Virus record (IMG/VR): IMGVR_UViG_3300036772_000367
Coordinates: 64,001 to 128,000 of that record
Source of the DNA: a virus
Strand: one strand, 5' to 3'
Length of the DNA stretch: 64,000 nt
In this document: in pieces, positions 1 to 64,000 of the stretch
Layout of the letters: each line of letters begins with the position of its first letter
How positions within the stretch are numbered: position 1 is the first letter of the stretch
Notes under the pieces: model-generated
Database searches by the model: none
Told to the model about the DNA's origin: nothing
Seen by the model: the letters and a program-made list of their open reading frames with translations, nothing else
Program-made: the position numbers and the translations under genes

Positions 1-57
1 CTAAATACGCGTGCCATCGCAAGTTGGATACTCTGGGCACTCCAATTCATATTTGCT

Positions 58-384
58 GTGTTGCATATATTTCCGTCGCTGGCATACCGCGCTGGATTGA
101 AAGGGGCGACAACCCAAGTGGTCGCCTACATTAATGAACTCGGGCCGATCTGGGTTATTGCCTTTGGATTCAGTGCAGGCGGTCTCTTTCTGTCGTTGCT
201 ACTTCAACGAGGGAGGCATCTCTGGCACCTGGTGGCCGGTGCGGTGTTCATGGGCTATACCACGGCGTTGTTTGTGGGAGCGCTAGGAGAGTCACCACAT
301 GGCCCTGTCACGTACCCCGTGTTGGCAGTCCTACCGATCGTTGGGAACTTTTTACTGGCGCTGTCGTACGGTGGTGACAGATGA
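58..384 (+). CDS. Membrane protein (true start may lie upstream of the window)
   Basis: Three hydrophobic segments; ATGA overlap with the next gene. Confidence 0.6.
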   Translation: MLHIFPSLAYRAGLKGATTQVVAYINELGPIWVIAFGFSAGGLFLSLLLQRGRHLWHLVAGAVFMGYTTALFVGALGESPHGPVTYPVLAVLPIVGNFLLALSYGGDR

Positions 385-767
385 ATCTTGGACAACTCGG
401 CGAGCTAGCTTCACTACTGACGACTTTCATCTTTGCCATCGGTGGTCTCTTTACGATTCGGCAGCGTCGTCGTTCACGAGAAGTTACCGAACTGCGTGGA
501 CTACGAGATTTCAATGTCGCCGCGATGGGGTATATTTATTCGCTGGAGATGGCCATACAGGAAATTCAGCACAAGTATCCCATACGTGTCAAAGTGGAAA
601 AGCCAGATATTCTCACTCAGAGTTATGTCGAGAAGCGGGCCGAGTCCACTCAGAACACGGAGCTTCAGCAGATGAAGGACATTATGGCGTTACTGCAAAT
701 GAGTGCCCCCAAACCAGTGATCAGTGGTGAAAATGAATCAATCACCCAACAAACCCCCCACCCCTAA
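381..767 (+). CDS. Membrane protein with one N-terminal TM helix
   Basis: LASLLTTFIFAIGGLFTI followed by basic RQRRR; coupled to neighbouring genes. Confidence 0.65.
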   Translation: MNLGQLGELASLLTTFIFAIGGLFTIRQRRRSREVTELRGLRDFNVAAMGYIYSLEMAIQEIQHKYPIRVKVEKPDILTQSYVEKRAESTQNTELQQMKDIMALLQMSAPKPVISGENESITQQTPHP

Positions 768-1725
768 TCGTCATCGTTCATGGAACTGGGTATTTATTGT
801 TCTCATCGTACTGGTTGCTCTGGGTGTTGTTGCTGCTCCCTACCTCCTAGGACGGCAAGCCCAGCAAGCTAGTGCGGCCGAGCAACAGGCCAATAATCAG
901 TTGGGCCCTGCGCAAACACAGGCTTCGCTAGGTCAGAATCTCGCCAATAAGATCAGCGTGGCGTGTACGAACAAGGCACTTCTGGCACAGCTCCAAGCGC
1001 TTGGAGCGTGCCAGACGGCCAATCAGATACATGCGGTCCCGGGTCCGACGGGGCCTCCTGGTCAGAATGGCCAACCGGGACAGCCAGGGGCTGCCGGTTC
1101 AACAGGCCGAGGGATCACGAACACCTTCATCTCTGATAGCCATCTATTCGTGGTGTACACCGATGGCACCACGAAGGACCTCGGTCAGGTGGTGGGCGCT
1201 CAGGGTCCTGCCGGTCAGCAGGGCATCAGCATCGTCAACACCGCACTCGGTGGTACATCAGGCACGCACCTGATCATCACCTATAGCGACAATAACTCTG
1301 TCGACGTGGGCAACGTCGTGGGTTCCCAGGGTGCCCCAGGAACTCCTGGGGCGGTAGGGCCTTCCGGCCCGACTGGAATCCCTGGTGCGTCCGGCACGAA
1401 CGGCGCAGCGGGCAACAGTGTCAGTTCCGTGACGATCAACGCTCAGAGTCATCTCATCGTGGCTTTTACGGATGGCAGTACTCAGGATGCCGGCTTGGTG
1501 CCCGCAGGACCACAGGGGCCTCCTGGAGTCCAGGGAGCCCAAGGTGTCGGTGTGCAGTCCATCGTCTTGGATACAGGAGGATCCACCGGCTGCGAGTTCA
1601 CCTTTACCTTGGTGAACCCCGCGAACGGAAGCCTGAGTACTCAACATGTTGCCATAAACAACGTGCTGGTATGCGTGGGCGCCGGAGCGCCCACGACAAC
1701 CTCGCCACCACCGACGACGGGATAG
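724..1725 (+). CDS. Membrane-anchored collagen-like (Gly-X-Y) repeat protein
   Basis: N-terminal TM helix; GPT-GPP-GQN-GQP repeats alternating with three HL(I/F)(V/I)x(Y/F)xDG...D(L/V/A)G modules. Confidence 0.85.
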   Translation: MVKMNQSPNKPPTPNRHRSWNWVFIVLIVLVALGVVAAPYLLGRQAQQASAAEQQANNQLGPAQTQASLGQNLANKISVACTNKALLAQLQALGACQTANQIHAVPGPTGPPGQNGQPGQPGAAGSTGRGITNTFISDSHLFVVYTDGTTKDLGQVVGAQGPAGQQGISIVNTALGGTSGTHLIITYSDNNSVDVGNVVGSQGAPGTPGAVGPSGPTGIPGASGTNGAAGNSVSSVTINAQSHLIVAFTDGSTQDAGLVPAGPQGPPGVQGAQGVGVQSIVLDTGGSTGCEFTFTLVNPANGSLSTQHVAINNVLVCVGAGAPTTTSPPPTTG

Positions 1726-1728
1726 CTA

Positions 1729-1926
1729 TTGGCTCGACAACGAATCTTGCTGCGCTACGTCGATGATGACCATTGCGATCTCCTCCGCAATGGACGGCAA
1801 TTGCTTGCCGATATTACATGGCAGACCGCGAAACAATGGTTGCGTAAGAATGTGACTCCGCAGGACAACATTCTTCGAGAAGAAAGTGACGGCTATCGCG
1901 TGCCGGTGAAACTGTCAAGATTGTAA
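1729..1926 (+). CDS. Small hypothetical protein
   Basis: 65-aa ORF filling the gap, ending in EESDGYR. Confidence 0.6.
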   Translation: MARQRILLRYVDDDHCDLLRNGRQLLADITWQTAKQWLRKNVTPQDNILREESDGYRVPVKLSRL

Positions 1927-1946
1927 TGAGCACGCGCAAGAGATGA
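1912..1946 (+). promoter_or_regulatory. Putative late promoter motif CTGTC-N21-AAGAGATGA
   Basis: One of nine spaced copies in front of virion or lysis genes. Confidence 0.6.
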
Positions 1947-1970
1947 AGTCGAACGATTCCGAGGTGGGCT

Positions 1971-4463
1971 GTGCTGCGGAAGACCGCTGTCTTTGATGTC
2001 CTGGATGTCATCCAGGCGCATGATATTGCGCGACAGACTCCTCTAGGGCCGATCAGTCGCATCGGTCATCGACATGTCTTTGATTTCGAGCCTCGGTATG
2101 GCTACCTCTATGTTCGTAGCCGGATGATTTCCTCGCGGTGCAATGATAACTTCGATGAGTTCCCCGCCGAGGAAATCAAGAAAGCCTACGCCACGTTCGT
2201 CGGCAAGCCAGTCTTCGTCAACCACAATAACGATGATCACCGTCGGATGCGTGGTCTGATCATCGATGCCGTGCTGCACGAAGATCGTAACCCAGATGGC
2301 TCCCCAGACACCTGGGTCGAGGGCCTGATGGAGATCGATGGCCTGCGGTATCCCAAGTTGGCCAAAGCACTCATCAAACGGCACATCGAGCGCACCTCCA
2401 TGGGTGTGGACGTTGAGTACTCCATCTGTTCGAAGTGTGGCAACAAGGCCACCACACCACTGGAGTACTGCCGCCACGTGCCGGGCATGAAGGGCAAGCG
2501 CATCTACTCCTTCACCAAGTCTGGTGCCAGGGTCAGCGAACTGATCCGGGAGAAGTGCTACGGGCTGGGGTTCTTCGAGAACTCCCTGTTGGTCGAGCCA
2601 CCAGCAGATCCAACTGCCCTCTTTTTGGACAAGCCCATCCTCGGTCCTGGACTGGAGCACCTGGCCATGACGGCATCGGACCGTTACCTTCAGCGTATTG
2701 CCTCCGTCGCGGCATCCTTTCGTCTGGTAGCTGGGATGCGCTGCGTGGCATGTCGGGGTCTGAACACCGTGGCCGACCTAGAGGGGCACCACGAGTGCTT
2801 CGACTGTTCGGCGGCTTGGAACTCGCGTACCGCTTCTCTGGAAGTGGAAGCGGCTCCGCGTTACGCCGATCCTGCCCAACATCCTTGGTTCCAGCAGCAC
2901 CCGCTGAATCACCAGAACATCGTGGATCATTGGCATCAGGCCACTCCCGACGAGCGTACCCAAGGAATGCATTGGTATTCTGATGCGCATATTATCGGGC
3001 AGGCTCTCGGTGAGCACCATGAAAAATCGCATGGTCTTGTGCACCCGCAGGGTGCATCACATCTTGGTGCGGGCATTCTTGCGACCTACTCGCCTCAGAT
3101 GGGTTGGGCAGGCAATATGCACAATGCCGCCCGAGTGTTGCACGGCAACAAGGGCATCGGTGGACCTAATTCCGGCATGATGGCCAGTACCCATCAACGC
3201 GTCGCAGCCGACCGCATTCTCAACGGTGAGAACTACATGGATGTGCTCAAGGGTCCGAAGATCCAGGACTTCGCGCACCTGATCGAGCATGGTGGGGACG
3301 CTGATCCTGATCATCCTCATGTCGTGGTAGATCGTCATGCACTCTCGGTTGCCGCTGGTCATCGGCTCACTGATGAGCAATACGGTAAGGCTCCTACTTC
3401 GCAGCGGCACTACTACGGCCATGCCGTGCAGCAGTACCATCACGCTGCCCGTGAACTGTCCAACGAGGAGTCCAGCCCCGTCGCTGGGCATCAGGTGCAG
3501 GCCACTACCTGGCTGGTCCGTCAGCGCCTCAATCAGGCCGAAGAAAAGGCTCATGCCCAAACAGGAGCCGACACACGATTGGACCGAGGACGCGATCGTG
3601 CTCGGGGCAATGCGGAAAAGAAGTGGGAGGACTGGCGCACGGAGAACCTGCCTGATCTCCAACACAAGGGACCAGGCACCGGCTATGTCGCGCGACGGCG
3701 CAGTGTGGCCTATGGCGAGACGAAGGCCCCGGCCGACGTAGACACCCTACGCGAGGAAGCTTGTCCGGTTTGCGGTGAGGAGAACGCCTACGACGGCACC
3801 GAGTGCAAGGTCTGCGGTTTTGTCGCGCCACCCAAGGAATTCCAGGATCCTGACCTGGAGATGGCCAAGCGCGTCGACCTGCGCAAGGACGTGTCCGATT
3901 TGAATGGTGCCGACGTCTCCGATCTCAACGAGGATCTCAACGACGTTGACAAGGACGGACTTGACGACGAAACCGGGGAACCGGTCGACGGTACTGGCCC
4001 TGGCGACGTGCAGCCGACGTTGGTGTGCAACAACTGCGGCACCGAGTTCGAGGCAGGCGAGCCCATCACGACCGACACACGTGATCCGCAGGCTGGTGAC
4101 GCGGGACTCGGCCCCGACGAAGGTGACGTCTGCCCGGCCTGTGGCAAGGGCATCTTGGAAGCTCCCAACGATCTGGACGTCTCTCCACAGGACGACCAGA
4201 ATCGCTCCGAGCCCGAGGACCCTGACCCGTCTGCTCAGCAAACACCTCCTTTCTCGCGCGATCGCGGCGAAGAAGATGAGGATGAGAACGAGCAGAATGG
4301 GCAACCAGACAACGACGAGGACCCCGACGCCCAGGAACGCAACTTCGTGCCGACTGACGAGGATGGGGATCCTGATGATGATGGCGACAATGACGAAGAC
4401 GCCATTCCTCCGCGTAAGCGCAAAGGCACGCCTGCTCGCCAGGACCGGAACCCCTTCAAGTGA
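1971..4463 (+). CDS. Capsid maturation protease-like protein with an internal glycosylase-like domain, Zn ribbons and acidic C-terminus
   Basis: N-terminal FVGKPVFVNH...TSMG...ENSLLVEPPADPTA; central WYSDAH...SPQMGW...GPKIQDF...VVVDRHA...QVQATTW; CxxC pairs; lies before scaffold and capsid genes. Confidence 0.7.
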   Translation: MLRKTAVFDVLDVIQAHDIARQTPLGPISRIGHRHVFDFEPRYGYLYVRSRMISSRCNDNFDEFPAEEIKKAYATFVGKPVFVNHNNDDHRRMRGLIIDAVLHEDRNPDGSPDTWVEGLMEIDGLRYPKLAKALIKRHIERTSMGVDVEYSICSKCGNKATTPLEYCRHVPGMKGKRIYSFTKSGARVSELIREKCYGLGFFENSLLVEPPADPTALFLDKPILGPGLEHLAMTASDRYLQRIASVAASFRLVAGMRCVACRGLNTVADLEGHHECFDCSAAWNSRTASLEVEAAPRYADPAQHPWFQQHPLNHQNIVDHWHQATPDERTQGMHWYSDAHIIGQALGEHHEKSHGLVHPQGASHLGAGILATYSPQMGWAGNMHNAARVLHGNKGIGGPNSGMMASTHQRVAADRILNGENYMDVLKGPKIQDFAHLIEHGGDADPDHPHVVVDRHALSVAAGHRLTDEQYGKAPTSQRHYYGHAVQQYHHAARELSNEESSPVAGHQVQATTWLVRQRLNQAEEKAHAQTGADTRLDRGRDRARGNAEKKWEDWRTENLPDLQHKGPGTGYVARRRSVAYGETKAPADVDTLREEACPVCGEENAYDGTECKVCGFVAPPKEFQDPDLEMAKRVDLRKDVSDLNGADVSDLNEDLNDVDKDGLDDETGEPVDGTGPGDVQPTLVCNNCGTEFEAGEPITTDTRDPQAGDAGLGPDEGDVCPACGKGILEAPNDLDVSPQDDQNRSEPEDPDPSAQQTPPFSRDRGEEDEDENEQNGQPDNDEDPDAQERNFVPTDEDGDPDDDGDNDEDAIPPRKRKGTPARQDRNPFK

Positions 4464-4502
4464 TAGAGATCCATCCATTCATGGTGAAGGAGTAGATTAG
4501 CC

Positions 4503-5366
4503 ATGCGTCCAGCCCTGGCTGCTCTCGCCGAGCAGCAACAGCTCATCGAAAATCTTCGCCGTCAGGCTCACATCCTGAACAAGGCGTCGGTCAAGCAGGA
4601 AGGCCAGATCACCAGTCTGGCTCGCGGCCTGCAAACACTGGCCGCGCTGGCAGGAGTAGATCGGCACGTGGCGGCTGCCATGCTCGGCCGCAAGGTGGCG
4701 GACATCCAGAACCCAGCCCAGCCGGTTCCCGAGCCTCCGGCTCAGCCTTCGCCGCAGGGCACGGAGGACGCCAAGACGCCCGAGGCGTTCGCTGATGTGA
4801 CCGCTCCTGGTCTGGCCCCTGGCACCACAAACGACGTCGCGGCCGATGCCACCACCACGGCCTACACGCCTGGCATGGATATCGGTGCCCCGGCGTTCAA
4901 GAACCTCATCGATGTCACCGCACCGGTCGAGGGCACTCAGAATCCTCGTCCGTTGGAGGAGACCAAGACCCTCACCGACGTGCGCGTGGGCAATCCGATG
5001 AACCCTCAGGTGGCTTTCCCGCTGCGGGGCGACTTCGCCAATGCTCAGCGCACGAGTTCGGCGCGAACCTACGCCTGTTTGCGTCTGGCCCGGTTGCAGA
5101 TCGCAGCTGGATTGGTCGAGGGCCAGACCGACATCGAGATCGCGACCGGACTGGAGAAGAACGCGGAGTTGTCCCTGAACTCCATCGAGGCCGAGATCGG
5201 TACGTTGGAGCGCGTTCGTACCGCAGCTCGTCGTCAAGGATCTGCCGCTTCGCGCCGGTTGGTTCCCCGTACCGCTGCCCAGCGGTCCGCACCTTCCCTT
5301 CAGGCCGTGGCTTCCCATCAGGTAGCTGCATCGGTGGGTGACAGCGACGAGGATCTGTTCCTGTGA
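4503..5366 (+). CDS. Probable scaffolding protein
   Basis: Coiled-coil N-terminus, acidic DEDLFL C-terminus, position between protease and capsid genes. Confidence 0.6.
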   Translation: MRPALAALAEQQQLIENLRRQAHILNKASVKQEGQITSLARGLQTLAALAGVDRHVAAAMLGRKVADIQNPAQPVPEPPAQPSPQGTEDAKTPEAFADVTAPGLAPGTTNDVAADATTTAYTPGMDIGAPAFKNLIDVTAPVEGTQNPRPLEETKTLTDVRVGNPMNPQVAFPLRGDFANAQRTSSARTYACLRLARLQIAAGLVEGQTDIEIATGLEKNAELSLNSIEAEIGTLERVRTAARRQGSAASRRLVPRTAAQRSAPSLQAVASHQVAASVGDSDEDLFL

Positions 5367-5390
5367 CCTGGTCGTCTGATCGGGGGCGAT

Positions 5391-5759
5391 ATGTACGTCA
5401 GTCGTAAAGAGTTTCACTCCGCTCTCGCCGCTGTGTGGGAACAATTGGAACAGTTCGAAAGCGCCCTGAAACAACAACTGGAGAAGGAAATGACCGACTT
5501 CACTACTGCACTGTCCGACCTGGATTCGGCTCTGTCTTCTCTGGAGGGTGATGTCACGAACCTCCAGCAGCAGATCGCGGCCGGCAACCAGGCGGCTACT
5601 GCCGCTGCCGCTACCCAACTGGAGCAGCGAGTCGCCGGTATCCGTACGTTCCTGGCTGGTCCGCCGGCAACGCCGACCCCGACTCCGACAATCGGAGGCA
5701 CCACGACCACCGCTGCGTCGGACACGGGTACGACAACGACAACTCCGGCTTCCTCCTGA
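5391..5759 (+). CDS. Coiled-coil, Thr-rich hypothetical protein (alternative start 5490)
   Basis: Heptad pattern; GAAGGA RBS before the internal ATG at 5490. Confidence 0.65.
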   Translation: MYVSRKEFHSALAAVWEQLEQFESALKQQLEKEMTDFTTALSDLDSALSSLEGDVTNLQQQIAAGNQAATAAAATQLEQRVAGIRTFLAGPPATPTPTPTIGGTTTTAASDTGTTTTTPASS

Positions 5760-5778
5760 TCTATCACTAGCAATCCTC

Positions 5779-5811
5779 AACGGACCTCGGGCCTTGTGCT
5801 CGGGGTCCGTT
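5779..5811 (+). terminator. Hairpin terminator
   Basis: aacggacctcgggc...gctcggggtccgtt followed by a T-rich tract. Confidence 0.6.
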
Positions 5812-5842
5812 GCTTTGTTCTGTTCTTCTGGTGACAGTAATC

Positions 5843-5880
5843 CTGTCCAGGAATAGCGTTCTCCGTCACTAAGGGCTGTA
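5843..5880 (+). promoter_or_regulatory. Putative late promoter motif (N23)
   Basis: CTGTC-N23-AAGGGCTGT. Confidence 0.6.
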
Positions 5881-5935
5881 GAGAGGGAATCAGTCATGAC
5901 CCTCCGGTAAGGAACCCAACAACACGGAGGACTCC

Positions 5936-6469
5936 ATGCTCCGAGTTTCCCTCCAGAACGCTTACATCAAGCGGACCATCCGGCCGACGTACGCGTTCAC
6001 CCAGGCAACACCGAAGTCGATGTACCTGGACCCGAACTGGAACAAGTCGGTCGACATCTACCCAGGCATGGCCTTGATGAAGACCTCTGGTGAGAACGTC
6101 ACGCTCCTGGGTGGCAGCACCACCACGGCCATCCCGGTTGGTCTGTCGGCGTTTTACTGCGCTCCGACGTTCGGTATCGATGAGATCACCGAGCAGGGCG
6201 TGAATGCCTGTGCCTACTGGCACATGGCATCCGACGCTGAGTTCCAGATCTTGGCCCCTGCGTTCGACACATCGTTGAGTTGGACGGATCCCGGTGACGG
6301 CACGATCGTCAAGGTCACTGCGTACACCGCAGGGCCCAAGCGTGGTCAGTTGTGCCCCTTGGGCACGTCGGACGGCACCAATCTGCCGTCCACCATCGCC
6401 ATCGCGCGGCTGCTGGAAGTCAACTCGGCATCGCAGATCACCATCGGTGGTCTGACGGGCACCGTCTGA
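5936..6469 (+). CDS. Capsid decoration / minor capsid protein
   Basis: GGAGG RBS; IYPGMALMK motif; immediately upstream of the major capsid gene. Confidence 0.7.
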   Translation: MLRVSLQNAYIKRTIRPTYAFTQATPKSMYLDPNWNKSVDIYPGMALMKTSGENVTLLGGSTTTAIPVGLSAFYCAPTFGIDEITEQGVNACAYWHMASDAEFQILAPAFDTSLSWTDPGDGTIVKVTAYTAGPKRGQLCPLGTSDGTNLPSTIAIARLLEVNSASQITIGGLTGTV

Positions 6470-6503
6470 TCCTGACCCCTACGAGAATCCCAAGGAATCA
6501 CGC

Positions 6504-7586
6504 ATGAACCAGGCTCTCGTTCATTCCGGGGTCAATGGTCAACTGTCGCGGCAGGCAGCGTATGCGCCTCCGCAGCAGCAGGTGAGTTACGCGCCACCGC
6601 AGCCCAACTACCCGGCCATGCCGAGCAATCTGTTGCGCAAGGCAGCCACGAAGTCCGACGACTACGTCGATCGGATTCTGCAACGCCGCGAGTCGGGCCA
6701 GAAGTTGGCGCACGCTGACAAGGTCCAGAAGATGGCTCTGATCCTCTCCGATGAGGTCAGTGGCATCAAGCGGCTCGGCGTGGGCATGATCGGCCCGATC
6801 CAGCTCAAGTTGCGCTATCAGGGTATTACGCGCAACGTGCTGATCGAGGACCCGGTCACCCCCGGTACTCCGGTCGAGTACGACGTGTGGGACGACCTGG
6901 GCCAGGCGTACATCATGTCCGGCCACGAGGGTGAAGTTCGGATCACCCCGTTCGAGGGCAAGCGCGTTCCGGTGCGGTTCTTCCGTATCGCCTCGCGGCC
7001 CGCGATCCGCAAGGAAGACCTGTTCTACCTCCGCATCAACGCGGTCGAGCAGGCCCAGGACGAAACCAAACAGGCGATCCTCAAGCAGGAGGACTCCCGC
7101 TTGATGGTGATCCTCCAAGCCGCCGTGAACGACTACGCCACCCGGCCCGACCACATCGTCACGCCGAACCACAACGTCATCGAGACCAGTGGTTACTACA
7201 CACCGGCGTCGCTGTACACCGCCGTCGCGCAGACCGACATGCACGAGTTGCAGTCCGCGCGGATCATGGTCAACCCCTACGACTACCGGGATTTCTTCCG
7301 GTGGGACATCAACACCACCGGTTGGGCCTTCAAGGACCGGGTTGTCGCGGGCGAGACCATCACCACCTTCGGTGAGTTCCAGTTCCAGCGCAGCATCATC
7401 GTCCCCCAGAAGACGATGTACCTGACGCCGGAGCCGAACTTCCTCGGTGTGTTCCCGGTGCTGTACTCGTTGGACGTCGAGGAAAACCACAATGTTGAAG
7501 CATTCTGGAAAGGATGGGTCTTCGACGAAATGGTTTCCATGGCAATCCTCAACCCCAGAGGGATTGCAACTGTGTCGAAGCCATAA
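6504..7586 (+). CDS. Major capsid protein (HK97 fold)
   Basis: LRYQGITRNVL..., IMVNPYDY, GWVFDEMVSMAILNPRGI; strong C/G third-position codon bias. Confidence 0.9.
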   Translation: MNQALVHSGVNGQLSRQAAYAPPQQQVSYAPPQPNYPAMPSNLLRKAATKSDDYVDRILQRRESGQKLAHADKVQKMALILSDEVSGIKRLGVGMIGPIQLKLRYQGITRNVLIEDPVTPGTPVEYDVWDDLGQAYIMSGHEGEVRITPFEGKRVPVRFFRIASRPAIRKEDLFYLRINAVEQAQDETKQAILKQEDSRLMVILQAAVNDYATRPDHIVTPNHNVIETSGYYTPASLYTAVAQTDMHELQSARIMVNPYDYRDFFRWDINTTGWAFKDRVVAGETITTFGEFQFQRSIIVPQKTMYLTPEPNFLGVFPVLYSLDVEENHNVEAFWKGWVFDEMVSMAILNPRGIATVSKP

Positions 7587-7623
7587 CAATTTAGGATCGG
7601 ATTGGTAACGGTACTAGGTAGCA

Positions 7624-7660
7624 ACAGCCCCCTCACCAGCACATATGGTGAGGGGGCTGT
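7624..7660 (+). terminator. Hairpin after the major capsid gene
   Basis: 15-bp stem acagccccctcacca / tggtgagggggctgt. Confidence 0.75.
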
Positions 7661-7672
7661 CGTATGCTCGGA

Positions 7673-7727
7673 GAGAACCACACTGTGAGAGTGTTTTTGG
7701 AAGGGCTGGGTTATTGAACGCATAGTT
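7673..7727 (+). repeat. Degenerate copy of capsid codons 7482-7535
   Basis: Reads ENHTVRVF(+1)WKGWVIERIV versus ENHNVEAFWKGWVFDEMV in the capsid gene. Confidence 0.75.
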
Positions 7728-7761
7728 GCGAGCAGAGATTGGGTGTACTTACACTGCGGGT

Positions 7762-8928
7762 ATGGCTACCATCGCCGCAGAGACCCGAGCACGAGTCATG
7801 GAGCGTCACCAGGCCGGTGACGTGCCCTCACGTATCTGTCATGTCCTGCACCTCTCGCCCTCCACGGTGGCCCGCGTGCTGCGTGAAGTGGGTGTGCTGA
7901 CCGTGGAGCACAAGACCACTGTCGAGGCCCGGCAGCTTCGAGCTGAGCAGGCACCTCAGGTGCGGCGCCTCGCTGAGAAGGGGATCAGCCCAACGCAGAT
8001 CTGTAAAGAGCTGCATCTGGGCTATGACACACTCCGACAGATCGCTCGTGAGCATGAGATTGATCTACCGAAGGGGAGGGTCGGTGCACCTACCCAGAAG
8101 GCCCGACTCATGCCTCGCATACGAGAGCTTGTTGGTAAGGGTCTGTCACAATCTGAGATTTCTGAGGCTGTGGTTGTCCCACTTCCCACTATCAGTCGAT
8201 GGCTTCGGCAAGAAGAGATTCATCTTGGTCGCATAGACCGACACCCCGATCGCTCAGCTAACTTTGGTGCGACCTCGGAAGAACGGAGTGCGAGGGGAAG
8301 TCGAGGAGGACACGCCTCAGCGGACAAACTCGTTACCGTTGCTTGCAAATATTGTGGAGAAGAATTCACCCAAGGACGCAGTGGTTCTGGCAGAACTAGT
8401 CGTGATAGATATTGTTCACGTGAACATGCCTACGCGTACCGTCGGGAAAACTCTGGCAAGATGACCGTTTATACATGTGAATATTGTTCGACCGAATTCC
8501 AGTGGTGGACGAATCAACCACGAAAATTTTGTAGTCGAGAACATTTCTTGAAGGCGAATAAGCAAGTACCGAAGTATGGGTTTGAAGGACAAATCCTCGA
8601 TTCCGGCTACGAAGCCGCCTTCGTCGGAATGTGCTCAGTCTTGGGTATTCCCTTTGAGTTCTTTGATCGTGACGAGTGCGTGGAGTGGCAACCGGGGAGC
8701 TTGTATGGTCCTGATTTTCGTGTACTGATTGCAGGGAAGCCCGTCTTTGTCGATACGAAGGGACAAGACCGAGGATCTCACAAGTGGAAAGCTTTTCGCG
8801 AGCAGCGCGGTAGGTTGGCTATCCTGCATCGAGATGATTTGGCTATCCTTATGAAGATTTCGTCGTCCACGGACTGGCTGAATCATATCCGTGACATTGC
8901 GGTTGTCCAACAAGCAGAGCAAGAGTAA
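7762..8928 (+). CDS. Free-standing endonuclease with three HTH-like repeats, two Cys/His Zn modules and a PD-(D/E)XK domain; probably leaderless
   Basis: DSGYEAAF...YGPDF...FVDTKG; CKYCGEEF...YCSREH twice; TTGCGA-18-TACACT promoter 6 nt before ATG 7762. Confidence 0.75.
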   Translation: MATIAAETRARVMERHQAGDVPSRICHVLHLSPSTVARVLREVGVLTVEHKTTVEARQLRAEQAPQVRRLAEKGISPTQICKELHLGYDTLRQIAREHEIDLPKGRVGAPTQKARLMPRIRELVGKGLSQSEISEAVVVPLPTISRWLRQEEIHLGRIDRHPDRSANFGATSEERSARGSRGGHASADKLVTVACKYCGEEFTQGRSGSGRTSRDRYCSREHAYAYRRENSGKMTVYTCEYCSTEFQWWTNQPRKFCSREHFLKANKQVPKYGFEGQILDSGYEAAFVGMCSVLGIPFEFFDRDECVEWQPGSLYGPDFRVLIAGKPVFVDTKGQDRGSHKWKAFREQRGRLAILHRDDLAILMKISSSTDWLNHIRDIAVVQQAEQE

Positions 8929-8931
8929 CTC

Positions 8932-8968
8932 CTGTCCTTTGCGACCTCACTCCGCCAGCAAGAGGTGA
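8932..8968 (+). promoter_or_regulatory. Putative late promoter motif (N23)
   Basis: CTGTC-N23-AAGAGGTGA. Confidence 0.6.
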
Positions 8969-8987
8969 GAGTCGGGTTCTCAGAGGA

Positions 8988-9563
8988 GTGACAATGCTGA
9001 CTACTACATCCGAACCGATTATGATTCGGAATCTACACGCTGGACCTACCGTCTTTACGTACGGCAAGAATGCGGAAGACTTTGTGGAATGGGCTGGTCG
9101 GGGCGACCAGATGGGCAACGACATCCAGGCGGTGCCCGCTAACCTCCTGAACCTGGTGCAGTTCCGCCGGTCGCTGACGCGCGGCATCTTTGAGATCGTG
9201 GATGAACCCGATCTGGTGCTCCAGACCAACAACCTGCACCGGACGGAGTGGGAGAACCGCCAGGAGCAACAACAGCTCGCGGCAGCCGAGTCGATGGACG
9301 AGGTGCAGGACAACGACCTGCTGATGCTGACCTGCATCGCACCGGCCCAGAAGAACAGCATCAAGCAGTGTGAGACCTCGGTGCCGGTGCGCGCCAAGGA
9401 GCAGGACGACGCTCCCCCGCTGTGCGGTGAGCACAAGCACCTGTCTACGCAATTCGTGCTGGAGTACACCGGTCGCATGAACGGTGCCGAGCCGGAGAAG
9501 GCATGGAAGAAGGTCACCCTGGCGGCTCGGACTCGCCAGGCTGCTCAGAAAAAGGGAGAGTAA
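8988..9563 (+). CDS. Hypothetical virion-module protein
   Basis: RNLHAGPTVF...EWAGRGD...PPLCGEH; good codon bias. Confidence 0.8.
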   Translation: MTMLTTTSEPIMIRNLHAGPTVFTYGKNAEDFVEWAGRGDQMGNDIQAVPANLLNLVQFRRSLTRGIFEIVDEPDLVLQTNNLHRTEWENRQEQQQLAAAESMDEVQDNDLLMLTCIAPAQKNSIKQCETSVPVRAKEQDDAPPLCGEHKHLSTQFVLEYTGRMNGAEPEKAWKKVTLAARTRQAAQKKGE

Positions 9564-10061
9564 ATGACTGAGACGAAGCGGCCTGAGTTCGATGTGGACC
9601 AGAGCACGCTGTTCAAGACCACCGGGTACGTCGAAGACCCCGCCTGGGTGCCGTCGCCCTTCGATCAGTTCGGCACCGTCCAGACGGCAGGTACCGCAGG
9701 CGACGACGTGCATGGCGATGTCCGGGAGGTCTCGGCGGCTTTCCAGATCGGCCGTGTCCGTGACCTGATGCACGCGGCGCGGGCCCTCGATCCCGACGAC
9801 CCGACTCCGGCCGACAACGTGGTGCTGCCCGGCCAGGACCACCGCGACGAGTCCACGGCTCGCGAGGAGGTCTTCCGACTGGCTCGCCGGCATATCGCCG
9901 AGCCCGTTGAGCTGGGCATGACTGAGGCCCGTCGGCGTGCGGCCGAAACGGAATCCGACGCTGAGGTGGAAACGGAATCCGACGGGGAGAAGTCCGAGGA
10001 CGAGAGGCAGGAAAATCCCGATCGGACGGCGGCAGCGGGATGGACCAACCAAAACGGCTGA
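9564..10061 (+). CDS. Acidic hypothetical protein
   Basis: Abuts the previous gene; GGGAG RBS. Confidence 0.75.
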   Translation: MTETKRPEFDVDQSTLFKTTGYVEDPAWVPSPFDQFGTVQTAGTAGDDVHGDVREVSAAFQIGRVRDLMHAARALDPDDPTPADNVVLPGQDHRDESTAREEVFRLARRHIAEPVELGMTEARRRAAETESDAEVETESDGEKSEDERQENPDRTAAAGWTNQNG

Positions 10062-10112
10062 CGTTCTGATTTCACGACGAGCCAGGTGAGTCATTCTTGC
10101 CTGGCTCGTCTC

Positions 10113-10149
10113 CTGTCTTCGTTCTTTCTGCTGCCTGAGTAAGTAATGA
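10113..10149 (+). promoter_or_regulatory. Putative late promoter motif (N23)
   Basis: CTGTC-N23-AAGTAATGA. Confidence 0.55.
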
Positions 10150-10171
10150 AGGTACGAATGGAAGGAACCCT

Positions 10172-10843
10172 GTGACTACTGCCAGTAAGACTCCGAACTT
10201 GGGTCTGATGTACCCAGTGGGTTCTGACACGTTCGACATCACGGACTTCGAGAACACCTTCACCATCATCGATCAGAATCCCGGTACGTTGACTGTCGCC
10301 AATCAGGCGTCGCGACCCACTGGTTGGGGTGCCAATCAGCATGGTCGCCGGGTGATGCAGGCCGATCAGGGTATCGAGTGGTGGTGGAACCAGCCCAGTT
10401 CCATCGTGGCCGGAGTGTGGACACGGGTGGCACCCAAGGGCTGGCTGGGAGGCACCTACCACGGTGGCTCGGTCAGTTGTAACGACACGTCTACCCCGGG
10501 TGTGCTAGTGGCATCGGTGAACCTCCTGGTACCCGGCGGCCGACCTGTGCAGGTGTTCTATTCATTTCTGTACGCCACCAACACCAACAATAGTGACGGT
10601 CAGGCTCTCGTGCAGTATTACGAGAACGGCACTTTCGTCAACAACAAAACACACAATGGTACGGGCTACAATGGTGGAGATCCCTCGAACCCACCGAGTT
10701 CCGGCATGATGTACTACCTGCGTAACATCGCGCCGACCACGCAGCAGAACGTGACATTCAGCATTTATGTGACGGGGATCGCAGGTCGTCCCATCGGACA
10801 AACAACACTATGGAATACGACTCTCGATATTTACGAGGTCTGA
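10172..10843 (+). CDS. Minor virion (fibre/collar-like) protein
   Basis: N-terminal TPNLGLMYP...DTFDI typical of phage fibres; beta-rich C-terminus. Confidence 0.65.
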   Translation: MTTASKTPNLGLMYPVGSDTFDITDFENTFTIIDQNPGTLTVANQASRPTGWGANQHGRRVMQADQGIEWWWNQPSSIVAGVWTRVAPKGWLGGTYHGGSVSCNDTSTPGVLVASVNLLVPGGRPVQVFYSFLYATNTNNSDGQALVQYYENGTFVNNKTHNGTGYNGGDPSNPPSSGMMYYLRNIAPTTQQNVTFSIYVTGIAGRPIGQTTLWNTTLDIYEV

Positions 10844-10849
10844 TACGTC

Positions 10850-11722
10850 ATGACGACAGCCGGGAATCCCGTTCGACAGTATGTGAGTCAGTATTCCAAT
10901 GACGCGCTGACTCTGAATATTCACATCGCGGGTGTGTTGGCCGATCCCGACAACAGCGCGGTCACCGTCACCATGCTGGATGAAAGCACGAATGCCACCG
11001 TCTTCACCGAGGCCGCTACACGCGTGGGAGCGGGTCAATATGATGTCGTGCTCACCTCGGCACAGTCGGCTACGCCGGACAACTACACGGTCACCTGGGA
11101 ATACTCCATTCAGGGTCGAGGTCAATTTTTCCAGACCTACATCTTGATCGGGCAGGCCGACCCCAACTACGACAACCTCACGCTGGACATGAAGAACCTC
11201 GTGGAGAGCGTCTGGTTCCGGTTCGCCGATCTGTTCGACTCCCCCGAGGGCGGTCCGAACCTCCAGACCTACTTCCAGACCAACTGGACCCGGGGTCGTG
11301 TCGCGCAGCTGTTGGGCGTGGCGTTCGGCTACATCAACACGATCCAGCAACCCTTCCAGACCTGGTCTATGGACGGTACGACGGGCCCCATCTTCCCGGT
11401 GGCTCAGTGGGGTTCGCTGCTGAGTCAGGCACTACTGGTGGAATGTCTCAAACACCTACGCCGGTCCTACACCGAGCAGCCGGACTTCCAGGGCGGTGCG
11501 GTTACCCGCCTGGACCGACAGCAGTACTGGGACCGCTGGGGTCAGATCTTGCAAGAGGAGCAAGCCACCCTCAAGCAGCAGCGCGACGTACTGAAGATCA
11601 GCTCCATGAGTCTGTCTCAACCAATGGTTCTGGTGAGCGGTGGAGTGTTTGGCAAATATGGGCCAACGAGATATGCAGGAAGTGCCGCAGCCCGTCCTAG
11701 GCTATGGGCTCGGTTTTATTAA
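10850..11722 (+). CDS. Head-to-tail adaptor
   Basis: Ig-like N-terminus; FADLFDSPEGGPNL...RRSYTEQP...RLDRQQYWDRW; position. Confidence 0.65.
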   Translation: MTTAGNPVRQYVSQYSNDALTLNIHIAGVLADPDNSAVTVTMLDESTNATVFTEAATRVGAGQYDVVLTSAQSATPDNYTVTWEYSIQGRGQFFQTYILIGQADPNYDNLTLDMKNLVESVWFRFADLFDSPEGGPNLQTYFQTNWTRGRVAQLLGVAFGYINTIQQPFQTWSMDGTTGPIFPVAQWGSLLSQALLVECLKHLRRSYTEQPDFQGGAVTRLDRQQYWDRWGQILQEEQATLKQQRDVLKISSMSLSQPMVLVSGGVFGKYGPTRYAGSAAARPRLWARFY

Positions 11723-11734
11723 TCACTAGGAAAG

Positions 11735-11769
11735 CTGTCATTTCACGTAGCTCTCCCTCTAAGAGATGA
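11735..11769 (+). promoter_or_regulatory. Putative late promoter motif (N21)
   Basis: CTGTC-N21-AAGAGATGA. Confidence 0.6.
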
Positions 11770-11799
11770 CCACGGTCGTCGGTGAGGGAGAGCTATGTC

Positions 11800-12033
11800 A
11801 TGACCACTCCAGAATTGCCCGTCCGCATCTGCGTCGGGTGTGGACAATCCGATGATCACCCACGCCATGTCGTCGTGGATCCCCAACATGGTGATGAGCT
11901 GCCCTGGCACATGGACTGCCACTCCCACGTGGGGTGTGAGACCTGCCAGGCGTCCGTGTCCGGCTCCAACGGAGCCCAGGGCCATGTACTGCGCCAACAC
12001 ATCGTCACAACGGCGCAGGGAGGCGCACAGTGA
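11800..12033 (+). CDS. Small Cys/His-rich protein
   Basis: CVGCGQSDDHPRH...HMDC...GCETC. Confidence 0.7.
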   Translation: MTTPELPVRICVGCGQSDDHPRHVVVDPQHGDELPWHMDCHSHVGCETCQASVSGSNGAQGHVLRQHIVTTAQGGAQ

Positions 12034-12425
12034 GCAATCTCGTCCAGGTCGAAGCCAACCACCTGTTGGATGCTTCCCTGGGGACCGCCGCGTACACCGC
12101 GCCGACGTCACCGGTTCAGCTGGCTCTGGTGACCACGGCTGGCTCCAACACGGCCGCCGGCACCGAGGTCGTCAACGCGGGTGGCTCCTCCTACAGCCGT
12201 CAGAACATCACATTCAACTCGGCGTCGGCGGGGAGCACTTCGAACTCGGCCATCATCAACTTCACCAACATGCCGGCCACGACGACTGTGGGCGTGGAGA
12301 TTTGGGATTCTGCCACCGGTACGCATGTGCGCCGGTACTTCGGGAACCTGACCGCCTCCAAGACCACCGCGCTGGGTGACACGCTGTCGTTCGCATCCGG
12401 AGCTATCACCGCCACGCTGTCCTGA
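12030..12425 (+). CDS. Small fibre-associated structural protein
   Basis: LALVTT...GTEV...SYSRQNITF...SNSAIINF...GDTLSFASGAIT. Confidence 0.75.
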   Translation: MSNLVQVEANHLLDASLGTAAYTAPTSPVQLALVTTAGSNTAAGTEVVNAGGSSYSRQNITFNSASAGSTSNSAIINFTNMPATTTVGVEIWDSATGTHVRRYFGNLTASKTTALGDTLSFASGAITATLS

Positions 12426-12437
12426 GAAGGGAACCGA

Positions 12438-14849
12438 ATGGCGACATTTGTTGCCAAAACAGACTGGGTGCATCCGAAGTCTGGCGGTACTTCCTTTTCC
12501 GTGACCCTGTCGCACACCGCTACCGCTGGCAACAAACTGGTGTTTTTCAGCGGTGGCGGTGCTATCTCCACTCCCACGGGTTTTACTGAACTCACCACCT
12601 ATGGGGGCGGTACGGAGGACGTTTCCATCTGGGACAAGACCGCTGCGGGCGGTGAGACGTCAGTTTCGGTGTCTCTCAATGGCTCCGGAGACAATGTCGG
12701 TGGAACCATCCTGGAGTTCGGGCCTGGCTTGACCTTCTCAGCGTGGTCCAACAATGGCACTGGCAACGTCGCCCAGCAATCCAACGACTACCAGATCTTG
12801 CCTTCGTCGGCGGTGTCGTTGTCCTCCGGCAACGGCGTGTTGGTCTCTATCCACACGGCCGCCACCTCGGTGGCCTGGTCGTTGGCCAACTCCATGCGCT
12901 CCTACGGACCACTGGGTTCGCTGATCAGCGTGGGTGGCAACGTGGATGCCAGTGGCACCGAGTTCTTCAACTACGGCATCGGCATCGCTGATGTCACGTC
13001 CACCGGTTCCTACCCGGCCACCGCAGCGGCGGGCCACTACACGGCGACGACGAACTACACGCCTGGCTCAGGGCGATGCTATGCGGCCCAGGTGCTCTAC
13101 ACCGACACGTCGGGTGTCGCCACCGTGGCTCCGTCGACCAAGACAGCGCAGGAGAACTCCCTGCCGGGGACCGTCTACCAGAACTGGTTTCTGGGTGACA
13201 ACGGCACCGACTCCACGACAGCCGCGTACACGGACTTTTGTTCGTATAACCCCGGCGACACTGTCAATTTCAAGGTGAATTCTTCTAACAATCCATTCCG
13301 AGTGGAGATCTATCGTCTAGGGTTCTATTCCTATGAGACATTCGGCGCTCGCAATGTGTTGGGTAATCAGGCTGGCTACATCACCGGCACCGCGATGGTC
13401 CAGCCGACACCCACCACTGATTCCACGCTGGGGTCGGTCTCGTGTGGTTGGACGACGAATGCCACCTGGGCGATCCCCTCGACCGCACAATCTGGTGTGT
13501 ACTACTACTTCGTGCGTCGTACGGATGTGACCACGCATGTTGCCTCAGGGCACTTCGTGGTCAAGGCAGCCTCGGTGACCAACAAGATGGTGGTGGTCAT
13601 CCCCGATCAGACCCATCAGGCGTACAACCGCTGGGGTGCCATCACGGACACTGGCACCACCATGACCGGCCGCAGTCTATATGCCTCCGGTGCCGACGGC
13701 GGCACGTGGGTGTTCACCGACCGGGCCTACGCGGTGAGCTTCGATCGGCCCTATGGTCTGCAAGCCGACCGCGACGTGACGTATCTGTTCGACTCCACCA
13801 TGTCCTTCATCTCTTTCGCCGAGGCGCAGGGCTACGAGATGTGCTATGTCAGCGACATGGATCTGCACGCCAGCCCCACGATCTGTCAGGGTGCGGCGAT
13901 GGTGGTGCTGGCTGGTCACCAGGAATATTGGACGACGAATACGTACAACGCGATGTACAACATCGTGAACAATTATGGCATCAATGTCGTGAACCTCTCT
14001 GCGAACACGGCATTGTGGCATACGCGGTTCGCGTCGGCCGACACAAACTACCGCACCATGATCTGTTACAAGGAATCCGGCACCCTGGATGTTGGGCCCA
14101 ATGGTGCGCTGCCGGGCACCGGATATGATCCGGTATCCTACACGGGAACATGGCGTGACACTCGGCAGCTCTCGGGCACCGTCAACAATGTTGACATCCG
14201 GCGCGAAAATTTCTTGGGTCAGATCTTTGTGATATCGGGTCACTTCTCCGGTCAGGCGGTCATCGACGCGGCCCACAAGACAAGCCCGATCTGGCGCAAC
14301 TCGGCCGGAGTCCAGGCGCTGACCACGGGGCAGACTTACACGTGCCCCATCACCTCGATCGGTGATGAGACTGACTATCCGGATGGCTCCTCCGGGCAAC
14401 CGGCCAACATGGTGATGTTGTTCTCCCAACCAGGCGTGACGTCGAGCTTGGGTGCGAACGCGGCAGGCACTTTGTACAGCAGCAGCGTGACAGTCACGCT
14501 GGGATGGACACTGGCACAGACCTCGGGCGGATCACTGATCTTCTCCACCGGCAACTGGCGTGGTCACAACCCGATCTCCCGCTGGCGTACCGCTTCCACT
14601 GCCCCCTCCACCGGAGGCATAGATCTGAACTGGCAGAACGCCCTGCTCTGCATCTTGTACGACATGGGACAGACGCCCGTCACGCTCACTGCGATGCAAC
14701 CGGGCACAGACACGGCTGTCACCGATCCCGCGATGGGTGGCATGGGGCAAGGCAAGACCACTGTAGGCAAAGCTTATGGATTGCTGGAGCCCACCCCCAA
14801 AGTGGCCTTTATGTACAGCCAGGCCGTCAATCGTTCGGCAACATACTGA
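12438..14849 (+). CDS. Virion protein with an N,N-dimethylformamidase beta-subunit-like domain
   Basis: SYNPGDTVNFKV...VEIYRLGFY...SGVYY...THQAYNRWG...SFDRPY...GHQEYWT. Confidence 0.7.
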   Translation: MATFVAKTDWVHPKSGGTSFSVTLSHTATAGNKLVFFSGGGAISTPTGFTELTTYGGGTEDVSIWDKTAAGGETSVSVSLNGSGDNVGGTILEFGPGLTFSAWSNNGTGNVAQQSNDYQILPSSAVSLSSGNGVLVSIHTAATSVAWSLANSMRSYGPLGSLISVGGNVDASGTEFFNYGIGIADVTSTGSYPATAAAGHYTATTNYTPGSGRCYAAQVLYTDTSGVATVAPSTKTAQENSLPGTVYQNWFLGDNGTDSTTAAYTDFCSYNPGDTVNFKVNSSNNPFRVEIYRLGFYSYETFGARNVLGNQAGYITGTAMVQPTPTTDSTLGSVSCGWTTNATWAIPSTAQSGVYYYFVRRTDVTTHVASGHFVVKAASVTNKMVVVIPDQTHQAYNRWGAITDTGTTMTGRSLYASGADGGTWVFTDRAYAVSFDRPYGLQADRDVTYLFDSTMSFISFAEAQGYEMCYVSDMDLHASPTICQGAAMVVLAGHQEYWTTNTYNAMYNIVNNYGINVVNLSANTALWHTRFASADTNYRTMICYKESGTLDVGPNGALPGTGYDPVSYTGTWRDTRQLSGTVNNVDIRRENFLGQIFVISGHFSGQAVIDAAHKTSPIWRNSAGVQALTTGQTYTCPITSIGDETDYPDGSSGQPANMVMLFSQPGVTSSLGANAAGTLYSSSVTVTLGWTLAQTSGGSLIFSTGNWRGHNPISRWRTASTAPSTGGIDLNWQNALLCILYDMGQTPVTLTAMQPGTDTAVTDPAMGGMGQGKTTVGKAYGLLEPTPKVAFMYSQAVNRSATY

Positions 14850-14860
14850 AAGGCAGTGAC

Positions 14861-15328
14861 ATGGGTGCGTATGTTGTCCACAATCAAGGGGCTATTCCAG
14901 CGCTGACTGCCTCCACGACCAAGACGTTGGTTTATATCAACCCTGCTGTGGTGGATATCGTTATTAACGAGATTAGTATTTCCTTTGACTCACCTTCGGC
15001 GGCTACGGCGATCGAAGTGGATCTGTATCGAACAACCAACGCGACGAGTGCGGCCGGTCCTTCCTTCACTCCGGTAAAGACGACCAAGCCTGGTAGTGGT
15101 GGTACTGCTGCACAGTCCACTGCCTTGATCAACCTCACAGTGGAACCCACTGCCATAGAAGTGGTGCGCACCTACTTCATTTCTCCCGCTTCGGGTTTGA
15201 TGGTATTGCAGTTCCCCTTGGGCAAGGAGCCTGCTGCGCTAGGGGGCGGTCAACCCATTGGCCTACGGGTGGTCACTCCAGCAGGAGTGACACCCCATGC
15301 GTTGGCGTATCTCGACTTTTCTGAGTAG
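14861..15328 (+). CDS. Hypothetical structural protein
   Basis: ATG 14861 follows the previous stop; the track start at 14504 overlaps the upstream gene. Confidence 0.7.
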   Translation: MGAYVVHNQGAIPALTASTTKTLVYINPAVVDIVINEISISFDSPSAATAIEVDLYRTTNATSAAGPSFTPVKTTKPGSGGTAAQSTALINLTVEPTAIEVVRTYFISPASGLMVLQFPLGKEPAALGGGQPIGLRVVTPAGVTPHALAYLDFSE

Positions 15329-15354
15329 TGATCTTCTGACATAGGTGATCTGAC

Positions 15355-16911
15355 ATGGCACGGTTGGCGAGGTCGTTCCCCGGCTTCATCGTGCTACGGG
15401 GCCCGATCGCGACGACGCCGTCTTGGACCACGTGGCAGGGTGCCGCCGCGTTTGCCCCTGCCCTGACCTTGACAACAGCCGGCACCTTGATCTTGGCGTC
15501 ATCGGCCGCCACCCTGTCGGTCACGGCTGGGTTGTCCGCTGATGGCGGGGCAATCAGTCAGGCTGTTGTCACCTTGACGCCGACGGCCAGTTTGTCCAGC
15601 GCGGCCATCGACGTTGTTCCCGGAGCGGTCTCTCTGTCCGGCACAGCGGGGTTGAATGCCGCCGGCAGCTATATTGCCCAGGGCAGCGTCACGATGTCGG
15701 CCACGGCGAGCCTGGGTACCGTTGCGGTCCAGACTGGCTTCGGTCAGGCATCGTTGGCACCGGTTGCGTCCCTCGTGGTGGGTACACAGACGGTGTGGCA
15801 GGCCAGCGCCACGTTGGCTCCCGTTTCTGTTCTGGTCGCCGGAGCGGCCCAGACGAGCTTCCCTACGGTAGATCTGACTCCCTCGGCCGGGATGACGGTG
15901 GCGGCGACACGGATCGTGTTGCCGGGAGTCGCGCTGGCACCCCTGGCTGCTCTGACCACCGCGACACCGATGGCGATCTATCAGGGCGCTGTGTCCTTCA
16001 GCCCTGCCATGTCGTTGACCCTGGCATCCGGATCGAACTTCACCGGCAATGTCATTATGTCCGGGACCGGCGCGCTCACTATCGTTGGTCCGAAGGCGAT
16101 CTATCAGGCTATTATCGCGCTGGTTCCGATGGCGACCTTCACGGTGGCCAGTCTGATCCTGCCCTCTGGCGTGCTCCTGGCTCCCGTCATATCTCTGACG
16201 GCGGCGGCCGACATCCAGCTCAACGTCGGCCAGGTCCAGCCCTACTACATCAGGCAACGCCAGGACTGGGCTATCCAACAGGAACGTCAGCGTCACGCTG
16301 AGGCCATCTACTGGATCGGCGAGATGGTGTGCCTTATTTTGATGTGGCACGAGATTGATTTTCAGAAAGGTCTCGTGCAGCGCTGCCATACTTGTTACAA
16401 CACCACGGACACTATCACCAATCGCATCACTGCGGTATACAACCAACCGACGCGTAATGAATGCCCTGATTGTTTCGGTACAACCTTCGAAGGTGGCTAC
16501 CGAGCCCGCATTGTGCGACCTGCGATCCTGACCGATGTGGACGAGACCGAACGCCAGGACCGCAAGGGTTCCATGCATCCGAGTTCTCTGAACGTAGAGA
16601 CCGTCTGGGACTTCCGGTCTCGGGCGGGAGACTATCTACTGCGCGCGGACGGATCACGCTGGCGGCTCTCCGATCCCCAGCGCACCACGTTGCGCACCGG
16701 CTTCTACCATCCGGCGCAGTCCACTAGCTCCATCACGTACGGCAATATCCGCGCGCAGTACGAGGAAGAGACCACGGTGGCCTACCTCTTGCCACCCACC
16801 GATGTTTCCACTCTGAGCACATTGTTGCAGCAACAGGTGTTCTTCCCGCCGAACTTTTCCAGCTTCGAGATCATCCGGGCACCTCTCATTCCGACTGCCC
16901 TGCAAGACTAG
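15355..16911 (+). CDS. Ala/Thr/Val repeat region fused to a head-closure-like domain
   Basis: About 290 aa of approximately 24-aa repeats, then RCHTC...CPDCFGTTFEGG...GDYLLRADGSRWR. Confidence 0.7.
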   Translation: MARLARSFPGFIVLRGPIATTPSWTTWQGAAAFAPALTLTTAGTLILASSAATLSVTAGLSADGGAISQAVVTLTPTASLSSAAIDVVPGAVSLSGTAGLNAAGSYIAQGSVTMSATASLGTVAVQTGFGQASLAPVASLVVGTQTVWQASATLAPVSVLVAGAAQTSFPTVDLTPSAGMTVAATRIVLPGVALAPLAALTTATPMAIYQGAVSFSPAMSLTLASGSNFTGNVIMSGTGALTIVGPKAIYQAIIALVPMATFTVASLILPSGVLLAPVISLTAAADIQLNVGQVQPYYIRQRQDWAIQQERQRHAEAIYWIGEMVCLILMWHEIDFQKGLVQRCHTCYNTTDTITNRITAVYNQPTRNECPDCFGTTFEGGYRARIVRPAILTDVDETERQDRKGSMHPSSLNVETVWDFRSRAGDYLLRADGSRWRLSDPQRTTLRTGFYHPAQSTSSITYGNIRAQYEEETTVAYLLPPTDVSTLSTLLQQQVFFPPNFSSFEIIRAPLIPTALQD

Positions 16912-16919
16912 GAGGGGCG

Positions 16920-17648
16920 ATGCCGCAACTTCTCGCCCCGCAGATGCGTTTCGCCGCCGGGGCTCCGGACCGGCTGGTGATGTTGGCCGACGTCAGCCGG
17001 GAGGAGTCCTACTACCTGGCGACCGAAGCGGTCTACATCGCCCGGCAGACGATGCCCCGCGTCACGGGTGTCACCGCGTCCCGACTGGCCACCATCGTGG
17101 CCGAGGGTTACTTCGGCATCTACTTCCCGGACGCCACTACCTGGTTCCTGGAGGCGGGCACGCGGGCCTTCACCATGAGGTCGCTAGCCGGCAAGACCAT
17201 CCCGATGTGGGTGTCCGATACAGATGGTCAGCTCCGGCGGGACAACCCGAAGATCCGTATCCACACCACGGAGGATGGCCGTCTCCAGGTTCTGATCTTC
17301 CGTCGTGCCGCGCGCCTGGGTCAGCGCAAGGTCGTTCGACGGAAGGATCCGGTCACCGGTCAGCTGACCCTCCGCACGACGGTGGCGTCCTACCCTGGAG
17401 CGCCAGGTCGGATTAACCGTCGTCAGCCTGCCGCTCCGTGGAATGCGTCTGGGACGCAGGGTGGTCAGATCGCCGGAGGGAATGTCGGTGTTCGCTGGCG
17501 GCATCCTGGCATCCAAGCAATGCAGTTTCTCAACGGTGCGCTGGCGCGGACGGCTTTCGAGGCGGGGTTGCCGATCACCACGGTCTACGCGGTGGATGGC
17601 GCCAGTTGGCAGTCCTTCTTGAGCTTCCGCCTACGAGGAGTGCAGTAA
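16920..17648 (+). CDS. Neck / tail completion-type protein
   Basis: GGAGG RBS; FLEAGTRAFTMRSLAGKTIPMW...RWRHPG. Confidence 0.65.
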   Translation: MPQLLAPQMRFAAGAPDRLVMLADVSREESYYLATEAVYIARQTMPRVTGVTASRLATIVAEGYFGIYFPDATTWFLEAGTRAFTMRSLAGKTIPMWVSDTDGQLRRDNPKIRIHTTEDGRLQVLIFRRAARLGQRKVVRRKDPVTGQLTLRTTVASYPGAPGRINRRQPAAPWNASGTQGGQIAGGNVGVRWRHPGIQAMQFLNGALARTAFEAGLPITTVYAVDGASWQSFLSFRLRGVQ

Positions 17649-17650
17649 TC

Positions 17651-18265
17651 ATGTACCTAACACCTCTGAAGACCGCTGTGGTGGAAGCACTCCGTGACAC
17701 CTTTAATGGCAGTTATCCGAACTCCGACTTTCAGAACATCAACATCAGTGTGGAATATCCCGTACTGAAGTCGCAGTATCCCAATCTCTGGGTGACGTAC
17801 GAAGATACCGCTGAGTTGAGCATTGCCAGTATTGGACACCTGGAAGTCAGCTTCAATACCCAGACTAGAACTTATACTCAGGTGAACCGGTGGCGCTTCC
17901 AGGGGAGCATCACCATTACTATTGCGGCTTTGTCCTCTCTGGAACGCGATCGGCTCTATGACGAAGTCGTGCGTACCTTCGCCTTCGGTGGACAGAATGA
18001 TTCTTTGAATGTCTTTCGACAGAAGATCGAACAGAACGACTTTGTCGGTATGAACTTCAATTTCGACGATCTTCAGCCCACCGGAGACACCGCCGCGATG
18101 GGAACACCGTGGCAGACCGATGAAATGATTTACGAGAAGTCACTCACTATCGACTTGATCGGTGAGTTTGTGGGAGACCCACGTACCCAACAGTTGGTGG
18201 CTCTGTCGAAGTTCGACATCATCGGGACGCCTGAGGCACCAGATGGTATGCAGTTGGCCGGTTAA
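17651..18265 (+). CDS. Tail terminator-like protein
   Basis: ISVEYP...AALSSLERDRLYD...GTPW; precedes the sheath gene. Confidence 0.65.
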   Translation: MYLTPLKTAVVEALRDTFNGSYPNSDFQNINISVEYPVLKSQYPNLWVTYEDTAELSIASIGHLEVSFNTQTRTYTQVNRWRFQGSITITIAALSSLERDRLYDEVVRTFAFGGQNDSLNVFRQKIEQNDFVGMNFNFDDLQPTGDTAAMGTPWQTDEMIYEKSLTIDLIGEFVGDPRTQQLVALSKFDIIGTPEAPDGMQLAG

Positions 18266-18267
18266 TC

Positions 18268-18303
18268 CTGTCCCTGCTGTGCTTGACCCGGATCAAGAAC
18301 TGA
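18268..18303 (+). promoter_or_regulatory. Putative late promoter motif (N22)
   Basis: CTGTC-N22-AAGAACTGA. Confidence 0.6.
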
Positions 18304-18361
18304 GGAAGGGAGACGAGTCCCTTCGGGTGATCGTTGTTGGTGGCCGAAGGAGCTGAGTCAC

Positions 18362-19891
18362 ATCCCGAACTTCACTCAATACGTGCCGCCCAATGTGTAT
18401 ATCAATACTGCCTCGACACCTGTGGTGGCGCCGATCGGTGTCAACCCCACGGTCATTTGTCTCATCGGTGCGGGTGTTGGCTATAACACTTTTCAGGACA
18501 TTGTCACCTTCAGTGGATCAACACCGGTCACCCTGACGAAGAGTGGCATCAATGCTTCATCCATTGTGGTGACGGGATACATTCCCGATCCCAATGCCAG
18601 CAACCAGGCGCTGCCACACACCTTCTTGCCGGACATCACCGGTGGTTCCCCACAGACCAGGGACTATTCGGTCAACCAGACCGGCTCCGGGGCCAGCAGC
18701 GTCACCACGCTGACCAAGGAGGGGTCGGGCACGATCAGCACGACTTATCCGCAAGCAACGGTGTCCTACCAGTACACCGACGCCAGCTACTACGGATTGC
18801 ACTTCTTTTCCGACTACACCAGTTTCACCAACGCCTACGGTCCCGCGTTGGATCCCACCACCGGAGCTCTCGTCAGTCCTCTGTCGCTGGCTGCCCAGGT
18901 CGCCATGCAGAACGGCGCGAACCAGCTCTACGCCATCGCGCTGGAGGGTGGCTCCAACACTCTTCAACAGCAGTTCGCCGATGCCTATGCGCTGTTGTCG
19001 TCTACGAATACCGATGCCAACATCATCGTGCCGCTGTGGAATGAGGTTACCGATCCCACGCAGCTCGCCGGGATGCTCGCCACGCTCAAGGCATTCGTGG
19101 AGGGAGATGCGACCAATCAGGGCATTCTGCGGATGGCATTCGTCGGGTTCGACGAGGCTTACGCACCGGCAATATCGGACCTGGCGACGCTGGCGGTGAA
19201 CGTGGCCTCCGAACGAGTCGTGATGGCGTGGCCGAACCAGTTGAACTTCTTCAACGGAGTGACCTCCCAGACACAGATCTTGGACGGCTTCTATCTGGCC
19301 ACGGCCTATGCGGGGCTGCTGTCCGCGCTACCGCCGCAGATGCCGTTGACCCAGAAGTATCCCCAGGGCTTCTCGGGTGTGCCTATAGCGATCAGCCAGA
19401 CTCTGACTACGACAGCGAAGAACCAGCTCTCCAGCTCCGGCGTCACCGTCTGCAATACCGATCGACGGGGTCGTCTGGTTGTTCGACATGGTCTCACCAC
19501 AGATTATGTCGGCGGAGTGCTCGCTCGCGAGATCAGTCTGGTGCGGGCCGAGGACGCCCTGTTCAACTTGGTCGACCAGAACTTGCTCACCGCTCAACTC
19601 ATTGGTCAGCCGATCATCACCAACACGGTGACCAGCACCAACACCACTCTGTTGCAGGTACGGTCCATTGTGACCGGCGCGCTGGATACGGCGACGACGT
19701 CCGCGCTGATCAATGGCTACAACAACGTCGTGGTGACGGAACAGCAACCACCGTCGGGCGACCCCACTATTATCCAGGTGCAGTTCGCCTACTTGCCGCC
19801 GTGGCCGTTGAACTACGTCCTGGTGTCATTCAGCGTCGACACGACGACCGGTCAGACGAACCTGACGGCCTCGGGAAACACCACGGGCTGA
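18362..19891 (+). CDS. Tail sheath protein (start ATC 18362 or GTG 18383)
   Basis: PPNVYI N-terminus; LVVRHGLTTD...REISLVRAED...FAYLPPWPLNYVLVSF C-terminus. Confidence 0.9.
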   Translation: MPNFTQYVPPNVYINTASTPVVAPIGVNPTVICLIGAGVGYNTFQDIVTFSGSTPVTLTKSGINASSIVVTGYIPDPNASNQALPHTFLPDITGGSPQTRDYSVNQTGSGASSVTTLTKEGSGTISTTYPQATVSYQYTDASYYGLHFFSDYTSFTNAYGPALDPTTGALVSPLSLAAQVAMQNGANQLYAIALEGGSNTLQQQFADAYALLSSTNTDANIIVPLWNEVTDPTQLAGMLATLKAFVEGDATNQGILRMAFVGFDEAYAPAISDLATLAVNVASERVVMAWPNQLNFFNGVTSQTQILDGFYLATAYAGLLSALPPQMPLTQKYPQGFSGVPIAISQTLTTTAKNQLSSSGVTVCNTDRRGRLVVRHGLTTDYVGGVLAREISLVRAEDALFNLVDQNLLTAQLIGQPIITNTVTSTNTTLLQVRSIVTGALDTATTSALINGYNNVVVTEQQPPSGDPTIIQVQFAYLPPWPLNYVLVSFSVDTTTGQTNLTASGNTTG

Positions 19892-19896
19892 TGATG

Positions 19897-20748
19897 TTAC
19901 TCGACGTGCTTCCACGACTTACGTCGCACGATAGCGCTGACGTTTGCGGCAGACATGCCGTACGCGTGAGCGATGTCGTCGGTCAGATCACCGGAGGCGT
20001 ATCGAGCACGGATAATGCGGATGTCGTTGTCAATGAGACGACTACCACCACCTTGTCGACGAACATGAGGGGCTTCGATCTCGTCCAGGTGCTGCCAGGT
20101 CTGACCTCTGATCGCATAGCCCAAAACAGCGATCTGGACATTATGGTGAGCTGCGATGGAAGCTTGGGTCTCGCCTGCTTTGGATCGAGTCCGAGCATCC
20201 AATACGATGGCATCAGTCAGGACGGCCGAGTCATTGGCTTCGCCACGCTGATTGGTCTTCCCTCTAGCTCGGCCGCGCTTGCTTTTGTCTCGCATGTTGT
20301 CAGCATGGGTTCCGTTCTCCAGATGACTGGGACGACAACAGGGTGGGTTGTCGCACTTGTGTCGGGCATGGTCTGGGATCGCTCCGCCCTGACTCAGCAT
20401 CAAAGCCATACGGTGGGCTCCGATGGTGGACTTACCATCAGGATTCTTCCGGTCATTGAAGATACGGAACAATCCGTACTCCTCGCCTTGAACGGGTCGT
20501 CGTCCGGCGGTCCACTCCCAACACGAGTCGTCGTCGTCAATGATGTTGACCTTCGACCAGAATCGAACTTCCAGTTCTGTCAGCTCTTGAGGACAGCTCT
20601 GGAACAGGAGGGCCTTGCGTTCGGCCACCTTAGCTCGAAGATCTTTGAGTGTGTTCCACACCTCGGTGATCTGACTTTCGAGCGCCCTGATCGGTTCCCA
20701 GCCTTCGTTCCAATCGGCGAGGGTCCGTACTTTGTCGTCGTATTCCAC
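19897..20748 (-). CDS. HNH homing endonuclease with two C-terminal HTH modules; probably leaderless
   Basis: RFWSKV...CWEW...YG...AHR...HKCDNPPCCRPSHLENGTHADNMRD; TATACT 6 nt upstream of GTG 20748. Confidence 0.85.
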   Translation of the reverse strand: MEYDDKVRTLADWNEGWEPIRALESQITEVWNTLKDLRAKVAERKALLFQSCPQELTELEVRFWSKVNIIDDDDSCWEWTAGRRPVQGEEYGLFRIFNDRKNPDGKSTIGAHRMALMLSQGGAIPDHARHKCDNPPCCRPSHLENGTHADNMRDKSKRGRARGKTNQRGEANDSAVLTDAIVLDARTRSKAGETQASIAAHHNVQIAVLGYAIRGQTWQHLDEIEAPHVRRQGGGSRLIDNDIRIIRARYASGDLTDDIAHAYGMSAANVSAIVRRKSWKHVE

Positions 20749-20865
20749 GGCGGCAGTATAGCAGGTAGTGAAACCTCTTCGTTGGGTGCCTCGGAACCGC
20801 ACCAAAATGATCTTGAAGAGATCATCTTCGATGAGCGTTTTCCCTGCTGGGGTGGTGGTTAACTC

Positions 20866-21360
20866 ATGCCGAACACACAGGTTCGTGTCGTGGGATCTTA
20901 GTCCGGATTTAGCACTTTTAGCTACCAAGGACACCCTATTGCGTTCCTGGAGGGTGTAGAAGATTCCGGTCAGCGGGCCTTCTCCGACGCAGGTCAGGGC
21001 TACCAGTTCATCCACCCGTTGGGTTTCACGCACCCGATCGAGATCGCGACCTCGCGTGTGCTCGCGGGTGGCACGCTGAACCTGACCATCCGGGAATTGT
21101 GGAACACCTTCATCTGGGAGCAGCTGTTCGGTCTGGCGGGGACGCACAACATCGTGGACGTGTTCGCCGCCCTCGCTGCGAACCCCGCTTATGTCACCTG
21201 TCAGACGGTGATTCAGCCACCCGGTGGTGCTGCTCCTCGTGGAAAGAACTTCCACAATTGCGTGGTGGTTGACATTGCCGACAACGACACCATCACCGTG
21301 GGGGCGCTGGCGGTGACCAAGGGAATCGTCGTGGCATATACCCACTCATCGGCGCTCTGA
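20866..21360 (+). CDS. Tail tube protein with an in-frame TAG at 20899-20901
   Basis: MPNTQVRVVGS*SGFSTFSYQGHPIAFLEGVEDSGQ... continues in frame into the 21019 ORF; lies between sheath and chaperones. Confidence 0.8.
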
Positions 21361-21399
21361 TGATCATGCATCAGCGCTGATTACAGAAAGGGTCATTAC

Positions 21400-21951
21400 A
21401 TGACCGCATTCAGTGCTGATGAAGCCCTGGTGGGTCCGACGTCCCGATCGTCGGACCCACCAGGCGTCTGGGATGCCCCAGAGCAGGAGACAACCACTCC
21501 TACGACTCCTGTGCGGGACGACCCGGTCAAGGACGATACCGATGATCTGACGCCGCGCGAGTTCAACCCTCGGGCCAGAGAACCGTTCATCGGATTGCTG
21601 TACCTGGGATCGCTGGACCGAGAGGTGACACTGTACGGCCACAAGTTCCTGTTGGTCACGCCCACTAATGCGGAGCGCATCCAGATGGGGTTGATCACCA
21701 AGGACTGGCGCGACACTGCGACCGAGGAAGTTGCCCTGGGTCAGGCGCTCGTGGCGGCCTTCCTGCACAAGGTCGACGGCCAACCGCTGCCAGAACCGAT
21801 CAGCCCAGATCCGAAGGACACCGCACTACGCGGCCGGTTCAATTGGGTGGGGGAAAACCTGCGGCGGCAGGTGATCACCGCGTTGTTCCAGGAGTGCATG
21901 ATCCTGGACACCCAAGTCGATATCGCGTTGGAGGCTATGGGAAAAGCGTAG
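21400..21951 (+). CDS. Tail assembly chaperone (G)
   Basis: Position before the tape measure gene; ends G GGA AAA GCG TAG. Confidence 0.85.
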   Translation: MTAFSADEALVGPTSRSSDPPGVWDAPEQETTTPTTPVRDDPVKDDTDDLTPREFNPRAREPFIGLLYLGSLDREVTLYGHKFLLVTPTNAERIQMGLITKDWRDTATEEVALGQALVAAFLHKVDGQPLPEPISPDPKDTALRGRFNWVGENLRRQVITALFQECMILDTQVDIALEAMGKA

Positions 21952-22355
21952 CGCCAGCCGGAGTGGACCCGTGGCTGAAGACAGAGTTGCGGTTGGCGGA
22001 ACGACAGGGACTGCTCACGGGACGTTACTTGTCGCCGATTCAGGTGCAGGGGATTCAAGTCCTCCGGCTGTTGGACGAGGTGGAGAAGCAGCAAACGAAG
22101 TTCGATCTGTTGCGGACGGCCTTGGTGGCGGCGGGAGCCCCTCCTCAGGACATGTGGCCCGAGTTCAAGGAGCTGTTCGGTGACGCCACGGTGGAGATGG
22201 ACGATCCGGCCGCTGACGATCCGAACGCGACGTATGACTACCGTGACGTGGAGTGGAAGGGCATCAGCGATGCTGCGCAGGAATACGAGGATCTGATGGT
22301 GAAGGTTGCTGCGCTCCACACGGGACGCATCAATGGTGAGTCCCTGACGAAGTAG
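21939..22355 (+). CDS. Tail assembly chaperone -1 frameshift extension (GT)
   Basis: Slippery GGGAAAA at 21939-21945 enters the open -1 frame KSVAPAGVDPWLKTELRLAERQGLL. Confidence 0.8.
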   Translation, partial: GKSVAPAGVDPWLKTELRLAERQGLLTGRYLSPIQVQGIQVLRLLDEVEKQQTKFDLLRTALVAAGAPPQDMWPEFKELFGDATVEMDDPAADDPNATYDYRDVEWKGISDAAQEYEDLMVKVAALHTGRINGESLTK

Positions 22356-22360
22356 GAATC

Positions 22361-24913
22361 ATGCCTCGGGAAAACGCACGCAAGACCGAAAACGCGTGGA
22401 AGCTTCGGGATGAGGAAGCAGCGCGCAACCAAGCGCAAGCTGCTGGTCAACCGAATCCCGCTGATGTGCGTTTCGGTGGCACTTCACAGATGCGGACCAT
22501 GAAGGTTCAGATCGTGGGTGCCGATAGTGCTTTCGTCGAGGACTTGAAGCGTGCGTTGGGAATCTCGGATAATTCAGGAACCATGGGCATCCATGCGAGT
22601 ATCGGTGGTGGCTTCGGAGAACTGCATACTCAACTTCAGTCCGTCATCACAGATCAACAGGCGATTTCCCAAGCCACCAAGCAGGTAGCGCAAGATCTTT
22701 CGTTGGCCGTGAACATGGTCACGAATTATCAAGCCACTATCGCTCGGCAAATGGGCACTTATATCTCGGATATGAGTAATCTGCGTCAGCAAGAAACCCA
22801 GCACATGCAGAACCTCGTCAGCATGATGACCAACGCGGTAGCTCAGATGCAGGGCGCCCCCGGTGGAGGGGGCGCCGTTCCGACGTCACCAACTCTTCCT
22901 GTCCCTCCTCCATCTCCTGGTGCACCACCACCCACCCCGTTGCCACCACCTCCTCCCAGGGGCGCAGGTGGTGGAGGTGGAGGCCCGACACCCCCTCTGC
23001 CACCTCGTCGTCCACGGACGCCTCCCACCCCATCCGGTGGTGGTACCACGATGAGTCAACTTCGTCAGCAGGCCGCACGGGGATATCGGAGTTGGGCGAG
23101 TGGTCATGGGTCAGCCGGTCAGACTATCGCCTCCACGGCCACGAATATAGGAAGTCGACTGCTACGGGCGAATCCCGTCACAGGAATTCCTCTCGCAACA
23201 GGGCAAATAATAAATGATGCAGCTATCTGGGTCACCAATCAACGTCAGGCCAATGCGCAGTATCAGTCGATCTATGACAATGGAAATTTCTCGGCAGGAG
23301 GAGCACTCTCTCAACTGGGTAGTTTCATTACTGGTGGTGCGACCAACGACACCTCCGGCTTCGGTCAACGAATGGCTGAAGAAGGCTTCGTCTTGTCCCA
23401 ACGGTTCTCTGGCGGGATGACAGAAGGTCAGGCGCGACAAGCTTTTCAGGGTGTTTCTCAACTCGGTTACGCTGGAGGTCAACGAGACAACGCATTGCAG
23501 TTTGTCTCAGACAACTACAAGCAGATGGGCATGGACATCGCCCAGTCTATTCAACTTGTTCAGTCGGCTGCGCAGAATGGTAATCAATCTCTCGCCGGAT
23601 TGGCCCAGCAACTTCAGGCGGTGTCTTCGCAAGCAGCCGCTACCGGTCAGAACGCGGGCGCGTTGCGACAACAGTTTTCGAATTACTACTCCCAGGGTTT
23701 GCAGTCGGGCCTGGGTGCAGGGTCTGGTTCTGTGGCGCAAGTGCTTACGTCGACTACTTCGGGTACCAGTCGTGACTTGACGAACGTCAACTACAGTTCG
23801 CTACTGTCCAACCCGGTCCTCATGCAGACCCTGGCGGCCCAGCGGGGGATGACTTTGGGACAGATGGAATCCCAGGTGGCCCAAGGCAATACCGGAGCCT
23901 TCACTCAAGCTTTGGGACAGCGCACCAATCAAGTATTGACAGGTTCTATGAACCAAACTCTGCGGACTCTGTTCAGTCAACAGGTGCAGCAAGCCGGTGG
24001 CTATCAACGAGTTGCACAGACACCTGGTTCGCAATACAACATTGCCGTCCAGCTCATGCAGAGTCGAGACTGGAATGTCATGGAAGCTCGGGCGGCCATG
24101 GGCACCCTGGGTATCGACACGTCCAAAATGAATGATGAGCAGATTGCCGAATATTACGTGTCGACCCTCTCCAGCGGCGGTGTTCAGGCTGCCGGCAGAG
24201 CACAACAGAGCAAACTCGGAACCCTCACACCACAGGAACGTGCTGCTGCGGGGGGTGGTAGCCCTAATATTGGTGGATCGTCTTATCTCAATAAGATGGC
24301 CCAGGACCGGGCTCAGAATACCCCCAGTGTGTTGGATTGGGCCAGTCAGCTCTTCGGTGGTGACAGCACAGAGAACAATGCTAAGAATGCCAAATCGCTT
24401 GCGCAGGCGTATCAGGGTTACGAGTCGCAGCAGGGCAACAGCAACCCGGCCATCGAATCGATGATCTCGTCACTGGGTACCACCGGTTCCTCTCAACTCC
24501 GTGTGCAGACACCCCAGGGTGACCGGGTGGTGTCCATGCAGGATGCGATCAAGTACTACTCCGACCAGATCTCCACTGGCTCGGCTGTCGTGGTGGGAGG
24601 CGCCCAGAACGGCAAGACTCTGGGAGAGGCCACCGGCACCGTCATCGCGGGCTACCAGTCACCCCGTCCGGGTGGTTCGGCCAAGAACGGCCCCGCCAAC
24701 ATCGGCCAGTCCTGGGCGGACTACCAGAAGGCCAACCCGAGCCAGCAGCAGGGTGCGGCGGCGGCCACCGGCACACAGACCAACGGCACCGTCACGGTAA
24801 GTCCGAGCCCCACGCTGATGCAGATGTTCAACTGGTCTTCCACGGGAGGCGTCAACATCGCGGGCTCCACGGCCCAAGGTGTGACACCCGCGATTCCGGG
24901 AGGCAACTATTGA
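22361..24913 (+). CDS. Tape measure protein
   Basis: Gln/Ala/Gly-rich helical protein after the chaperones; Pro/Gly linker. Confidence 0.8.
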   Translation: MPRENARKTENAWKLRDEEAARNQAQAAGQPNPADVRFGGTSQMRTMKVQIVGADSAFVEDLKRALGISDNSGTMGIHASIGGGFGELHTQLQSVITDQQAISQATKQVAQDLSLAVNMVTNYQATIARQMGTYISDMSNLRQQETQHMQNLVSMMTNAVAQMQGAPGGGGAVPTSPTLPVPPPSPGAPPPTPLPPPPPRGAGGGGGGPTPPLPPRRPRTPPTPSGGGTTMSQLRQQAARGYRSWASGHGSAGQTIASTATNIGSRLLRANPVTGIPLATGQIINDAAIWVTNQRQANAQYQSIYDNGNFSAGGALSQLGSFITGGATNDTSGFGQRMAEEGFVLSQRFSGGMTEGQARQAFQGVSQLGYAGGQRDNALQFVSDNYKQMGMDIAQSIQLVQSAAQNGNQSLAGLAQQLQAVSSQAAATGQNAGALRQQFSNYYSQGLQSGLGAGSGSVAQVLTSTTSGTSRDLTNVNYSSLLSNPVLMQTLAAQRGMTLGQMESQVAQGNTGAFTQALGQRTNQVLTGSMNQTLRTLFSQQVQQAGGYQRVAQTPGSQYNIAVQLMQSRDWNVMEARAAMGTLGIDTSKMNDEQIAEYYVSTLSSGGVQAAGRAQQSKLGTLTPQERAAAGGGSPNIGGSSYLNKMAQDRAQNTPSVLDWASQLFGGDSTENNAKNAKSLAQAYQGYESQQGNSNPAIESMISSLGTTGSSQLRVQTPQGDRVVSMQDAIKYYSDQISTGSAVVVGGAQNGKTLGEATGTVIAGYQSPRPGGSAKNGPANIGQSWADYQKANPSQQQGAAAATGTQTNGTVTVSPSPTLMQMFNWSSTGGVNIAGSTAQGVTPAIPGGNY

Positions 24914-25644
24914 CCGGCATCGCTTCGCTGGGTGGATTGTCTTTTCGGGTCAACCCCAGCCAGATCACCGTCGACTACTCCGTGGACACCTGTGTCATCA
25001 ACACGGTGGGTGGCCGCGTCGTGCAGGTCTATGGCACCACACTGGGCGACATGACCGTGCAGGGCCTGTACGGGGTCGACCGCGCGACACCGCAGGAGTC
25101 TTGGGAGATCGCGGAAACTTTCCAAGGACAAATCGCTCAGTTGATCAACCAGCAGGGTGCGCGGCCCTCCATCGCACAACTCAGTGGAACCGACCCCACA
25201 CCGATGCTGCCGCCTTTGCGTTTTACCTATTCCGATCCTAAGCATACGTGGGATTACAATGTCTATATCAAGTCATTCAAGGACATCAACAATCCTGAAG
25301 CGACTATCGAGCATGTCACAGGGAAATACTCCTATGGCTATTCTCTGATACTGTTCATTGTGCAGGATAATACCGGACAGCTTGCGCAGGTGGCGCAGGA
25401 TCAGTTCATCAGTCGACTATCTGATGGGCTTGGCTGGCAGCGCACTGCGTACAACGGACAGATGACGATTGCCGACCTCCAGAACTACTTGACGAAGAAC
25501 AGCCCGGACGGGACGATCCATGGATTGATCTTGCAGGAGTTCAACCAGGCGTCTCAGGGACAGCTCCCCACGGCCGGGTCGGCCACCAACCCAGTGCCCG
25601 GTGGCGCGGGCACCGTGAACAGCTTGGGCACATCAGGAGGCTGA
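24910..25644 (+). CDS. Tail/baseplate protein (tube initiator-like)
   Basis: FRVNPSQITVDY...TVGGRVVQVYG. Confidence 0.65.
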   Translation: MTGIASLGGLSFRVNPSQITVDYSVDTCVINTVGGRVVQVYGTTLGDMTVQGLYGVDRATPQESWEIAETFQGQIAQLINQQGARPSIAQLSGTDPTPMLPPLRFTYSDPKHTWDYNVYIKSFKDINNPEATIEHVTGKYSYGYSLILFIVQDNTGQLAQVAQDQFISRLSDGLGWQRTAYNGQMTIADLQNYLTKNSPDGTIHGLILQEFNQASQGQLPTAGSATNPVPGGAGTVNSLGTSGG

Positions 25645-25645
25645 G

Positions 25646-25846
25646 ATGGCGACATCCGATCTGTGGGGGACTGACACCCCCATCTCTATGCCCGAACCCA
25701 TCGTCCCCAGTCAGCCGGTTCTGGTGGACATGGGAGGGTTCGGCTTCACCCAGACCGGCATCGCACACAACATCACGCGTGCAGGTCTGGAGGTTTACAC
25801 CACCCCCTCGTTCTTGCCGTCTCCATCGCTGGAATCTGACCGGTGA
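25646..25846 (+). CDS. Small tail-module protein
   Basis: GGAGG RBS; GTGA overlap with the next gene. Confidence 0.6.
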   Translation: MATSDLWGTDTPISMPEPIVPSQPVLVDMGGFGFTQTGIAHNITRAGLEVYTTPSFLPSPSLESDR

Positions 25847-26460
25847 GTGGCACCACGGGAACGAGTGGGCCGAATAGCAATGCAGCCTTCGCGTTCACAG
25901 CGGGCGGCTCTGGATATTACTTCCAGAGCCGCTGTCGAGGCATCACCCATGGTTATGAGGTCGTGGCATCGGAATCGCACGCTCGCACCACTCGTGCGTT
26001 CTATCCGCGCCAGCGAGCGCTGGCCCAGTTCACACTCACACTGGAACTGAAGGGGTACGCAGACTACAAGGCTTTCATGGACTTCATGCGCAGCTACCTC
26101 CAGAACTTCGCCGCCAACACCGCCACGGGAGCCATGAGCGTGGGGGTACCGCAGCGCAATTTCCTGCGCTACGGCGTGCCAGTCGGTGGCATCTCCGATG
26201 GAGATCACATCGGGTCGATGGTCTTTGCACCCACGATCGTCTTCGAGTCCATCTATGATCCGCTGGATACAGCTATTTTCACTACCACGACCGACACTTC
26301 TCAGGTGGACCTGGGGACTTCCCAGAGTGACAATGCCGCGACGTTTTTCTATCCGGTTACCGCACCCACCAACGACCCCAACGCCACGGGAGAGTCTCTC
26401 TACGACGCACCACCTCCGGTGACCCAACCCGGTGGGCCCAGTAGTAAGCGGGCGGTGTGA
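25843..26460 (+). CDS. Minor tail protein
   Basis: Coupled ORF within the tail operon. Confidence 0.7.
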   Translation: MSGTTGTSGPNSNAAFAFTAGGSGYYFQSRCRGITHGYEVVASESHARTTRAFYPRQRALAQFTLTLELKGYADYKAFMDFMRSYLQNFAANTATGAMSVGVPQRNFLRYGVPVGGISDGDHIGSMVFAPTIVFESIYDPLDTAIFTTTTDTSQVDLGTSQSDNAATFFYPVTAPTNDPNATGESLYDAPPPVTQPGGPSSKRAV

Positions 26461-26466
26461 ACTGGA

Positions 26467-29136
26467 ATGCCCACATTTGTTTATGCCCCGAGCGTCACGG
26501 CCCATGTGGAGGTCACCAATAAACAGGGTCAGGCTGAGATCGTTGACATCTCTAATGATCTGACCGCAGGGCAAATGAATCTTCGCACCAATGGTGTGCA
26601 TTTGTTTCAATTCAAGCTCCAGAATTCTCAGCGCAAATATGACGGTCTGATCCGGCCGATGGATCGCATCGTCATATCGATGTCCCGGATCGGTGCCCCA
26701 CTTCGAGTGTTTTCTGGGTACATGAACAACGGGCCGATCTTTTCGGTGTGGCCGCGCGTGCTCAATATGACTGCCTCGTGCACCATCAAGAAGCTTCAGT
26801 TCTGGTACTGGGACTCCTCATCGAACGCCGCTCAGACTCTTATCACGAGCTGGCAACAGCTCCAGGCCAATCAGTCCACCCAGACGAAGGCCAACCAGGG
26901 CAACCAACCGAACGCGGCGGACGGCGGCATCCGCGACATGGTCATCCAGCTGCTGACCGAGGTCGTGGGCTGGCCCCAGGAGAAGATCCACATCGGGGCT
27001 ATCCCCACTCGATGGTTCGACTTCGCTACGTCGGTGGGCGACGAGATCATCAAGGCGGCCGACGAATCGGCCCTCATCGGCACGCTGGGCGGCTCGGCCT
27101 CGGTGGGTGGCTCAACTCTCACCGCGAACGGTTCGCTGCCGCCAGGGACGTACGCAGGCGTTGCGTTGAACCAGGATCAGGCCAACAACGCGGCGACCAT
27201 CTTCAACGTCGCTGTCTCCCGTGGTCTGACGTCCCATGACGCCGCGCTGGGCATCGGTTGTGCCATGCAGGAGTCCTCGCTGGTGAACCTCCACAGCGGT
27301 TCGGCTGACTCGGTGGGTCTGTTCCAACAACGGCCGTCTCAGGGCTGGGGCACCGTTGCGCAGATCGAGGACCCGCAGTACTCGGCCGGGAAATTCTTCG
27401 ACGCCTTGATCAAGGTCCCTAATTACGAGACACTGCCGTTCACAGTAGTGATCCAGGATGTCCAGCGTTCAGGGAATCCGAATGCTTATGCGCAGTGGGA
27501 GAATCTTGCCAACGCGTGCGTACAGGTCTTGCAGAAGAACAACACGAGCAGTACCAACGCAGGCATTCTGACACAGGGTTCGACGACCATCGGCTCCGGC
27601 GGTGCGACGGGAGAGAACATCGCTTCAGTGTCCTACAATCTTATCAAAAGCCATCCTCCCGGTTACATTCGTTATCGAGAAGGTGGCGACTCCGCCTACA
27701 ACGATCCGGATCCTCGGATTCTGGATTGCTCTAGTTTTGTAGATTGGGTCTTTTATCACACCACGGGTCGACCGTTGAATCCTTCCGGGCAACGCTCGGT
27801 GGCCGCATCTATCGGGCCGCAGTGCATCAACATCGACCAGGCCGCTGCCAAGAACATCAAGGGCGCCCTGCTGTTCCTCGGCGGTGTCGGTGCCGAGACG
27901 CATGTGGAAGTGTCCTTGGGCAATGGCTACACAGCCGCCGCGCACACCGACCAGGTCCCGCTCGCTCAACAGGTAGATGTTGGTCAGGCGGGGAACTTCA
28001 CCCACGGTGGTCTGCTGCCAGGTATCAACTACTCGAACTCGGCGACCACGGCAGTCGCCGCAAATCTCATCCAGGCCGTGGAGCACTATAAGGCCAGTAC
28101 GTCCGACCCCAACCAGTTCGGACCTAACGCTCCAGCCAGTTCCGTCAACCCCACCAACCAGACCGGAGCCAACACGGGAGACCCCTTCAACGCACTGATC
28201 AATGTCTACACGTGGGGCTTCAACCCCAGCAACGACGCGGATATTTTCGCTGGCCCACGCGCGATGATGAACGACGAGCCGATCCTGCCCTATATCTCGA
28301 ACCTATTGGGCGCGTCGATGCGTTCCTGGTGCTCGGCCCCCAACGGAGACTTCATGGCCTGGTTCCCGGACTATTTCAACATCTGGGGCATCAGTGCGGT
28401 CATGAATGTGCGGGCGATCGAGCTGATGGACTTCACGGTCGACTGGTCGGATCAGCAGATCGTTACTCATCAGTATGTTGTCGGTGTCCCCCAAGGAATG
28501 TTCGACACGGCATCAGGCTCTGTGTCGGCCTACGACCCAACCGGCGGCCAGGGACAACTCTACTGGGAGCTGACCACCCAGGGCGTTGCTACGATGGACT
28601 TCCCGCAGATCTTCCGAGCTATCTTCGGTCAGGATGCCACGACCGACTTCGTGAACAATTACTTGTCGCGCTTCGGTGGCCGTCCGAACATGGTCACCAT
28701 CCCGACCATCTCTCAGGGACGACCAGAGTTTTTCATGGCGCTGTATCTGTTCATGCAGCGGTGGGCCAATCAGTTCCAGGCTAATGTGCCCATGACCTTC
28801 ATGCCCGAGTTGTGGCCCGGCATGATTCTTCGCTTGCCGGAATTTAACTTCCAGGCGTATATCAGCGAGGTGCAACACAACTTTCAGTTCGGGCCAGACG
28901 GTGGTTTTTCCACCACGGCATCCATCAGTGCCCCAGCTCGTATCAACGATCAAGCCAGCATGTTCGGTCTGCTGCCACTGGGTGGTCAGGTCTACGCTCA
29001 GCCCATCACACCCAACGCACCCCAGACGCCGCCCTCCAATACCACCGGAGCACCACCGTTGCCGTTGCCGACCGCGACGGCCCCTCCGACGAGCTTGCCT
29101 GGCCTATTGAACACCCTGACGGGAGGTAACCCGTGA
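26467..29136 (+). CDS. Baseplate hub with lysozyme-like and NlpC/P60 domains
   Basis: AMQESSL...DSVGLFQQRPSQGWG...VQRS; LDCSSFVDW...HVEVSLGNG; FMPELWPGM. Confidence 0.85.
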   Translation: MPTFVYAPSVTAHVEVTNKQGQAEIVDISNDLTAGQMNLRTNGVHLFQFKLQNSQRKYDGLIRPMDRIVISMSRIGAPLRVFSGYMNNGPIFSVWPRVLNMTASCTIKKLQFWYWDSSSNAAQTLITSWQQLQANQSTQTKANQGNQPNAADGGIRDMVIQLLTEVVGWPQEKIHIGAIPTRWFDFATSVGDEIIKAADESALIGTLGGSASVGGSTLTANGSLPPGTYAGVALNQDQANNAATIFNVAVSRGLTSHDAALGIGCAMQESSLVNLHSGSADSVGLFQQRPSQGWGTVAQIEDPQYSAGKFFDALIKVPNYETLPFTVVIQDVQRSGNPNAYAQWENLANACVQVLQKNNTSSTNAGILTQGSTTIGSGGATGENIASVSYNLIKSHPPGYIRYREGGDSAYNDPDPRILDCSSFVDWVFYHTTGRPLNPSGQRSVAASIGPQCINIDQAAAKNIKGALLFLGGVGAETHVEVSLGNGYTAAAHTDQVPLAQQVDVGQAGNFTHGGLLPGINYSNSATTAVAANLIQAVEHYKASTSDPNQFGPNAPASSVNPTNQTGANTGDPFNALINVYTWGFNPSNDADIFAGPRAMMNDEPILPYISNLLGASMRSWCSAPNGDFMAWFPDYFNIWGISAVMNVRAIELMDFTVDWSDQQIVTHQYVVGVPQGMFDTASGSVSAYDPTGGQGQLYWELTTQGVATMDFPQIFRAIFGQDATTDFVNNYLSRFGGRPNMVTIPTISQGRPEFFMALYLFMQRWANQFQANVPMTFMPELWPGMILRLPEFNFQAYISEVQHNFQFGPDGGFSTTASISAPARINDQASMFGLLPLGGQVYAQPITPNAPQTPPSNTTGAPPLPLPTATAPPTSLPGLLNTLTGGNP

Positions 29137-29921
29137 TGAATACCAACGGGTTGTCTCAGCCAACCTATCCAGGGAGCGCTAGCCGGGGCTTCGCGTGGAA
29201 GCAGGTGTTGGTGCAGGGGGTCGACGGCAATGTAGCTGTCGTGCAGGACTCGGTCACCAAGAAGACTTTCAACGTCTCCATCACTAACATGCCTGCCAAG
29301 GGCGTCCCACCCGCACCAGGCGAAATGTGGTTGGTGAGTCGTCAGTATGCGGTGTGGGCCTTCGTATTGTGTCTCAATGCTCCCACGGCGTTGCAAATAT
29401 CCAATATCCAGAATCTGACGTCGGATTTGGCTACGCTCACTACGGCTACTCAACGTCCTCAGCTATTGTCTACTTTGTACAGTACGGCTAGCGTGCAGTA
29501 TATGGAGCAGGGCGCAGCCATTGCTTCAATCACCAATCAGACGTCGTACAGCACCATGCTGACTACTGGCTCGCCGGGCGCCCCCAACGGCTTAGTGTTC
29601 ATCGCACCACCTAGCGGTATTGTGCGATTGAGTTGGGGCGGGAATTTTCGCGTCGACACAGCCGCCATTGTGGTATATATCGGGTTGCTCGTCGCAAGTG
29701 GCGCCGTAATTGGATCAGGAACCCCTCTCTTGGGTATCGCGGACTTCGAGGCTATTCAAACGACTGCGACCAACATTGTTGTCCCTGGTGCACGCACGCG
29801 TTACATTAACGGACTGGTCTCAGGTGGCTTCTACAATGCCTATATTCAATGGCGTACGAGTGGCAACGGGACAGGTGAGGCGAATGGAGTGTGGGCCGAC
29901 GCGGTGCCCTCACCGCAATGA
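29133..29921 (+). CDS. Baseplate spike-like / minor tail protein
   Basis: N-terminal PAPGEMWLV motif; follows the hub gene. Confidence 0.6.
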   Translation: MMNTNGLSQPTYPGSASRGFAWKQVLVQGVDGNVAVVQDSVTKKTFNVSITNMPAKGVPPAPGEMWLVSRQYAVWAFVLCLNAPTALQISNIQNLTSDLATLTTATQRPQLLSTLYSTASVQYMEQGAAIASITNQTSYSTMLTTGSPGAPNGLVFIAPPSGIVRLSWGGNFRVDTAAIVVYIGLLVASGAVIGSGTPLLGIADFEAIQTTATNIVVPGARTRYINGLVSGGFYNAYIQWRTSGNGTGEANGVWADAVPSPQ

Positions 29922-29923
29922 TC

Positions 29924-29958
29924 CTGTCCTGAGCATTCCAGTTAATGCTAAGGGCTGA
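29924..29958 (+). promoter_or_regulatory. Putative late promoter motif (N21)
   Basis: CTGTC-N21-AAGGGCTGA. Confidence 0.6.
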
Positions 29959-29963
29959 AGGAG

Positions 29964-30404
29964 GTGGACGTGGAGACTTTTGCTCTGGTGCACGGAGATC
30001 TGATGGTGGACAGTTCCGGTCAACTGTTGACTTACTCGGGTCCTAATCGTATTCGCCAGGATCTTCAATTGGCGCTCTCAGAGGAGTACGGAGCAGACCA
30101 TTTCCACCCGAAGTGGGGATCTATCGTCAAGAGCTACATCGGCAATCCCATCACACCCAGCCTTGAGCTGCTTGTTCAAGCCGAAGTAAATCGGGTAGTG
30201 CAGAACTACATAACTCTTCAACAATCCTCGGTACTGCGTAGCACTACTTTTGATATTGCCGGAGTATTTGATACCTCGGATGTCGTACAAAGTGTAGGGC
30301 CACTGCGCGTGTCGACCGCTTACGACACGATTTACATCTCTGCCACTTTGACTACCGTGGATCGTCAGACAATCACCATTACCCAGCAGGTGAGCAATGC
30401 CTAG
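29964..30404 (+). CDS. Baseplate wedge protein (gp25-like)
   Basis: GDL...QDLQLALSEEYGADHFHPKWGS. Confidence 0.85.
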   Translation: MDVETFALVHGDLMVDSSGQLLTYSGPNRIRQDLQLALSEEYGADHFHPKWGSIVKSYIGNPITPSLELLVQAEVNRVVQNYITLQQSSVLRSTTFDIAGVFDTSDVVQSVGPLRVSTAYDTIYISATLTTVDRQTITITQQVSNA

Positions 30405-32238
30405 TGCTGCGGATATTGCTAGCAACATGATTGCGGCACTCCAGGTGTCTATTCCAAACTTGGACACCTCGATCGGCACACCGTTGCGTCATGTACTGGA
30501 CTCGCTCAGCGAACAGATCGCTGAGGCGTACACAGATGGTTATCTGATCAACTACCAGTACGACATCGACTCCAAGGTCGGTGGTGACCTGGATGACTTC
30601 TGTTCGCTGTTCGGGATTACACGTATTCCCGCGCAGCGGGCCACGGGCGTCGTGACCTTCAGCCGACCGAGTGACGCGAACACACTGGCCACGATCGTGA
30701 CGATCCCGCCGGGCTCGCAAGAGATCGCGATGACCAACCCGATCGTCTACTGCCAGACCACGGTGTCGGCCATCATGAACGTCAATGACTCCACGGCGAA
30801 TGTGCCTGTGCAAGCCGTGGTAGCGGGTTCTCAGGGTAATGTGCCGGCTGGGCTGCTCAACACGATCGCCTCGGCGCTCAGTGGTATCACCTCCTGCACC
30901 AACACCAGCGCTCTCACCGGAGGTCAGGACCGGGAGTCCGACACAGACCTGCGGACGCGCTTCAAGCAGACTGTGTTTCGTTCCCTGGCGGGCACCTCGG
31001 CCATGTATCAGGCCATTGCACAGTCCGTTCCGCAGAACCCCACTACGGCTTCGACGTTCGCGGTGAAATTCACCAACATCATTGGCTCCTCGAAGCGTTG
31101 GCAAGAACAACTTCAGGTTGTCAGTGGCACAGCCACCAGTACGGTGACGAATGCGGCCTACATCTTTCCCGACAACGTCTTCTGCGCGGTAGATCTATCC
31201 TCGGGCGTTTTCCTCAACCAAGAAACAGATTTCAGCTTTGCCCCCACCAATCCCACGGATGGGATCAGCAACGCTAGTGCGGTGCTGACATCCTTGAGTT
31301 CCACCACGATGCCAGATGGACTATACGATCTGGACTTCGAGTATGTACCGCAGGCATCACGCAATGATCCCGGCAATACAAGGTTCGGCCAGGGTGGTAT
31401 TAATAATCGCATTGACGTCTGGTGCAACGGTAGTATTCCACAGTCGGCGACGCAGAATGTGGTCTTCTCGACGGCACTGACGTTCTCGACGTTGTCGACG
31501 AGTCCGTACTACAACGTCAAGTACAGCATCGGTAAGACGGGATCACAGACGCCGACGGCTGGGCAAATCTTCGTTCCCCTGAGTTATGGGCCCATTCTCA
31601 ATGTCCCTTTGACACTAACGATAGGCGGCACTGTCTACAATTATCTTACAGATTACTTCGCGGTGCATCGCACTGACTGTTTCGGCTACACCATGAACAG
31701 CACCTTCGGTCTTGCGTGGACCACTACCTCCGGCCGCATCCCGGCCAACGGCTCCATCATCACGCTGACCTACACCTACAACCAGGTGCCGTCTTTGGTT
31801 CAGCAATCGATGGAACAGTGGCGGCTGGTGGGCACCGATGCCAAGGCGCACGCGGGCAAAACCATCCCTCTGTTGTTCAATTTCGCCATCGTGTTCGATC
31901 AACGTTTCGACTCGACAGCGGTGACGACGAGCATCAACGATGCCCTAGCTGCTTATCTCAGTACCATTGGGTTCGATGCGACCCTCAGGGTGGCTGGAGT
32001 TCTCAACGTCGTCAGCAATGTGGCGGGAGTACTCAATGCACGATTTCTGACCAGTACCGACAACAGTGGGCAGTATGCTATCTGTCGGATGTCCAACTGG
32101 GTGCCGAACACTATCGTCAGCATTTACAATCAAGGTGGCCGAGCCACAGACATTGCATTCGCCGATGATCAATACCCCGTTTTTTCAGCGACGAACATTG
32201 TGACCAAGGCGCAAAACACTTTCACTATCGGAGCATAA
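30397..32238 (+). CDS. Baseplate J-like protein
   Basis: LDDFCSLFGITR...ATGVVTF...G.QGNV...TGGQDRESDTDLRTR. Confidence 0.9.
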   Translation: MPSAADIASNMIAALQVSIPNLDTSIGTPLRHVLDSLSEQIAEAYTDGYLINYQYDIDSKVGGDLDDFCSLFGITRIPAQRATGVVTFSRPSDANTLATIVTIPPGSQEIAMTNPIVYCQTTVSAIMNVNDSTANVPVQAVVAGSQGNVPAGLLNTIASALSGITSCTNTSALTGGQDRESDTDLRTRFKQTVFRSLAGTSAMYQAIAQSVPQNPTTASTFAVKFTNIIGSSKRWQEQLQVVSGTATSTVTNAAYIFPDNVFCAVDLSSGVFLNQETDFSFAPTNPTDGISNASAVLTSLSSTTMPDGLYDLDFEYVPQASRNDPGNTRFGQGGINNRIDVWCNGSIPQSATQNVVFSTALTFSTLSTSPYYNVKYSIGKTGSQTPTAGQIFVPLSYGPILNVPLTLTIGGTVYNYLTDYFAVHRTDCFGYTMNSTFGLAWTTTSGRIPANGSIITLTYTYNQVPSLVQQSMEQWRLVGTDAKAHAGKTIPLLFNFAIVFDQRFDSTAVTTSINDALAAYLSTIGFDATLRVAGVLNVVSNVAGVLNARFLTSTDNSGQYAICRMSNWVPNTIVSIYNQGGRATDIAFADDQYPVFSATNIVTKAQNTFTIGA

Positions 32239-33549
32239 ATGACAACTCCGGTGAACGGTTCCATCTTCAACTCGAACCTACCCAGTTTCTTCGACAAGTT
32301 CTCGTCAGCGGCAGCCCAGGACTTGATGACGCTTCAGCTCGTTGCTGGGCAGCTGGAGCCCTCCGGTGGCATCGTCACGGTGACCAATCCGATCATTCCC
32401 GATCGGACCGTCGCACAACGCATGAATAACTTCGACCCGACGATCTACGATCTCCGAGACCAGTCCACCTTGATGAAGATCATGAAGGTGCTCCTGGGAG
32501 GTGCTGGGGCCGGTGGGCTCCGCAAGCAGTCAGCGATCGCTCGGCTACAGAACACCTTCTCGGGGATGCACTTCCTGGACCTGGATCGTTTTTACGGCGC
32601 ACTGTTCGGGATCTCCCGGACTGCTCAAGAGGGTGCGCCGGATATCGACTTCGATCCCTACCACGATGCCACCGATCCAGCATCCTGGGATGACCTTCAG
32701 GCACGCGATGCCAGCTACCGCGATCGATTGATCAAATTCGCCAAGAGCATCTACTTCGGAGGATCGGTCGCCGGCATCACTGCAATGGCCGAATCCTTGA
32801 TCGGCGCGCAGGTGGATGTGTACGAGTCCTGGGAATGGGTGGACGAGGAAAACGCCGATGTCCTCGTGAACTCCACCTTGATCTATACGTACACGTTCTT
32901 GAACCGCAGTGTCGGAACATGGGCTGGATTGACGGGTCATACCTGGGCAGACTGGGGTGGTGGTACGTTGCCCTTCGTCGGGAGAACAGGTCAGCGCAAC
33001 CGCAGCGAGTTCATCCTTCAGCCGCATATCGCCCTCACGATCGACGAGCGATACGAGATCTTGCGGGTCATCAACACCTTCAAGCCTGCCGGAACCCAGT
33101 TCACCATCAATCCCGCTGGTCTGACTACACAGACTCCGATCAGTTTGCGAGCAGTCGCCGCCGATTCAGAATACTGGGCTATCATTCCCGTGACGGTACC
33201 CAACCCACAACTGGGTACGAATGTATATATTCCTAGTGGTGATATCACTGTTCGATCGGTTATTCAACAGAGGCCGGCATTCTCTCAGTTTCAAGGAGAT
33301 GACTGGTCGTATAACAATGACATTCTCGGTGTTACGTCATATACGATCGATAACGGCGTCACGAGTACGACAACGGATGATCAAACAGTGGTGTATTCCG
33401 ATAGCACTACCCGTACCTACGTAGCGGCAGCGGCCCCCATGACCGGCGCGCAGGCCATCTCGGCACGCATCGTGTCCGACGGCGTACTCACCGCGACCCC
33501 CTATGCTCCAACGAGAGGTTCCATCAACACCGCATTGGTGACCACATGA
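32239..33549 (+). CDS. Baseplate wedge / tail protein I-like
   Basis: DLDRFYGALFG...DASYRDRL...INTFKPAGT; follows J. Confidence 0.7.
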   Translation: MTTPVNGSIFNSNLPSFFDKFSSAAAQDLMTLQLVAGQLEPSGGIVTVTNPIIPDRTVAQRMNNFDPTIYDLRDQSTLMKIMKVLLGGAGAGGLRKQSAIARLQNTFSGMHFLDLDRFYGALFGISRTAQEGAPDIDFDPYHDATDPASWDDLQARDASYRDRLIKFAKSIYFGGSVAGITAMAESLIGAQVDVYESWEWVDEENADVLVNSTLIYTYTFLNRSVGTWAGLTGHTWADWGGGTLPFVGRTGQRNRSEFILQPHIALTIDERYEILRVINTFKPAGTQFTINPAGLTTQTPISLRAVAADSEYWAIIPVTVPNPQLGTNVYIPSGDITVRSVIQQRPAFSQFQGDDWSYNNDILGVTSYTIDNGVTSTTTDDQTVVYSDSTTRTYVAAAAPMTGAQAISARIVSDGVLTATPYAPTRGSINTALVTT

Positions 33550-36500
33550 CGACTCCGGCGAACACCCCCACCGGCTCGACGGTCGCAGTGCCGTGGGCGG
33601 ACACCATGTCGTTGGACACCCTCAACACGTCTCTGTCGGTGGACTCCACCACCGCCGTGGCGTTGCAGCAAGCCGTTGACACACAACGTTTTTGGGCTAC
33701 ACCACTACGTGCCGCCAGCGATTCGACCTACGACGTCATGCAGGTCACCCTGACCAGCCCTCGACTGGTCAATCAGTTGATCTTTGATGTCGCGATCTTC
33801 CCGCAGACCATCACTGTCGAGTACTACAACGACGCTGCCGCCGCCTGGCAGCCGCTCCTGCAACAGGGGTCGACCTCGGCGGTGTCCGTGACGCAAACGA
33901 TCAGTACGTCTTATCCGCTGGTGCTGCCACCGATCACCAACGTGACTGGCCATGTTCATCCGCAACACAGCTTCTCCGGTCACTGGCAGACCATCGAGTT
34001 CAACACCCAACCGGTCACTGCGCGGCTGTTTCGTGTGCTGCTGATTCGTAGCACCAATGGTGTCGCCCCTACCGATGTCTTCGGAAATCCGGTTCCCTAT
34101 TCATTGGCTATTCGACACTTTTACCTCGGTTATGTGGTTCAGGCGCTGACGGATGTCCCGCTATCGTCGCCGGTCAATAGCGCATTGACCGGCGACGGAT
34201 CCTTCGCCTCTACGATTGATCTGCTGGGTTCCACCGTGAACTTCACCATGCAGACCAACGCGGCTGAGAACGTGCTCCGTAACCAGGCCACGCAGTCCAA
34301 TGTGGTGTGGAAGTGTGCCCCACAACCCTTTCCGTGGGCCGTGGTGGGTTTCTATGTTGACGCGCGTGACGTGAATGGTAACGCCCAGGTCATCGACCGA
34401 TTTTATCTAGAGCCGCTCTATACAGGACCAAGTGTCCACATCTACTACTCCAACGACACAGTGACCTCGGCCTACGCCGGAACTATCGAACCTCTCATTT
34501 ATCCCGAGGCCCAGACATTCGATCCGAACGGTGTCGGTGGCGATGTGCTGCATTCGGGCAGTGCAGGGACCGGAGCTACCGCGTTTGTCAAGGTCGATAA
34601 CCAAGTCTTGAGTTTCGATCCCAGTCGATCCTGGTGGGTAGGCGCCAGGGTCAACGACAAGACTGGACACCACACCGAGAACTATGACTCTCCTCTGTTC
34701 GATTGCGGTGCCTTCCGGATCTTCCTGACTCCGTTCGGTATGGCGTGCCGGACCGTCTACGGAGACACGCTGGCCATCGATCTGGACCCGTTTGATCCCG
34801 CCACCACCTTGACGTGGATGGTGGCCTACGACGGCGTGGACACCCTGTCGATCAATGCCCAGGCGGGACCGGTCACCTACACCGGCTCGATGCCGCTGCC
34901 CGTTCCGTTGAGTGGCGCCACGGTGACGATGCTGAGCATCGGGGCCTTCCTCGGTGCTGTGCCGGGAGTCAACAATTTCGACTTCCAGGACTTCGTACTC
35001 AAGACCGATGATGTGCCCAACGCGGCTACCATCCAGGACTTCCTGACCCATCCGGACGCCTACGTTCAGGTGGCCGCGTTCGCCTCTCAGACCGACCCTC
35101 GCACACAGAATGCTCTGCTGCGGTATCACCCGGGCTGGGTCACCAACGACGTCCCCAGCGGCTTCATCGGCGGTGAACCCAACCAGTACGATGAACTGGT
35201 CTGGTCTCCCATCGCGCGGGACTACACCCTCACCAAGGGTAACTTCGACGTCCCGGCAACCAAGGCGAAGTACTGGAAGTTCGAGTTCAGCAGCCTGATC
35301 CCGGAGCCCTACGAGGTGTACAAGCCGATCACCTCCGTTGTGCGCACCTTCAGCAGCACGATGACCGGGGTCAGCAGCACCACCAACAATTTCCCGATCA
35401 CCCCACAGACACCCCAAGGTGTACAGCTCCAGGCGACCTATCAAGTAAACAATGCTTTGACGTCCGGTTTCGATCGCGTCTTCACACAGACCGGAACTGG
35501 TGCGGCAGCCTTGGGGTTGACGCCGACGCAGGCGCGCGTGCTGGTGGACAACAATTCTCGTGTCCTCGTGGGGAAAGCCTACTGGGCCTGGAACTTTTTG
35601 CCGGTACACTCATCACCTGTCGTGACGTCGTTCGTGGGCACCACGAAGCATGTTTACGAGACGATCAACGTCACACAGACCTCGAAGATCGCTTATTTTG
35701 TGGGACTGGTATCGATCGCTGCGTATCGATTGGATGCGCTCGCCACCGACGACACCATCCGATATGTTGACAACTTCTACGATCTGGCGAACATCGCGCA
35801 AGACACGAACTGGACGTTGGTGGCCGATCACCAGCTCACCTCGGGTGCATCCCAGTATGCGGTGTTGCAGTCGCAACCGTTGAACTCCACACGCATTGTC
35901 ACGGCTGTGCAGTTCGCTGCCCAGCAGTCGGATCCGATCCAGTATCTGCCTGACTCCGATTTCAGCGATCCTACGCATGTTAACTGGGCTGCTGTGGGAG
36001 ATGCCAATCTGGCACCCGGCATCACCGTGGACACCACGGTTGGCAATACTATTCAGATCAGTCGAGCGTCGGTGCCGAATAACTGGTCGATCATTGAGAC
36101 CGGCTATCCAGCGTGGCACAATATCACTGATCTTAATCTGAGCTGGTCGCGATTGGCCACCAGTGCACAGAACACCGCATTGGAAGGTGGCATCACTTCC
36201 GGCGCTATCACATTGCCTGCTGGAGGTCGTATCACGGCCGCTGCACGAGTGATTACCGCAACCGATCTGACGAGTCCGCTGGTCGTTCAGATCGTGAATG
36301 ACCAGAACAATCAGGTGGTGTCCGAGAGTCAGGCTGATGTCACAGCGCATCAGGTCACGGAGTGGTATACCAGTTTCACTCTAGGTGATGTTGCTGTAGC
36401 TCCGTGGCGGTGGTCGGACTTTGTGTCGGCGCCCGTGGCACAGCTGTTCGTTGATGGCTTCCACCACCCTAGTGGTCGACCGCTGCCGGCCATGGATAGC

Positions 36501-39209
36501 GGTCAGGCGTGGTCCTCCGACTTGGGTAACCAAGGACAGTCTCTGTCTCTGTCCATTGTGAACAACGCTGCCCAGGTCACCACGGATGGTCAGTACAACT
36601 ACGTAGACGTGCGGCAACCGTGGGGAACCCTGGAGTTCCAGGCCGGCACCATTGGCAACAGCGAGACGTTGCTGAACTTGATCGTCAACCCGATCTTCTT
36701 CAGCACCACTACGGGTTGGACGGCCACGGACAACCCGACTCTTACACTGGGGCAAAACGCTGGTCTGGATGGACAGACCTCGTATCTTCAGATCACGTCG
36801 ACCGACGCCACAGTGCACACCACGATCGCCCAGACGGCGATGATTCTTAATATCACGCCGAACTTCACTTACCGGTGGGCCGTCGACCTGACTGGTTCCA
36901 TCCCAGGTAACGTCGTCACGATGTCGGTGCAGTGGTATAACTCCAGTAATACATTGATCTCCACATCTTCTTCCAACATCACGATTACATCGGGATGGAA
37001 TCATTTCGATGTATTTCTCACCGCACCCACTGGGGCGGTGAAAGCGATCCCTTTGTTGGATTTTGGTGTGATGGCTATCGGCAGTACCGTTAGTTTCACG
37101 AATGCCTACTTCCAAGTGGGCTCTACCAGTAGCTCGATCGATCTCATTCCTAACTCTTCCTTCGAAGTCAATACCACCGGCTGGGTAGGCATCGGGAGTC
37201 CGACCATCACGCGAGTCTCGGGTGGTAGCCCACAGGGAGGCTCTTTCTCGGCACAGGTGAAATCTACCCAAGCCACGACACCCACCTTCTTCCTCCTATC
37301 TACGAATATACCCAGTATTCAGCCTGGAATTACTTATGATTTCGCAGTTGATGTGAACCCTTCAGGGATCACCGCGATCAGTCTTCAGGTCAACTGGTAC
37401 GATTCGTCTGGCACTAATTTGTTGTCCCAGGTAGCTAGTACCTTCAGTGGTCTGGTGACTGGCTGGCAGACCCTGACTGTGCACTTCCTGGCACCTACCA
37501 ACGCTGCCTACGCATTGGCCATTGTGGGTGGAGGAGTGATGCCGATTAATTCCACCTTTAATGTGGACAATGTTTTCTTTGGTGTTCCCACGCACAATGC
37601 GCTGGTGATATTCGATCCTTTTATGATCGACGAGCTGGGTGTGCTTGATGATAATGGAGGAACACCACTACCAGCGGCATACGACACGAATGTCTTGACG
37701 TCGAGCAATACATCACGGTTCGTGCAACCCAACGACGACATCCGGGTAGATATCCTACCGACTTATCTAGTACCTGGTAACAGGCAGGATATTGCTCATT
37801 CGTCCAATCCCGACCCGGTGGTGTGGCCCTACAGCTTGATGTTCTTTCTCAACGGCACCTGGATGCGCACCGTCTCCCACGACCTAGGGGCGCGATCGCT
37901 ACGAGAGATCAAGGGGCGCTTGGGCCAGCGGTTCCTCAGCTGGTCGTGGACACCCTTCAAGTACAGCCAGCTGCTCAGCAATGTGATTATGTACCTGCCC
38001 CGACTGGATAAGGGGCAGTGGATCGACTCGATCTCTCAAACCACCTTCCAGAGCGTCACCGGCACGACGTGGAAGGCCACCGGGAGCTGGGATCTCGCTA
38101 CTCCTGCCGAACGGATCTATGCCGACAACTACGGGCCGCCGCTGACCGTGGTGACGTCCGGTTCAACCCTGACGACGGACGTGGGTGTCTGGTACGGCGC
38201 GATGACCGCATACGTACGCAATATCGCCACCGGAGTGACTGGTGGCCCCCATGGTGACGTCTTGGTGTTGGATGCGGACAACGGTGTGACGCTGAACTAC
38301 GCGGGCAACATCATGCGATCGGGCACCAGTTACGGCAACCTCATCCCCGGAGGGGTGCCGACCAACGCCATGGTCACCGTGCAGTGGGTTCGGACGTCGG
38401 TGGTCACCGCCGCGACGAGGGGCACCATCAACGCCACCACCTTCCCGGACATGATTATCGGCAAGGTCAACGGTCAGATCGTGGGCACCTTCGCCTCAGC
38501 CCAACTGGCGACCTGGCGTGGGACCAAGCGCGGAGTCAGCGGGGACATCTACAACCCCGGTGGCGGCTCGCGGCCGACGAACCTGCCCAACTACCTGTTG
38601 GATACGTCCTTCCGGTCGTTCCACTGGGCACCCGATGCCTCTCTGGTGTCCCAGGATCCGACGAAACCCACCTGGAACGACATCACGAACTACAACTCGA
38701 TCACCTACACCCAGGTCATCCGAGGACGCGTCCTGACCTTCCCGGCCCTCCGTGCTCAGGTAGTGCAGTACGGACAGAGCCATGACGTGTGGGATCTGGA
38801 CAATCTGTCCTTGTTTGTCGATCCCGTTGTATGGAGCTTCTCCAATGATGGTGGTACGACATTCTTTCCCGCCTACGACATTCGCAATAATCCTTCGGGT
38901 GTGTTGTCATTCCCTACCTCCACCGTGGTGACGTCCCTGGGTCGCACCCCTGGCACCACGCTGACGTGGCGAGCTACTTCCTACGCGCCGGATCGGATCA
39001 TCTCCAGCATCGTGATCCGGCCTTGGTATGCCGGGCTGATCTCCGGAGCGACACATCGAGTGGGCGTGGGTACGACCGGGCCGAACCTGTCGGTCAATGA
39101 TCAAACTCCGCCCTTGAGCCAAGACCCGGCATTCCAGGTATGGGACTCTCCCGTGCCTCAGAGCTGGTGGTATCAGTTCAAACTGGTCCAGCGCGCCAAG
39201 ACGTCGTAG
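33546..39209 (+). CDS. Large minor tail protein with two carbohydrate-binding-like modules
   Basis: 1887 aa, beta-rich; NLIVNPIF...TGW and DLIPNSSFEVNTTGW repeats. Confidence 0.8.
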   Translation: MTTPANTPTGSTVAVPWADTMSLDTLNTSLSVDSTTAVALQQAVDTQRFWATPLRAASDSTYDVMQVTLTSPRLVNQLIFDVAIFPQTITVEYYNDAAAAWQPLLQQGSTSAVSVTQTISTSYPLVLPPITNVTGHVHPQHSFSGHWQTIEFNTQPVTARLFRVLLIRSTNGVAPTDVFGNPVPYSLAIRHFYLGYVVQALTDVPLSSPVNSALTGDGSFASTIDLLGSTVNFTMQTNAAENVLRNQATQSNVVWKCAPQPFPWAVVGFYVDARDVNGNAQVIDRFYLEPLYTGPSVHIYYSNDTVTSAYAGTIEPLIYPEAQTFDPNGVGGDVLHSGSAGTGATAFVKVDNQVLSFDPSRSWWVGARVNDKTGHHTENYDSPLFDCGAFRIFLTPFGMACRTVYGDTLAIDLDPFDPATTLTWMVAYDGVDTLSINAQAGPVTYTGSMPLPVPLSGATVTMLSIGAFLGAVPGVNNFDFQDFVLKTDDVPNAATIQDFLTHPDAYVQVAAFASQTDPRTQNALLRYHPGWVTNDVPSGFIGGEPNQYDELVWSPIARDYTLTKGNFDVPATKAKYWKFEFSSLIPEPYEVYKPITSVVRTFSSTMTGVSSTTNNFPITPQTPQGVQLQATYQVNNALTSGFDRVFTQTGTGAAALGLTPTQARVLVDNNSRVLVGKAYWAWNFLPVHSSPVVTSFVGTTKHVYETINVTQTSKIAYFVGLVSIAAYRLDALATDDTIRYVDNFYDLANIAQDTNWTLVADHQLTSGASQYAVLQSQPLNSTRIVTAVQFAAQQSDPIQYLPDSDFSDPTHVNWAAVGDANLAPGITVDTTVGNTIQISRASVPNNWSIIETGYPAWHNITDLNLSWSRLATSAQNTALEGGITSGAITLPAGGRITAAARVITATDLTSPLVVQIVNDQNNQVVSESQADVTAHQVTEWYTSFTLGDVAVAPWRWSDFVSAPVAQLFVDGFHHPSGRPLPAMDSGQAWSSDLGNQGQSLSLSIVNNAAQVTTDGQYNYVDVRQPWGTLEFQAGTIGNSETLLNLIVNPIFFSTTTGWTATDNPTLTLGQNAGLDGQTSYLQITSTDATVHTTIAQTAMILNITPNFTYRWAVDLTGSIPGNVVTMSVQWYNSSNTLISTSSSNITITSGWNHFDVFLTAPTGAVKAIPLLDFGVMAIGSTVSFTNAYFQVGSTSSSIDLIPNSSFEVNTTGWVGIGSPTITRVSGGSPQGGSFSAQVKSTQATTPTFFLLSTNIPSIQPGITYDFAVDVNPSGITAISLQVNWYDSSGTNLLSQVASTFSGLVTGWQTLTVHFLAPTNAAYALAIVGGGVMPINSTFNVDNVFFGVPTHNALVIFDPFMIDELGVLDDNGGTPLPAAYDTNVLTSSNTSRFVQPNDDIRVDILPTYLVPGNRQDIAHSSNPDPVVWPYSLMFFLNGTWMRTVSHDLGARSLREIKGRLGQRFLSWSWTPFKYSQLLSNVIMYLPRLDKGQWIDSISQTTFQSVTGTTWKATGSWDLATPAERIYADNYGPPLTVVTSGSTLTTDVGVWYGAMTAYVRNIATGVTGGPHGDVLVLDADNGVTLNYAGNIMRSGTSYGNLIPGGVPTNAMVTVQWVRTSVVTAATRGTINATTFPDMIIGKVNGQIVGTFASAQLATWRGTKRGVSGDIYNPGGGSRPTNLPNYLLDTSFRSFHWAPDASLVSQDPTKPTWNDITNYNSITYTQVIRGRVLTFPALRAQVVQYGQSHDVWDLDNLSLFVDPVVWSFSNDGGTTFFPAYDIRNNPSGVLSFPTSTVVTSLGRTPGTTLTWRATSYAPDRIISSIVIRPWYAGLISGATHRVGVGTTGPNLSVNDQTPPLSQDPAFQVWDSPVPQSWWYQFKLVQRAKTS

Positions 39210-39343
39210 CACCCACACAAGGAGGAAACCTCCGAGCAACTGCACGTTGTGGCCAACCTGAAGGTTGAAGTTGTTTGCCTTCGGGTATCTTGTCCTGTCA
39301 TACTGCGGATACCATACCGACGAACCTGGAGAAAGGGGGCCGC

Positions 39344-39661
39344 GTGTCTCTCGACCTTGCGGTCTCCCAGGCGCTGATGCGAGCACGCGCGTTGGAGCGT
39401 GCCCTACACGACGCGGGCCCATGGACCATCTGCGTAGATTCACCGAAGAATCGTTGCAAGTTGGCCGTTACCGCAACTCGTCATATCACTCATGATGCAG
39501 TCACCTTCTCCATTCCTTACCTCCTATGTGATGGTGGAGAACGTCAAGTCACACTTGCTTGTCGTGGAGATGAAATTCTCGTACGGGTGATGCGATTGGA
39601 TGGATACGGCATCATCAACCTGGATTGGGAACTACGGCTGTCCGACCCTGTCGCGGCATGA
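39344..39661 (+). CDS. Hypothetical protein
   Basis: AAGGGGG RBS before GTG; ATGA overlap with the helicase gene. Confidence 0.6.
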   Translation: MSLDLAVSQALMRARALERALHDAGPWTICVDSPKNRCKLAVTATRHITHDAVTFSIPYLLCDGGERQVTLACRGDEILVRVMRLDGYGIINLDWELRLSDPVAA

Positions 39662-41304
39662 TTACTGTGGAGGACCGCGCTCGGATCACTCCGGCGCGGT
39701 CCTTGCCCAATGGTGAGTTCTTTTATTCACCACTAGGACTTTTTGGGTTCCAGGCGGACGGAGTCGCCCAGGCATACCTGGAGACCGAACCAGGTACTGC
39801 CGGGGGTGTGGTGGTCGTCTTCGACGCCGGTTTGGGCAAGACGGTGCTGGGCATCGGTGTGGCGGCCTACCTGTTTGATGATGAGAAGATCGACCTGTGC
39901 ATCGTCGTGTGTGAGCGCAACAAGATCCGAGACTGGCACACCGAATTTGAGAACTTCTCGGCACTGAGTGTCCACACGTATTACGGCCCTGGTCGCCAGA
40001 AGCGACTGGAAAAGGTCCTAGCTCAGGGTGAAGTTCACGTATTGGTGACCACCTACGAGACCGGCCGCAACGAGCTGATGAGTCGCATGACCAACGGTCG
40101 GCGAGGCAAGGGCACGAAAATGGACGGCCCGCTGTTCGAGGCTCTGCAATTGCATACTCGGCGGAGCTTGTGGCTGTTCGACGAGGGTACCCGGCTGGGT
40201 GGTCGCGCTACTCAGTTGCATCAGTCCTACGACTACGCGCTACGAGAACTGCGCAAAGGTCCACATCACCAGCGTGCCCTATCTCTGACGGCTACGCCGT
40301 TGGAGCGGGACATGGAAAGCTCTTACAACATGGGCCGCATCATCACGCCGACGACGATGCCAACTGTGGCTCGGTTCGAGGCCGACTACACCCGAGGAAA
40401 GGACGACTTCGGCCGGTATCAGTTCCGTCATGATCGCAAGGCTGATTTCGGTGCGATCTTCCGGCAGACCATGATCCGCAAGCGCAAGACCGACCTGGAC
40501 GTCATTGACCAGTTCCCCGCGCAGGTCGAGAAGTCCATCAAGGTAGACCTCTCTCCGCACCACCGAGAGCTGTACAGCCTCGTGCGGTCGTTGCTGGATC
40601 CGCCCGAAGGGCAGCCCGATGACCGGACGCCGGAGCAGTACGCGGCCGACGAACGAGCCTTGTTTCTCGCTCTTCGACTCACCGCCGGTCATCCGGCGGC
40701 TCATCTGCGGGCCCAGAATCGTCTCTCCCGCATCATCGCGGCGGAGATGGGGGAAACACTGCGGGCCATCAGTTCGTCCAAGAGCGACGAGCTGGTGGCC
40801 CGGCTTAGGCCGGTCATCAAGGGTCAAGGTGCGCAGGCGGTGGTGTTCACGTTCTTCGCCAACACGGTACTGCCGGACCTCGCCACCGACCTACGGCACG
40901 CTGGGTACACTGTGAGTACTTACTCGGGTGCTCAGAGTCACGACACCAACCTGGCGGCCGAGGACGAGTTCAAGGCCGGCAAGACCGAGATCTTGTTGAC
41001 GTCGGACTCCGGCTGCCGTGGGCTGAACCTGCCCAACGCCGAGTACGTGGTGGAGTATGAATCGGCCCTCACGCACGCCAAGCGCATCCAGCGGATCAAC
41101 CGCATCCACCGCATCACCAGCACGAAGCAACTGGTAACCTGCTACACGATGGTGGCACTGGATACCGTCGAAGAGGGCCTCGTCAACCTTATGCTCCGGC
41201 GCAACGAAGATCACGACATCCTGGTCGGGGACGAGGAAGACGGTACCCAGTTCGTCAGCGCGGCCGAACGCCGCGTGCTGTTGGACATCGCGCGCAAGCG
41301 CTAA
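39658..41304 (+). CDS. SNF2-like SF2 helicase
   Basis: DAGLGKT, TTYE, FDEG, LTATP, GLNL, QRINRIHR. Confidence 0.85.
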   Translation: MITVEDRARITPARSLPNGEFFYSPLGLFGFQADGVAQAYLETEPGTAGGVVVVFDAGLGKTVLGIGVAAYLFDDEKIDLCIVVCERNKIRDWHTEFENFSALSVHTYYGPGRQKRLEKVLAQGEVHVLVTTYETGRNELMSRMTNGRRGKGTKMDGPLFEALQLHTRRSLWLFDEGTRLGGRATQLHQSYDYALRELRKGPHHQRALSLTATPLERDMESSYNMGRIITPTTMPTVARFEADYTRGKDDFGRYQFRHDRKADFGAIFRQTMIRKRKTDLDVIDQFPAQVEKSIKVDLSPHHRELYSLVRSLLDPPEGQPDDRTPEQYAADERALFLALRLTAGHPAAHLRAQNRLSRIIAAEMGETLRAISSSKSDELVARLRPVIKGQGAQAVVFTFFANTVLPDLATDLRHAGYTVSTYSGAQSHDTNLAAEDEFKAGKTEILLTSDSGCRGLNLPNAEYVVEYESALTHAKRIQRINRIHRITSTKQLVTCYTMVALDTVEEGLVNLMLRRNEDHDILVGDEEDGTQFVSAAERRVLLDIARKR

Positions 41305-41329
41305 CCCGCACCAGAGGGTGCAACCACAT

Positions 41330-41623
41330 ATGAAGATCACTCGCGCCCATCTCGGTCACATCTACAACATCACCGAGCAACGCATTACCAGCTACCACGT
41401 AGAGGTCACGCGGACACCGCTGCACGTCGAGCTGGTGGATCAGTTTCATACACTGGCGCACCGGTTCACTCGACCGTTCCCACCGCTGTTCCGGGTCGTG
41501 TGTTGGTTGCTGTGTCAGCACACCGACGCAGGCATCGAGTCCTGGGTCTGGCGCAAGACGCAGCGCTGGGATTTCCCCCTCACCGACGAGCAACGAGACG
41601 AATTTCGGAGGCAGCTTCAGTGA
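41330..41623 (+). CDS. Hypothetical protein
   Basis: Coupled small ORF. Confidence 0.55.
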   Translation: MKITRAHLGHIYNITEQRITSYHVEVTRTPLHVELVDQFHTLAHRFTRPFPPLFRVVCWLLCQHTDAGIESWVWRKTQRWDFPLTDEQRDEFRRQLQ

Positions 41624-41994
41624 CCACTAAGCCGTGGGATAGCAGCAAGTACATCACTCCGGAAAACAAAGACCGCATCGAGGAGCACAAGGATCAGATG
41701 CGGTCCGAAATCAAGCCCCACCGGGTAGCTGTGGTGATCTTCACCGAGGTCGAGGCTGTGGACGAGGGAGACGCCGTGTTCATCGCCGAACGTGCGGTCA
41801 AGGAAGCTATCCGCATAGCCAGCATCGGTAATGAGCCTCTCACCAGTATCACTGCGCCTCGACTGGAGTTCACCTCACGAGGTAATAATTTCACTGTGGG
41901 TGTGCATTCCGTCAAGGAAATCGGTTGCGCGGCGCGCATGGGACTTCTTTGGTTGAACCCCACATCATCCGCTTACAAAAAGCATGAGAACTGA
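41620..41994 (+). CDS. Hypothetical protein
   Basis: GTGA overlap with the preceding gene; GGAGG RBS. Confidence 0.6.
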   Translation: MTTKPWDSSKYITPENKDRIEEHKDQMRSEIKPHRVAVVIFTEVEAVDEGDAVFIAERAVKEAIRIASIGNEPLTSITAPRLEFTSRGNNFTVGVHSVKEIGCAARMGLLWLNPTSSAYKKHEN

Positions 41995-42009
41995 TGTTAT
42001 TGTCCGACT

Positions 42010-42402
42010 TTGACTAACTACGGAGACAGTACGTTGATTACTAACTTGAACGAGGAGCTGGCACCTGCGGTGGCAGCGGCCATCGAGCGCTACGCGGGCG
42101 GCGAAGACGTCCGCTGGGACACGGCCTTTACCGCGTTCCCCAACCCTGCTCAGCCGGGTGCCATGGTCGGTGTGGTGCTGGTGTACATCCAGATCAAGGG
42201 CGCCGTGCTGGGTACACACCTGACCATGACGTCGCTGCTGTCCCCGAACATCGCGGCCGAGGATGTCGACAAGCAGGTCCGCGAGATCATGTCCAGCATC
42301 TTCGAGCAGCGCTCCGAGCAGCTCGGCTCCATGTCAGAGCAGCAGGAGGGGGCTCACGCCAACGGGCAGTCGCCGCCGGTCGGTGGGTTGATCCTGCCAT
42401 GA
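42010..42402 (+). CDS. Hypothetical protein
   Basis: Good codon bias; GLILP C-terminus. Confidence 0.7.
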   Translation: MTNYGDSTLITNLNEELAPAVAAAIERYAGGEDVRWDTAFTAFPNPAQPGAMVGVVLVYIQIKGAVLGTHLTMTSLLSPNIAAEDVDKQVREIMSSIFEQRSEQLGSMSEQQEGAHANGQSPPVGGLILP

Positions 42403-42605
42403 CGGATCTTTCTTGTTCCGAGATCCTCTGGGCGGCAGCAGCGAAACTGCGGGATGGTTCGCCGCTCGTGTCTCCCACTGTGGTCGAACCGCTCGCTAAG
42501 TGGTTGGAGGACAACGCCGACGACATGGACCAGGAGGACCGCGCCGAGCCCGAGACGAGCCAAGAGAGCTATTCCGTGGCTTTCGCCCGCTCCATCCTCC
42601 GATGA
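42399..42605 (+). CDS. Hypothetical protein
   Basis: ATGA coupling; AAAKLR...LAKWLE...AFARSIL. Confidence 0.65.
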   Translation: MTDLSCSEILWAAAAKLRDGSPLVSPTVVEPLAKWLEDNADDMDQEDRAEPETSQESYSVAFARSILR

Positions 42606-42799
42606 CGACCCCACTGAATCGCCCCGTACCTGGTCATACTCCGATCAGGTACGGGGCGGGAGACTGGCGGTGTCGTTGTGGCCGGTTACTGGGCGGTGGC
42701 CCCTACGGTAATGGCCGACGAGGTGCCCGTGACGTCATGCACTTCCATCGGATGGATTTGAACTTCGCCGTGCTCGCGATTCTTCGTTCAGCCGCTTGA
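42602..42799 (+). CDS. Small Cys/His protein
   Basis: ATGA coupling; GH...WRCRCG...HFHR. Confidence 0.5.
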   Translation: MTTPLNRPVPGHTPIRYGAGDWRCRCGRLLGGGPYGNGRRGARDVMHFHRMDLNFAVLAILRSAA

Positions 42800-43145
42800 G
42801 TTCAGCCAGACTCGGGTAGATCCCGAGTAGCCGACGGTGCAACACGAAGGCCACGATCCGAGTGACCTGATCAAGCCGAGAGTCACCGGGCACACCATCC
42901 GTCATCGTCTCGCTGTTCCAGGTGTCGTCGGTATCCCAGGCAGCACCCAGTGTGCCTGCGACCTCAGCGGCGATGTCACATGCGGCACAATCACGTTCGT
43001 GAATATCCTCGATTTTCCAATTGACATCGAGGATATTGTGCAGGAACTTGTCGTTCTTGCCGGTCATGGCATCAGCGAGTTTCTGGATCATTCGATCCCA
43101 GCTTAGTTCAGTCATCGGCTGAGTTGTCTCGGTAGGGACGTGCAT
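42735..43145 (-). CDS. Hypothetical protein (start probably 43115)
   Basis: Last gene of the leftward operon; HERDCAAC. Confidence 0.55.
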   Translation of the reverse strand: MHVPTETTQPMTELSWDRMIQKLADAMTGKNDKFLHNILDVNWKIEDIHERDCAACDIAAEVAGTLGAAWDTDDTWNSETMTDGVPGDSRLDQVTRIVAFVLHRRLLGIYPSLAELKRLNEESRARRSSNPSDGSA

Positions 43146-43401
43146 CGACCGGCAGCTCCCGCGTTGTCACCTGACGGACCGGGAAGCCCTGGTTGATGTA
43201 GACCCTCAGGTAAGTACTTGATCTGTCCCAGTAGCCTCGGCTATCGGGCGGATAGCAGTACCAGGTGTGTTGGATGTCAGGATGAGCACGGTCGATTCGA
43301 AGGAAGACACCGCCGGGGCGCATACCATCCACGAGCCAATAACTGAATTCCGGCGCGTTGGTGTAGTTCTCGGTGACTTCGTCGTGACATTCAGTATCCA
43401 T
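43108..43401 (-). CDS. Hypothetical protein
   Basis: GGAGG RBS; part of the leftward operon. Confidence 0.55.
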   Translation of the reverse strand: MDTECHDEVTENYTNAPEFSYWLVDGMRPGGVFLRIDRAHPDIQHTWYCYPPDSRGYWDRSSTYLRVYINQGFPVRQVTTRELPVDARPYRDNSADD

Positions 43402-43485
43402 TCGGTGACCTCCGGTGCAGTCGTGGGCTCGGTGTCGGTGTCCCGAGCCTCGTTGAGGTAACGACCGAGGCTCGGGACATATTCC

Positions 43486-44640
43486 TTACCTCCCGATCGA
43501 CAGCGCACCGGTCTGTGCACACCGCGCATGACCTGTGGTGGGAGAGATCGTCTCGCGTACCCACGACACGATGTCCCGGTTGGCGGTAGCCGCACCCTCC
43601 TCGGTGGTGAGGTCGTGGCCCGAGCGCGGCACTACGCCTGCCGTGAAGCAGGCTGCCAGGTAGTTCGGCTTCTCCGCCGTGTACAAAGCCGCACCGCTGG
43701 AGCAGTCATCTAGGTTCGTCTCGTTCGGTGCCGGTGCCTGGGAGTTGTCACAGTAGTGCGCGTCGTGCTGCCCGTCCAAGAGCAACACTGGCACCCGGAT
43801 GGTGGCCGTCAACGCGTTCAGTGTGGCCGGGCGGGATGTGATCTCACCCAACGTCAGGGTGTCCTCGGTAGTCCAATCGAACTGCACCATGCCGGGCGAG
43901 GCGAAGCCGGGCGTGTAGACAGTCAGCAGCCTGCCGGCGGCCGTGGTGTTGGTCAGGTAGCCGGGATCCAGTGGACTGAACCGCCGGGGCCACACTGTCG
44001 CGGCGGCTGAGAAGGCCGTGTGCGTGGCGGCCGTGGTCGCGGCACTCACCTTGCTACCCGAGCCGGTGACGACGAGCGCAGCGTAGTCCTGGGGGTAGGT
44101 CGCGGCCTGATTCACCAGTTGTGCCGAACCGAAGCTGTGTCCCACTCCGACCACGCTGGTGTACCGGACCTTCAGCTGGGCGACCACCTGATGCAGTGTC
44201 CATCCCTGCTGGGTGAAGGTGTTCAAGCCGGAGAGCGGGTGGCTGGAGATGCCGTAGCCGAGCCGGTCGATCGCGGTGACCGCGTAGCCGGCAGCCAGCG
44301 CGGACCAGACGGTGCTGCGGACGGCAGGATCGTCTGGCCAGGACCAGTAGCTGCTGTTGTAGGTCCCGCCGTGCAGGAGGAGCAGGTCGGTCCGTGGTGG
44401 TAGTCGAAGGGTGGGAATGCATTGGAATCCACGCAAATCAGCATGTGTGTTGTCTGTCAAAGTGACCGGAAAAGTCACCTCATGACAAATGCCGATCCAG
44501 AACGGCGGAAGGGCGAACATCGGCTCGCGCGCCATGGAGGATTGCTGTGTCGACGTATCGGCCGAAGCGGCACTGGACAAAAACAGCGAACTGACTACAA
44601 GAGCCATTATTACAGTACACACTTTTTGAAGTAAGCGCAT
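43486..44640 (-). CDS. Secreted alpha/beta hydrolase
   Basis: Signal peptide; LLHGGTY, AIDRLGYG, GHSFG nucleophile elbow, GHDL. Confidence 0.85.
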   Translation of the reverse strand: MRLLQKVCTVIMALVVSSLFLSSAASADTSTQQSSMAREPMFALPPFWIGICHEVTFPVTLTDNTHADLRGFQCIPTLRLPPRTDLLLLHGGTYNSSYWSWPDDPAVRSTVWSALAAGYAVTAIDRLGYGISSHPLSGLNTFTQQGWTLHQVVAQLKVRYTSVVGVGHSFGSAQLVNQAATYPQDYAALVVTGSGSKVSAATTAATHTAFSAAATVWPRRFSPLDPGYLTNTTAAGRLLTVYTPGFASPGMVQFDWTTEDTLTLGEITSRPATLNALTATIRVPVLLLDGQHDAHYCDNSQAPAPNETNLDDCSSGAALYTAEKPNYLAACFTAGVVPRSGHDLTTEEGAATANRDIVSWVRETISPTTGHARCAQTGALSIGR

Positions 44641-45173
44641 TATTGTGGACCTCCTAGGATTGGGTATAACGCCAGCGGCGTCACGTAACCGGCCCAACGG
44701 CCGTCGTTGAACACGTTTTTCACGGTCTTGGACGCCTCAACCAGTCCTCTGGTGATCCCCTCGTCCACGAGTTCGCTACAGATCATGTGGCCGGTGTTGG
44801 CGATGAACTCCCGCAGGCCCGGCGGGTTGATGCCGAACCTATGCAATGCGATCGCGCCATAGTCCAGCGCCGAGTAGCCGACGCCCTCCAGCGCGCGGCC
44901 GTGCTTGGCGATACTGTCCCGGACGGCCGAGGTCAGGATCTCGTCCGACCAGTGGCTCCAGACGATGTTGGTGCCGTCGTACGTAGACACGGGCACGATC
45001 GTGGCGCCGCCCGGCTCTGCCTGAACCACTTCGTCATCGCCCACGCACAGAACGGCGTGCTGGTAGTCCCGCCAGCCGTTCTTATTGATGCCCTGGCCGA
45101 ACCAGATAGCCCGGCCGGGGAAGCCCTTGATCGCGACCAGGCCGAAGTCGCCCGCCTGTGGTTTCGCGATCAT
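44640..45173 (-). CDS. Permuted NlpC/P60 (YiiX-like) protein
   Basis: QAGDFGL...YQHA...GVGYS...MICSELVD...VTP, with His before Cys. Confidence 0.8.
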   Translation of the reverse strand: MIAKPQAGDFGLVAIKGFPGRAIWFGQGINKNGWRDYQHAVLCVGDDEVVQAEPGGATIVPVSTYDGTNIVWSHWSDEILTSAVRDSIAKHGRALEGVGYSALDYGAIALHRFGINPPGLREFIANTGHMICSELVDEGITRGLVEASKTVKNVFNDGRWAGYVTPLALYPILGGPQ

Positions 45174-45601
45174 GCCGGCCGCACGATGTTGCGGAAGTCG
45201 GTCCGCCGCGCCTCATCGGTCGTCAGATCGTGCACGATATAGGGATCCTCGCCATGGCCGTGGTTCGGTGCATAGGGCTTCACTCCGTCGTCCGTGAAGA
45301 ACTCCATGCACTCATGCTTCTCGACTTCGAGTAGACGTTCGAACAGCCAGCGCTGCCATGAGGCCCTGTTGTAGGCGGCGGCCGGCACGGGGAACAAATG
45401 CCGCACGCGGATCTCTTCGTGCGGTGGGTAGCTATTCGGGCCTACCACGAGCACCGTCAACGTCAGACCGGAACAACCTTGTCCCCGGTCCTCGTCGGAT
45501 AGCCACAGTTGCCAGCCGGGCCGGTACGCGCATTGTTCCACCAACTCGACTAAGGTGTATGGATATGGCCCCACTTGATCATTTCGTTCGCTCGTTGTCA
45601 C
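45170..45601 (-). CDS. Hypothetical protein
   Basis: GGAGG RBS before GTG 45601; YRPGW...VEKHECMEFF...PYAPNHG. Confidence 0.7.
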   Translation of the reverse strand: MTTSERNDQVGPYPYTLVELVEQCAYRPGWQLWLSDEDRGQGCSGLTLTVLVVGPNSYPPHEEIRVRHLFPVPAAAYNRASWQRWLFERLLEVEKHECMEFFTDDGVKPYAPNHGHGEDPYIVHDLTTDEARRTDFRNIVRPA

Positions 45602-45624
45602 GCTGCCTCCATCGTCGCTATTAA

Positions 45625-45807
45625 TCACCGCATATCCTCCGGCTTCATCTCTACTTCGTACATGGGTCCGTCCCAGCCGGTCGTGTTGTGAAGCCACGCC
45701 GCGAAGGCCGCTGGTGCCTCTTCGGGCTGGAGGCCGTGCTCATCCATGTAGTGATCGAAGTCGGCGAAATCACCTTCGTGACATCCCTGATCACAATAGC
45801 TACTCAC
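45625..45807 (-). CDS. Small hypothetical protein
   Basis: GGAGGAGG RBS. Confidence 0.6.
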   Translation of the reverse strand: MSSYCDQGCHEGDFADFDHYMDEHGLQPEEAPAAFAAWLHNTTGWDGPMYEVEMKPEDMR

Positions 45808-45831
45808 GGTATTCCTCCTCCACAACGCAGC

Positions 45832-45862
45832 GACCCCCGGAGCATATCCGACTCCGGGGGTC
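45832..45862 (-). terminator. Hairpin downstream of the tRNA-like RNA
   Basis: gacccccggag...ctccgggggtc. Confidence 0.55.
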
Positions 45863-45910
45863 TATCTACACGTAATAACCTGCACGGTTAATTGTAGTGC
45901 TGCGCATCAG

Positions 45911-46175
45911 TGCGAGAAATCCAGCAAGCATTTAAGCATCTACATGAGCTTCAGCGATGCCGTGTAATTCCTTTATACTATCGAGCCGTGCGGGGGACCA
46001 TCCAAAACCAGCGGGCGTAGATGGTCCCCCTGTATCCCACCCGGACCCCTCCCAGTGGGGCCTGGCGGCCCTCCCCCGAACTGGGAGACTCCGAGGAGGG
46101 CCAGAGGCTCGAAGGGGAATTGAACCCCCATCTCGGCAATTCAGTTGTGTAGGTGCGGTCGATCTGGATTTCGCA
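45911..46175 (-). ncRNA. Circularly permuted tRNA-like domain 2
   Basis: 3' half UGCCG-AGAU-GGGGGUUCAAUUCCCCU-UCGAGCC (46138-46106) precedes 5' half GGCUCGA-UA-GUAUAAAGGAAUUAC-A-CGGCA (45987-45958); outer stem UGCGAAAUCCAG/CUGGAUUUCUCGCA. Confidence 0.8.
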
Positions 46176-46190
46176 GCGGGTTTCAGCTTG

Positions 46191-46377
46191 GGGCAAGAAC
46201 TTGAGTCTGATGAGAAACGGTGCCTCTGCCAATTGGGCTACCGGAGCGTTGGGGAGAAGAGAACGCGTGCACGTTCTCTTCTCCGATCCCTGACTAGAGG
46301 GTAGAGCTCCGGGAGGGATTCGAACCCTCACTGTCCCGTTGTTCTCTGAGCCTCAGCTTTACCTTGAGCTTATGCCC
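46191..46377 (-). ncRNA. Circularly permuted tRNA-like domain 1
   Basis: 3' half AACGG-GACAGU-GAGGGUUCGAAUCCCUC-CCGGAGC (46340-46306) precedes 5' half GCUCCGG-UA-GCCCAAUUGGCAGAGGC-A-CCGUU (46247-46216); outer stem GGGCA/UGCCC. Confidence 0.85.
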
Positions 46378-46409
46378 ACCCGACCTCAAGGAGGTCGGGA
46401 GTCTGTGTG

Positions 46410-47180
46410 TTACCGGAGGTCGGTCAACGGGTCGAACAGGTAGCCGAAGATCCTGCGGCCGAGGGTACGCTCCTGCTCCACGACGAGAGTATTGCCCTCG
46501 GAGCGAGCGGCTTTGACCGCGCGACGCAGGGTGTCGATGCGCTGGATCAACTCCACCTTCACCGAAGCGCGGATGGCGCCGGACGTCTTCACCGTCGCCC
46601 AGTAGCCGACGATCACGTCCTCGTAGAACATCTCGACCTGCGCCGGGTGCTTGTCGGTGGCCGGAGCCTTCTCGTGGTTGCGCGGGACCTTCTTGGTGCG
46701 GGTGGTTTCCGTGGGCACCGTCGCGAAGGCCACGGCGTCGTTGTTGTAGGACCACGTCTCGGCCGGGTCCAAGGTGGGCACCAGGCTGACCACCTTGCGC
46801 AGGTCGGTGAGCTGCTTCTCCAAGAAGATCAGGTAGGTCACCGGCACGTCGACCAGAATCGCGTCCGGCTGGCCGTCCAGCTTGACCGTGGCGACGGCAC
46901 TGGTGTTGGCCTTCACCGAGGTGAACTCCAGGTTCAACAGGTCCGCCAGGCTCTCCTGGAGGCCGTCGAGCAGCTCCGGTACGCGAAGCTGGACCTGGGT
47001 CTGCTCGGCCGGCAGCTTGTCGCCCTCGTCGTCCTTGGGCTTGTAGGTGCGCTGGATGCCGGCCATACGGCTGGTCTGAGTGCTGTTGAAGGTGTGCAGG
47101 ACGCCTTCCAGCGACTTCTTGGCGCGGTTCTTGGCGTCGGGCAGTACGGCGAGGATCTGGCTGAGGCGAGTGGTCGCCAC
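46410..47180 (-). CDS. Conserved hypothetical protein (recalled as DUF7873-like; needs verification)
   Basis: RLSQILAV...RTYKPKDDEGDKLPAE...VPVTYLIFLEKQL...PTLDPAETW...TKKVPRNHEKAPATDKHPAQV; GGAGG RBS; strong codon bias. Confidence 0.85.
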   Translation of the reverse strand: MATTRLSQILAVLPDAKNRAKKSLEGVLHTFNSTQTSRMAGIQRTYKPKDDEGDKLPAEQTQVQLRVPELLDGLQESLADLLNLEFTSVKANTSAVATVKLDGQPDAILVDVPVTYLIFLEKQLTDLRKVVSLVPTLDPAETWSYNNDAVAFATVPTETTRTKKVPRNHEKAPATDKHPAQVEMFYEDVIVGYWATVKTSGAIRASVKVELIQRIDTLRRAVKAARSEGNTLVVEQERTLGRRIFGYLFDPLTDLR

Positions 47181-47262
47181 GTAGTGCCTCCGGGGTCCTG
47201 TGAGCTGAGCTTGAGGTAGTGCCGCTTCGCGTTCAGTGTCGTCCAGCGGCGGGTACGGACGG

Positions 47263-47292
47263 AAGTTAACAGGATCCCCACGTCTTCGTCAA
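47263..47292 (-). promoter_or_regulatory. Sigma70-type promoter for the 256-aa gene / RNA operon
   Basis: TTGACG-18-TAACTT. Confidence 0.6.
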
Positions 47293-47549
47293 CTCCGTTC
47301 ACTCAGTGTGATGTTGACCAAGGGGAGGTTGACAGACCAGGTGGCGACCACTATCACGCGTGTCCGGGCGCATTGTTTTGTGTGTCGACGATCGATTTGA
47401 CATCGTCATTACCATTGAGGGTGGAGTTGGGTGGGTACGATACAGTCCATCCCGATATCCAGGATTTGACATGGTGGATAGGATCGGTTCTGGCTTCTGT
47501 TCTCCAACAAGCTCGCTCATATCCGCTCGCGAAATACATAAGGGCAACT

Positions 47550-47600
47550 CACGCGCACGCGCTACGCGCCTGCGCGCTCGCTGCGCGCTACGCGCGCGAG
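47550..47600. repeat. CGCGC-rich low-complexity tract
   Basis: cacgcgcacgcgctacgcgcctgcgcgctcgctgcgcgctacgcgcgcgag. Confidence 0.7.
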
Positions 47601-47914
47601 GTATGCCAGGGACCTAACAACGGTATTCAACCGTACCCAGTAATATCGCGCGAGTACCCGACCGCCGCCCCCAGCGCAAGCCCTCGACGGAGATTCTTAG
47701 AATGACTTTCGATACGCCTGACAAGACCGAGTACTGCCGGGAGAGTGTGTCTCTGTGGGAATGACACATAGCCATCGCTGGGGTGAATGGGTATACGATC
47801 CGTACACCAACAAATCTATTCGGACATGTAAGGATCTTGAGTGTCAGGATCAGCAGACAGCCTCCGGAGATAAATCTCCTGGCAAAGACAAGAAGAAATA
47901 AATAGTCGGTCTTC

Positions 47915-47949
47915 CTGTGTACGGAGCGATGTTTCCATTAAAGGGTTGT
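47915..47949 (+). promoter_or_regulatory. Putative late promoter motif (variant)
   Basis: CTGTG-N21-AAGGGTTGT. Confidence 0.45.
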
Positions 47950-47998
47950 TCCTGACACTCTGCTCGGCGGCTGCCGGGCTCATCTACCAGGAGACCGA

Positions 47999-48598
47999 AT
48001 GCCCCATCAGGTCAAGACCCTCGTCGGGAATGTGACTCTACCGTCCGACGATGAGGGCCCGCCGATTTCCGTCCAGGCCGCGCAACAGACCATCACGTTG
48101 ACGGACGCGCAGTATGCGAAGATCCCGCCCGCCGCTTTCGCCAGCATGTCGTTCTACCAGGAACTGACGCCCGACCAGATCTCTAACGCCAACGCGCCGT
48201 ACCAGGGCCTGTACTACTCCCTCACCGGCACGCACAGCGCCTACCTCCAGGACCTGGGGGCGACTGCCGGCGGCAGTATTCTGGTCACGGCTCAGGGCAC
48301 GCACGTCGCTGCGATGGGTGCTCTGACCTCGTCGGCCCCAGCGGCCGTGACGTCCAGTCAGAACGCCACGACCATCGCGGTGACGCCCGCCAACGCGTCC
48401 TACACCCAGGCTGACCAGACCACGATCGCCAACCTGGCGAACGCCCTGAAGATCAGCTACAACGCCGCGCAGGTCGACATCGCAGCCCTGCGCACCACGT
48501 TGGCCGCAGTGCAGACCGACTTGGCGACACTGCGCACGTTGGTGAACACTGAGCTGGCCGCCCTCCAGATCACAGGTGGTCCGCAGGCAGCGAGCTGA
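47999..48598 (+). CDS. Probable virion fibre/decoration-like protein
   Basis: AGGAG RBS; C-terminal coiled coil LRTLVNTELAALQ; late motif upstream. Confidence 0.7.
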   Translation: MPHQVKTLVGNVTLPSDDEGPPISVQAAQQTITLTDAQYAKIPPAAFASMSFYQELTPDQISNANAPYQGLYYSLTGTHSAYLQDLGATAGGSILVTAQGTHVAAMGALTSSAPAAVTSSQNATTIAVTPANASYTQADQTTIANLANALKISYNAAQVDIAALRTTLAAVQTDLATLRTLVNTELAALQITGGPQAAS

Positions 48599-48611
48599 CC
48601 TGTAGAAGCAC

Positions 48612-48648
48612 CTCGACCCCGCACCTCCTCCAGGGTGCGGGGTCGAGT
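48612..48648. terminator. Hairpin between convergent units
   Basis: ctcgaccccgcacc...ggtgcggggtcgag. Confidence 0.7.
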
Positions 48649-48688
48649 CTGTCTAGAAATATGGAAAGCGACGACGCACTCCTGGACT

Positions 48689-49690
48689 GGAACACCCATC
48701 GATGGCTTGGCGAATGAATCACCCCAATGAAACACTCTGGATCGCGGTGTGTGGAATACCCATATAAGATGTCGCGAACGGAACACTCCAGATAGTGGCG
48801 AGAAGTCGTCGGGCGTGGAACACCCGTAACTGCCAACACGCCAAGGAGGAACACCCTCAAATCGGCGCGTACCTGTGCTATGGAACATCCCCGTAGAACA
48901 AAAGACCCGCTCGGCTACCGCTGTCGGAACACCCCGTGTACGTGGGACAGATAGGTGGACCGACGATCTACGCCGAGGCCGGGAGGGAACACCCTCAGGA
49001 ATCAAGGTCATCGCCCTGGGACGGGAGGGAACACCGGACCCTGCTACATCGGCAGCGGCAAGTGGAACACACAGGCAGTGGTGAGGAACGTCGGGGGAAC
49101 ACCCTGTTCGGATTGCTTCCCCCGTAGGAATACTCTCACAGGTACCGGTAGACGTGCCGAGAACACCCTGTACGGCATGATCGACTGATCGTCGCGGAAC
49201 AAACCCTCAGATCTTTCGGATGACCAGGTAGCCCAGAACACTCTCGTGAGAACACTCTTGTACAGCGGGAGTTATACAAGTTCGCTGGAGCAGCCTCGCA
49301 TACACGGGACAGATCTGGAGCCGCGCGGGAGGGGAGAACACCCCTGTGTACGTGGGATAGACCTTACGTGTGTCGGCGTAAGCCCGTACAGCAGAAGAAC
49401 ACCCTCGCGTACACAGGAAAGACGGCCCGCCGTCGCTGTCCGCCTTGAGTGGAACAACCCTGAGTACGTGGGACAGACGGACCCTTCTTGCCGAGCCACA
49501 GTCTGTCACTCGGAACACTTCTGCGTACGTGGGACAGACCGCTCGAAGCGATCCTTGAATGCCTGACGAGCCGGAATACCCCTGTGTACGTGGGCAGACC
49601 TTGGCGGTATTCGCGGCCCGGAACACACCCGCGTACGCGAGACAGACGGCGGCCCTGTAACCACGGATGGATGAGCCAACGGAACATCCC
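48689..49690 (-). CRISPR. Degenerate type I-E-like CRISPR array with no cas genes in the window
   Basis: 27-28-nt repeats, consensus approximately GTCTGTCCCACGTACRCAGGGGTGTTCC, at + starts 48926, 49287, 49335, 49396, 49451, 49512, 49573 and 49620; four 61-nt periods; about 17 further units with only the GGGTGTTCC-like end. Confidence 0.8.
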
Positions 49691-49714
49691 GTCAGGGCAC
49701 CGATTTCCCGTGTC

Positions 49715-49875
49715 CATATCACTATGTAGATATAGGGGTGTGTCAGGAATTACTTCCTGGCGGTGGCCATCTGACGATGGTCTTCTCGTTTCACCGAGGA
49801 CTGCTCACCATTGCTGGTGAGACTGACATTCTCTCCACGAGCGTTTAATGTCTCCCCTGCTCCAGAGGCGACAGA
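49715..49875 (-). ncRNA. Putative TnpB omegaRNA overlapping the tnpB 3' end
   Basis: GUCGCCUCUGGAGCAGGGGAGAC...AAACGCUCGUGGAG...GUGAAACGAG...CAGGAAGUAAUUCCUG...ACACCCC hairpin series; boundaries approximate. Confidence 0.55.
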
Positions 49876-51201
49876 TCGATCAGGGGCCCATTCCACCAGA
49901 TTTCTGGCGGCATTCACGTCCCGATTGAGGACGAGACCGCAATGATCACAAACATATACTCTGTCCTGGAGGTTCAGCGTGGCTTTAACTGAACCGCATC
50001 GAGAACATACTTTACTGGAAGGAAAAAATCTGTCTACCACGGTCAGGGCAGATCCGTACCACTGGGTCTTGTAGTCCAGTTGGCGGCGGAACTCACCGAA
50101 CGCGGCATCCAGAATCGAGCGCGAAAGACCTGATTTCGCTCGAACATTCTTGCCGGGCTTCTCGACGGTGCCTCGGGCTGAGGCTGTCATGCCGAGTACG
50201 TTCAGATCTTCGATGGCCACGCGCTCGTACTGCGTAGCCAAGTTCTTGGTCAGCCCGTGCAGGAACGATGCTCGTTGCTCGGCGACCTGGTGGTGAATGC
50301 GGCCGACCCGAACTGCCGCACGATGACGTCGTGCAGAGCCCCGTTCGGTCCGACTCAGTCGCCGCTGTGCTGTGCGCAGTCGTGCGGCAGCAGCGCGGAC
50401 GAACCGAGGATTGTTGATCAGGGTGCCGTCCGAGTAGGCGGCCAGGTGCAACAAGCCCACATCGACACCGACGGCACCACGGACACGCTGGGCACGCGTG
50501 GTGGGCCGGAGAACGTGCTCTGCCGGCTCCTTCACCAACACGGCCGCGTACCACTGCGAAGCGCCCCGAGATAGCGCCACGGACTGAATCCGGGCACCCC
50601 TACTCAGGGCACGCACCAGACGCTTCGCCGAGGAGTGCAAGCGAAGCGACCCGAGTCGGGGAACGAGTAGGTGCCGGTATCCATCCGGGCGGATGGTAGG
50701 CGACTTGACATCGTGGTAGATCCGGAATGAGTCGCGCGAGCGACCCTTCTTCTTGAACTTCGGGTAGCCCATCTTCCGGCCTTTGCGTTTGCCGGTGAGG
50801 GAATTCATCCAGTTCTTGAAGGCAGCATCGGCATCGGAGAAGGCCGAGGAGAAGGTGTAGGAGGACACGGTGCGCCACCAGGGGCTGGCACCGTCCTCGC
50901 CGGTCTTCTCGTCGCCTCGGATCTTGATCCACGCACTCTTCATCGTGAAGGCCGTCGGGATCTTGATCGACACCTGCTTGCGGGCGACCTGCTCGTCTAG
51001 GCCCTCGTCCACCAGCGCCTGGACCTGGTCACGCCAGGTCTGATGCACGCCGATCTTCACCGCCAGGGCGTGATTGAATGCCCATCGAGCGGTGCCGGCG
51101 TGCTGTGCCAACGCGGACAGCTGGTTCTGGTTGGGGTCCAGGTTGAAGCGGTACGCGCGGAGGATCGTCGCCGACTCATCGGACTCGGTCATCTCACGCA
51201 C
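49750..51201 (-). CDS. tnpB: RNA-guided endonuclease TnpB (ATG 51192 is better spaced from the RBS)
   Basis: AYRFNLDP HTH, YPKFKKK, RuvC GVDVG / IEDL / RDVNAARN, Zn ribbon CSRC..CDHC; all three catalytic acids present. Confidence 0.95.
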   Translation of the reverse strand: MREMTESDESATILRAYRFNLDPNQNQLSALAQHAGTARWAFNHALAVKIGVHQTWRDQVQALVDEGLDEQVARKQVSIKIPTAFTMKSAWIKIRGDEKTGEDGASPWWRTVSSYTFSSAFSDADAAFKNWMNSLTGKRKGRKMGYPKFKKKGRSRDSFRIYHDVKSPTIRPDGYRHLLVPRLGSLRLHSSAKRLVRALSRGARIQSVALSRGASQWYAAVLVKEPAEHVLRPTTRAQRVRGAVGVDVGLLHLAAYSDGTLINNPRFVRAAAARLRTAQRRLSRTERGSARRHRAAVRVGRIHHQVAEQRASFLHGLTKNLATQYERVAIEDLNVLGMTASARGTVEKPGKNVRAKSGLSRSILDAAFGEFRRQLDYKTQWYGSALTVVDRFFPSSKVCSRCGSVKATLNLQDRVYVCDHCGLVLNRDVNAARNLVEWAPDRSVASGAGETLNARGENVSLTSNGEQSSVKREDHRQMATARK

Positions 51202-51231
51202 CTCCTTCAGTCGCTGGAACCGGTAACACGT

Positions 51232-51260
51232 AATCTACGCATGTCTTCCGCAGAAGTCAA
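51232..51260 (-). promoter_or_regulatory. Sigma70-type promoter of tnpB
   Basis: TTGACT-17-TAGATT, then GAAGGAGG RBS. Confidence 0.7.
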
Positions 51261-51341
51261 ACTACTACGGAGGTAGTTTTCTCTTCCCTCGGAGGTCACT
51301 GGGCTGCTACACTTCCTAAAGACGCCAACCGCACCGGAGGA

Positions 51342-53336
51342 ATGAGCGCCATGAGCTGGAAGTCCGCACAGGCCGCATTGTCCGCAAGCCTGCCCCGCTA
51401 CGAAGACCGCCCCGAGCAGACCCGCCTGGCGACCACTATCGAGCAGACCTTCGCCACGGGCACGCACGAGCTGGCCCAGGCCGGTACGGGCACCGGTAAG
51501 TCCCTCGCCCTGCTGATCCCGGCCATTCAGTACTCCCTGGAGACCGGCGGCCCGGTGGTTGTGGCCACCGCGACCAAGGCCCTTCAGGACCAGTACGCCG
51601 GCAAGGACCTGCCGTTCCTGCGCGAGCACCTGGGTGTCGAGTTCGACTACGCGGTGGTCAAGGGTCGCAGCAACTACATCTGCCTGGCGAAGGCCAACGC
51701 TCTGGCCCCCAACGTGGTGCAGAACCAGGTCGCGCTGCTGGAGGAGTTGATCACCCACAAGACCGGCGACTTCGACGAGCTGGCCACCGTCATGGACCCG
51801 CGTGACAAGCCGCAGCTGACCACCGGTTCGGACGAATGTCCCGGCAAGCGGGACTGCCCCTTTGGTGAGATGTGCTTCGCCGAACAAGCCAAGCAGCGGG
51901 CGCGCGAGGCCAACATCATCGTGGCCAACCACTCGGTGCTGGTGACCGATCTGGCCGTGAAGCAGGCAACGGCGGGACGCGGTTCCCTCCTGCCCGACTA
52001 CGACGCGGTGGCCATCGACGAGGCCCACGAGCTGGAGGACTACACCACCAACGCCATCGGCGGGGAGTTCACCCAGCGCAGCTTCACCGCGTACTCCACC
52101 GAGGTCGCCAGCTTCCTGCACGACCCGAAGATCACCCAGCAGGTCAACGGTGCCGCCCAGCGGCTGTTCACCACGCTGGAGCGGTTCCAGGGCAACGAGA
52201 AGACCCGGAACCTGACCGACATGGCCGTGTTGGACCACGAGTCTGAGTTCATCGCCGCGATCGACGCGCTGCGCACGCTGCGTACGCACGTGGAAGCCGA
52301 AAAGATCGTCGGCAACGACGACGCGGCCGGTCGGCGCAAGCGGTTGCTCAAGCGGGGCAAAAGCCTGATCGACCGGCTGGTGGCCGTGGTGCTGTCGGAC
52401 TCCGAGGACTTGGTTCGCTGGGTGGAGCGCGACGACAAGCGTGGCGTCATCCTGAAGTACGCCCCCCTCTCGGTCGCGAGTTTCCTGCGGGAGAACCTGT
52501 GGCAGCAGGTCAGTTTCCCGGACTCCGACCTGGGCGACAGGCTGCCGGAGGTCACCAACCGGACCGTGATCCTGCTGTCGGCCACCCTGGCGCTGTCCGG
52601 AGACTTCGGCTACATCGCCTCCCGGTTGGGTCTGGACGAGTACAACTCGTTCGACGCCGGCACGCCGTTCAACTACCCGCAGCAGTCGGCCCTCTACGTT
52701 CCGCAGACCGACTTCGATCCCTCGCAGGGTTTCACCTGGCAGGCCAAGATGTCCGCGTCCATCGGTGAGATGGTCAAGGCAGCCGGTGGCCGGGCGCTGC
52801 TGCTGTTCACCTCGCGCACCGCGATGAACGCCGCCTACGACACCACGGCCAACCAGATGGCCGCTGCCGGCCTGACGGTACTGCGCCAGGGTGACAGGCC
52901 CAACCGGCAGCTCGTGGACGAGTTCAAGGCCGATGAGACCTCGGTTCTGTTCGCGCTGAAGTCCTTCATGACCGGTGTGGACGTGCAGGGCGATGCCCTC
53001 CGGCTGGTCGTGATCGACAAGCTGCCCTTCCCGGTGCCCACCGACGTCATCGTCAAGGCCCGTGCCGACGCCGTTGACGCCAAGGCGAGGAACAAGTGGG
53101 TGGATGGTGCCTTCCCCACCCTGACGGTGCCCGCCATGGCGCTGACCCTGATGCAGGCGTTCGGTCGGCTGATCCGGACCCGGGACGACGAGGGTCTCGT
53201 TGCGATCATGGACTCGCGGTTGTACTCCAAGAAGTACGGCAAGAAGATCCTCGCCGCACTGCCGTCGGCCCAGCGGTTGACTACGCTGACCGAGGCGACC
53301 GACTACCTGGCGGAGCTGACCAAGCGTCGGGGCTGA
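51342..53336 (+). CDS. dinG: DinG/YoaA-family helicase with Fe-S cysteines
   Basis: RPEQ, AGTGTGKS, KGRSNYIC, DEAH, SATL, LFTS, GVDV, DKLPF, QAFGRLIR. Confidence 0.92.
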   Translation: MSAMSWKSAQAALSASLPRYEDRPEQTRLATTIEQTFATGTHELAQAGTGTGKSLALLIPAIQYSLETGGPVVVATATKALQDQYAGKDLPFLREHLGVEFDYAVVKGRSNYICLAKANALAPNVVQNQVALLEELITHKTGDFDELATVMDPRDKPQLTTGSDECPGKRDCPFGEMCFAEQAKQRAREANIIVANHSVLVTDLAVKQATAGRGSLLPDYDAVAIDEAHELEDYTTNAIGGEFTQRSFTAYSTEVASFLHDPKITQQVNGAAQRLFTTLERFQGNEKTRNLTDMAVLDHESEFIAAIDALRTLRTHVEAEKIVGNDDAAGRRKRLLKRGKSLIDRLVAVVLSDSEDLVRWVERDDKRGVILKYAPLSVASFLRENLWQQVSFPDSDLGDRLPEVTNRTVILLSATLALSGDFGYIASRLGLDEYNSFDAGTPFNYPQQSALYVPQTDFDPSQGFTWQAKMSASIGEMVKAAGGRALLLFTSRTAMNAAYDTTANQMAAAGLTVLRQGDRPNRQLVDEFKADETSVLFALKSFMTGVDVQGDALRLVVIDKLPFPVPTDVIVKARADAVDAKARNKWVDGAFPTLTVPAMALTLMQAFGRLIRTRDDEGLVAIMDSRLYSKKYGKKILAALPSAQRLTTLTEATDYLAELTKRRG

Positions 53337-53378
53337 CACACACACGATCTTCCTTTACACTCGGCGACAGGAGAAATC

Positions 53379-53413
53379 CTGTCGCCTTTCTTTGTCTTCC
53401 CTTCGAGGAATGA
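53379..53413 (+). promoter_or_regulatory. Putative late promoter motif (variant)
   Basis: CTGTC-N21-GAGGAATGA. Confidence 0.5.
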
Positions 53414-53436
53414 CACTGCTCCTGTAAAGGAATACG

Positions 53437-54366
53437 ATGATTGCTACGTGGGTTGATGCCGACAATACTTTGTCTGGAACAACGTTGGTGGCGGCGAAGA
53501 TTTATGGTGCACTGCGCTACGTCGGCATCGGTACCGGTCCGAAACGCATGACGGTTGCTGAACGAAATGACTTGACCGCACATAGCATTACGGTATTCGG
53601 TATTGCCGAATCCACCGTCACGGAGGCGGATAACGGTTACAACGCTGGTGTTCGCGATGCCCAGGCGGTGCTTGCGGATCCGGCTAGTGTTGGATTGCAA
53701 TACATCTTCGCCGTTAATGATAAACCCACTTATATTCAAAGCGACGTGGACTACGTGCGTGGCTTCGCGTCTGTGCTTGGTACCAGGGCCAGTGCATATG
53801 GATTCGCCTCCTTTCTGGTCGCTGTGCGGACCCAGACGCCTGTATCTTTGTACTGGCAGGCGGGTCTCCCTCCGAATATGACTGGTACCCAGTCTTTTGT
53901 GCATTTCTGGCAACGACAAGGCACCAGCGGTAACGGTTCGGACGGACCGGCCAACCCGACGACTGCGGTCATTGGTGGCGTGACCTGCGATCTGAACAAT
54001 CAACTTCTGGAGGTAGTCGTGACCCAACCCGCAGATATCTGGAGCTACGCGATTCCCAATCCGTTGTTCGACTCGACTGTCACCGACTCGGCTGACGTCC
54101 GTAGCCACAAGGCATATACGGCCGCGCAATTCTTGGTGGGTGACTGGCGTAACGATCTTCAGACCCAGCAGACCGTGAGTGCCAACCAGGTGGCGTTGCT
54201 GTCGGCTCTCAAGACGTTGCCTACGGGTGGCCAGGTGGACGTCCCGACGTTGGTAGCGGCATTGGCAGCCCCGCTGGAGGCTGCGCTGGCCCCCCTCCTT
54301 CCGCAAGGCGTTACGGCAGCTCAAATGGCGCACGAGCTGGGCGCGGCGTTGGACGCGGCGAAGTAG
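53437..54366 (+). CDS. Endolysin with a GH25-like (DUF1906-type) glycoside hydrolase domain
   Basis: GALRYV...KRMTVAE...GVRDAQA...IFAVND...YVRGFASVLG...AYG...YWQ...GVTCDLN. Confidence 0.75.
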   Translation: MIATWVDADNTLSGTTLVAAKIYGALRYVGIGTGPKRMTVAERNDLTAHSITVFGIAESTVTEADNGYNAGVRDAQAVLADPASVGLQYIFAVNDKPTYIQSDVDYVRGFASVLGTRASAYGFASFLVAVRTQTPVSLYWQAGLPPNMTGTQSFVHFWQRQGTSGNGSDGPANPTTAVIGGVTCDLNNQLLEVVVTQPADIWSYAIPNPLFDSTVTDSADVRSHKAYTAAQFLVGDWRNDLQTQQTVSANQVALLSALKTLPTGGQVDVPTLVAALAAPLEAALAPLLPQGVTAAQMAHELGAALDAAK

Positions 54367-54511
54367 CACATTACTGTCTACTTCGTACTGAGAACTCTCA
54401 GGATGAGGTAGTTGACGGAGACGGGGCACGGAGCACTACGATGTCGTCATACCGATCGTGGTACGAGTACCCCTACTTCGACTGAGATCGCCACTACATC
54501 AAAGGGGAATA

Positions 54512-54802
54512 ATGAGTACGCCTACTAGCGGTTCCACGCCTGCCCAGGAAGTCGAGAAGCAAGCTCTTTCCAAGGTTCATCAATTCTTCGACGAGATCGA
54601 ATCCAAGGCGAAGAATGCTCTGGGAATATTGTCCAGCGACGCACAGGCTCTGCTCGCGAAGCTGCGCAATCAAGTCCACCAGGACGTCCAGCTGGGTACC
54701 GATCAGGTCAAGCAGGACATCACGCAGGGCAGCACTGACGTCCAGCAGGCTGTTGCCCCGGCCGCTACCGACAACGCTCCCACGGCCACTCCTCAGTCCT
54801 GA
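54512..54802 (+). CDS. Hypothetical protein
   Basis: AAGGGG RBS; helical. Confidence 0.65.
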   Translation: MSTPTSGSTPAQEVEKQALSKVHQFFDEIESKAKNALGILSSDAQALLAKLRNQVHQDVQLGTDQVKQDITQGSTDVQQAVAPAATDNAPTATPQS

Positions 54803-55137
54803 TGACCAGCGGTTTTCAGCAGTTGCCCGCGAAGGGTCTCATGGCGAGTGAACCGGCGCTCACCACGAGCGGCGGCGTCATGTTCTGCACGTTGATCATC
54901 AACGCGCTGGTGTCCTACGGGCTGCCCGTCACGTTGGACTTGAAGATCCTTTTGGTGTCAGTGGTGGGCATCCTGGGGCCGATGGTGAGCGGAGTGATCA
55001 CTCGCAGCCGGGTGTTCAGCCCTACGGCGATCAACGAACTGCAAAAAGGCTGGTCACAGGTGGTGGACAGTACCTCTAAGGCTGATCCGACCACCTCGGT
55101 CGTCCAACCAAGCACACCGCAGAGGCCAGCAACGTAA
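54802..55137 (+). CDS. Holin-like protein
   Basis: SEPA...two TM helices...RSRVFSP; near the endolysin gene. Confidence 0.65.
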   Translation: MTSGFQQLPAKGLMASEPALTTSGGVMFCTLIINALVSYGLPVTLDLKILLVSVVGILGPMVSGVITRSRVFSPTAINELQKGWSQVVDSTSKADPTTSVVQPSTPQRPAT

Positions 55138-55150
55138 CACGGAGTCACGA

Positions 55151-55176
55151 AGCCGCCACTCTCCTGGGTGGCGGCT
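55151..55176 (+). terminator. Hairpin terminator
   Basis: agccgccact...ggtggcggct. Confidence 0.6.
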
Positions 55177-55274
55177 CTCTCCATGTCTGTAGCAAGAAAT
55201 CTTGATACGATGTCCTCAGTCAGCTACCCTTGGGGTGACCGACTACGACGATCGAATCCGCACAGGAGGAAGCA

Positions 55275-55979
55275 ATGACGACGGCAGTAGAAATCGCTGC
55301 GAGCAAGGTGACCACGCTACTGGCTACGCCCGGTACGAAGTGGAGCGACCTGGTCAAGGCCCTGGTCACGGTCGCCGAGGAGCAGGCGGTGGAGACCGTC
55401 GAGTCCGAGGTGAGGTTGCCGGAGCCAGTCTTCCTCTCCGAGCGGGAGAAGGAGGCTCTGGCCATCCTGGAGGCCCGCGTGGATGCCACAGGTTGGCCGA
55501 AGGCCCGCAAGGAACTGACCAGCTTCCAGCGCACCTCGATGATCAAGCTGTTGTCCTCCACGAAGGTCCTCAAGGACCTGGTGGAACGGATCGAAGCGCA
55601 GACCAAGATCGCCGCTTGGAACCACCTGGACGTCGAACTGGAGAAGTCCGACGAGTTCGACGAGGAGAACACCCAGCGTGACAAGTGGGGTTACTACGCG
55701 GTCAGAGGCTCGATCGAGGACCCACAGACCGGTCTGCGTATCGACAGGGACGTCCGTGCGGCCAGCGCCAAGCTCACCGCTGAAGATCTGGCCACGTTGG
55801 AGACCGACGGCGTCATCACGCACGCCGAGTTCTTGGACTTGACCGCGCCGGCACGGGTCATCGAGCCCACGAAGTTCATGCACGCGTTGAGCAAGGATCG
55901 CACTCTCGTCACCCGGATCGCCTCGGCTACGCAGGCGGGCACCCCGAGCAACGCGATGGTGCTCCGAGGAAAGGACTGA
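55275..55979 (+). CDS. Hypothetical protein
   Basis: AGGAGG RBS; TTGATA-17-TACCCT promoter at 55202. Confidence 0.8.
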   Translation: MTTAVEIAASKVTTLLATPGTKWSDLVKALVTVAEEQAVETVESEVRLPEPVFLSEREKEALAILEARVDATGWPKARKELTSFQRTSMIKLLSSTKVLKDLVERIEAQTKIAAWNHLDVELEKSDEFDEENTQRDKWGYYAVRGSIEDPQTGLRIDRDVRAASAKLTAEDLATLETDGVITHAEFLDLTAPARVIEPTKFMHALSKDRTLVTRIASATQAGTPSNAMVLRGKD

Positions 55980-55984
55980 TCCAT

Positions 55985-56359
55985 ATGGTGACATCGCAAC
56001 CGCTGATCATGGCGGATCCCGAATTGCTGACTCCGCCGAATCAGCAACTGTGGACCACTCCCCGGATGTTGGACGAGCGCCGGATGTGGCCTACCTATTC
56101 GCCGCACGAGGTGGCCCACTGTTTCTTCGGTTTCACGACCGCGTGGCTTCGTAAGCATTTGCAGTCGGGCAAACACATCACGCAGCAGTGGGGCGAGATC
56201 GAGCCGCCCCGTACGGAGTCGGGTCGGATGCAGTTCCGCTTGTACGACGTCGAGCGGCTGGCGTACTCCTTCTTCGAGAATAATGTGATCACTGGCCAGC
56301 GTCTGGGTCAGGTCGTGCACCTCGTGAAGATCCACGCCCAGATGCACCGATTCATGTGA
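55985..56359 (+). CDS. MerR-like HTH DNA-binding protein
   Basis: YSPHEVAHCFFG..TAWLR...RTESGRMQFRLYDVERL. Confidence 0.7.
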   Translation: MVTSQPLIMADPELLTPPNQQLWTTPRMLDERRMWPTYSPHEVAHCFFGFTTAWLRKHLQSGKHITQQWGEIEPPRTESGRMQFRLYDVERLAYSFFENNVITGQRLGQVVHLVKIHAQMHRFM

Positions 56360-56369
56360 GGGATCGAGG

Positions 56370-56591
56370 ATGAAGGAGCTGCGCGTGCTCCTCGATGACG
56401 AGGAGCACAAGGTCATGATGCTGCTGCTGGCGCTACGCGAGCAGGAGCAGGCCGATGAAGAAGACACCATCAGTCCGGCTTTGATCGAGCTAGGCGACCG
56501 AGACCCCTTCTTGATCAAGACGTTGGAGGCAGTCTCGGCTCTATTGGACTACGTCAAGGAAAAGATCCATGCCGACACCACTGATGGATAA
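56370..56591 (+). CDS. Hypothetical protein
   Basis: GAGG RBS; coupled. Confidence 0.6.
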   Translation: MKELRVLLDDEEHKVMMLLLALREQEQADEEDTISPALIELGDRDPFLIKTLEAVSALLDYVKEKIHADTTDG

Positions 56592-57039
56592 GCCCGAGGG
56601 CCAGATCCAGATCTGTGGTTACCGACTGGCGACCGGTCCGCTGTGTCACGCCGACACGGTGGACCGGTGGTGTGCTCACCACTCACAGGAGCAGTTCCTG
56701 ACGTGTTGCTCCTGCGGGGAGCCCGCGCTCCAGGAATGCCCTGCGTTCACGACGGCGGCCCAGATTCGCTGTGGGATGCCGCTGTGTGAGCGCTGCGAGC
56801 ACAAGCTCGGCGTAGGGCATGTACGGCGCCGCTCGGCCGTGGAGGTAGCCCGAGATGAGCTGGCTGCCGCCCTGCTCCTCGCGCTACGCGAGGCCGCACA
56901 CCGGCAGCTCGTGAGTTTCACCGAGGCCAACGGCCACCAACTGGCGACCTGGCTGATTGATCAATTGACGACGAGCATCACACTGAAGATGTTGAGCGGA
57001 TTGGCGACACCCCCTGATGCAGAACGACAAACCCATTAG
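56569..57039 (+). CDS. Cys-rich Zn-binding hypothetical protein
   Basis: Multiple C/H pairs: WCAHH, CCSCG, LCERCEH. Confidence 0.65.
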   Translation: MPTPLMDKPEGQIQICGYRLATGPLCHADTVDRWCAHHSQEQFLTCCSCGEPALQECPAFTTAAQIRCGMPLCERCEHKLGVGHVRRRSAVEVARDELAAALLLALREAAHRQLVSFTEANGHQLATWLIDQLTTSITLKMLSGLATPPDAERQTH

Positions 57040-58009
57040 TTATCTTTTGGTTGACGGTAATAATTTGCTGATGCGTGCCATCTACGCCACGCTTCAGTCC
57101 GGCATGGAAGTGGGAGGAATCAATACTGGCGGCCTACTGGTCTTCATCAATACGCTGACCAAACACATTCGTGAGACCAAAGCGACGCATGTCGGTGTCG
57201 CGTGGGACATGGTTGGTGGCTCGCATCGCCGCAGTATTGACTCTCAGTATAAGGTCAATCGACAGCTCGGGCCGACTGCGCAGCAGAAGAAGCTCATCTT
57301 TCCATTGGTGAAGGAATTTTGCACGCTGGCGGGAATCACCCAGTACGAACTGGAAGGTTGGGAGGCTGACGATATCGTCGCCGGTTGGTGGGCCGATACC
57401 TGGCACGAACTTACCGACAATAAGGCGACTGATCCGGTCATTATCATCTTGTCCTCGGACAAGGATTTCTTGCAACTGCTGGGTGACAACCCGCATGGTC
57501 TGCGCACCGTCCAGCTTCGACTGTCCTCGTTTCAGACCGACACGGACATGTGGACGGCCACGCGGGTCCAGGAGATCTATGGCTGCCAGCCTCGGCAGTT
57601 GCCAATGATGATGGCCTTCATGGGAGACTTGGCCGATAATGTCACCGGCATTCGTGGGATCGGCCCCAAGAAGGCCAAGAAGCTGCTGGAGACCCATAAC
57701 TGGGACTTCCATCGAACGGTGGATTCTCTGCTGGTGGCCGACGATCAGGATCGTGTGCGGCGCAATCTGTCTCTGGTGAATCTGCGCGAGGTCCGGTTTG
57801 AGCAAACGCCGTCGGAGACTCTGCATTTCATTCCGCCCAACGAGGGTACTCCTCGATACCAGCGACTGATGTCCTTCTGCACGGCGTGGCAGCTGGAGTC
57901 GGTAGTGCATCGACTCCCTACCGCGCTGTGGGAGAACTCGGAGCCCACCAAGTCGTTGCCGGGCAAGCACTTTGAGGTCCCCACCACGTCCGCGTCACCC
58001 TTGCCCTAA
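57017..58009 (+). CDS. 5'-3' exonuclease (flap endonuclease)
   Basis: LLVDGNN, YKVNR, EADDIV, SSDKDFLQL, GD.ADNVTGIRGIGPKKA. Confidence 0.92.
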   Translation: MQNDKPISYLLVDGNNLLMRAIYATLQSGMEVGGINTGGLLVFINTLTKHIRETKATHVGVAWDMVGGSHRRSIDSQYKVNRQLGPTAQQKKLIFPLVKEFCTLAGITQYELEGWEADDIVAGWWADTWHELTDNKATDPVIIILSSDKDFLQLLGDNPHGLRTVQLRLSSFQTDTDMWTATRVQEIYGCQPRQLPMMMAFMGDLADNVTGIRGIGPKKAKKLLETHNWDFHRTVDSLLVADDQDRVRRNLSLVNLREVRFEQTPSETLHFIPPNEGTPRYQRLMSFCTAWQLESVVHRLPTALWENSEPTKSLPGKHFEVPTTSASPLP

Positions 58010-58099
58010 GCTGCGTGATCAGCTACCGTCGAGCGGTCCTATCTACTGGACCTACTCGGTATCGGCATGACCGAGCCGTTACAGTGATCAACTGCATGA

Positions 58100-58141
58100 C
58101 GGCTTCGCCCGGTCTCTCTGGCCGAGCCGGGCGGAGCCGTT
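58100..58141 (+). terminator. GC-rich hairpin
   Basis: acggcttcgcccgg...ccgggcggagccgt. Confidence 0.5.
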
Positions 58142-58170
58142 GCATCTGTTAGGGGAGGGTCGCGCGAGTA

Positions 58171-58551
58171 GTGATGGATCTACAGCGACCGCTCGATGTC
58201 GACCAGCAGCCTCGACGTGAGGCGCTCCCCATGACGCGACGCCAACTGTTCCAAACAGTCAAAAGTGGACAGAGAATTACTTTCTCTGTCTTCGATGCAG
58301 ATCCAGTGACCGGCTACCTTGCTGGCATTGACGATGACCATTTCTTTGTGTTGGAGCCAGAACACAATAGTGGATTCCATAAAAAGGTCATTCGCGAGGG
58401 ATGTTGCCCTGTCTTCCTGATTCATCCGGAGCCATCTTTTGATGATGAGCCGGACAAAGAAGAAATGGAAAGAATCATCAGCCCCTTTCGGTCGTGGGTA
58501 TTGTCACAGATATATGGTCAGAAATCACGGTCTGAAAGGGATGTCGCATGA
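58171..58551 (+). CDS. Hypothetical protein
   Basis: VTGYLAGIDD motif; ATGA coupling. Confidence 0.7.
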   Translation: MMDLQRPLDVDQQPRREALPMTRRQLFQTVKSGQRITFSVFDADPVTGYLAGIDDDHFFVLEPEHNSGFHKKVIREGCCPVFLIHPEPSFDDEPDKEEMERIISPFRSWVLSQIYGQKSRSERDVA

Positions 58552-58946
58552 TCAATTTTGACACTGAACTGGATCAGGCCGGAGTCTCCCGACTCATTCG
58601 CGAGACAGTGCCCGTTGTTACCGACACCATCAGGATCACTCCCCGCCGAGAGACGCGTACGACGCATGTGCAACGGCCGTCAGCGCAGTGGACATGGGAG
58701 GATCTACGCAGCTATGTAGTTAGTCAACTCGAACAGCATTTCGGTGCCTTCCCTCGGGACCCCTTGAAGGAGAAGGCTATCTTCACCGGATTCCTGAGTC
58801 GGTGGGGTGAGAAGGCCGGTCCCATCGCGGAGTTCGTTTTCGAGTTGCAAGACGGCATGTGGAAGGGTGCGCCCATGTCCGTCTATCGATTCTGCCGCAA
58901 TTCTGATCCTTACTTTGCTCAACCCATCGCCGATCGTCTCAGCTAA
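58548..58946 (+). CDS. Hypothetical protein upstream of the helicase loader
   Basis: WTWEDLRSYVV...EKAIF.GFLSRWG...SDPYFA. Confidence 0.75.
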   Translation: MINFDTELDQAGVSRLIRETVPVVTDTIRITPRRETRTTHVQRPSAQWTWEDLRSYVVSQLEQHFGAFPRDPLKEKAIFTGFLSRWGEKAGPIAEFVFELQDGMWKGAPMSVYRFCRNSDPYFAQPIADRLS

Positions 58947-58987
58947 ACGGACCCCTTTTCATATGCCTCGTCACAGAGGGGCTACCC

Positions 58988-59815
58988 ATGTTGACTTTGT
59001 CTCCGAATCCCCCTGCTATTCGGAATCTTTTGAACGCTGATCTCGATCGACTAGAGTCTTTGTACGGACCGAAGGTGTTGCCGCGCGGACCTCGGGGCTG
59101 TCCGACCTGTAAGGGAACAGGGCACTTCCGATGGAAAACCATTGGTGGTGAACCAGCTGAATGGCAATGCAACTGTTCCGAGCAGTACCAATTACACCTG
59201 TTCTTGCTGAATGCGGGCATAGATCTGCGGTACCAACGGCTGTCCTGGGCGGATATCGAGGGAGTGGAGCCCGAAGCGCTGGCCATGGTGGTGGACTACA
59301 TCGACCATGATCGCGCCTATGTCAACCAGGGGCTTGGTCTGGTACTGCACGGGGTCAACGGCACCGGGAAGACCCTGCTGGCGACACTGTTGCTCAAACG
59401 GCTGCTGAAGAAGAGCTACGACGGCTACTTCACCACCTTCCAGACCTTGATCTCCAACTTCACCGAGGGCTGGTACAACCAGGATCAACGCAAGTGGTTT
59501 GCCAAGCGCATCTACAACGCGGGCCTATTGGTAATCGATGATATCGGTCACGAGGATCGCCGTCGCCTTGAGACCGTTGTACCCATGTTGGATGAGATGG
59601 TGCGTGCTCGGGTCGCCGGAGCGCGGCCTACGTTCCTCACGACGAACTTGTCCTTGAAGGATGTGAAAGATCTATATCTCAACAATGTCATGTCCTTGTT
59701 GATGGGCTCCTCCATCATGCATGAGTTCACGGGTGATGATTACCGATCACGCGAAGCGGAAGAGACGAGGAAGATGGCTCGGGATGGTTTGTGTCGACCC
59801 ATTGTTTTGGAGTGA
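58988..59815 (+). CDS. DnaC-like helicase loader
   Basis: CPTC..CNC Zn site; GVNGTGKT; LLVIDDIG; FLTTN; GDDYR. Confidence 0.9.
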   Translation: MLTLSPNPPAIRNLLNADLDRLESLYGPKVLPRGPRGCPTCKGTGHFRWKTIGGEPAEWQCNCSEQYQLHLFLLNAGIDLRYQRLSWADIEGVEPEALAMVVDYIDHDRAYVNQGLGLVLHGVNGTGKTLLATLLLKRLLKKSYDGYFTTFQTLISNFTEGWYNQDQRKWFAKRIYNAGLLVIDDIGHEDRRRLETVVPMLDEMVRARVAGARPTFLTTNLSLKDVKDLYLNNVMSLLMGSSIMHEFTGDDYRSREAEETRKMARDGLCRPIVLE

Positions 59816-59818
59816 TAC

Positions 59819-61141
59819 ATGAATCATGCTGAGAAGGTGCTCTATCAACATCTTTCCGATGTGGATTCTCTCGATGTCCTGGCAAGAGAGCGCTTCTCTG
59901 TTGAAGAGGTAAGAGAGGTCATTCCCACCGAGGCTGGTCGTTATATTGTCGCGTGGTCGTTGAACTACTACTTCGCCAACGGTCGGAAGGTCGCTCCCAC
60001 TCCTGAAGCCATCACCGAGACCTGGGTGGTGGAGATGGAGCGTGCGGATATTTCATTGGGGGACGGCACCGAAACCGACTCCATTGAGTGGGCCATCGAG
60101 CAGCTTCGTGCCCATCATGCGGTGTGGAAGTCCCAGGAGTTCGTGAAGGGCTTCGCCAGTGCCATCGCCAAGGCCGCCCCCACGGAGAAGGTCGTCGTGG
60201 TCCAGCAGGCCGCTTACGACCTCTATCAGCTCTCCCAGCGCTTGATCAGCCGTCGGGAGGAGTCACAGCTCGCCCCCGGTGTTCAGACGGCCCTGGAGCA
60301 TTACAGGGAGCGTGCGGACACCGAGCAGTCCACGGATGGTCTGACGTTCGGGCTGCCCCTCGTGGACCTGCATACCCATGGTGTGCACGGCGGTGAGATC
60401 TCGGTGTTCGCGGCCGGGTCGGGTGTAGGCAAGTCCTGGTGGGCCGTGAAGACATTGCTGGCCGAGTGGCGGGCCGGACGTCAGGCGGTGCTGTTCACGC
60501 TGGAGCTGTCCATGCTGACGTGTTTCGATCGGATCGCGTGCATGGGTGCCGGCGTGTCCTACCAGCGCTGGCAAGAGGGTCGTGCCACCGAGGACGAAGT
60601 CGACCGAGTGACCCTTCTGATCAAGAACCTGGAGGACAGCCCGATCAAGCCTCTCATTGTCCTACCGCCCTCCGGGGAACGTTCCATGATGGCCATGGTG
60701 CGTCAAGCACAAAGTCATGATGCACAGTCCATCATTATTGACCAGCTCACTTTTGTGGACGTGGTGGAAGGTTCCCGGGCACGACAGCGATGGGAGTCGG
60801 TCGGTGAGAAGATGCACCAGCTGCACGAGCTGATCACGGGAGGCGCCTACCGGCCCTCCGTGTTGCTGATGCACCAGATCAACCGCGATGGTGTCCAGGC
60901 CGCGCAGAAGACTGGGCGGTACGAGATGTGGCACATGGCGGAGGCTGCGGAGGTCGAGCGCACAGCAACCTTCGTGTTCGCTGTCTTCCAGTCACGTATG
61001 GATCAGGTCATGCATCAGGCCAGATTGCAGATCCTGAAGAATCGACGTGGTGCTCTCAAGACGTGGATGATGCTGTGGGAGCTGGAGTTTGGTGCCATCA
61101 AGGCCGACCATGAGCTGGTAGAGGAAGACGATGACGACTGA
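59819..61141 (+). CDS. DnaB-like replicative helicase
   Basis: AGSGVGKS, FTLEL, IIIDQL, HQINR, KNRRG. Confidence 0.9.
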   Translation: MNHAEKVLYQHLSDVDSLDVLARERFSVEEVREVIPTEAGRYIVAWSLNYYFANGRKVAPTPEAITETWVVEMERADISLGDGTETDSIEWAIEQLRAHHAVWKSQEFVKGFASAIAKAAPTEKVVVVQQAAYDLYQLSQRLISRREESQLAPGVQTALEHYRERADTEQSTDGLTFGLPLVDLHTHGVHGGEISVFAAGSGVGKSWWAVKTLLAEWRAGRQAVLFTLELSMLTCFDRIACMGAGVSYQRWQEGRATEDEVDRVTLLIKNLEDSPIKPLIVLPPSGERSMMAMVRQAQSHDAQSIIIDQLTFVDVVEGSRARQRWESVGEKMHQLHELITGGAYRPSVLLMHQINRDGVQAAQKTGRYEMWHMAEAAEVERTATFVFAVFQSRMDQVMHQARLQILKNRRGALKTWMMLWELEFGAIKADHELVEEDDDD

Positions 61142-62210
61142 CTTCTTCGAAGCTGTGTTGCTGGATGACGATGCCAAGGAATCCATCTGTCGCCAGCTCC
61201 TGAGTGAGTTCGGTGTCACCCACATCAATCGCACCGCCAAGGGTGAACTGATCCACTCCTGCTGTCTACCTTTCGGCTCTCATAAGAATGGCGACCGCAA
61301 TCCTTCGGCTTCTCTCAATTTTCGTAAGCTGACTTACAACTGCCTAGGGTGTGGATCACACGGTGGCTTGTTGTGGTTCATCGCCTCGTGCCGGGGTGAG
61401 GACTCCGCGCAGGCCCGAGAGTGGCTGGAGCAGCAGACTGGTCTGGGACAGACCGTCATGGAGCTGCCGACACTGCTGAAGATGATCGATGAGATGTACA
61501 AGCCCCAGGTACACCGACTGCCCCCGATTCCGCGCTACGACGAGGCAGTGTTGCGTCCTTGGACGCACGAGGTGTTCCATCCCTACCTCACCGATGGCCT
61601 ACCCGAGTATGGTGTGCAGGGCCGGCACATCCCGGAACAGACGCTACGTCGCTTCGGGATCGGTTATACCGATCATTATACGGATGGCTCCGAACGCATC
61701 ATCATTCCACAGTGGTGGGATGGTCACTTGGTAGGCTGGCAAGCTCGCCACGTGGATGCTGCCGGCAAGTCTGACAAGTACAAGAACTCGCCTGACTTTC
61801 CTCGGGAACAGACGATTTACAATTACGATCCCCACCAGATCACTGCCCTAGTGGTAGAAAGCCCTATGTCAGTGTTGCGTCATGTCCACCACATGCCGGA
61901 AATAATGGCGACGTTCGGCGCCAAGGTGACTGATGAGCAAATTCGTTTGCTCCAGGTCTTCCCGGATGTCGTGCTGTGGTACGACAATGACACGGCCGGG
62001 TGGCACGCCACCCACCACATCGCGCAGGCATTGGCGCCGTACACCACCGTCTGGGTGGTCTGCTCTCCGTACGCAGCGGATCCCGCCGACCTCCCGGACG
62101 ATGAGGTATGCAGACTGCTCAACGCCATGGAGCCCTACGTGGTGTGGAGTCCACCGACAACGTTGATCCCTTGGAGGGACGATGACACTGCGCAAGACAG
62201 CCCACGGTGA
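61131..62210 (+). CDS. DNA primase
   Basis: Zn-binding N-terminus, ERIIIP, KYKNS, VVES, TFGA, YDNDTAG TOPRIM motif. Confidence 0.9.
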   Translation: MTTDFFEAVLLDDDAKESICRQLLSEFGVTHINRTAKGELIHSCCLPFGSHKNGDRNPSASLNFRKLTYNCLGCGSHGGLLWFIASCRGEDSAQAREWLEQQTGLGQTVMELPTLLKMIDEMYKPQVHRLPPIPRYDEAVLRPWTHEVFHPYLTDGLPEYGVQGRHIPEQTLRRFGIGYTDHYTDGSERIIIPQWWDGHLVGWQARHVDAAGKSDKYKNSPDFPREQTIYNYDPHQITALVVESPMSVLRHVHHMPEIMATFGAKVTDEQIRLLQVFPDVVLWYDNDTAGWHATHHIAQALAPYTTVWVVCSPYAADPADLPDDEVCRLLNAMEPYVVWSPPTTLIPWRDDDTAQDSPR

Positions 62211-62349
62211 AGTACTGGGCACCTCATCGCAGGTCCGCGAGGCATTGATGCAGAGCACCCCATCTTGGTCGCCGGATGACGAAGCTGCCCTCATCGACGA
62301 GAACATGCTGCCTGGTCCCACCGACGACGTCAGTGTGCATACCGAATAG
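62182..62349 (+). CDS. Small hypothetical protein (55 aa, below the track cutoff)
   Basis: GGAGG RBS; ATG to TAG fills the gap. Confidence 0.45.
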   Translation: MTLRKTAHGEVLGTSSQVREALMQSTPSWSPDDEAALIDENMLPGPTDDVSVHTE

Positions 62350-62363
62350 TCAGGAGCAACCCC

Positions 62364-63326
62364 ATGCGTAACGAGTGGGGCGACATCGATATCACCGAGT
62401 ACCTGGCTCGGCTGCCGGATCGAGGAGAATGTCTGACGCATCCCCATCATGGTGTGAGCTATGTTGGCATCGATGGGGACAAGGATGATTGGTCGGTCTT
62501 CGATCGGTACAGTCCTTATCCATTCTTGTCAGAACAACCGCATCTGGTGGGAACAGGACCGGTAGAATGTAGTACGAGTACCGATGTCGCCCTGCTCAAC
62601 GACGTCATCTGGGACACTAATCAGTACTACCGCAAGCTCGGTTTCACCTTTCCTTATCATCCTACCAAGAAGGAACTACGCGTAGCTTTCGTCGAGCACG
62701 GTGGTCCCGACGATGCGTGGTTGATGATGGTGTTCAAGAACCTCATCGACGATAAGATTAGGCGTCTCTATGACGGCACGCCGCTGGGGCAGTTCTTTTT
62801 GGATGCTGATTGGCAGCAACGGTTGAAGCAGCGGGCGTTGCGTGAGGCCCTGCGTCGTGTCCAGGAGTATGGCGAGGGTCTGGCGGACTTCGAGACCGAG
62901 GAGGTCCTGAAGGAGTGGGGGCTCACGGTTGACCCGCCCCAGGGCGACGGCTACGGTGAGGACTCGTCCACATCGGAGGACGCGAAACCGTCAGAGACTC
63001 GTCGTAAGATCCCGTGGCAGTACTCCTACTACCTCTGGCGGTCGACGGAGTACGACACAGAACGACTGGGTCGCTGGCAACAGCTCCTTGTTTCTGCTTT
63101 TGCGCAAAAGAAAGTGCGAAGAACGTTCAGTGTGGGCTACTTCGGGAAACAACCACATCGTTGTCTTGTGTCCGTGGTGGACGGACGACAGGTTCTTTTC
63201 CTCAACGAAGACCAATGGCCCGACGAAGAACTTGCCGCGCACATGGTGATGCAGGTGCTTCTCGATGAGAAGCGAGCACAGATCGGAGCACAACGTGACT
63301 ACCCCCAACTTCAATCGCGGTGGTAA
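62364..63326 (+). CDS. Degenerate J-domain-like protein
   Basis: NQYYRKLG...TKKELRVAF...GPD...RRLYD; canonical HPD absent. Confidence 0.6.
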   Translation: MRNEWGDIDITEYLARLPDRGECLTHPHHGVSYVGIDGDKDDWSVFDRYSPYPFLSEQPHLVGTGPVECSTSTDVALLNDVIWDTNQYYRKLGFTFPYHPTKKELRVAFVEHGGPDDAWLMMVFKNLIDDKIRRLYDGTPLGQFFLDADWQQRLKQRALREALRRVQEYGEGLADFETEEVLKEWGLTVDPPQGDGYGEDSSTSEDAKPSETRRKIPWQYSYYLWRSTEYDTERLGRWQQLLVSAFAQKKVRRTFSVGYFGKQPHRCLVSVVDGRQVLFLNEDQWPDEELAAHMVMQVLLDEKRAQIGAQRDYPQLQSRW

Positions 63327-64000
63327 ACGCGCGGAAGAGGAAGCGAAGAAGCGTAATACCGGCTTCGCGAAAACTCCGTGGTTGCGCCTGGAGGATGGCG
63401 ACCAGGTCTATCTGCGCCTGATCGATGATTCCGAAGACTGGATCTGGGTCAACCAGCACGAGTTCATCTCCACTAAGGGCGCTCCGCCAGACTTCAAGGC
63501 CGAGGGCAACAAGAAGTGGCCCACCACCATGGGCGCTGTGTGTCGTCGCGACGAGGCATTCCAGGGCATCTACAACGACTGCTACATCTGTGACCACGTC
63601 ACTAAAGATGGCAAAAAGGCTCGTCCAGCCCTGCGGCTCTATGCTCGTGCGGTGGAGCGGGAGCAGGTCCTGGGTACGCAGGAAATGCTGGAGGCAGGCA
63701 AGCTTGATCAGTACCCAGATCCGTCCAAAATGGTTGATCGTCGAGTAGGTTTCAAGGATGCCCAGGTGGAAGAGCCTATCCTGGATAAGGAAGGGAAGCC
63801 CACCGGCAAAACCGAGATGCGGCGCAAGATTGTTGTGCTGCGGTTCGGCATGAAGAACTTCTTCGGTGCCCTGCAAGGTCTATATGACGTGTACGGCAAA
63901 CTCACCGACAAAGATCTATCGGTGACCCGCAAGGGCTCTGACACCGACACGGTGTACTCCATCGTTCCTCTAGAGCCCACCCCAGGTCACGACTTGGCTG
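63295..64000 (+). CDS. ssDNA-binding protein, truncated at the window end
   Basis: Open frame from GTG: WLRLEDGDQVYLRL...WVNQHEF...CYICD...VTRKGSDTDTVYSI; gp32-like layout in the replication cluster. Confidence 0.7.
   Translation, partial: MTTPNFNRGGKRAEEEAKKRNTGFAKTPWLRLEDGDQVYLRLIDDSEDWIWVNQHEFISTKGAPPDFKAEGNKKWPTTMGAVCRRDEAFQGIYNDCYICDHVTKDGKKARPALRLYARAVEREQVLGTQEMLEAGKLDQYPDPSKMVDRRVGFKDAQVEEPILDKEGKPTGKTEMRRKIVVLRFGMKNFFGALQGLYDVYGKLTDKDLSVTRKGSDTDTVYSIVPLEPTPGHDLA

Follow-up and report, generated by a model that had tools for sequence, protein, structure and literature searches.

To our knowledge, only a handful of natural cases of translational bypassing have been described, namely T4 gene 60 and its homologs, the yeast mitochondrial byps and the partly tested terminase of phage phiHau3. 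The gene 60 bypass reportedly goes together with the cassette of the HNH homing endonuclease MobA, a connection said to have been made by Bonocora and co-workers in 2011, and the UUA-mediated short bypass in the phiHau3 terminase is credited to a 2013 report by Smith and co-workers. The T4 gap is part of the MobA homing cassette, starts with a stop or hungry codon, is bounded by matched codons, protects against MobA, and "remains unique" (Manning & Atkins 2022, 10.1101/2022.08.31.505936). The large terminase gene of phiHau3, a Streptomyces phage, contains UUA-led blocks of 10 nt and 7 nt, whose bypass is supported by a junction peptide found by mass spectrometry (Antonov et al. 2023, PMC10732093). 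The role proposed in that paper is regulatory, sensing the growth stage of the host, and homing endonucleases go unmentioned in it, the word "homing" occurring 0 times (PMC10732093). Finally, synthetic stop-hops, in which a stop lies between matched codons and 9 nt code for one amino acid, were obtained with engineered constructs in Escherichia coli (Weiss, Gesteland & Atkins 1987, reviewed in Atkins et al. 2016, PMC5009743), and no natural in-frame stop-hop was known according to the 2016 review (PMC5009743).

An amber codon in the tail tube gene

The locus described here lies in a 64,000-nt stretch of DNA, which we call the window, from a 155,226-bp virus record that corresponds to the whole genome of a soil phage from an uncultured source, with a G+C content of 59% and 40 tRNAs. 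Its tail module has a myovirus gene order, in which sheath, HNH endonuclease (minus strand), tube and tail assembly chaperone genes are followed by a long ORF. The uninterrupted tail sheath gene (18383..19891, plus strand; phrog_2839 tail sheath, E 1e-51) is the upstream neighbor of a free-standing HNH homing-endonuclease gene (19897..20748, minus strand; 283 aa), which is divergent from the tube gene and separated from it by an intergenic region of 118 nt (20749..20865). The chaperone genes follow the tube gene from 21400, and the long ORF (22361-24913), which has no family match, sits where relatives annotate the tape measure. The tube gene is the only copy in this phage, no second one having been found in its genome, and we found no near-identical DNA among GenBank phages. 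The part of its ORF beyond the amber codon described below matches phrog_2756 (E 4e-28) from profile position 10 onward, and a model of low confidence (pLDDT 52) finds its best fold matches almost entirely among tail-tube and Hcp chains; a profile search against PDB sequences gave no match.

The ORF that contains the HNH gene runs to 482 codons, with matches to phrog_59/1872/826 and to Pfam HNH_3 only at residues 246-481, i.e., the C-terminal 236. We rejected its extension up to 21345 as a shadow ORF, the family matches being confined to the HNH part, and placed the true start 118 nt away from the tube ATG, at GTG 20748, where the N terminus of the window protein aligns with the Met start of the HNH protein at a related locus (L082, see below). 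Two stretches of the window were thus treated as shadow ORFs, 19228-20862 (plus strand, 544 aa) and the 5' extension of the HNH ORF at 20749-21345 (minus strand), since they lack family matches and overlap real genes on the opposite strand.

As an earlier note on this DNA had claimed, the tube gene is interrupted by an in-frame amber codon between two Ser codons. The gene starts at ATG 20866, behind the RBS GGGTGGTGG (20850-20858) held by the divergent intergenic region, and its frame reads MPNTQVRVVGS-TAG-SGFSTF and then stays open to TGA 21358-21360, again as described there. A first part of 11 codons (20866..20898, plus strand; MPNTQVRVVGS) ends with TCT 20896-20898, the proposed take-off codon. 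It is followed by the TAG (20899..20901, plus strand), which would be the A-site codon at take-off, and by a second part of 152 codons (20902..21360, plus strand) that begins with TCC 20902-20904, the proposed landing codon, and GGA 20905, where decoding would resume. Another GGA, at 20893, precedes the TCT. Same-tRNA codons thus directly flank the stop, an arrangement with a chance expectation of about 3% for matched Ser codons, and UCU UAG UCC is the exact layout of the synthetic stop-hops.

The note had further suggested that skipping 6 nt would give RVVGSGF, the form seen in homologs, and our protein and DNA alignments confirm this, the window sequence minus 6 nt being the reading of more than 180 homologs. 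Among the best 120 protein relatives, 15 of the 16 sequences fetched read VVGSGF and one reads VVGSSF. Most of the closer metagenomic relatives, whose identity reaches 96%, have 162 aa, and 15 of the 16 fetched measure 162-168 aa. At the DNA level, there are no extra codons at the window site in 63 of 69 loci (13 loci plus 50 of 56 further viral loci), and the Cluster C mycobacteriophage, Gordonia and Rhodococcus homologs read RVGG-SGF, with a two-codon gap opposite the Ser-stop of the window. Since homologs read VVGSGF, the 6 nt, i.e., the TAG and one Ser codon, are an insertion, which the flanking TC repeat allows to be written as TCTTAG, CTTAGT or TTAGTC. The exact Ser-TAG-Ser allele was found nowhere else in IMG/VR, where the pattern V-V-G-S-TAG-S-G gave five chance matches, none of them in a tube gene. 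The closest protein relative (P0001, 96% identical) is without the insert, which may therefore be recent.

Tube residues 8-12 are invariant or nearly so, Ser11 being invariant and Gly12 near-invariant, and this bears on two readings in which the protein would lose N-terminal residues: a tube start downstream of the TAG, or a hop of +12 from GGA to GGA, as in T4. GGA codons do flank the Ser-TAG-Ser, but their use as a hop pair, an idea raised by the earlier note, was rejected because it would delete both Ser11 and Gly12. As for a downstream start, the first canonical one past the TAG is TTG 21019, at codon 52, which would remove 50 conserved residues, and changes in the 11 codons before the TAG have all been silent, with 9 synonymous and 0 non-synonymous differences from L042 (a divergence that may predate the insertion). 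We consider either reading highly improbable.

Global recoding of TAG, which had been judged unlikely from the start, is excluded, as TAG ends 32 of the 152 coding-like ORFs (21%). A suppressor tRNA encoded by the phage was also rejected, the CTA anticodon occurring in 0 of its 40 tRNAs. What could still be envisaged is readthrough, in which a near-cognate tRNA would decode UAG at a useful rate and lengthen the tube protein by two residues, to VVGS-X-SGF; the frame is indeed kept across the insert, and the phage tRNAs near-cognate to UAG include Gln(ctg), Tyr, Trp, Lys(ctt) and Glu(ctc). However, no homolog has an insertion within the conserved residues 8-12, and the related genes described in the next section make readthrough less attractive still.

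The suggestion that one tRNA could read both Ser codons holds, the phage encoding the tRNA-Ser(GGA) concerned. It also encodes tRNA-Gly(tcc) and tRNA-Leu(taa), the latter being one of five tRNA-Leu genes (G000:C1:16402-17657) that are only 74-75 nt long and lack the typical long variable arm, so that their Leu identity is given by the anticodon alone. The Leu tRNAs in the genome of the related locus L089 have a normal length of 84-88 nt. In terms of RNA structure, the mini-hairpin GGAU-CUUA-GUCC pointed out earlier is present, but it is weak (-3.3 kcal/mol), and 67 of 200 shuffled sequences fold at least equally well; the wider RNA structure around the site is no better than that of shuffled sequences. 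The nascent chain is only 11 residues long at this point, and there is no long nascent-peptide signal at codon 11.

Interrupted tube genes in related phages

We scanned 56 IMG/VR tube loci, reading the 5' end of each, and found six further genomes with interrupted tube genes. Counting the window, the series comprises eight gaps, spread over seven genomes that come from different metagenomes. Gap length is 2-15 nt, and the gaps fall at three sites in the first 46 codons, all within about 135 nt of the start codon. L082 is interrupted at the same Ser codon as the window, by 15 nt (TCT, then TTA GGA GCC TAG, then TCT). A second site follows a Trp codon, 18 codons downstream, and is used in L089 (8 nt: TGG, then TTAATTGT, then GAG), L090 (7 nt: TTAATGC) and L091 (8 nt: TTACC, then a second TGG), while the first of two gaps in L094 lies three codons before it (4 nt: TGT, then TTAC, then GAG). 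The third site, at a Gln codon, holds the second gap of L094 (2 nt within CAG TTT TTA TCC) and, at about codon 45, that of L095 (8 nt: CAG, then TTACTTAG, then TTC). When aligned using MAFFT, the TCT-TAG-TCC of the window pairs with the ends of the 15-nt insert in L082, which suggests how the window allele could have been derived: an L082-like insert would have been shortened, moving the stop beside the take-off codon.

These related alleles help in choosing between the two outcomes that the earlier note had left side by side, bypass and readthrough. Five of the seven gaps outside the window (five of eight overall) are out of frame, with shifts that vary, and readthrough cannot rescue them. 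While no one frameshift rule or readthrough model fits all the gaps, the invariant junction is regained in each of them if the gap is skipped in full. Hopping is thus the favored half of that claim, and we regard readthrough at the window TAG as improbable.

A different explanation is that the window gene is null or an artifact, i.e., that a recent lethal mutation (for example, mis-repair after a nuclease cut), a minority variant picked by the assembler or an assembly error is being seen and that no tube protein is made. The window allele is indeed a singleton from an uncultured virus record, its closest homolog lacks the insert, and there is no stimulatory RNA structure at the site. Yet the seven further gaps come from six independent metagenomes, fall in the same 135 nt, are all TTA-led and are all beside inserted DNA. 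Moreover, tblastn matches the 1.5-kb sheath gene in a single frame, never broken, at 56 of 56 loci, and the tube genes are otherwise open at every locus, which shows that poor assembly quality is not the explanation. The genome of L089 is complete, with terminal repeats, and its gap is shared with L090, at a common site and with a common TTAAT start, even though their HNH proteins have diverged to 70% identity. Considering also how seldom matched Ser codons would surround a stop by chance, we find a null gene or artifact unlikely, albeit less so than readthrough.

Substitution patterns provide signs that the interrupted genes are still used. The L089 and L090 tube genes differ by 9 synonymous and 5 non-synonymous changes before the gap and by 54 and 15, respectively, after it. 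A common gap, diverged HNH proteins and conserved halves together argue that this gap has persisted under purifying selection on both sides. Similarly, when L094 is compared to L084, the three segments delimited by its two gaps, which are in three frames, show 13, 8 and 33 synonymous against 0, 0 and 5 non-synonymous differences. Judging from such counts, purifying selection acts on the gene segments that surround the gaps.

Some loci in this set have features of their own. In L094 (2543-2620), the +4 and +2 gaps jointly restore the frame, with the 19 codons in between out of frame with both ends. In L090 (2400-2425), the tube gene apparently starts with ATC, 8 nt after GGAGG, the sole alternative being a GTG that overlaps the RBS.

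Inserted DNA and codon signature of the gaps

The earlier note had also drawn attention to the adjacent HNH gene, and a link between gaps and inserted DNA is borne out across the 56 loci. Interrupted tube genes are found in 7 of the 15 loci with inserted DNA between sheath and tube and in 0 of the 41 without (Fisher p = 3e-5, with an effective sample made smaller by near-duplicate loci), and more than 500 nt are inserted at this position in all seven interrupted loci. An HNH gene, missing between sheath and tube in the 41 relatives, is present in five of the seven interrupted genomes: the window, L082, L089 and L090 have a divergent HNH gene of one family (phrog_1872/59/826), and L095 has an HNH gene of another family. 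The inserted DNA encodes a methyltransferase in L094 and nothing recognizable in L091. Four loci (L047, L060, L062 and L065) have an HNH gene of the phrog_1872/59/826 family next to an intact tube gene, which indicates that the insert is not obligatory. Within the window tube gene, GC3 is 0.47 in the first 90 nt versus 0.67-0.87 in the rest of the gene, and 0.67-0.77 in the same stretch of relatives. This tract rich in A/T-ending codons, which spans ~30 codons from the tube start (20866..20955, plus strand), may be the product of co-conversion or serve nuclease immunity, a low GC3 being what would be expected if the 5' end had been co-converted or had become nuclease resistant.

The gaps share a codon signature at both ends. 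Seven of the eight gaps have TTA as the first zero-frame codon past the last conserved one, the exception being the window, which has TAG there. In the window genome, no sense codon is as rare as TTA, which occurs 23 times in 41,711 codons (0.55 per 1000), the next rarest being five times commoner. At the other end, the triplet before resumption matches the take-off codon at at least two of three positions in eight of eight gaps. Landing is exact or wobble equivalent in four of them, i.e., in the window (UCU/UCC), L082 (UCU/UCU), L091 (UGG/UGG) and the +2 gap of L094 (UUU/UUU). Three landing triplets in relatives match at two of three positions only, and the mismatch at the +4 site of L094 is in the middle position. 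A structure common to the gaps could not be found at the RNA level, the related gaps being inconsistent in this respect: in L082, UUA forms the loop of an 8-bp hairpin (z = -2.35), and in L091 a hairpin lies just past the take-off codon.

The two kinds of stall codon may be related to the tRNAs available. The complete genome of L089 encodes 40 tRNAs without a Leu(UAA), and no tRNA-Leu(UAA) was seen in the partial tRNA clusters of the L082, L091 and L094 genomes. The use of UAG in a phage that has its own tRNA-Leu(UAA) thus fits, in these few genomes, a need for a slow-to-decode codon in the A site.

Two additional observations concern the tRNAs of these phages. In the genome of L091, ARAGORN reports a tRNA with a CTA anticodon ("tRNA-Pyl"; L128:913-986) where sister phages have tRNA-Arg(tct), and this may be either an amber suppressor or an anticodon loop that was mis-registered. 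In the 166-kb genome of L090 (G003), which is rated complete, an Rfam tRNA search gave 0 candidates, against 38-40 in its sister genome G002.

A proposed stop-hop and its relation to known systems

The reading that we think rather probable is an HNH-linked short translational bypass, which in the window would take the form of a "stop-hop" of +6, with UCU for take-off and UCC for landing. On this view, the 6 nt are left untranslated and would have arrived, or been selected, with the free-standing HNH gene, and most likely, by analogy with T4 MobA and gene 60, this short insert would alter the nuclease's target at the tube gene's conserved 5' end. During translation, peptidyl-tRNA-Ser(GGA) would sit on UCU in the P site, held by a G-U wobble, with the slow-to-decode UAG in the A site. 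The tRNA would then unpair, the mRNA would slip by 6 nt and the tRNA would re-pair perfectly with UCC, so that decoding would restart at GGA and give the normal MPNTQVRVVGSGF... protein that homologs have. Only some of the ribosomes would be expected to hop. Synthetic stop-hops are reportedly about 1% efficient, and a tail tube is required in hundreds of copies. The efficiency of the proposed hop, the level of expression across the gap and the protection from cleavage are accordingly parts of a model built on comparative evidence. More tentatively, and with somewhat less than even confidence, the model can be widened to large actinophages in general, whose free-standing homing endonucleases would carry, or select for, bypass inserts of 2-15 nt in a neighboring essential gene, with a stall codon tuned to the tRNA set of the phage, UUA where tRNA-Leu(UAA) is absent and UAG where it is encoded.

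A close precedent for the gaps themselves is the phiHau3 terminase. In both cases, a short non-coding block (7-10 nt there, 2-15 nt here) interrupts an essential, conserved actinophage gene at invariant junctions, with a proposed landing codon. The block is UUA-led in phiHau3 as it is in L082, L089, L090, L091, L094 (both gaps) and L095; the window differs in having UAG and in being in frame. In contrast to phiHau3, the gene here encodes a tail tube, the phage is a myovirus of about 155 kb and the gaps lie beside HNH homing-endonuclease genes.

The system is also reminiscent of T4 gene 60 and MobA, the likeness in the nuclease being one of HNH type and adjacency. In each system, an HNH endonuclease gene accompanies an untranslated insert in a neighboring essential gene, one tRNA can read the take-off and landing codons (UCU/UCC and tRNA-Ser(GGA) in the window), and the A site is occupied at take-off by a stop or hungry codon (UAG in the window, UUA in the other gaps). 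In both, some loci keep the insert without a recognized endonuclease (here L091 and L094). However, the T4 gap is 50 nt long, comes with a stem-loop at take-off, a signal in the nascent peptide and an internal SD, and is always in Topo2L, at Gly46 or Asp45, whereas the gaps described here span 2-15 nt at codons 11-46 of a tube gene, show no consistent structure and, in the window, leave only 3 nt between the Ser codons.

If inserts tuned to the tRNA set are indeed bypassed, the window would contain the first natural in-frame stop-hop, and this in a major virion protein. The actinophage UUA gaps would be linked to homing endonucleases, as with T4 MobA, which suggests that such inserts are nuclease-immunity scars tolerated via recoding, rather than (or as well as) regulatory devices. 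Together, the window and the seven sister gaps form a compact natural series, of 2-15 nt, with four take-off tRNAs, UUA and UAG stalls and one small, easily assayed gene, in which the requirements of short hops could be tested directly. A practical consequence is that gene callers will mis-annotate interrupted tube genes as truncated genes or pseudogenes.

Finally, two observations extend beyond the interrupted genes. Three relatives with tube genes 60% identical to that of the window (L142, L143 and L144) are contigs of 151-157 kb in Streptomyces assemblies, making a UUA-poor actinomycete host plausible; one of them carries the annotation of a complete plasmid (pRLB1-9.1), which points to carriage as a phage-plasmid or in a pseudolysogenic state. 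In a metagenome contig (OEPS010000346.1; L021:2471-3925), the tube gene is 484 codons long, owing to an insert of ~320 residues after a conserved ...NYMN that begins with Cys, ends with ...LTGN before a Cys and contains a LAGLIDADG-like motif. By these sequence features, the insert is probably an intein, which makes the tube gene of this group of phages an apparent hot spot for selfish elements.

Follow-up and report, generated by a model that had tools for sequence, protein, structure and literature searches.

The window analysed here, a stretch of 64,000 nt (positions 64,001 to 128,000 of IMG/VR record IMGVR_UViG_3300036772_000367), comes from a phage genome of 155 kb. Directly 3' of a gene for a DUF7873 protein and on the same (minus) strand lies a putative non-coding RNA of about 570 nt, spanning window positions ~46399-45832. 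The features of the locus are listed below in the direction of transcription, each with the evidence for it in brackets.

46410..47180, minus strand: DUF7873 gene, 256 aa, GTG start, stop codon included (Pfam PF25283)
46379..46399, minus strand: 9-bp hairpin that opens the RNA region, 10 nt past the DUF7873 stop codon (sequence and MFE fold)
46191..46376, minus strand: domain 1, with head 1 inside the closing helix 46376-46372 / 46195-46191 (RNAalifold, window and four relatives)
46306..46340, minus strand: head 1, 3' half: anticodon-stem 3' strand, variable loop, T arm and acceptor 3' strand (sequence)
46329-46313, minus strand: head 1 T arm, loop UUCGAAU (sequence)
46312-46306, minus strand: head 1 acceptor 3' strand (sequence)
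46248..46305, minus strand: head 1 linker of 58 nt, which closes the acceptor stem and contains a perfect 14-bp hairpin (sequence and fold)
46216..46247, minus strand: head 1, 5' half: acceptor 5' strand, U8-A9, tRNA-Leu-type D arm and anticodon-stem 5' strand (sequence)
46247-46241, minus strand: head 1 acceptor 5' strand, then UA and the D arm with GG (sequence)
45899..46177, minus strand: domain 2, the YrlA-like part, with head 2 on a long outer stem (model R1 match; outer stem covaries)
46157..46163, minus strand: internal-loop motif AUCGACC, outer stem 5' strand (conserved A4 columns 231-237; pattern check)
46106..46138, minus strand: head 2, 3' half: anticodon-stem 3' strand, variable loop, T arm and acceptor 3' strand (sequence and RNAalifold)
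46129-46113, minus strand: head 2 T arm, loop UUCAAUU (sequence)
46112-46106, minus strand: head 2 acceptor 3' strand (sequence)
45988..46105, minus strand: head 2 linker of 118 nt, which closes the acceptor stem and forms several hairpins (sequence)
45958..45987, minus strand: head 2, 5' half: acceptor 5' strand, U8-A9, 4-bp D arm with 7-nt loop and anticodon-stem 5' strand (sequence; D stem covaries)
45987-45981, minus strand: head 2 acceptor 5' strand, then UA and the D arm (sequence)
45929..45936, minus strand: internal-loop motif CUUAAAUG, outer stem 3' strand (conserved A4 columns 382-390; pattern check)
45866..45897, minus strand: small hairpin in the interval between domain 2 and the terminal hairpin (RNAalifold, A6 columns 592-639)
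45832..45862, minus strand: terminal hairpin, 11 bp, G+C-rich, with conserved loop (sequence and fold; A6 columns 646-677)

A preliminary description had placed this system at 45911-47292. Both tRNA cores lie inside that span, which is slightly short, as the RNA continues to the hairpin at 45862-45832. A 581-nt stretch covering the region folds with a z of -8.0 relative to 100 shuffles. Four close relatives retain the opening hairpin, with compensatory changes (A6 columns 50-76), and the terminal hairpin is conserved in 5/5 clade members. The terminal hairpin is likely the 3' end of the RNA; it is terminator-like with no U tract, and a terminator scan gave no call there. Between these ends, the closing helix of domain 1 displays little covariation, is seen in the close clade only and was not recovered in an alignment of 20 sequences. 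Within the stem of domain 2, AUCGAC faces UUAAAYG in a conserved internal loop. Most relatives have a shorter RNA of ~360-400 nt. A coding reading of the region was rejected: the ORFs of 115 and 117 aa (45957-46331) fall mostly within clade-specific linkers, and relatives have no gene call in the same frame. The omega-RNA of the TnpB gene at 49750-51201 was likewise considered and rejected, because 3.3 kb and other ORFs separate the two.

The two tRNA cores with halves in reversed order are found where the preliminary description had put them, and each checked detail of its account is correct, including the perfect 7-bp acceptor stems (pair 3:70 is U-A in head 1 and C-G in head 2), the linkers of 58 and 118 nt, U8-A9, the D-loop GG, the T loops and the 5-bp 'anticodon' stems devoid of a loop. 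These stems continue into longer helices, both in the window and in every aligned relative. Joining the halves gives no 7-nt anticodon loop, the criterion for a functional permuted or split tRNA, in the window or in any aligned relative. Red and green algae and some archaea have permuted tRNA genes that likewise place the 3' half upstream of the 5' half, but these yield real tRNAs with anticodon loops via circular intermediates. ARAGORN finds no tRNA or tmRNA gene in the window. The domain had been described as doubled. Two heads are indeed present, as domains of a single RNA, but they are not equivalent: head 1 resembles tRNA-Leu and head 2 resembles YrlA.

Long, hairpin-rich linkers had also been described. 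They are present at 58 and 118 nt; judged by the relatives, however, both are clade-specific insertions, with loops of 6-10 nt in most other members. The 58-nt linker is missing in four close relatives, three of which have 6-7-nt loops and one of which (L015) has lost head 1 to degeneration (A6 columns 163-212), and thus is an insertion of this phage. The head 2 linker measures 107-130 nt in L013, L015 and L017, 41 nt in L014 and 7-38 nt in more distant phages. Across all relatives linkers extend from 4 nt (L027) to 267 nt. Acceptor loops share a newly recognised signature, starting N73-C74-Y75 and often NCCA: C74 occurs in 179/196 heads, position 75 is C or U, and CCA is present in 51/196. 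In some loops, such as that of 4 nt in L027, NCCA and a leader would not fit. There is no conserved U just before G1, and RNase P does not account for the conserved C at -3.

Conservation of the RNA was assessed with covariance model R1, a domain-2 model of 169 positions whose seed held no member of the window phage's clade. R1 matches the window along its whole length (67.8 bits, E 2.4e-17, 45902-46179, model positions 1-169 of 169), and the head 1 core gives 41.5 bits (46202-46329). The alignment of homologous loci proposed in the preliminary description bore out a conserved structure. Paired cells amount to 95.8% versus 66.9% in shuffles (0/500 shuffles as high), and 41 of 47 RNAalifold pairs carry compensatory changes among 20 RNAs; the T and acceptor stems belonged to the selection pattern for this test, whereas the D stem and outer stem, which also covary, did not. 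Using related viral loci gathered with a 12-row DUF7873 alignment, the strict head pattern was found 3' of DUF7873 at 69/80 IMG/VR loci versus 2/80 upstream and 2/80 in the reverse complement. For bacterial loci the counts were 80/80 downstream and 0/80 upstream.

Chen et al. 2014 (PMC4201824) warned of an artefact in which the T arm of one tRNA and the D arm of the next mimic a YrlA-like unit, and decayed tandem tRNA genes or chance could in principle give such a locus. R1 does give weak matches of at most 42 bits in the genome's own tRNA array and at most 27 bits in Gordonia phage Phendrix. Full-length matches, however, range from 52 to 133 bits, the locus is 78 kb from the array (40 tRNAs), and in all relatives the two acceptor strands of a head form a helix across its loop, compensatory changes included. 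Covariation and the upstream and reverse-complement controls refute this explanation, which is given a negligible likelihood.

The neighbouring protein, described beforehand as unrelated to Ro60, belongs to DUF7873 (PF25283; 279.4 bits against a cut-off of 27, E 3.8e-83, profile positions 2-242 of 244), and its pairing with the RNA is conserved. A full-length R1 match follows the DUF7873 gene in 75/80 IMG/VR cases; 3/80 loci have no match, the RNA is on the opposite strand in L076, and in one phage an IscB element is inserted between gene and RNA. Ten cultured phages, whose hosts are Actinomycetota, Pseudomonadota and Cyanobacteria, also have the RNA 3' of DUF7873. Among 101 Streptomyces-order genomes, a tally that takes in the unpublished genome G044, 63 have a DUF7873 gene and 60 of these 63 have an adjacent full-length RNA, while the R1 search found no full-length RNA in 38/38 genomes that have no DUF7873 gene. 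Joint loss of adjacent genes by one deletion is possible, so this co-occurrence is no proof of shared function. In three genomes of 9-12 Mb the sole full-length R1 match adjoins the DUF7873 gene, and genome G006 has two DUF7873 genes and two RNAs, the duplicated pairs staying together. Same-strand adjacency is kept in phages of three bacterial phyla and in bacterial chromosomes, while all other neighbours vary.

The protein itself is modelled confidently by AlphaFold2 (mean pLDDT 93.8) and is predicted to form a homodimer, with an ipSAE of 0.61 versus 0.00 for the best control, contact agreement of at least 96% among runs and partner pLDDT of at least 84. That mark was reached by 20/30 proteins solved as same-chain pairs and 1/23 solved as single chains, counts that hold only roughly here because an own alignment was used for DUF7873. 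The protein is not basic (pI 7.9 in the window; family median 6.2). It belongs to no PHROG, PADLOC or NCBIfam family and has no PDB sequence match. Foldseek against PDB and BFVD returned nothing at E <= 0.001, and no known RNA-binding fold emerged from the structure searches (Foldseek PDB/BFVD, VIA-align, ESM Atlas). VIA-align ranks 3kdq, a structure of unknown function, first (Z 9.3, rmsd 6.9 A, 148 aligned residues). By shape, the ESM Atlas returned DUF7873 itself and small unnamed phage or Bacillota proteins only, and its feature search gave no usable match. An actin capping protein fold, suggested by weak Foldseek rows (E ~0.03, TM 0.12), was rejected as a fold match.

Given such a protein, the RNA could be a stable or 3'-UTR-derived transcript merely co-transcribed with DUF7873. 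The heads would then serve as modules for processing and stability (exonuclease or RNase P stops), the RNA would act alone or with host proteins, and DUF7873 would be functionally separate. The near-neutral charge and lack of a known RNA-binding fold agree with this, as do the RNA on the opposite strand and the one parted from its gene by a mobile element; moreover, the gene is often found within phage tRNA arrays, all of which are cut by tRNA-processing enzymes. The constancy of same-strand adjacency amid changing neighbours speaks against it, as do the missing RNA in the 38 gene-less genomes and the cohesion of the pairs in G006. The ~170 conserved non-tRNA positions with their motifs also exceed what a stability module needs. 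Co-transcription alone is considered an unlikely explanation.

To our knowledge, Y-RNA-type bacterial tRNA mimics have been described only together with Ro60, and no function is assigned to the part that resembles a tRNA. The topology had been likened to that of YrlA, and the module order is indeed the same. As in YrlA RNAs (RF02553), which partner Ro60/Rsr (PMC4201824), a permuted T arm, a loop-capped acceptor-like stem and a D arm follow one another, a stem closes the 5' and 3' ends, and both RNA termini lie on the anticodon side. Each RNA is encoded next to its presumed protein partner, YrlA frequently along with another RNA module, and both occur in phages. The DUF7873 RNA differs in its presumed partner, which is not a TROVE protein, in carrying two heads per RNA, of which head 1 is tRNA-Leu-like, and in keeping AUCGAC opposite UUAAAYG without the Ro-binding motif GNCGAAN0-1G. 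By pattern search, that motif is missing in the window RNA and in 7/8 relatives. A search of Rfam had been named as a check on novelty: the window has no match at gathering score, and up to E 10 only tRNA fragments and chance microRNA matches appear. RF02553 (gathering score 69 bits) does not match the window even at E up to 10; in relatives it aligns with head 2 at full length but below threshold, at 31-38 bits, or half of the Rfam cut-off, and with head 1 at 21 bits.

The absence of Ro60 noted for the window extends to the whole 155-kb genome, where no Ro60/TROVE gene was detected (positive controls in 2/14 genomes). No TROVE gene was found in 9/10 other DUF7873 phages either, and the single TROVE-bearing one has separate YrlA-like RNAs beside its TROVE gene. 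Judged from the phages' own genomes, though a host may supply a Ro60, the particle is best read as a Ro60-independent, Y-RNA-like RNP. Two described systems come close to it. In M. smegmatis, YrlA/YrlB likewise combine a 7-bp acceptor stem and an actinobacterial setting with two tRNA-related RNAs from one precursor beside a protein gene; those RNAs were immunoprecipitated with Rsr (PMC4201824). Thermus phage phiLo encodes a Ro60 with two adjacent Y-RNA-like RNAs, Yrl1 and Yrl2, and this Ro60 has been proposed to engage host RNA enzymes (PMC12135203). The phiLo protein, however, is a canonical Ro60 ring of HEAT repeats and a vWA domain (PMC12135203), and the predicted fold of DUF7873 is different.

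Taken together, the data point, with a probability of roughly 0.55, to a widespread DUF7873-RNA pair that works as a Ro60-independent Y-RNA-like RNP with tRNA-shaped heads. A DUF7873 homodimer would bind the conserved non-tRNA parts of the RNA, and the particle, a relative in plan of Ro60/Y-RNA particles, would show its two heads to enzymes that recognise the acceptor, T arm or elbow of tRNAs. Candidates are RNase P, the CCA-adding enzyme and modification enzymes, with leucyl-tRNA synthetase for head 1. [quoted passage not shown] Such processing would explain how inserts of 58 and 118 nt are tolerated.

Another newly recognised feature is that, by comparison with tRNAs, head 1 is a circularly permuted, anticodon-less look-alike of tRNA-Leu. 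Its best tRNA match is Leu in 11/12 loci. Among the genome's 40 tRNAs the D-arm pattern of head 1 matches tRNA-Leu genes only, three of the five strictly and the remaining two but for one or two bases. The variable loop and T arm match the phage's own tRNA-Leu genes as well, the ACAGU variable loop being common to two of them. N73 is A in 24/30 and 50/54 Leu-type heads (U73 in the window's head 1), and NCCA is encoded in 23/84. Head 2, by comparison, has no consistent best tRNA isotype among the loci compared.

These same traits raise the possibility that the heads are true acceptors, their loops cleaved, their CCA ends matured and head 1 leucylated, so that the particle is an aminoacyl carrier outside normal decoding, whether as a ribosome factor resembling tmRNA/SmpB or as a dedicated donor of Leu to a transferase. 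Head 1 shares A73 with tRNA-Leu isoacceptors, along with the D arm, the variable loop and the T arm; bacterial LeuRS does not read the anticodon, and 23/84 Leu-type heads encode NCCA. The maturation of M. smegmatis YrlA (PMC4201824) can be counted in its favour too. So can the likeness to two-piece tmRNA, in which the gene order is permuted with T arm and acceptor 3' strand first, an excised spacer of variable length, cf. the 4 to 267 nt here, separates the acceptor strands, a long helix replaces the anticodon arm, and a small dedicated protein, SmpB, is the partner, as is presumed for DUF7873. Weak partial Rfam matches to permuted tmRNA models occur among relatives. In the window, by contrast, neither a tag reading frame nor a G3:U70 pair is present, and neither ARAGORN nor Rfam calls a tmRNA; two-piece tmRNA does not have two heads, and Phendrix has a normal tmRNA besides its DUF7873 RNA. 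Most loops lack CCA, some are only 4-6 nt, head 1 of the window carries the 58-nt insert together with U73, and we know of no charging data for any YrlA-type RNA. True acceptor function is held to be improbable. Equally doubtful is its fuller form, in which a DUF7873 dimer would use or deliver Leu-RNA charged by LeuRS on the anticodon-less carrier once RNase P and 3' maturation have opened the acceptor loops, as a second tmRNA/SmpB-like or transferase-type system in Streptomyces and large phages.

The preliminary description had regarded the RNP as a phage device, for example a decoy for tRNA-targeting defence toxins, with modulation of the ribosome or RelA and scaffolding as other candidate roles. 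That the pair is phage-specific does not hold, as it is chromosomal in ~60% of the sampled Streptomyces-order genomes, in housekeeping-like surroundings and not within a prophage. A decoy for anticodon nucleases is unlikely because there is no anticodon loop. Heads that absorb host toxins directed at the acceptor end or elbow of tRNAs (nucleotidyltransferase or pyrophosphokinase toxins, for instance) would fit the many large lytic phages that carry the pair beside tRNA sets, and the heads do expose an acceptor/T-arm helix, often with CCA. The chromosomal setting, the missing PADLOC match, the exclusion of anticodon nucleases and the fact that a decoy needs no conserved protein partner weigh against counter-defence, which is rated a slim prospect. 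Under the preferred reading of a Y-RNA-like RNP, the phage copy probably came from, or is common to, actinobacterial hosts and would act on the tRNA and translation apparatus in infection.

The Y-RNA design would thus occur here with a different, wholly uncharacterised presumed protein partner and doubled in one molecule, one head of which imitates one particular tRNA, that for Leu. Most of the Streptomyces-order genomes sampled have the pair, as do phages of at least three bacterial phyla, which often carry it within their clusters of tRNA genes. Being genetically tractable, Streptomyces and its phages offer a direct route to the role of tRNA-shaped heads on non-coding RNAs, as well as to whether large phages manage host tRNA enzymes with such heads. 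No paper naming DUF7873 or describing the gene-RNA pair was found in the Y RNA, tRNA mimic, phage and Streptomyces literature; the pair would give DUF7873 a first functional context and add an RNA family missing from Rfam. It would also flag 'gaps' of ~400-600 nt in many deposited phage genomes, which are unannotated or filled with doubtful small ORFs.

The RNA lies directly 3' of the DUF7873 gene, and the reading favoured here, at a probability of roughly 0.55, is that protein and RNA form a Y-RNA-like particle that is independent of Ro60. The analysis establishes the RNA itself, its structure, its link to the gene, the lack of Ro60 and the likeness to tRNA-Leu; binding, processing and targets are inferred. 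About 570 nt without a credible gene begin 10 nt past the DUF7873 stop codon and end in a G+C-rich hairpin (45862-45832); this stretch folds at -261 kcal/mol (z = -8.0 versus shuffles). RNAalifold alignments divide the RNA into two domains, with two permuted, anticodon-less tRNA-like cores (head 1 and head 2).

47180-46410, minus strand: DUF7873 gene, 256 aa, full-length match to Pfam DUF7873 (E 3.8e-83)
46376-46191, minus strand: domain 1 of the RNA, a short closing helix that carries head 1
46177-45899, minus strand: domain 2, a long interrupted stem with head 2 at its tip
46163-46157 (5' strand, AUCGAC) opposite 45936-45929 (UUAAAYG), minus strand: conserved internal loop of the domain-2 stem

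A conserved, partly repetitive sequence links domain 1 to domain 2, and the RNA region opens with a 9-bp hairpin and closes with a conserved hairpin. The preliminary description of two tRNA cores in permuted order is borne out by the sequence: in both, the T arm and acceptor 3' strand come first, followed by a linker, the acceptor 5' strand, U8-A9 and the D arm. The 7-bp acceptor stems are perfect in both heads, the linkers measure 58 and 118 nt, and the 5-bp 'anticodon' stems, checked by sequence and fold, are loopless and extend into longer helices. The 58-nt acceptor-loop hairpin of head 1 occurs in this phage only (the loops are 6-7 nt in three close relatives); the long insert of head 2 (41-130 nt) is common to the window's clade and measures 7-38 nt in other phages. 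In L015, a close metagenomic relative, head 1 is degenerate or lost and the flanking helix and domain 2 are kept, so that L015:3275-3450 is a layout exception lacking head 1. ARAGORN called no tRNA or tmRNA in the window, and an Rfam scan of the window gave no match at gathering score, with fragments only at E up to 10. The source virus record (IMG/VR; 155,226 bp, rated complete, 59% G+C) has 40 tRNA genes, clustered 78 kb from the RNA locus.

The RNA proposed from this window covaries among homologous loci. With 20 complete RNAs, RNAalifold gave 47 pairs, which span both T arms, acceptor stems, D stems and the long stem enclosing head 2; compensatory changes occur in 41 of the 47. In a domain-2 alignment of 31 sequences 95.8% of cells are paired, versus 66.9% in shuffles (reached in 0/500) and ~42% with partners slid, the T and acceptor stem pairing being partly by construction because both stems belonged to the selection pattern; outside that pattern, pairing is 96% in the D stem and 87% in the outer stem. 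A covariance model of domain 2 (R1, 169 positions), built excluding every member of the window phage's clade, matches the window over its whole length at 45902-46179 (67.8 bits, E 2.4e-17), four close metagenomic relatives at 71-76 bits and the head-1 core of the window RNA at 41.5 bits. Across the phage's own genome the RNA beside DUF7873 is the sole locus; other matches, at most 42 bits, fall in the tRNA array and are a known artefact of tandem tRNAs, a source of such model matches for which a caveat is given in PMC4201824. Acceptor sequences vary between phages and pairing is kept in all; that the heads are decayed tandem tRNAs has a negligible probability.

Under a strict counting pattern (T arm, perfect 7-bp acceptor closure, U8 and D-loop GG), heads were found downstream of DUF7873 at 69 of 80 IMG/VR loci (33 with at least two heads), upstream at 2 and on the reverse complement at 2. 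The corresponding counts for 80 bacterial loci, mostly Streptomyces chromosomes, are 80 downstream (60 with two heads) and none upstream. Full-length R1 matches scoring 50 bits or more follow 75 of the 80 IMG/VR DUF7873 genes (21 of these 80 loci had served as seeds of R1), and weaker ones follow two more. By tblastn, DUF7873 is present in 75 phage records, with hosts including Gordonia, Arthrobacter, Rhodococcus, Rhizobium, Klebsiella, Serratia, Ralstonia, Vibrio and cyanobacteria. In all ten phage records inspected, the gene is followed by ~180-1160 nt without an annotated gene, and eight of these gaps contain permuted heads (one or two) or a match to R1 at full length. The RNA of Gordonia phage Ronaldo overlaps small annotated ORFs, and that of Microcoleus phage My-WqHQDG lies past an inserted IscB element, at L005:5189-5435 (R1 46.8 bits). 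Between gene and RNA of the latter, L005:3441-4952 holds a HEARO RNA (129 bits) together with an ORF of 425 aa, presumably IscB; a mobile element has apparently landed within the RNA gene or next to it. At L076:3431-3593 the RNA is ~1.2 kb downstream of DUF7873 on the opposite strand. The DUF7873 gene sits within a phage tRNA gene array in Phendrix, Talia1610, NiceHouse and RHph_TM39. An unannotated stretch of the array of Gordonia phage Phendrix (MN096369.1, L001:569-1097) contains a full-length tmRNA (RF00023, 89 bits).

Linkage extends to chromosomes. Three actinobacterial genomes (9-12 Mb) each have a single full-length R1 match, adjoining a DUF7873 gene. A sample of 101 genomes from the order to which one Streptomyces genome belongs gave DUF7873 in 63, with a full-length RNA adjoining it in 60 of the 63 (59/62 without the unpublished genome G044); the RNA was found in none of the 38 lacking DUF7873. 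One genome has two DUF7873 genes and two RNAs, each pair adjoining. Joint loss by deletion is expected because gene and RNA are neighbours, and the stronger argument for linkage is an adjacency that outlasts the turnover of all other neighbours. That the RNA is stable and co-transcribed with DUF7873 but functionally separate from it is considered unlikely. A dedicated phage decoy for acceptor-end toxins is quite improbable, weakened because the Streptomyces loci are chromosomal and housekeeping-like and the RNA has no anticodon loop whatsoever. In Streptomyces sp. NBC_00057 the DUF7873 neighbours are a RidA-like gene, an aminotransferase and an HxlR-family gene. On an actinobacterial chromosome (P0093 contig, 2.3 Mb) DUF7873 follows immediately after a gene for a class Ib aminoacyl-tRNA synthetase of 341 aa (tRNA-synt_1b, Trp or Tyr type), with a PIN-domain gene on its downstream side.

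The proposed Ro60-independent particle shares its design with YrlA (Rfam RF02553), the permuted-tRNA Y RNA usually partnered by Ro60/Rsr, and differs in its partner, its doubled architecture and its tRNA-Leu head. Head 2 with its stem aligns to Rfam YrlA at full length in six relatives, below threshold (31-38 bits, cut-off 69), and at E 1.3e-6 in local search; head 1 scores 21 bits. The lack of Ro60, first noted for the window, holds for the whole 155,226-bp genome, which has no TROVE/Ro60 gene (control genomes were positive). A pattern search found no Ro-binding motif GNCGAAN0-1G in the window RNA or in 7/8 relatives, and TROVE was not found in nine of ten other DUF7873 phages. The exception, Rhizobium phage RHph_TM39, has a TROVE gene ~5 kb past DUF7873 and its RNA (L006:3396-3578), with YrlA-like RNAs at L012:390-504 and 569-643, upstream of the TROVE/Ro60 gene. 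Only one of these two aligns to the whole of R1, at 27 bits versus 67 bits for the DUF7873-side RNA; the two systems thus coexist as separate units. Literature searches found no paper on DUF7873 and, for Y RNAs, tRNA mimics and phages, nothing describing the DUF7873-RNA pair. Five genomes of the Streptomyces order (G009, G047, G063, G065 and G091), with and without DUF7873, carry extra permuted tRNA-like cores elsewhere (~59 bits, R1 positions 49-116/120 only, no outer stem), and G001 has two similar matches; the extra cores of the five may be YrlA proper or another family.

The two heads are not equivalent, a point new to this analysis. When D arm, variable loop and T arm were compared with ~100 phage tRNAs, acceptor stem and anticodon arm excluded, tRNA-Leu was closest to head 1 at 11 of 12 diverse loci (among them a Streptomyces chromosome, a Klebsiella jumbo phage, phiRSL1 and a cyanophage), with a Leu/Met tie at the twelfth, and the top-five lists were almost all Leu. 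The same comparison gave no consistent isotype for head 2. Among the genome's 40 tRNAs the head-1 D-arm pattern occurs in tRNA-Leu genes only (3/5 strictly, 2/5 with 1-2 differences), and its ACAGU variable loop recurs in two of the five. These five genes, at 16402-17657 of the source genome, outside the window, are all 74-75 nt with a 5-nt variable loop; bacterial tRNA-Leu usually has a long variable arm. The short type is also found in Gordonia phage Phendrix and Rhodococcus phage NiceHouse; that of Arthrobacter phage Talia1610 is 84 nt. In bacteria, A73 is the major LeuRS identity element and LeuRS is not known to read the anticodon. N73, the base past the acceptor 3' strand, is A in 24 of 30 IMG/VR and 50 of 54 bacterial Leu-type heads, mostly U in non-Leu-type heads, and U in window head 1. 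LeuRS would be the specific candidate partner of head 1, and both heads may engage enzymes recognizing the acceptor, T arm and elbow of tRNA. Little credence is given to a Leu carrier that can be charged, whether tmRNA-like or linked to a transferase.

In sequence, the acceptor loops resemble a tRNA 3' end followed by a leader. Among 196 non-redundant heads, 179 have C at position 74 and 172 have C three positions before G1, with either C or U at position 75. The sequence encodes CCA in 33/89 viral heads and 18/107 bacterial ones. Loop length ranges from 4 to 267 nt, with medians of 8-13 nt. [quoted passage not shown] Cleavage is not an entirely neat fit, given a conserved C at -3, a -1 base that varies and loops of 4-6 nt in some heads.

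The 256-aa protein has no family in PHROG, PADLOC or NCBIfam searches; DUF7873 itself comprises 2119 clusters at 50% identity. An AlphaFold2 model (72 homologues; pLDDT 93.8, pTM 0.72) predicts three long helices, a four-stranded sheet and a long C-terminal helix. The model has no clear match among solved structures: Foldseek found none at E <= 0.001, the best VIA-align match is 3kdq, a Corynebacterium protein without assigned function (Z 9.3, rmsd 6.9 A, 148 residues aligned), and the remaining matches are coiled-coil fragments with Z < 8. At pI 7.9, against a family median of 6.2, the protein is close to neutral. Prediction supports a homodimer, with ipSAE 0.61 versus 0.00 for the best control, contact agreement of at least 96% between runs and partner pLDDT of at least 84; among proteins solved as one-chain pairs 20/30 reach that ipSAE, and among those solved as single chains 1/23, counts that are rough because our own alignment was used. 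Such a dimer would hold the conserved non-tRNA core of the RNA, and we infer that its two-fold form may face a two-headed RNA.

Upstream of the DUF7873 gene by 2.6 kb, on the same strand, is a TnpB/IS605 OrfB-type gene (49750-51201, minus strand; HTH_OrfB_IS605, OrfB_IS605 and Cas12f1-like TNB domains); L013, the closest relative, has a TnpB gene immediately upstream of DUF7873, but on the other strand. Downstream of the RNA, 43486-45697 (minus strand) encodes a 175-aa protein of PHROG 1540, whose function is unassigned in PHROG, a 177-aa protein weakly matching an enoyl-CoA hydratase-like PHROG, and an alpha/beta hydrolase (esterase/lipase-like, 403 aa).

Follow-up and report, generated by a model that had tools for sequence, protein, structure and literature searches.

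The locus described here lies on the minus strand of a window of 64,000 nucleotides (the whole stretch of DNA that was analysed) from a phage. Its gene, cas12n (49750..51192), codes for a protein of 480 amino acid residues that carries a TnpB/InsQ family annotation, has Pfam and PHROG matches, and finds its best PDB match in RdCas12n (9J09). A longer open reading frame on the same strand (49750-51201) matches the Pfam families HTH_OrfB_IS605, OrfB_IS605, and Cas12f1-like_TNB. The start codon is likely the ATG at 51192 rather than the GTG at 51201, since the ATG follows a GGAGG ribosome-binding site (51205-51201) at a spacing of 8 nt and gives 480 residues, as in database protein P0001.

The first-pass annotation of this DNA had described a tnpB gene with intact D/E/D residues, a strong ribosome-binding site, and a near-consensus promoter. 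The RuvC triad is indeed intact (D244, E328, and D425), and the ribosome-binding site is the one just given. A promoter-like site, TTGACT-17-TAGATT, is also present upstream of the gene (51232..51260, minus strand), but as a sequence match from a consensus scan it agrees at 9 of 12 positions, which makes it good rather than near-consensus. The protein further contains a CCCC zinc finger formed by two CxxC pairs (C396/C399 and C415/C418), the motif YHDVK at residues 159-163, and a tail of about 55 residues beyond RuvC-III.

The neighbours of cas12n are a DinG-like helicase and unnamed open reading frames. No transposase gene adjoins it, in keeping with the earlier remark that neither tnpA nor a serine recombinase is adjacent. 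It is the one TnpB-like gene in the 155-kb phage genome, in which neither Cas1 nor Cas6e was found.

The array and its repeats

The array (49691-48689) directly follows the end of the gene at 49750 on the same strand, as had been noted before (a start about 60 nt after the stop codon, in the same orientation). It consists of 24 units, each ending in G(G/A)GTGTTCC. Same-strand matches to GTGTTCC with at most one mismatch number 24 in this interval, where the remainder of the genome would predict 1.67 (P = 7.5e-20).

The proximal part (49335..49691, minus strand), delimited from the sequence and a motif scan, comprises units 1-7. Unit 1 is a degenerate first copy with the handle CGGGATGTTCC, ending at 49681. 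Units 2-7 end at 49620, 49573, 49512, 49451, 49396, and 49335, and the periods are 61, 47, 61, 61, 55, and 61 nt. Whole 28-nt type I-E-like repeats are found in 8 of the 24 units, counting degenerate unit 1; the clear copies are units 2-7 and 17. We take the I-E label from likeness to the consensus repeats of E. coli and actinobacteria, together with the clean repeats of a related locus, L018, whose CCCCGC/GCGGGG hairpins are perfect. The whole repeats of the phage array are mutually 74-89% alike, and a divergence of 11-26% is unusual for an active array.

The distal part (48689..49260, minus strand), recognized by information content and enrichment, holds 16 handle-only mini-repeats and one whole repeat, unit 17, at 48953-48926. 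The mini-repeats keep just the last 9 nt or so, with the consensus G[GA]GTGTTCC, at periods of 14-44 nt (mostly 24-44). Across the phage units, information content is high at positions -10..-2 only and about zero at -28..-11 and at -1. The part that forms the Cas6e hairpin is gone from 16 of the 24 units and imperfect in the 7-8 or so that have I-E length and period. Part of the array may be dead, since several handles have mismatches to the anti-repeat and the predicted guides of some units are just 14-17 nt long, that of unit 8 being 4 nt. Readings of the motif as an iteron or protein-binding site, or as a replication origin, were dropped because it covaries with the RNA at each locus.

A GC-rich hairpin (48612..48648, no strand assigned) lies between the array and a convergent open reading frame (47999-48598). 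It had been called terminator-like; the hairpin is present, but a minus-strand U-tract is absent and the terminator scan did not call it. It is probably a two-way terminator that lacks a U-tract. L018 has the same order of array and hairpin, with a clearer hairpin at about 3385-3415.

Relation to Cas12n and TnpB

The gene and array had been proposed as a possible TnpB-CRISPR hybrid. The system is not a new one: judged by its sequence, the phage "TnpB" is a member of a known family of miniature CRISPR nucleases, Cas12n (type V-N, formerly V-U4, C2c9). In a PDB search, its best solved relative is RdCas12n (9J09, E 3e-94), whereas ISDra2 TnpB (8H1J/8BF8) scores more weakly (E 1.6e-46) and LaTranC (9JFO) matches the C-terminal part only (E about 1e-18). 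V-U4 nucleases encoded by viruses have reportedly been predicted earlier.

An array-linked protein from Actinomadura craniellae is 54% identical to the phage protein over 474 residues (E 2e-178). From its species, its length (505 versus 506 residues), and its array linkage, this appears to be the published AcCas12n, a protein of 506 residues from A. craniellae (PMC11641405). The phage protein lies in the Cas12n size range of 400-700 residues, has the RuvC D-E-D residues and the zinc finger, and is closer to Cas12n than to transposon TnpB. Its gene adjoins an array but no adaptation genes, and computation adds a tracrRNA-like 3' overlap with repeat/anti-repeat and pseudoknot pairing.

Three known systems can be compared with the locus. 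AcCas12n and RdCas12n share with it the size, the domain layout, the intact RuvC and zinc finger, a tracrRNA overlapping a dispensable C-terminal tail, and the adjoining array without adaptation genes (PMC12216341). The Cas12n tracrRNA is likewise described as overlapping the 3' end of the open reading frame in PMC12216341 and by Chen et al. 2023 (pmid 37402371), as cited in PMC11641405. A pseudoknot between repeat positions -4..-2 and the loop of stem 1 is predicted in the phage as well. The phage locus differs in that it sits in a contractile-tailed phage, that most of its repeats are cut to the 9-nt handle with correspondingly short periods, and that its PAM-reading motif is YHDVK; this resembles HHDV(K), the PAM motif of the AcCas12n clade, in which it reads HHDVK (PMC12216341).

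TnpB of the ISDra2 type (IS200/IS605, IS607) has the same nuclease core, a guide scaffold encoded by the 3' end of the gene, and a guide 3' of the scaffold. The phage has no transposase and a single copy of the gene, and in place of one fixed guide it has many array units, each providing the last strand of the scaffold. TranC (for instance, LaTranC) follows a similar concept: the nuclease is TnpB-like, and the function of its omegaRNA is divided between a tracr part and crRNAs carried by an array. Its repeats are omegaRNA-derived, however, whereas those of the phage appear to be borrowed from type I-E, and the sequence kinship is distant.

Linkage and RNA contacts across loci

In about 40 of the 50 loci whose protein is at least 48% identical, the gene lies directly upstream of a same-strand I-E-like array, which answers the earlier question whether related TnpBs are also array-linked. 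These arrays have 28-29-nt repeats with a period of about 61 nt, and begin about 75-270 nt past the end of the matched protein region. The linkage is kept across loci in Actinomycetota. The closest three relatives, L018, L017, and L019 (79, 74, and 66% identity), all have a downstream array; L017-L019 stem from the samples SRR24358106, SRR31557150, and SRR26545931. The gene moves with its array: L017 carries the cassette in inverted orientation and L019 carries it elsewhere in the genome, giving three genomic contexts among related phages. Related phages with the array but no tnpB had been named as counting against the association; these carry gene and array together.

The bacterial Cas12n-linked arrays retain whole repeats, unlike the mini-repeats of the phage. 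L019 also has a handle-only array, but its handle, GGGAUGGUUC, is another one and matches the anti-repeat and loop triplet of L019 itself. This compact layout has been seen only in this phage group.

Several wider searches gave little. Both the gene and the motif cluster are missing from distant phage relatives picked up by their helicase (27-48% identity), which are too far removed to inform, and megablast of the locus against cultured phages gave no match. A loose three-handle pattern matched at least 118 stretches in IMG/VR; it is unspecific, since none of the 80 loci examined has a Cas12n relative. A repeat-pattern search for hosts in 401 Actinomycetota genomes found two with similar I-E repeats, an uninformative result. 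In two genomes with I-E genes, hits to a degenerate repeat pattern were not above control, Cas12n-linked arrays aside.

The tracrRNA-like region (49734..49872, minus strand) overlaps the 3' end of cas12n and is defined by a consensus structure over 30 loci and by covariation with the repeats. The structure has 31 pairs, 24 of them with compensatory changes. In the phage it includes stem 1 (49872-49850) with the loop GGAGC and the pseudoknot triplet GGA (49863-49861), a terminal hairpin spanning the cas12n stop codon (49759-49744), and the anti-repeat ACACCCCT (49741-49734), all on the minus strand. The predicted pairings are between the anti-repeat ACACCCCU and AGGGGUGU, and between GGA and UCC. 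Two short complements to the repeat, ACACCCC and GGAGCA, had been pointed out before as perhaps due to chance. They lie in this region (ACACCCC(T) at 49741-49734 and GGAGCA at 49863-49858), and both are RNA contacts that covary with the repeat across loci.

The 8-nt anti-repeat pairs with repeat positions -12..-5 and the loop triplet of stem 1 with positions -4..-2, and each covaries with the repeat of its own locus. In a set of 42 loci, for which 19 repeats and 15 loops were entered by hand, the pseudoknot triplet forms three of three Watson-Crick pairs in 40, with seven pair types (GGA/UCC, GAA/UUC, GGU/ACC, GAC/GUC, GGC/GCC, GAU/AUC, and GAG/CUC); 0 of 20000 permutations reach the observed value, relatedness among loci being ignored. 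An automatic subset free of manual entries, which covers the pseudoknot only, gives pairing in 18 of 18 loci and again 0 of 20000 permutations.

The anti-repeat occupies a homologous site in most loci, as 28 distinct 8-mers. Its mean score against its own repeat is 6.99 compared with 6.16 after permutation (0 of 20000, likewise ignoring relatedness among loci). The covarying contacts agree with those in the RdCas12n structure, in which the loop of stem 1 pairs with repeat positions -4..-2 (PMC12216341). Duplex energies between the handles and the tracr tail were confounded by an alternative UUCC/GGAA pairing, and an Rfam scan of the locus gave nothing meaningful.

Interpretation of the locus

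The best explanation, to which we assign a probability of roughly 80%, is a phage-borne type V-N (formerly V-U4) CRISPR-Cas12n locus, with guides from the array and a tracrRNA at the 3' end of the gene. The first-pass annotation had suggested that TnpB may load array guides with the omegaRNA as a tracr-like partner; array linkage, covariation, and the keeping together of gene and array support this.

In this model, cas12n would be transcribed from its own promoter, and the transcript would probably continue into the array. The last 140 nt or so of the mRNA (49872-49734) would fold into the tracrRNA, and each array unit would yield a crRNA in which a short handle precedes a guide at least about 20 nt long. 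In the handle, positions -12..-5 would pair with the anti-repeat just past the terminal hairpin, and positions -4..-2 (UCC) with GGA in the loop of stem 1 to form the pseudoknot. Cas12n, its catalytic residues intact, would then cut guide-matched DNA beside a 5'-AAN PAM. By their resemblance the phage repeats appear to be of type I-E origin, and most units would have been trimmed to a handle of about 9 nt and a short guide because selection apparently retained only the bases that Cas12n contacts. Its most likely use would be against rival phages or plasmids, or against the host.

Spacer searches gave no target. No protospacer beyond chance was found for the window and L018 spacers in the INPHARED cultured phages, nor for all spacers in the phage's own genome and all fetched related loci; two exact spacer 22-mers had no target in IMG/VR. 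An AAG PAM had been proposed as evidence against use by the nuclease, an invalid test because AcCas12n itself prefers 5'-AAG (PMC12216341).

An improbable alternative is that the array is a relic: Cas12n would be intact while most of the array decays, with only the tracr-contiguous first unit (omegaRNA-like) or a few whole-repeat units in use, and the handle motif kept for reasons other than guide function. The unusual divergence of the repeats, the units that are too short or whose handles mismatch the anti-repeat, and the lack of a detectable target for any spacer searched all fit this, as does the leader-repeat junction CAGGTCAGGAAGT, which is absent here and kept in L018 and the bacterial loci. 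However, point decay of an array with a 61-nt period cannot give 16 units at such short periods that keep the same 9 nt with no information at -28..-11, and L019 repeats the layout with its own handle. Moreover, phage genomes rarely retain 1 kb of useless DNA. A more far-reaching reading, in itself rather unlikely, takes the handle-only units for functional crRNA genes. The array would then have repeats of 9-11 nt and guides some 15-30 nt long, free of the parts that I-E adaptation and processing need. If they work, the array would be built or renewed without Cas1-Cas2, possibly through recombination or copying linked to the TnpB-like nuclease. CRISPR finders would not see arrays of this kind, which could be widespread beside phage TnpB-like genes.

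Use by a host type I-E system is less probable again. Here the locus would be a mini-array hijacking host Cascade, or a Racr-like RNA decoy that binds Cascade subunits through the 5'-handle. The 28-nt repeats with 33-nt spacers are I-E-like, the L018 hairpins are perfect, the 9 conserved nt share bases with the segment that gives rise to the I-E 5'-handle, and actinophage PIS 136 has an orphan I-E array without Cas12n. Yet the hairpin needed by Cas6e is lost in the 16 mini-repeats; position -1, within the I-E handle, is unconstrained, whereas -10..-9, outside it, are conserved; and the conserved bases are those of the Cas12n contacts and vary in step with the tracr at each locus. Among five bacterial genomes with Cas12n arrays, three lack Cas7e and four lack Cas1e. 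Virus-borne mini-CRISPR arrays and Racr are short phage arrays or solitary repeats resembling host repeats, which rely on Cas proteins of the host and retain the hairpin of the repeat; the phage locus has its effector gene beside the array, and the hairpin is what it has lost. Racr identity was rejected, as only -10..-2 is conserved and the hairpin part carries no information. Dual use by Cas12n and I-E is conceivable, since the AcCas12n PAM, AAG, equals the I-E PAM (PMC12216341). Hardly credible, finally, is a chance neighbourhood, in which an ordinary IS605/IS607 TnpB transposon landed beside an unrelated old CRISPR array, even though relatives are publicly annotated as TnpB/InsQ or "IS607 family element TnpB" and TnpB genes are common in phages (PMC12607003). 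Against it stand the absence of an adjoining transposase, the single copy in the phage genome, the lack of recombinase family domains in all 10 upstream frames of relatives that were searched, the linkage across Actinomycetota, the covariation of both RNA contacts with the repeat, and the joint movement of gene and array.

On the preferred reading, a Cas12n locus fed by its own array, the unusual part is an array with most repeats reduced to the Cas12n-contacting bases -10..-2; the nuclease family itself is known. In the evolution of CRISPR effectors from transposon TnpB, Cas12n is regarded as the first stage, and the phage locus and its relatives throw light on it. The Cas12n tracrRNA and the repeats, apparently borrowed from type I-E, evolve in concert at two short contacts only. 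In this phage, which lacks adaptation genes, the repeats seem to have been trimmed to these contacts, leaving a naturally minimal handle (about 9-12 nt) for the crRNA. Such a handle could help in designing shorter guide RNAs for Cas12n, and the locus suggests that repeat finders miss cryptic handle-only arrays. The shared AAG PAM (PMC12216341) and the I-E-type repeats further suggest that Cas12n makes use of spacers that type I-E systems have acquired.

The nuclease gene and its phage

The source IMG/VR virus record is 155,226 bp long and rated complete; the window covers its bases 64001-128000 and has a G+C content of 59%. Since tail sheath, baseplate and tape-measure-like proteins as well as helicases are encoded in the window, the virus is a contractile-tailed phage. 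Its genome holds a single TnpB-like gene, and neither Cas1 nor Cas6e was found in the 155,226 bp searched.

The TnpB-like gene (cas12n; 49750-51201, minus strand) carries three TnpB-type Pfam domains, and a promoter-like site (51260-51232) lies upstream. Its true start is probably the ATG at 51192, 8 nt past a GGAGG, which yields a protein of 480 amino acids, as in the database. In an alignment with 18 relatives, the catalytic residues D244, E328 and D425 and four zinc-finger cysteines form invariant columns. A sequence search of solved structures gives RdCas12n (9J09) as the top match (E 3e-94), with ISDra2 TnpB far behind at about 1e-46. The protein is 54% identical to a 505-aa protein of Actinomadura craniellae, the species of the published AcCas12n (506 aa; PMC11641405). 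Judged by its sequence, the window nuclease belongs to the known family Cas12n (type V-N). The name is also used in some papers for Cas-lambda, which is a different protein.

The Cas12n of type V-N, formerly called V-U4 or C2c9, is a monomeric, TnpB-like nuclease. Its guide consists of a crRNA and a tracrRNA, the latter overlapping the 3' end of the ORF, where a dispensable tail is encoded; its PAM is 5'-AAN, with AAG preferred by AcCas12n (PMC12216341; preprint 10.64898/2026.03.27.714800). Virus-encoded V-U4 nucleases have been predicted earlier (PMC12607003).

Gene and array among relatives

Fifty loci were fetched from Mycobacterium, Streptomyces, Kitasatospora, Frankia, Nocardia, Actinomadura, metagenomic viruses and SRA assemblies, each encoding a relative of the nuclease with at least 48% identity. 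Whether relatives are also linked to arrays, a check proposed in the first-pass annotation, has a positive answer: 40 of the 50 have a same-strand array of 28-29-nt type I-E-like repeats, beginning about 75-270 nt beyond where the protein match ends. Most of the other ten have single or degenerate repeats.

Gene and array travel as a unit, because the cassette is found in other placements in related phages. In L017, a close relative whose neighbouring proteins are about 87% identical, it is inverted against the phage backbone (L017:5480-7700 against window 47400-51300). In L019 it occupies another genome position (L019:2508-4400), beside a homologue of the window gene at 12438-14849.

What follows the array was also recorded. 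In the window and in L018, convergent ORFs with about 64% identity stand right after it (47999-48598, plus strand, 199 aa; L018:3426-3872, minus strand); the window ORF matches nothing in Pfam or PHROG. The 62%-identical relative L313 has, at 1690-1830, a whole and a truncated repeat that lead directly into tRNA-gene-like sequences. In a bacterial relative (59% identity; L309:4480-5141), a single repeat precedes an opposite-strand HigB-like toxin/HTH antitoxin pair.

Cas12n arrays with type I-E-type repeats occur in Actinomadura craniellae (G001, locus L141), Kitasatospora phosalacinea (G002, L126; at least 18 repeats) and a Nocardia genome (G005, L119), and neither Cas7e nor Cas1e was detected in these three. 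Across five bacterial genomes that carry such arrays, Cas7e is present in two and Cas1e in one. A CAGGTCAGGAAGT-like junction motif directly 5' of the first repeat is common to L018, L307, L313, the bacterial loci and phage PIS 136, and is absent from the window. In Saccharomonospora phage PIS 136, a cultured actinophage, four type I-E-like repeats, GTCCGCCCCGCGTATGCGGGGATGAACC, form an orphan array that is not annotated (L180:3500-3720; JX006077.1, about 12.85-13.06 kb); it shares the leader junction CAGGTCAGGAAGT. No Cas12n gene lies near this array.

Predicted contacts between the tracrRNA and the repeat

A conserved multi-stem RNA fold is predicted for the 3' end of the nuclease gene and the next ~20 nt, with compensatory changes at 24 of 31 predicted pairs (30 loci). 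The first three bases of its stem 1 loop complement repeat positions -4 to -2, counted back from the repeat 3' end, in 40 of 42 loci. The Watson-Crick triplet pairs used by these 40 are of seven kinds, and the close relatives L131 and L134 differ from each other (GGU/ACC versus GAU/AUC). Pairing is found in 18/18 of the subset free of hand-entered data. When loop triplets were compared with their own repeats, the observed value was reached by none of 20,000 shuffles, which ignore kinship among loci. This contact is the pseudoknot between -4 to -2 and the stem 1 loop resolved in the RdCas12n structure (PMC12216341). In the window, GGA (49863-49861, minus strand) pairs with UCC.

The 8 nt past the terminal hairpin complement repeat positions -12 to -5. 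Most loci have a homologous site, and own-repeat pairing scores above all permutations, kinship again being ignored. This anti-repeat contact corresponds to the repeat:anti-repeat stem of RdCas12n (PMC12216341); in the window, ACACCCCU (49741-49734, minus strand) pairs with AGGGGUGU.

The first-pass annotation had seen two short complements and noted that they could be chance; they are the pseudoknot and anti-repeat contacts. As both covary with their own repeat across loci, the proposed use of array-derived guides with a tracr-like RNA partner is well supported at the level of sequence.

An array of handle-only units

The array had been correctly placed downstream of the intact gene, on the same strand: 24 units with a GTGTTCC-like end run from 49691 to 48689, where the rest of the genome predicts 1.67 such matches (P = 7.5e-20). 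The genome has nine exact copies of GGRTGTTCC, eight of them inside the array. A whole 28-nt repeat (consensus GTCTGTCCCACGTACACAGGGGTGTTCC) is present in units 2-7 and 17, with a period of mostly 61 nt and a mutual likeness of just 74-89%. A 61-nt period is typical of type I-E, and the repeats are labelled as of that kind by resemblance. Sixteen units are reduced to ~9 nt, their period ranging from 14 to 44 nt, mostly 24-44. A GC-rich hairpin (48648-48612) closes the array and faces the convergent 199-aa ORF, which may be part of the cassette. Another terminator-like hairpin, with a T-run, lies at spacer 5/repeat 6 (49434-49421, minus strand) and may be due to chance, the background rate of the scan being high. 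The suggested spacer search gave no target for the window and L018 arrays in cultured phages, the phage's own genome or the fetched loci, nor for two exact spacer 22-mers in IMG/VR.

Most of positions -10 to -2 carry 1.3-2.0 bits of information in the 16 short units (0.6 at -9), compared with about 0.1 bits at -28 to -11 and at -1. Thus, the phage has kept the bases that contact Cas12n, and has lost both the Cas6e hairpin and the final base of the type I-E handle. Point decay alone cannot convert a 61-nt period to 14-44 nt (mostly 24-44) and leave the same 9 nt intact every time. A length of 31-37 nt is common among the units, roughly what a 12-nt handle and a 20-25-nt guide would take up. Some units of the array are probably dead, having too short a guide or a mismatched handle.

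The three closest relatives resemble the window in array behaviour. The repeats of L018 (79% identity), GTCTTCCCCGCTTACGCGGGGATGTTCC, are clean and decay to bare handles distally, and its array ends with a hairpin and convergent ORF as in the window; L017 (74%) shows two repeats before the contig ends; and L019 (66%) has handle-only units alone, about nine. In bacterial repeats the mismatch rate is even along the repeat, at 3.6% in the 5' part and 3.5% in the 3' part (30 loci, 202 repeats), so that handle-only units are confined to this phage group. The possible TnpB-CRISPR hybrid proposed at first is well supported as a mechanism but is no novelty: the family is the known Cas12n, and what is unusual in this system is the handle-only array.

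Follow-up and report, generated by a model that had tools for sequence, protein, structure and literature searches.

A phage-borne array of probable guides, with most repeats reduced to nine nucleotides, beside a Cas12n-like nuclease gene

The DNA analysed here is a stretch of 64,000 nucleotides (positions 64,001 to 128,000 of IMG/VR record IMGVR_UViG_3300036772_000367), referred to below as the window, from a 155-kb virus genome that is complete by CheckV. The window has a G+C content of about 59%, and the genes around it serve phage replication or encode tail proteins; their few database relatives come from Gordonia and Arthrobacter phages. Within a replication module that includes an SNF2 helicase, a DinG-like helicase and a 5′-3′ exonuclease, a minus-strand block sits between a 199-aa gene (47999-48598, plus strand) and the DinG-like helicase gene (51342-53336, plus strand). 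The block consists of a gene for a 483-aa TnpB-family protein (49750-51201) and, after it, 1.1 kb with no credible coding potential; the array region in that kilobase matched no Rfam family above chance. A search with the DinG-like helicase returned distant relatives alone (≤48%), without a comparable array. Two long minus-strand frames, 51207-53345 and 53281-54429, have neither family matches nor relatives and are antisense shadows of the DinG-like helicase gene and of a 309-aa gene (53437-54366, plus strand); a 712-aa frame that was used to find phage relatives returned nothing and is itself antisense and spurious.

Read along the minus strand, the block begins with a promoter-like site (TTGACT, 17 nt, TAGATT; 51232-51260), a match to the consensus alone, upstream of the nuclease gene, whose RuvC residues and zinc ribbon are intact. 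Two conserved hairpins mark the 3′ end of this gene: CCAUC-GUCA-GAUGG (49767-49780) lies within the reading frame, and CAGGAA-GUAA-UUCCUG (49744-49759) holds the nuclease stop codon (49750-49752) in a GNRA-type loop. They are followed by an anti-repeat, ACACCCCU (49734-49741), complementary to AGGGGUGU at the repeat 3′ end, and, 44 nt after it, by a first tail, GGATGTTCC (49681-49689), which has no repeat body; the guide-RNA scaffold of the nuclease itself probably has its native 3′ end here. The proximal array (49287-49647) comes next, with seven decayed full 28-nt repeats of I-E-like sequence (consensus GTCTGTCCCACGTACACAGGGGTGTTCC), and then the distal part (48689-49257), where about 18 units are left with the final 9 nt of a repeat (GGGTGTTCC-like) and a single repeat with its body stands among them (48926-48953). 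A perfect 14-bp inverted repeat (48612-48647) between the array end and the convergent 199-aa gene is probably the terminator that closes this transcription unit.

The distal part had been singled out in an initial annotation, which named 16 motif positions and a nearly full repeat at 48926, all in one orientation, and read them as units derived from a type I-E-like repeat of which the last 9 nt had been kept. All 17 are present on the plus strand, and the choice of strand was correct, the motif being the 3′ end of the minus-strand repeat. In the 64-kb window there are 19 matches to RGAAYACYC where 3.6 would be expected, and none of 100 shuffles reached 19; 15 of these matches lie within 48689-49573, every one of them on the plus strand. 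With up to two mismatches to GGAACACCC, 26 copies are found on the plus strand of 48640-49760 as opposed to one on the minus strand (background 1.9 per kb). The 26 copies span 48689-49689, and there is no other such cluster in the 155-kb genome. Motif spacing in the short-unit part is 24-44 nt, with two broken units at 13-14 nt. In the RNA sense each short unit is a tail followed by 15-35 nt of unique sequence (4-5 nt in the two broken units), so that a guide of 15 nt or longer would fit in every unit except two.

Roughly 18 of the 26 units retain 9 nt of the repeat, and 8 keep the 28-nt I-E-like body. When the 19-21 nt at the expected position of the body were scored, 17-18 units were indistinguishable from random (local score ≤6; null 95th percentile 6) and 8 scored 7-17, yet in the units with a random-like body the 9-nt tail averages about one mismatch. 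The tails are continuous with the decayed 28-nt repeats; the earlier derivation from a I-E-like repeat holds, and the persistence of tails beside bodies that score as random, which recurs in two related loci (L268 and L270, below), supports the earlier view that retention was selected and not random. Remnants of the repeat body (CGTACA, TACGG) lie beside the tail in several short units, as independent deletions would leave them. Units of the proximal array recur every 61 nt, apart from three shortened ones of 47-55 nt, and shortened spacers are present among the full units too. Repeat lengths of 28-29 nt with 32-33-nt spacers are found in 49287-49647 and at 48926, and not in the remainder of 48689-49257. 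The full repeats are all different from one another, with broken hairpins and weak folds. An A at position 2 in 7 of the 26 tails gives weaker pairing with the anti-repeat, and two pairs of neighbouring units (D7 and D9) are similar in their flanks.

Sequence homology identifies the product of 49750-51201 as a relative of Cas12n (type V-N), a small TnpB-like nuclease. In a phmmer search against solved structures the best match was Cas12n of Rothia dentocariosa (RdCas12n, 9J09; E = 3.2e-94, residues 11-77 and 102-462); the Pfam OrfB_IS605 and Cas12f1-like TNB domains both match, and the RuvC triad D244, E328 and D425 is invariant in 26 homologues. The protein is 54% identical to a homologue from Actinomadura craniellae, which carries an HHDVK-type motif where the window has YHDVK; the HHDV(K) motif has been described as a PAM-reading element, and the YHDVK version has been assigned to the AcCas12n-like clade (PMC12216341). 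The phage has one copy of the gene, and the 155-kb record is without Cas1, Cas6e and Cas7e (PF01867, PF08798 and PF09344 absent). In Cas12n systems the tracrRNA sequence extends over the 3′ end of the reading frame, the crRNA consists of the last 20 nt of the repeat and a 20-nt guide, and the PAM is 5′-AAN (PMC12216341). The structure of RdCas12n shows a pseudoknot at nucleotides -4 to -2 before the guide, and an upper repeat:anti-repeat stem that lacks order and tolerates trimming, structural engagement being confined to the 3′ end of the repeat (PMC12216341). Retention of the last 9 nt in the window matches both of these features, the pseudoknot and the trimmable upper stem.

Across 17 loci, the two hairpins at the 3′ end of the gene show compensatory changes in 12 of 16 pairs (6 of 8 in the stop-codon hairpin), which is consistent with the published tracrRNA overlapping the Cas12n reading frame. 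Right after the stop-codon hairpin, 6-12 nt are complementary to the repeat 3′ end in all 14 loci compared, through at least nine different sequence pairs. Giving the stretch after the hairpin first and the repeat 3′ end second, these include ACACCCC with GGGGTGT, ACATCCCC with GGGGATGT, CCATCCC with GGGATGG, GTCCTC with GAGGAC, TCACCC with GGGTGA, CACTCC with GGAGTG, CAGCCC(C) with (G)GGGCTG, CCTTCCCCGC with GCGGGGAAGG, and CTTCCC with GGGAAG. In a matrix of anti-repeat and tail sequences taken by eye at fixed positions, from loci that are related and so not independent, complementarity averages 6.8 nt within a locus versus 4.2 nt between loci, and a value as high as the observed one did not arise in 100,000 permutations (p < 1e-5). 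In 11 of the 14 loci the last 3 nt of the repeat lie outside the duplex, and the 9-nt unit of the window is made up in the same way of a pairing stretch, GGGUGU, and three unpaired bases, UCC. An automatic search with the reverse complement of the post-hairpin stretch recovers the repeats in further loci, and one array locus (L375) is without clear anti-repeat complementarity. The minimum-free-energy fold of the scaffold, computed on the single sequence, contains no anti-repeat:tail duplex, and the CCC of the anti-repeat could alternatively pair with an upstream GGG. Relatives without an array (L273, L372, L373 and L376) have a single tail that pairs with the anti-repeat, 55-170 nt downstream, and this is the ordinary one-guide form. 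The initial annotation had offered 'minimal guides for another effector' as one of two readings, and an adjacent Cas12n-like TnpB with an anti-repeat that covaries with the 9-nt tail gives that reading comparative support.

Homologues in viral contigs escaped a single-protein search and were found only with a profile. The five closest homologues fetched are 79% (L268), 74% (L269), 66% (L270), 61% (L271/272) and 57% (L275) identical to the window protein, and all five, together with many at 50-60%, have I-E-like repeats or tails downstream on the same strand. The array lies directly downstream of the effector, on its strand, in L268, L269, L271, L275, L281-284, L287, L361, L363, L379, L382 and L383; profile searches of viral and metagenome contigs contributed many such array loci, among them those just named from L281 onwards as well as L368, L371 and L375, and also returned other relatives with no array. 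Because the arrays of the close homologues always follow the nuclease gene on its strand, we read the window array on that strand too.

In the closest homologue, L268, the gene flanking the locus is 57% identical to the 199-aa gene of the window, and gene, terminator, array and nuclease follow in the same order, which marks L268 as the orthologous locus in a related phage. Clean GTCTTCCCCGCTTACGCGGGGATGTTCC repeats lie downstream of the nuclease gene on its strand, and tail-only units (2989-3360) lie distal to them. Alignment of the window array with the L268 array showed no spacer in common. L269 has a lone tail and then full repeats until the contig ends, the L271/272 sequence ends inside a first repeat, and L284 contains an internally deleted repeat. 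L270 has tails alone, with GGGATGGTTC occurring about nine times at a spacing of 26-48 nt, no trace of repeat bodies, and guide room of 14-17 nt and more. In the same locus (L270:3880-3951) the called gene stops about 60 nt before the position of its relatives' stop codon while both hairpins can be followed onward in register as nucleotide motifs, and this segment appears, from its sequence, to be conserved as RNA and not as protein. In records from Mycobacteriaceae (L275:3440-3620) the called 511-aa TnpB product runs into the first I-E-like repeats (GTCGCTTCCACGCGCGGACGGGTGAGCC), and its annotated C-terminus is probably an artefact.

The array anatomy, the Cas12n homology, the conserved linkage of gene and array, the covariation and the recurrence of tail-only units enabled us to propose a model for how the system might work. 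We consider it probable that the distal stretch is the old part of the CRISPR array of a phage-borne, type V-N-like system, in which remnants of the repeat have been kept as guide handles. In this model transcription of the minus strand would start at the promoter-like site and run through to the inverted repeat (48612-48647), giving a unit in the order promoter, nuclease gene, tracrRNA-like scaffold overlapping the 3′ end of the gene, array and terminator. The array would have originated in ordinary I-E style, with 28-nt repeats and 33-nt spacers, and new units would presumably be inserted beside the nuclease gene by the Cas1-Cas2 of a host type I-E system, which we presume because the phage has none. 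The nuclease would pair with the scaffold from the 3′ end of its own gene, and after processing a guide would be read as the repeat 3′ end followed by the first ~16-20 nt of the spacer, so that any sequence after a tail able to pair with the anti-repeat could serve to direct the nuclease to a target. On this reading the last 9 nt of the repeat would comprise 6 nt pairing with the anti-repeat and 3 nt beside the guide, while the 5′ two thirds of the repeat (a Cas6e-type hairpin) and the far end of the spacer would be needed for adaptation only; the I-E-style body and the leader-end motif would serve to borrow the adaptation machinery of the host. Since uptake would need the leader-proximal repeat alone, the body and the far spacer end of older units would be free to mutate or be deleted, and the outcome would be a compressed array of 9-nt handles with guides of 15-35 nt, its short units still being loaded. 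The gradient in L268, where proximal repeats are clean and distal units are tail-only, agrees with such a decay of older units.

The most serious competitor is a dead array, a neutral wreck left after loss of function, whose tails survive through shared history or by chance. The full repeats are indeed all different with broken hairpins, the leader end is degenerate, two units leave no room for a guide, and searches for protospacers in phage collections, plasmid collections and the phage's own genome gave chance-level matches only. A wreck of this kind would nevertheless have to account for bodies that are random-like in 17-18 units beside tails with about one mismatch (26 matches against about 2 expected), for the same selective retention of tails in L268 and L270, which makes three lineages with the window, and for a nuclease gene, catalytic residues, hairpins and anti-repeat that are all intact. 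We therefore regard it as unlikely.

A second alternative leaves the function as we propose it and changes the origin, with the short units arising as successive duplicates of the guide-RNA 3′ end of the nuclease, an array of omega-RNA tails. The origin of arrays by duplication of omega-RNA segments has been considered before (PMC10691335), and the bodiless tails of L270, the array-less relatives with their single anti-repeat-pairing tail (L273, L372, L373 and L376) and the flank similarity of D7 and D9 would all fit growth of this kind. In the window and in L268, however, the short units lie distal to full repeats and are mixed with decayed full repeats; several of them carry remnants of the body beside the tail, and their unique parts are otherwise unrelated. 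This makes growth from the guide-RNA end an improbable account of the window, more so than a dead array would be, though a more plausible one of L270.

Improbable to a further degree is the reading that the initial annotation had favoured, an RNA sponge in which a long transcript with many copies of the 5′ handle would titrate the Cas5e/Cas7e of a host type I-E system. The retained 8-9 nt do correspond to the would-be 5′ handle of a I-E crRNA, and the element is carried by a phage. The idea nonetheless found no support here, and it leaves unexplained the nuclease linkage, the covariation of tail and anti-repeat and why tails are spaced by no less than about 15 nt. Known RNA anti-CRISPRs, moreover, reportedly mimic the repeat hairpin, the very part that is missing from the short units. 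Least credible of all is an array of double-stranded DNA sites for a phage protein, such as origin iterons or a partition site, for although many short repeats of one sense fill a non-coding kilobase inside a replication gene module, their spacing is irregular (24-44 nt) and not helically phased, the motif runs on from the CRISPR repeat and changes along with its RNA partner sequence in other loci, and related phages without the nuclease have no such array upstream of the helicase. Binding sites of this kind also fail to explain the nuclease linkage and the covariation. Among the nearby genes neither an initiator nor a ParB was identified.

In the clean arrays of sister loci a conserved leader-end motif precedes the first repeat, and it is common to the mini-array of Saccharomonospora phage PIS 136. 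In the window, the first lone tail and the first full repeat are separated by 33 nt (49648-49680, minus strand) ending in ACAGGGCCGCC, which matches the leader-end motif of the sister loci, GCAGGTCAGGAAGT, weakly; this suggests that spacer uptake may have lapsed in the window phage. With all full repeats decayed and the sequence before the first of them only weakly leader-like, spacer acquisition by the array may have ceased, and the array could be in the course of being lost. The mini-array of PIS 136 itself (JX006077.1, ~12845-13052; L440:3008-3215) is an unannotated I-E-type array of four GTCCGCCCCGCGTATGCGGGGATGAACC repeats, with the leader-end motif CAGGTCAGGAAGT as in the nuclease-linked arrays and with no TnpB or anti-repeat nearby. 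According to a preprint, C2c9 (as Cas12n was formerly called) and the type I systems with which it co-occurs have the same PAM.

TnpB relatives have acquired arrays repeatedly (PMC12216341; PMC10691335; PMC12669027), and the window element can be placed among them. Like type V-N Cas12n (formerly V-U4/C2c9; RdCas12n, AcCas12n; PMC12216341), it has an effector homologue with an intact RuvC and an array downstream, as well as a predicted tracrRNA region over the 3′ end of the frame, complementarity between the repeat 3′ end and the scaffold, and no adaptation genes. The described systems have regular repeats and a 20-nt handle derived from the repeat, whereas the repeats of the window are mostly 9 nt long and their carrier, a 155-kb actinophage, is also unlike those described. 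The Cas12r-CRISPR system of Thermus Lalka phages (bioRxiv 10.64898/2026.04.20.719267) is likewise a phage TnpB-like nuclease without adaptation genes; its short array combines degenerate I-E-like repeats of 29 bp with spacers of 32-33 bp, and adaptation by a host type I-E system has been proposed, but the nuclease belongs to another branch of TnpB, is reported to be tracrRNA-free and has no tail-only repeats described. TranC (Jin et al., Cell 2025, as cited in PMC13565253 and bioRxiv 10.64898/2026.03.27.714800) shares the concept of a TnpB guide RNA split into a tracr scaffold and array crRNAs; LaTranC is a distant relative of the window nuclease (E = 1.7e-18), and TranC repeats are reported to be 32-38 bp long. 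A canonical type I-E array would likewise have 28-nt repeats, a 61-nt period and the I-E-typical repeat sequence found here, but the window genome has no Cascade, Cas6e or Cas1 genes, most units have lost the hairpin and the linked effector is of type V. RNA anti-CRISPRs and solitary repeat units are also phage-borne, repeat-derived and non-coding, whereas the short units of the window are without the structured hairpin half and carry unique sequences of guide length. Mobile IS607/IS605 TnpB elements (OMEGA), finally, differ in that the window gene is single-copy and has many guide units rather than one.

Relative to known Cas12n and TnpB arrays, what appears to be new is the cutting down of repeats to 9-nt tails, as arrays with repeats naturally reduced to nine scaffold-pairing nucleotides were not found in the searchable literature. 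If the short units are loaded as guides, the locus would amount to a natural truncation experiment for Cas12n, in which nine repeat bases and ~15-20 spacer bases are enough, and it would point to very compact multiplex guide arrays for a nuclease already in genome-editing use. It would also separate, within one locus, two jobs of the repeat, with uptake served by the whole repeat at the leader end and guide loading by the tail. The array further bears on how type V arrays arose beside TnpB genes, whether an existing array was captured or guide-RNA ends were duplicated. More tentatively, a bare 9-nt tail pairing with a tracr-like scaffold might in general be enough for a working multi-guide array, so that the tail-only arrays, L270 with its bodiless tails above all, would be living cases of arrays that expand out of, or contract down to, bare duplicated 3′ ends of TnpB guide RNAs, with the I-E-style repeat an add-on for borrowing the spacer uptake of the host; we would call this possible and no stronger.

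Pattern searches for the motif itself yielded little. A tandem 15-mer pattern found no arrays in bacterial genomes and had been built for the opposite, wrong strand; a looser pattern of three GGGACAGAC tails, also on the wrong strand, returned 107 unrelated arrays from bacterial genomes, and a viral scan for two GGAACACC(C) motifs 20-36 nt apart gave at least 117 matches, mostly single chance ones. An exact 15-mer of the window repeat does occur in arrays of low-GC, Lactobacillus-type phages (L127 and L136). A plus-strand orientation of the window array had been inferred from this match and was dropped given the order of gene and array in the close homologues. The two low-GC phages (L127:479-2130; L136:2425-4073 with L123:1-220) are related to one another, about 127 kb long and bounded by direct terminal repeats, with Lactobacillus phage 3-521 as a distant relative. 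Each has a gene for a 418-aa TnpB that is 25% identical to that of the window, then about 180 nt, and then four to six GTGTTACCCATATGTACGTGGGACAGAC repeats with a 61-nt period; the first 16 nt of the reverse complement of GTGTTACCCATATGTACGTGGGACAGAC are common to the window repeat. About 20 nt past the TnpB stop codon both phages carry GTCTGT, the complement of the last 6 nt of their repeat, and the spacers of the pair are entirely different within flanks that are nearly identical.
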